From positions 1 through 7,002 of the forward strand of contig NW_021829019.1 of the NCBI RefSeq assembly GCF_006345805.1: a DNA stretch of 7,002 nucleotides, in the 5' to 3' direction. How positions within the stretch are numbered: the first letter of the stretch is position 1; every line of letters begins with the position of its first letter. Below, one piece after another: positions 1 through 7,002 of the stretch. Below the pieces are notes generated by a model that saw only the letters and a list, made by a program, of their open reading frames with translations, was not told the DNA's origin and did no database searches. Origin of the DNA: Octopus sinensis (lineage: Eukaryota). A program made the position numbers and the translations under genes.

Positions 1-366
1 TTACGCGCTGCCCTCGCATAATGCACATGGCAGGGTAGAGTAGATTGCTGCACATATACGTGCACATGAAATGCACTTACACTTTCAAACATTCAGGACA
101 AGCAGGCAAATATACGCAAACACATACAAACACACAGACAAACACACCCACACGGGCACAGACGCACGTACAATATCCGTACGCGGTTCCTACTCCTACA
201 CAGCTTTCGCGCTCGTTAGAAACACGCCCATTACAAAACTGTTTTATGCATATTCATTAGATATGCGTCTCCCACCACCCTCTCTCAGTAACAGTGATTC
301 ACTCCCCCTTTCACACTAAACTGCTTAAATACTTATCTGCTTAACTATGTAACTGTCTTTCGATTT

Positions 367-480
367 CGTCACGCACACACACACAAACTTCACACACACG
401 CGCGCAAAAACACACACGCACACACACGGACACATGCACGCACACACATATATTACACTTATATATATGCGTGTATATAC

Positions 481-548
<68 letters not shown>

Positions 549-803
549 CGTGATATATAAATTTATGTGCATATACAATATAACATATATATAAATATAT
601 ATAATATATATATGTATGTATATGTATATATGTATATATATATATATATGCGCGTGTGTATGTGTGTATCCATATGGATATATATATATATATATATATA
701 TATCCATATATACACACACACAGACACACTCACATATATGTATATATACATATATATATAAATACATACACACCACACACACACACACATATATATATAT
801 ATG
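367..803. repeat. Compound (CA)n/(TA)n/(TG)n microsatellite field
   Basis: Alternating runs of CA, TA and TG dinucleotides are read directly. They account for the Y/I/C/V/H/T-rich ORFs on both strands. Confidence 0.95.
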
Positions 804-1044
804 AGTATATATGTATTTTATTGTGTGTGGGGAGAGTCATTCTTTTTTAGTGCCCTATAAATTTAACACACTCACTGGTCCAGTTTCCACTCATCTCCTT
901 ATTTAGTTTTCCGAAAGTTATCGTTGCGTCTTGCACCCCTATCAATAGTCATTGACTCTGTCCGTTGTCGGAGCTACGTCCTTTTGCTCGTTTGTACGCA
1001 TGCGTCTGGGTCGATGATGCACACACATAAATACACACACATGT

Positions 1045-1065
1045 AGAGAGAAAGAGAGAGGCAAT

Positions 1066-1098
<33 letters not shown>
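1045..1098. repeat. (GA)n microsatellite, interrupted
   Basis: agagagaaagagagaggcaatgagagagag...gagagaga. Confidence 0.95.
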
Positions 1099-1576
1099 CA
1101 TATAGGCACAGGGAAGAGTAAAAAGTGAGACAGAGTGATAGAAACACCGATAAAGATAGCTATACGGATATTTTGCGTCGGTACCTAGATGGCAGATGGG
1201 TAGACAGATATTTCTACATATGCTTCCCGTCTTGGATCTACATTACTTACCGCACATGTAATCTCACAGCCGTTCTGTGTCTTCTGAGTTCTCACTCCTC
1301 ACTGTTTCTTCTTCTTCAAGATTTACGGTCTCTTACGTTCTAAAACTGCTATTCTTTGGATATGTCTTGGAATCCATTTTGCTCTTTATCCCTCTCATTT
1401 CGTCTACCCCAGTTCATAGTTCCTCTGTATACAGATTGACTCAAAAACACGACAGTCTTCTACATTGAACAGCAGTTTAAACACCTTAGTGAATTAGGGA
1501 ATATATGTCCTTTATTAATCTTTCAATTACTCATCTAATCAATCAATCAAACAGTATATCTATATTATTATGTAAG

Positions 1577-1627
1577 TATATAATATATATATATTATATA
1601 TATATATATATATATATGCGTATATAT
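1577..1627. repeat. (TA)n microsatellite
   Basis: Imperfect TA run read directly. Confidence 0.95.
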
Positions 1628-1659
1628 GTGTGTATATATCTATGTTGTATCTGTCTGTG

Positions 1660-1671
1660 TATCTATCTATG

Positions 1672-1738
<67 letters not shown>

Positions 1739-1745
1739 TTATCTA

Positions 1746-1805
<60 letters not shown>

Positions 1806-1811
1806 TCTATC

Positions 1812-1880
<69 letters not shown>
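1660..1880. repeat. (TATC)n/(GATA)n tetranucleotide array, about 55 units
   Basis: About 220 bp of TATC with a few interruptions near 1737-1747, 1805 and 1823. It produces the IYLS-repeat ORFs. Confidence 0.97.
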
Positions 1881-1965
1881 CTGTCTGTCTACCTATCTTC
1901 ATAGTTGTTTGCGTGTGCGTGTTTCATAGAGATTGATTGATTTAGAAATAGCCAGACAGATAAAT

Positions 1966-1983
1966 AGAGAGAGAGAGAGAGAA

Positions 1984-2013
<30 letters not shown>
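1966..2013. repeat. (GA)n microsatellite
   Basis: GA run read directly. Confidence 0.95.
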
Positions 2014-2014
<1 letters not shown>

Positions 2015-2500
2015 GGAAAGGGCGAGGAAAAGACCGAAAGTACGCGCGCGTGTGTGTATATTTGCGTGTACTTCTGTATGAGTATGTGTGTGCGAGTGTG
2101 CTCGAGCCAGTGAATAACTAATTGTTATATAATTCAATACGTGACTGGCTAGACTCTGTGTTCTTGCATACGAATGTATTATGTATTTTTAATACAAACT
2201 CAATCCACCCCACACACTTAACCGAGCGCACCAGCAGAAATACATTTGACGTAAAACATTGGTAAAATTTAAATATGAATGTCGTTCATTCATAAACAAT
2301 TATGGATCGGAAATGTTTAACAAATTCACAGTCAGGGTAAACAGACACACAGGAAAATGAATGGCGAGGGGAATAAAACTGTATATTTGTTTAGTAAACT
2401 TACAATATGGTGTTTGATTATATCACGCGGATTAGCTGTTGTTGTTGTTGTTGTTGTGTTGTTGTTGTTGTTGTGCTGTTGTTGTTGTTGTTGTTGTTGT

Positions 2501-2693
2501 TAAGCAACAAGATGGGTAAGGGTGATTAGGTGAGGGTCTAGGGCTTAGGGGCGGGAGACCCCAGACCTTGTAAAAAAAAAGAATTTGGTCTTCATGTTGT
2601 AGTCGAGGGCTCTTCGTTGACGCCCAACACCACTGGAAGGTGGCCCTCGAAGTCGCTGGAAATGGAAATCTCCAGGTCCAAATTCTTGGACGG
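2501..2693 (-). repeat. Unit 1 of tandem duplication
   Basis: Aligns by eye to 2731-2922. There are 4 substitutions in 2601-2693, 3 in 2501-2550, and a diverged A-rich middle. Confidence 0.95.
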
Positions 2694-2730
2694 CTGCTGC
2701 TGCTGGTGCTGTTCTTGTTGTTGTTGTTGT

Positions 2731-2922
2731 TAAGCAACAAGACGGATAAGGGTGATTAGGTGAGGGTCTAAGGCTTAGGGCAAGAGACCCCAGACCTTGG
2801 AAGAAAAAATAAAACGGTTGTCTTGTTGTAGCCGAGGGCTCTTCGTTGACGCCCAACACCACTGGAGGGTGGCCCTCAAAGTCGCTGGAAATGGAGATCT
2901 CCAGGTCCAAATTCTTGGACGG
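2731..2922 (-). repeat. Unit 2 of tandem duplication
   Basis: Has the same start (TAAGCAACAAGA) and end (TTCTTGGACGG) on + as unit 1. Confidence 0.95.
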
Positions 2923-3100
2923 TTGGATTAGATGTGGGGCGGTGGTTCCGAAATTCGTTGTGTTGAGAAATATAGAGTCAGTGATTAACTATCAGTATTC
3001 ACTATACCTCATACGTACACATACACACATGATGATATATGTAAATACATATATACATGCATACAGAAATAAATACATATATACATAAAAAACATATATA

Positions 3101-3519
3101 CTCTTTTATTCTTTTATTTGTGTCAGACATTTGACTGCGGCCATTCTGGAGCATCGCCTTTACACGAACAAATCGACCCCAGGATTTATTCTTTCTAAGC
3201 CAAGTACTTATTGTATCGATCTCTTTTGTGGAAATGCTATGTTACGGGGACGTAACAAGACCAACATCGGTTGTCAAGCGGTGGTAGGGGAGAAAAACAC
3301 AGACACACTAACATGCACACACACACACTTACACTCATATATATATATATATATGTATATGTCGGGCTTCTCTCAGTTTCCGTATACCAAATCTACTCAC
3401 AAGGCTTTGGTCCACCCGAAGTTATAGTAGAAGACACTTGCCCAAGGTGCCACGCGGTGGGACTGAACCCGGAACCATGTGGTTGATAAGCAAGCTACTT
3501 AGAACAACACAGCCACTCC

Positions 3520-3524
<5 letters not shown>
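3101..3524 (-). mobile_element. tRNA-derived SINE (octopus-type), essentially full length
   Basis: On the minus strand: A-box-like TGGCTGTGTTG (3505-3515) and B box GGTTCAGTCCC (3459-3469), body GTGGCACCTTGGGCAAGTGTCTTCTACTAT, an internal (TA)/(TG) microsatellite at about 3300-3360, and 3' end GGCCGCAGTCAAATG...AATAAAAGAATAAAAGAG. It is homologous to two other copies in the window. Confidence 0.9.
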
Positions 3525-3596
<72 letters not shown>

Positions 3597-3619
3597 GGAG
3601 AGTGTGTGTGTGTGTGTGT
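3525..3619. repeat. Compound (TA)n(TG)n(GA)n(GT)n microsatellite
   Basis: Four consecutive dinucleotide runs read directly. Confidence 0.95.
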
Positions 3620-3653
3620 AGAGGAAGGCGTGAAGTAGTAGTAACAACGGTAT

Positions 3654-3707
3654 GTGAGGTTCGAACACTCCGCCTGCTGTAAGCCATATATCACTGCGCT
3701 ACCCAGC
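3654..3707 (-). pseudogene. Possible decayed tRNA-derived fragment (Pol III A/B box remnant)
   Basis: The minus strand has TAGCGCAGTGA (A-box-like, 3691-3701) and GTTCGAACC (B-box-like, 3658-3666). The spacing is shorter than in a tRNA and no acceptor stem forms. Confidence 0.3.
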
Positions 3708-3756
3708 TTACTTATCATTAACATTAGAAAACTTATATTAAACAGATATGAAGACA

Positions 3757-4030
3757 TAAGGCTTCACTTCCACACGCGCCAGCTTAATTTAATTCGTCCG
3801 TAGTCGAAAGACACCTGTTTTCTTCCATGGAATCTAATGCTCTTAGCTTATTATTCCCTTGGAGCTGGCCAGATTGGAGCAATCTCGAGAATAACCAGCC
3901 GAAATTGCAAAGATACTCTGGAATTCGACTGAGGAAAGAAAACTCAGAATGATCCATCCTTGTTCTTGATTATCCCATTTTGTATCATCTGTCTGGATGT
4001 ATAGCGTTCTTGTCCCATTTTTAGTATCTT
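3757..4030 (-). mobile_element. Dispersed repeat copy A (internally deleted), family unassigned
   Basis: The reverse complement of 3869-3908 matches 4218-4257 at 35/40. Homology continues through ...GCATTAGAT(T)CCATGGAAGAAA and through GTCTTTCGAC...GCTGGC. Confidence 0.75.
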
Positions 4031-4032
4031 TA

Positions 4033-4095
<63 letters not shown>
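4031..4095. repeat. (TA)n microsatellite between the inverted repeat copies
   Basis: 65 bp TA run with one interruption at 4039-4040. Confidence 0.97.
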
Positions 4096-4097
<2 letters not shown>

Positions 4098-4620
4098 TAA
4101 ACAGTAAAAATAATTACAGACATGGACAAGAACATGAAACACCACAGAGACGACACAAGAACCACAGGACGGGACATTCGAAGCCCTCAGTCATCAGTCA
4201 AGAACCAGATCATCTTAGCAATTTCGGCTGATTAATCTTGAGATTGCTCCGATATGGGCAGCCCGCCATGGGAAATCTAAGCCAAGCGCATTAGATCCAT
4301 GGAAGAAAGCTTCGAATGTATACAACACGAGGACGGAAAACGAACGAAGTACACGAACAAAAATACAGAATACGTGACACCAATAAGAATACAAAAACGT
4401 AAAAACAATAACGGTAAAAATAAAAAACAGAACAAAACCAGGACGTAGGACAAGGGTCTTTCGACAGGACGAGTTGAGTTTGGGGCTGGCTTATGAAGTT
4501 GTGCCTAATGGCCGCAGGGAGACGAACAAATACGTGTTGCTTCGGCGACTGCTGGAACGAAAAGAGCGCTCAACAGTGGCTAGCGGTCACGTGAGAACAA
4601 AGACAGGAGAAAGGGACAGA
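4096..4620 (+). mobile_element. Dispersed repeat copy B, family unassigned; 3' end approximate
   Basis: Homologous to copy A in opposite orientation. It begins immediately after the TA tract and grades into a purine-rich tract. Confidence 0.7.
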
Positions 4621-4780
4621 TGAAAAGAGAGAGAAGGTGGACGAGGGAGGAGAAGAAAGAGACAGATCGAGGGGGCTGGAGGTGAGAGAGATAGAGAAAC
4701 GTAGAAGGGGGGGGAACGGATGGAGAGGGAAAGAAAGGAAGGGGAATAAGGGAGGAGAGAGAGAGAGAGAAAGAGACAGA
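4600..4780. repeat. Purine-rich (GA/GGA/GAAA) low-complexity tract
   Basis: Almost exclusively A/G on the + strand. Confidence 0.85.
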
Positions 4781-4797
4781 TTAAGAGTCGTATCAAT

Positions 4798-5160
4798 GAC
4801 GCAGGCGTAATTGCTGTAGTAAGACGTTTGATTCCCACCCAGTGGTTTTAGATTCGGTGATTTGGTGAGGTACCCTCTGTAGATGATTTCTACTATATAT
4901 CGGGTCGCTCAAAATCTGGTATGTGGATTTGGTACACGTAACCGGAAGAAGCCTGCCTTCTATGAATGTATATAGGCGTATGTCTTTATGTTTGTGTTTC
5001 CCGCAACAACACTTCACAATTGGTGTTGGTTTGTATATGTCCAAGTAATATAATATTTCGGCAAAAAGAGGCTTATACAATAAATTTCAGACTTAAACAA
5101 AACAAATGCTAGACTCGACTTGTCTCGCTACAGCCAAGCCGGCACTCCAACTAAGCCATA
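4798..5160 (+). mobile_element. Older, diverged copy of the same tRNA-derived SINE
   Basis: Collinear with the reverse complement of 3101-3524: GACGCAGGCGT head, CTACTATATATCGGGTC, GTGGATTTGGTACACG...GAAGAAGCC, TGTTGGT, CGGCAAAAAGAG...ATACAATAA, AAGCCGGCACTCCAACTAAGCC. The B box is degraded. Confidence 0.8.
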
Positions 5161-5192
5161 ACCTTGCATAGCCGTAGTATATATATATATAT

Positions 5193-5578
5193 GAAAGAAG
5201 GCTTGAAAATGCGATTTTAAAGATGTTTATTCACTTGACTGGTTTCACTTTGTTTAGAAAAAGATTGTCAAACGTAAAATGTAAAGCTTTGTAAAAGCTT
5301 TGTTGTGTTAAGTACTGGTTGTCACAAAAATATTAAAATACATATATACATAATAATAAGAAAATGTTAAAAACAGTTTACAAGAAAGTATTTAAGTAAG
5401 TGTTCAACAATAAGTATTAAGATTTCAATAAAAATCATATTTGTTTGTTTGGTAGTATATATATACACAGAAGGAGATATATTAAAGAATTTGCAAAAAA
5501 TTGGTGAGGAACCTACCTGTCTTTTTGGCATTTTTTCTGTCTTGTGTGTAGCAAGGAAATGTTTGCTATTTTAAGGGA
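5193..5578 (+). repeat. Left inverted arm
   Basis: Runs from GAAAGAAGGCTTGAAAAT to GTTTGCTATTTTAAGGGA. It has two extra segments (5227-5268 and about 5495-5529) that are absent from the right arm. Confidence 0.93.
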
Positions 5579-6360
5579 CCACACACACAAACTAAAAAAG
5601 ACCCACACATATGCACACAATACAATCCCAACAATCACAACACACACTCACAAACACACATACACACAAGAATGCACACACACAATCACACACACCTCCC
5701 CGACAAATACGAGACACATAGACACTCACGCAAACACCCACACATATATACACACACTGCACTAACAATACAAACAAAACAAATCACTTACAAATACAGC
5801 ACACGCACATGTGCACATACACACCCGGAAAGTACATAAAGCATCCACATATATACACTCACACACAAAGGCATACTCAATACCAACATGTACAAAACGC
5901 ACTTGCACACACATACACACCACCCGGATAAACCCAACACCCACGGATGCGCACAGAAACCCTGATAAATACAACACACTCACACACATACATACCCACA
6001 CACACATGCATATGCACCCTTACACACATACGTTTGCACACACACACTCAAGTACACACACATAACATACCACCAAAACAAAACAACAAACGTACACACG
6101 TACATACAGACGAACACATAAACACACGCGAATAAACACATACACACATGCGCACACACAACACCCTAACAAATATTAATCACGCACATACACACACACG
6201 AACGTGCACACATATACACACACCAACCTACAAAATATAAAACACACAGAAGCCCATACACACAAGCCACAATAAACTCTAGGACCAATCAAAAACGGCC
6301 CACACACACAAACACATGTATATACACACATACAAAGAGAGGTACAAAGAGACACACACA
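5579..6360. repeat. Cryptic/degenerate (CA)n-rich low-complexity core
   Basis: Strong C+A strand bias with short CA runs and no clean period. It yields H/T-rich and C/V-rich pseudo-ORFs. Confidence 0.85.
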
Positions 6361-6485
6361 TCATTCTGACCTCTAAGACCAGTTCTGAAAACCACTGAAC
6401 CATGACAGAATAGTCCAGAATCAAGAAAATCCTTTTAATTCCACATTGCTCTTACTTGCTCCACCCCAACCATCCTCCAACACTC

Positions 6486-6802
6486 TCCCTTACAATAGCA
6501 AACATTCCCTAGCGACACACAAGACAGAAAAAAATAGCAAATTATTAAATATATCTCCTTCTGTGTGTATGTATATATACTTCCAAACAAACAATTTTTA
6601 TTGAACTCCTAATACATTTTGCTGAATACTTTCTTAAATACTTTCTTGCAAACTGTTTTTAACATTTTCTTATTATTATCAAAGAATGTATAACTGTATT
6701 TTAATACTTTTGCGACAACCAGTATTTAACACAACAAAGCTTATACAAAGCTTTTCATTTTACTTTTGACATCTTTAAAATTGAATTTTCAAAACTTCTT
6801 TC
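6486..6802 (-). repeat. Right inverted arm
   Basis: Runs from TCCCTTACAATAGCAAAC to ATTTTCAAAACTTCTTTC on +, the reverse complement of the left arm. Confidence 0.93.
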
Positions 6803-6850
6803 CTTCGTGCGGTATCTTAAAACTTTACTTGTTATATATATATATATATA

Positions 6851-6968
6851 GGTGCAGGGACTGTCTGTGCGGTAAGAAGCTTAGTTCCCAAGAACATAGT
6901 TCCGGGTTCAGTCCTATGCGTGGCACCTTGGGTATCTTCTGCTATAACCTCGGGTCAATCAAAGTTTT

Positions 6969-6972
<4 letters not shown>
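6851..6972 (+). mobile_element. 5' part of the same tRNA-derived SINE, running into (TA)n
   Basis: GGTGCAGGGACTGTCTGTGCGGTAAG head, B box GGTTCAGTCC (6905-6914), GCGTGGCACCTTGGG...CTATAACCTCGGGTC...AAAGTTTTGTGA. It matches the reverse complement of about 3396-3524. Confidence 0.88.

Positions 6973-7002
<30 letters not shown>
6973..7002. repeat. (TA)n microsatellite running to the window end
   Basis: Perfect TA run. Confidence 0.97.

What the first reader, a model, noticed from the sequence alone, without database searches (positions are those of the whole stretch)
2429..2935. Two identical-ended units with (CAA)n tails inside a single target-site duplication
Read on the minus strand, the layout is TSD - unit(192 bp) - (CAA)n/(CAG)n - unit(193 bp) - (CAA)n - TSD. 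The flanking repeat GGATTAG(C/A)TGT matches at 10/11, and its last bases overlap the tail, as expected from target-primed reverse transcription with microhomology. Both units start at the same base (CCGTCCAAG...), which is unlike random LINE 5' truncation. This points to a defined short RNA (SINE-like or retrozyme-like) inserted as a dimer by template jumping or from a multimeric/circular template. A later local duplication is the alternative. There are no Pol III A/B boxes at the unit start, so it does not look like an ordinary tRNA-SINE. Simple-repeat tails such as (CAA)n are known from some non-LTR clades (e.g. RTE), which suggests a mobilising partner.
Basis: partly seen in the sequence, partly recalled or inferred. 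Interest (0 to 1): 0.72.

Follow-up and report, generated by a model that had tools for sequence, protein, structure and literature searches.

The report
Tandem pair of octopus retroposons
Two head-to-tail copies of a short, (CAA)n-tailed mobile element sit inside one 7-bp target-site duplication; the element is a real but ordinary octopus retroposon family, and a second independent dimer in Octopus sinensis shows that such pairs form repeatedly.

Summary
On the minus strand the layout is CTAATCC, a 193-nt unit, a 36-nt (CAA)5…(CAG)4 linker, a second 193-nt unit, a 67-nt (CAA)n tail, then CTAATCC. The units are 90% identical and start at the same base. A flanking repeat this good arises by chance about 0.5-0.8% of the time.

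The unit is not single-copy. Its only database relative is an Octopus sinensis gene model whose last exon holds another head-to-tail dimer with unrelated flanks. All four monomers share the same 5' end. None has Pol III A/B boxes, a hammerhead core or a poly(A) signal. All carry an internal T-run (T4/T6 to about T16) that would stop Pol III.

Six sites group the monomers by locus and none by left/right position, so the dimers arose independently and there was no Alu-like dimeric master.

Best reading: a non-autonomous, promoter-less retroposon mobilised by target-primed reverse transcription through its (CAA)n tail. The dimer most likely formed in one event by template switching. Sequential insertion into the first copy's tail, or a later 229-bp duplication, cannot be excluded.

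"Retrozyme-like" fails its defining test. The mobilising partner (LINE or Penelope-like element) is unidentified. I could not measure genome-wide copy number, 5'-end spectrum or empty sites, because no cephalopod genome was searchable.

The parts
2925..2931 (-). 5' copy of the target-site duplication, CTAATCC. It extends to 2935 as ACATCTAATCC, matching 10/11.
   Evidence: Chance estimate 0.5-0.8%.
2732..2924 (-). Unit 1, the upstream monomer: 193 nt, 51% GC, starts AACCGTCCAAG, ends GTCTTGTTGCTT.
   Evidence: nhmmer E=5e-71 against the 4-monomer profile, which includes this monomer.
2696..2731 (-). Tail of unit 1, acting as the inter-unit linker: (CAA)5 GAA CAG CAC (CAG)4, 12 in-phase triplets.
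2503..2695 (-). Unit 2, the downstream monomer: 193 nt, 90% identical to unit 1, with the same first base.
   Evidence: nhmmer E=7e-73, profile includes this monomer.
2436..2502 (-). Terminal tail: (CAA)7 CAG CA (CAA)5 CA (CAA)6 CAG. It shares the (CAA)n-CAG-CAC interruption with the linker.
2429..2435 (-). 3' copy of the target-site duplication, CTAATCC, directly after the last CAG of the tail.
2799..2813 (-). Internal T-rich tract of unit 1 (TTTTATTTTTTCTT). The equivalent tract is T9 in unit 2 (about 2571-2579) and T13-T16 in the O. sinensis copies. In the sense strand it is a Pol III terminator.
2724..2740 (-). Predicted terminal hairpin UUGUUG-CUUAA-CAACAA. It pairs the conserved 3' end of the unit with the first tail repeats, and the same hairpin occurs in unit 2 at about 2495-2511. 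It is predicted only.
   Evidence: All four copies keep it, but there are no compensatory changes.

Best explanation
The region is a head-to-tail dimer of a roughly 193-nt non-autonomous retroposon family of octopus. Each unit carries its own 3' (CAA)n microsatellite tail.

Shown:
- The family is dispersed. A second locus with unrelated flanks exists in O. sinensis.
- Monomers have a fixed 5' end.
- They lack a tRNA/Pol III head and contain an internal Pol III terminator.
- The window copy is bracketed by one 7-bp TSD.

Inferred:
- The RNA is made by read-through or Pol II transcription.
- It is copied into the genome by target-primed reverse transcription. A nicked target 3' end anneals to the (CAA)n tail. 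The ACA just upstream of the 5' TSD copy overlaps the tail register.
- The reverse transcriptase comes from an unidentified autonomous element, either a microsatellite-tailed LINE or a Penelope-like element.
- The dimer was most probably made in that same event. After reaching the 5' end of one RNA, the RT continued on the (CAA/CAG)n tail of a second RNA from the same source, or on a tandem transcript. This gives TSD-unit-tail-unit-tail-TSD.
- From the inter-unit divergence (JC 0.106, about 0.053 per unit) and the calibration in PMC13282606, the event is roughly 15 My old. That is close to the SINE/LINE burst the paper places at JC 0.065.

Sub-confidences: 'dimer of a mobile non-autonomous retroposon inside one TSD' about 0.85; 'made in a single retrotransposition event' about 0.4-0.45.
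For: - Architecture and TSD.
- Family membership: a HMMER search of 1.84 billion representatives with the ORF spanning the dimer found one real relative, P0002. P0002 is uncharacterized protein LOC118761090 of Octopus sinensis. Its locus L001 holds unit A (23697-23851, then 24062-24101, split by a roughly 210-bp nested insert), a roughly 100-nt degenerate CAN linker, unit B (24203-24400) and a short CAA tail, with unrelated flanks.
- Same 5' end in 4/4 monomers.
- Same source and same age for the window pair: six sites group (u1,u2) against (A,B); private changes are 8 and 8; both tails share the (CAA)n-CAG-CAC interruption.
- No promoter or ribozyme.
- Head-to-tail multicopy insertion is a known outcome for Penelope-like elements and their non-autonomous derivatives (PMC8557442, PMC11167929). 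RT template switching is invoked for SINE chimeras (PMC4824008).
Against: - Only two loci (four monomers) could be examined, and both were ascertained in ways that favour dimers.
- Nothing in the sequence separates a one-step dimer from a second insertion into the first tail, because an inner TSD made of CAA repeats would be invisible.
- A 229-bp duplication using the CAA microhomology between '...TCCAA|CC' and the tail is also not excluded.
- The linker is much less pure than the terminal tail (5/12 triplets CAA against about 18/21). That would also fit an older upstream tail.
- No TSD is recognisable at the O. sinensis dimer.
- The partner element and the transcription mode are unobserved.
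- The predicted RNA structure has no covariation support.
Confidence: 0.45

Rival explanations
1. Two sequential insertions. Unit 1 inserted first and created the CTAATCC duplication. A second copy from the same active subfamily was later primed on the (TTG)n strand of unit 1's tail. The old tail was split into the present linker and the distal part of the terminal tail, and the inner TSD is hidden in the CAA repeats.
For: - The layout is exactly what tail-targeted TPRT predicts.
- The linker is more degenerate than the terminal tail, as expected if it is older.
- The terminal tail is built of three CAA blocks separated by out-of-phase CA dinucleotides, which could be a new tail joined to the remnant of the old one.
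- Own knowledge: Alu elements preferentially insert into the poly(A) tails of older Alus, and several LINE clades target microsatellites.
- Dong-R4, a clade known for microsatellite targets, has the most recently active LINE insertions in O. vulgaris (PMC13282606).
- Recurrence at L001 is easily explained.
Against: - The two units have equal numbers of private substitutions (8 and 8) and share six variants. This requires the second hit to follow quickly and from the same source.
- Unit 1 itself did not insert into a CAA tract, so the machinery is not strictly CAA-specific.
- No CAGCAGCAG block, the expected duplicated inner target, is present distal to unit 2's tail.
- In L001 the downstream unit B is not younger than A. 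Private changes are 15 against 6, about 8-9 events if adjacent changes are counted once.
Confidence: 0.3
2. A single monomer inserted. Later, a 229-bp segment (unit plus proximal tail) was tandemly duplicated by replication slippage or unequal exchange, using the CAA microhomology between the 5' junction (…TCCAA|CCGTCC) and the (CAA)n tail.
For: - Period-229 tandem repeat with 1.9 copies.
- Equal private divergence of the two units.
- The shared CAG-CAC tail interruption shows the proximal tail was copied with the unit.
- A 3-nt CAA microhomology is available at exactly the right place.
Against: - The duplication would have to start within about 2 nt of the element's own 5' end.
- The same unit-exact junction is seen at an independent locus, L001 unit B, which is unlikely for a random duplication.
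- After CAG-CAC the two tails differ: (CAG)4 against (AAC)n.
- Ascertainment bias weakens the recurrence argument.
Confidence: 0.2
3. The dimer is itself the transposing unit: an Alu-like dimeric master whose two arms are joined by a CAA-rich linker. Every insertion would then be a dimer.
For: - Both loci available are dimers inside, or compatible with, a single insertion.
- A single TSD surrounds the window dimer.
Against: - None of the informative sites groups left arms against right arms across loci. Six sites group the two arms of each locus together. Dimerisation happened separately in each lineage.
- Linker lengths differ threefold, 36 against about 100 nt.
Confidence: 0.04

Closest known systems
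Microsatellite-tailed ('stringent') SINEs and their LINE partners, for example the eel UnaSINE1/UnaL2 pair, mollusc SINEs ending in (CA)n, (CAAA)n or (CACT)n (PMC4758252), and the octopus OR1/OR2/OK SINEs (Ohshima & Okada 1994, cited in PMC4824008)
   Same: It is a short dispersed element with a variable-length simple-repeat 3' tail and a short TSD. A predicted stem-loop lies upstream of the tail. Tail/target microhomology is consistent with TPRT.
   Different: It has no tRNA, 5S or 7SL head and no A/B boxes. An internal T-run (T4/T6 to about T16) would terminate Pol III. No LINE sharing its 3' end could be looked for. No CORE-type similarity was noted, but this is only from my memory of the CORE sequence; no SINE domain was compared with a tool.
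LP-SINEs of gastropods and bivalves: SINE-like elements with a LINE-derived, presumably Pol II, 5' domain (PMC4758252)
   Same: It is a mollusc element with no tRNA head. It has TSDs and terminal tandem repeats, and Pol II or read-through transcription is plausible.
   Different: LP-SINEs have a demonstrable LINE-derived head and a poly(A) signal before the repeats. Here there is no AATAAA/ATTAAA, and the head could not be compared with any LINE.
Penelope-like element insertions and their non-autonomous derivatives: pseudo-LTR partial tandems, 'multicopy head-to-tail insertions', microsatellite bias (PMC8557442, PMC11167929, bioRxiv 10.64898/2026.07.22.740005)
   Same: There is a head-to-tail tandem inside one insertion site and an association with a microsatellite. 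Penelope-like elements are abundant and recently active in octopus (PMC13282606). Naiad-type elements lack hammerheads, as this unit does.
   Different: The upstream copy here is full-length, not 5'-truncated. No 30-40-bp 'tail' extension is detectable in the flanks (flank-versus-unit similarity p=0.4-0.56). Each unit ends in its own (CAA)n. Similarity to a Penelope-like element's 3' end could not be tested.
Metazoan non-LTR retrozymes (PMC7229834)
   Same: They are 150-450-bp units in head-to-tail dimers or multimers, they are non-autonomous, and their TSDs are longer than 4 bp.
   Different: The defining type I hammerhead ribozyme is absent. GC content is 51%, against the low GC reported for retrozymes. 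The units are separated by microsatellite tails.
Alu-in-Alu-tail insertions and L1-mediated template-switch chimeras (own knowledge; template switching for SINE genesis is discussed in PMC4824008 and PMC5729268)
   Same: Both produce head-to-tail pairs joined through the 3' tail of the upstream copy, within or next to one TSD.
   Different: The tail is (CAA)n rather than poly(A), and the partner RT is unknown.

Membership tests
SINE in the strict sense (Pol III-transcribed, LINE-mobilised; SINEBase definition, PMC3531059) | Short, dispersed, multi-copy | tested here: met
   There are two unrelated loci and four monomers: the window and O. sinensis L001. The true copy number is unknown. No further copy was found in about 40 kb of other octopus DNA.
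SINE in the strict sense (Pol III-transcribed, LINE-mobilised; SINEBase definition, PMC3531059) | Internal Pol III promoter (tRNA, 5S or 7SL head with A and B boxes) | tested here: not met
   No A or B box within 2 mismatches in any of the four monomers. A tRNA-SINE in L001 gives an exact A box and a 1-mismatch B box in the same scan. ARAGORN and Rfam were negative, but they also miss that control.
SINE in the strict sense (Pol III-transcribed, LINE-mobilised; SINEBase definition, PMC3531059) | Sense strand free of Pol III terminators (T>=4) before the 3' end | tested here: not met
   The mid-unit T-runs are T4+T6 (unit 1), T9 (unit 2) and T13-T16 (O. sinensis).
SINE in the strict sense (Pol III-transcribed, LINE-mobilised; SINEBase definition, PMC3531059) | 3' simple-repeat or A-rich tail, and a TSD | tested here: met
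   A (CAA)n tail is present on 4/4 monomers. A 7-bp TSD brackets the window dimer (p about 0.005-0.008). No TSD is recognisable at the older L001 dimer.
SINE in the strict sense (Pol III-transcribed, LINE-mobilised; SINEBase definition, PMC3531059) | 3' region shared with an autonomous LINE partner | not testable with these tools
   No cephalopod genome or repeat library is searchable. LINE remnants in L001 show no similarity to the unit.
Metazoan non-LTR retrozyme | Type I hammerhead ribozyme in each repeat | tested here: not met
   There is no CUGANGA core on either strand of 2429-2935. Rfam gives no hammerhead or other ribozyme hit at E<=10 in the window or in the L001 dimer.
Metazoan non-LTR retrozyme | Head-to-tail tandem units of 150-450 bp | tested here: met
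   Period 229, 1.9 copies, and a second dimer in L001.
Metazoan non-LTR retrozyme | Expressed as a circular RNA | not testable with these tools
   No RNA data were available.
Penelope-like element (PLE)-type insertion or non-autonomous PLE derivative | Partial tandem with a 5'-truncated upstream copy (pseudo-LTR) | tested here: not met
   Both monomers are full-length. Full head-to-tail multicopies are, however, reported for non-autonomous Chlamys elements (PMC8557442).
Penelope-like element (PLE)-type insertion or non-autonomous PLE derivative | [quoted passage not shown] | tested here: inconclusive
   The flanks show no significant similarity to the unit: window p=0.56 and 0.42; L001 3' flank p=0.056.
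Penelope-like element (PLE)-type insertion or non-autonomous PLE derivative | 3' end similar to an autonomous PLE | not testable with these tools
   No octopus PLE sequences were at hand.
LP-SINE (LINE-promoter SINE, PMC4758252) | 5' domain derived from a LINE 5' end | not testable with these tools
   No LINE library. There was no coding or LINE homology for the two reading frames searched.
LP-SINE (LINE-promoter SINE, PMC4758252) | Poly(A) signal upstream of the terminal repeats | tested here: not met
   No AATAAA or ATTAAA in the sense strand.
Alu-like dimeric SINE (dimer as master copy) | Arm-specific diagnostic positions shared between loci | tested here: not met
   No site supports a left/right grouping, and six sites support a by-locus grouping.
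5'-truncated LINE 3' fragment | Scattered 5' ends and continuity with LINE ORF2 or 3' UTR | tested here: not met
   4/4 monomers share the same 5' end. There was no RT or ORF2 homology in the HMMER search. The sample size is very small.

The most novel reading that the evidence does not exclude
The unit is a ribozyme-free counterpart of a retrozyme. It would be a promoter-less RNA of about 230 nt whose 5' end and (CAA)n 3' end are joined in a circular or concatemeric template. A Penelope-like or LINE reverse transcriptase would copy it by rolling-circle or serial template jumping, so that insertions are born as head-to-tail multimers inside one TSD. That would be a new class of multimer-inserting non-autonomous retroelement in cephalopods, and a possible seed of 229-bp satellites.
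Probability: 0.1. Interest if true: 0.65.

Novelty: new member of a known kind. Interest (0 to 1): 0.3.

Why it matters
SINEs make up about 11-12% of octopus genomes, and nearly all recently active SINE families there are still 'unclassified' (PMC13282606). A clean example of one such family helps to classify that fraction. This one shows a fixed 5' end, no Pol III promoter, a microsatellite tail, a single TSD and recurrent dimerisation.

It also points to a testable question. Which reverse transcriptase (microsatellite-tailed LINE, Dong/R4-type or Penelope-like) mobilises promoter-less short RNAs in cephalopods? And do tail-mediated template switches seed tandem repeats?

In itself the locus is an old (roughly 15 My), decaying insertion with no sign of host function.

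Tried and rejected
1. Six-frame concatenated translation of both units as a protein query. I replaced it with a HMMER search using the 121-aa ORF, which found P0002.
2. Searching with P0002 returned only itself.
3. The third protein search used the LINE RT ORF of L001, hoping for multi-copy octopus loci. It returned 2522 RTs, but none of the listed hits looks like an octopus copy. The best full-length identity was 64%. One 81% hit is a 1.5-kb contig labelled as a Herbaspirillum MAG. One fetched locus, L002, is not octopus.
4. Exact-pattern scans of viral, metagenome and prokaryote contig collections with two conserved patterns gave 0 hits.
5. Window ORFs are not on record in the gene-position index.
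6. Full-text and supplement searches for conserved 12-13-mers of the unit gave only chance primer matches.
7. tRNA origin: ARAGORN and Rfam were negative, but they also fail on a bona fide tRNA-SINE control. I therefore rely on the box scan.
8. Hammerhead and other ribozymes: rejected. An HDV-like fold at the 5' end was checked by eye only. The 5' end forms a plain 6-bp hairpin.
9. Terminal inverted repeats (DNA transposon or MITE) and Helitron ends: none seen by eye.
10. The idea that the flanks are remnants of an older copy or a Penelope-like element 'tail': not significant.
11. Homology of the tails extending into the flanks, which would indicate a segmental duplication including flank: none.

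Full report
**1. Observation**

Read on the minus strand, the region contains the following parts.
- CTAATCC at 2931-2925.
- A 193-nt unit at 2924-2732.
- A 36-nt linker of 12 in-phase triplets at 2731-2696: (CAA)5 GAA CAG CAC (CAG)4.
- A second 193-nt unit at 2695-2503.
- A 67-nt tail at 2502-2436: (CAA)7 CAG CA (CAA)5 CA (CAA)6 CAG.
- CTAATCC again at 2435-2429.

Tandem Repeats Finder gives period 229, 1.9 copies and 90% matches. The units match at 173/192 aligned bases. Both units start at the same base (A[A/G]CCGTCCAAG).

I sampled random position pairs from this repeat-rich window. An exact direct repeat of at least 7 nt lying within 3 nt of both boundaries occurred in 0.5-0.8% of pairs. 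The TSD is credible, though it is a single instance.

**2. Is the unit a family?**

No other copy lies in the window. The public DNA collections offered (viral, JGI metagenome, prokaryote genomes) gave no hit with two conserved patterns. I therefore used proteins as a proxy.

The 121-aa ORF running through unit 1, the linker and half of unit 2 was searched with HMMER against 1.84 billion representatives. It found one genuine relative, P0002. The other four hits are unrelated repetitive proteins. P0002 is 'uncharacterized protein LOC118761090 [Octopus sinensis]'.

Its gene locus L001 is on contig VCDQ01005406.1 of GCA_006345805.1. It contains a second head-to-tail dimer:
- Unit A at 23697-23851 and 24062-24101, split by a roughly 210-bp nested insertion.
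- A degenerate CAN-rich linker of about 100 nt.
- Unit B at 24203-24400.
- A short CAA/CAC tail.

The flanks are unrelated to those in the window. So the unit is a dispersed element, and the window comes from Octopus or a close relative. A second repeat in the window (3105-3529) has at least 8 partial copies in L001 at 75-87% identity, which supports this.

**3. Anatomy of the unit** (4-monomer alignment A2)

- All four monomers begin at the same position: AACCGTCC, AGCCGTCC, AACTGTTC and ACC--ACC.
- All four end in GTCTTGTTGC(T/A)TA(A/G) followed by CAA-type repeats.
- No A or B box occurs within two mismatches in any monomer. A canonical tRNA-derived SINE from L001 (12260-12500, minus strand) scores an exact A box and a 1-mismatch B box in the same scan.
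- ARAGORN and Rfam are negative. They also miss that control, so they carry little weight on the tRNA question.
- The middle of the sense strand holds a T-run: T4+T6, T9, and about T13-T16. This is a Pol III terminator.
- There is no AATAAA or ATTAAA and no hammerhead core CUGANGA on either strand.
- The two sense frames searched show no LINE ORF homology.
- The consensus RNA folds better than shuffles (-59.9 kcal/mol, z = -3.2).
- It has two 5' hairpins and a 10-bp hairpin, GGUCUGGGGU…GCCCUAGACC.
- It also has a terminal hairpin, UUGUUG-CUUAA-CAACAA, that uses the first tail repeats.
- None of the 49 predicted pairs shows a compensatory change, so the structure is only a prediction.

**4. How the four monomers relate**

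- Six sites group (u1,u2) against (A,B). By my reading of the alignment, three of these are CpG sites where parallel decay is likely.
- No site groups left monomers against right monomers.
- Private changes are 8 (u1), 8 (u2), 6 (A) and 15 (B). Counting adjacent changes once, by eye, B has about 8-9 events.
- An ancient Alu-like dimeric master is therefore not supported. Dimers formed separately in each lineage, from monomers of the same source and apparently the same age.
- The two window tails also share the (CAA)n-CAG-CAC interruption. The proximal tail was inherited together with the unit.
- The inter-unit distance is JC 0.106, or 0.053 per unit. On the calibration in PMC13282606 (JC 0.065 is about 18 My), this corresponds to roughly 15 My. 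That is close to the SINE/LINE expansion the paper reports for O. vulgaris. This age is an inference.

**5. Mechanism**

What is shown: a short promoter-less element with a microsatellite tail, a fixed 5' end and a 7-bp TSD. That is the signature of retroposition by target-primed reverse transcription using someone else's reverse transcriptase. The ACA overlap between the tail register and the base just outside the TSD fits primer-tail annealing.

What is inferred is how the pair arose. Three routes give the same picture.

(a) One event. The RT reaches the 5' end of one RNA and continues on the tail of a second RNA, or copies a tandem or circular template. In favour:
- A single TSD.
- Equal ages.
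- Shared variants.
- A shared tail interruption.
- Unit-exact junctions at two independent loci.
- Head-to-tail multicopy insertions are a known property of Penelope-like elements and their non-autonomous derivatives (PMC8557442, PMC11167929). These elements are active in octopus (PMC13282606).

(b) Two events, with the second insertion primed in the first copy's tail. In favour:
- The linker is far less pure than the terminal tail.
- The terminal tail is composite.
- There are analogies with Alu-in-Alu-tail insertions and microsatellite-targeting LINEs (own knowledge).
- Dong-R4 is the LINE group with the most recent insertions in O. vulgaris (PMC13282606).
Against: equal ages, and the absence of a duplicated CAG block.

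(c) A later 229-bp tandem duplication through CAA microhomology. Against: the junction would have to coincide with the element's own 5' end, and it does so twice.

I rank these (a) about 0.4-0.45, (b) about 0.3 and (c) about 0.2. Both loci were ascertained in ways that favour dimers, so the true frequency of dimers is unknown.

**6. Comparison with known families**

The element works like a microsatellite-tailed SINE. It fails the strict SINE definition because it has no Pol III head and carries an internal terminator.

It resembles mollusc LP-SINEs (PMC4758252) in lacking a tRNA head. It has no poly(A) signal, and its head could not be compared with any LINE.

It resembles metazoan retrozymes (PMC7229834) in unit size and tandem arrangement, but it lacks the defining hammerhead.

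It resembles Penelope-like element insertions in being a tandem within one site. However, both copies are full-length and no 'tail' extension is detectable.

The RTE suggestion is untested. The one RTE-like 3' end in L001 ends in TGATGAATGATGAT. RTE-2_OV is reported to have a microsatellite 3' UTR, but its motif is not given in the text (PMC9115989).

**7. Limits**

No cephalopod genome, repeat library or RNA data could be queried.
- Copy number.
- The genome-wide 5'-end spectrum.
- The monomer-to-multimer ratio.
- The partner element.
- The orthologous empty site.
- Circular RNA.

**8. Verdict**

This is a real and neatly preserved, but ordinary, feature. It is an old head-to-tail dimer of an octopus non-autonomous retroposon inside one target-site duplication. 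It is a new member of a known kind, and quite possibly already present in automated libraries among the many 'unclassified SINE' families (893 recently active ones are listed for O. vulgaris). Interest is modest at 0.3.

The most novel reading still open is a ribozyme-free, multimer-inserting retrozyme-like element. It has about a 10% chance.

Noticed in passing
window 3105-3529 (+); partial inverted copy at 6833-6972: This is a different and much more abundant interspersed repeat. It begins …TTTGACTGCGGCCATTCTGGAGCATCGCC and ends in (AT)17 at 3525-3558. At least 8 full or partial copies lie in the 34-kb O. sinensis locus L001 at 75-87% identity. Within the window, 3397-3545 matches 6972-6833 in inverted orientation (77%).
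   Followed up: partly
window 5193-5578 versus 6486-6802: A pair of long inverted repeats: 76% identity over about 330 bp by BLAST, with cores of 83-91% over 86-109 nt. About 0.9-1.3 kb lies between the arms. They are either two inverted copies of another repeat family or a foldback-type element. No copy was seen in L001.
   Followed up: no
window 3864-3960 versus 4166-4262: 97-nt inverted arms (75% complementary) flank the (TA)33 array at 4031-4095. This is a MITE-like or hairpin-forming structure centred on a microsatellite.
   Followed up: no
window 370-816, 1584-1898, 1966-2014, 3525-3619, 5630-6160: The microsatellite load is very heavy: (TA)n, (CA)n, (GA)n, and a (TATC)67 array at 1633-1898. 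All Rfam 'mir-297', 'mir-466' and 'mir-5014' hits (E down to 1e-10, all below gathering score) fall in these tracts. They are low-complexity artefacts, not miRNA genes.
   Followed up: partly
L001 23429-24436 (gene LOC118761090, protein P0002): The last coding exon of this O. sinensis gene model is a 335-aa ORF. About 700 bp of it is the retroposon dimer with its nested insert, and its upstream end overlaps short matches to the abundant repeat above. The 'protein' is probably a repeat-derived annotation artefact or an exonised repeat.
   Followed up: partly
L001 about 23852-24061: A roughly 210-bp insertion is nested in unit A. It is flanked by ACCTA on both sides and contains three GGGGTTCCGC motifs and similar inverted ends. 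It looks like a small DNA-transposon (MITE) insertion.
   Followed up: no
L001 12260-12500 (-): A canonical tRNA-derived SINE with A box TGGCCAAGTGG and B box GTTTCGATTCC. Neither ARAGORN nor the Rfam scan detects it. This is a caution that those tools do not exclude tRNA-derived SINE heads.
   Followed up: yes
L001 about 7640-8120 (-): RTE-like LINE 3' ends whose ORF (…TTVEQ*) runs straight into a TGATGAATGATGAT microsatellite. The C-terminal coding segment is tandemly triplicated.
   Followed up: no
L001 2943-3000, 3984-4053, 5412-5462, 8785-8834, 31577-31641 versus L002 10807-10875: Five segments of 50-70 nt in the octopus locus are 81-88% identical to the 3' end of a PHD-finger LINE from an unrelated ENA assembly. 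They are probably tails of an octopus SINE family borrowed from that LINE clade.
   Followed up: no
protein P0105: A 353-aa reverse transcriptase is 81% identical to the octopus LINE ORF of L001. It is deposited as a hypothetical protein of a Herbaspirillum MAG on a 1.5-kb contig. This is most likely cephalopod DNA binned into a bacterial MAG.
   Followed up: no
L001 24426-24445 (3' flank of unit B): Directly after B's tail the flank reads CCAGTGGTGACCGGG. This resembles unit positions 60-74, CCAGTGGTGTCGGG (p=0.056 against shuffles). It is either chance or a short third, truncated unit.
   Followed up: partly
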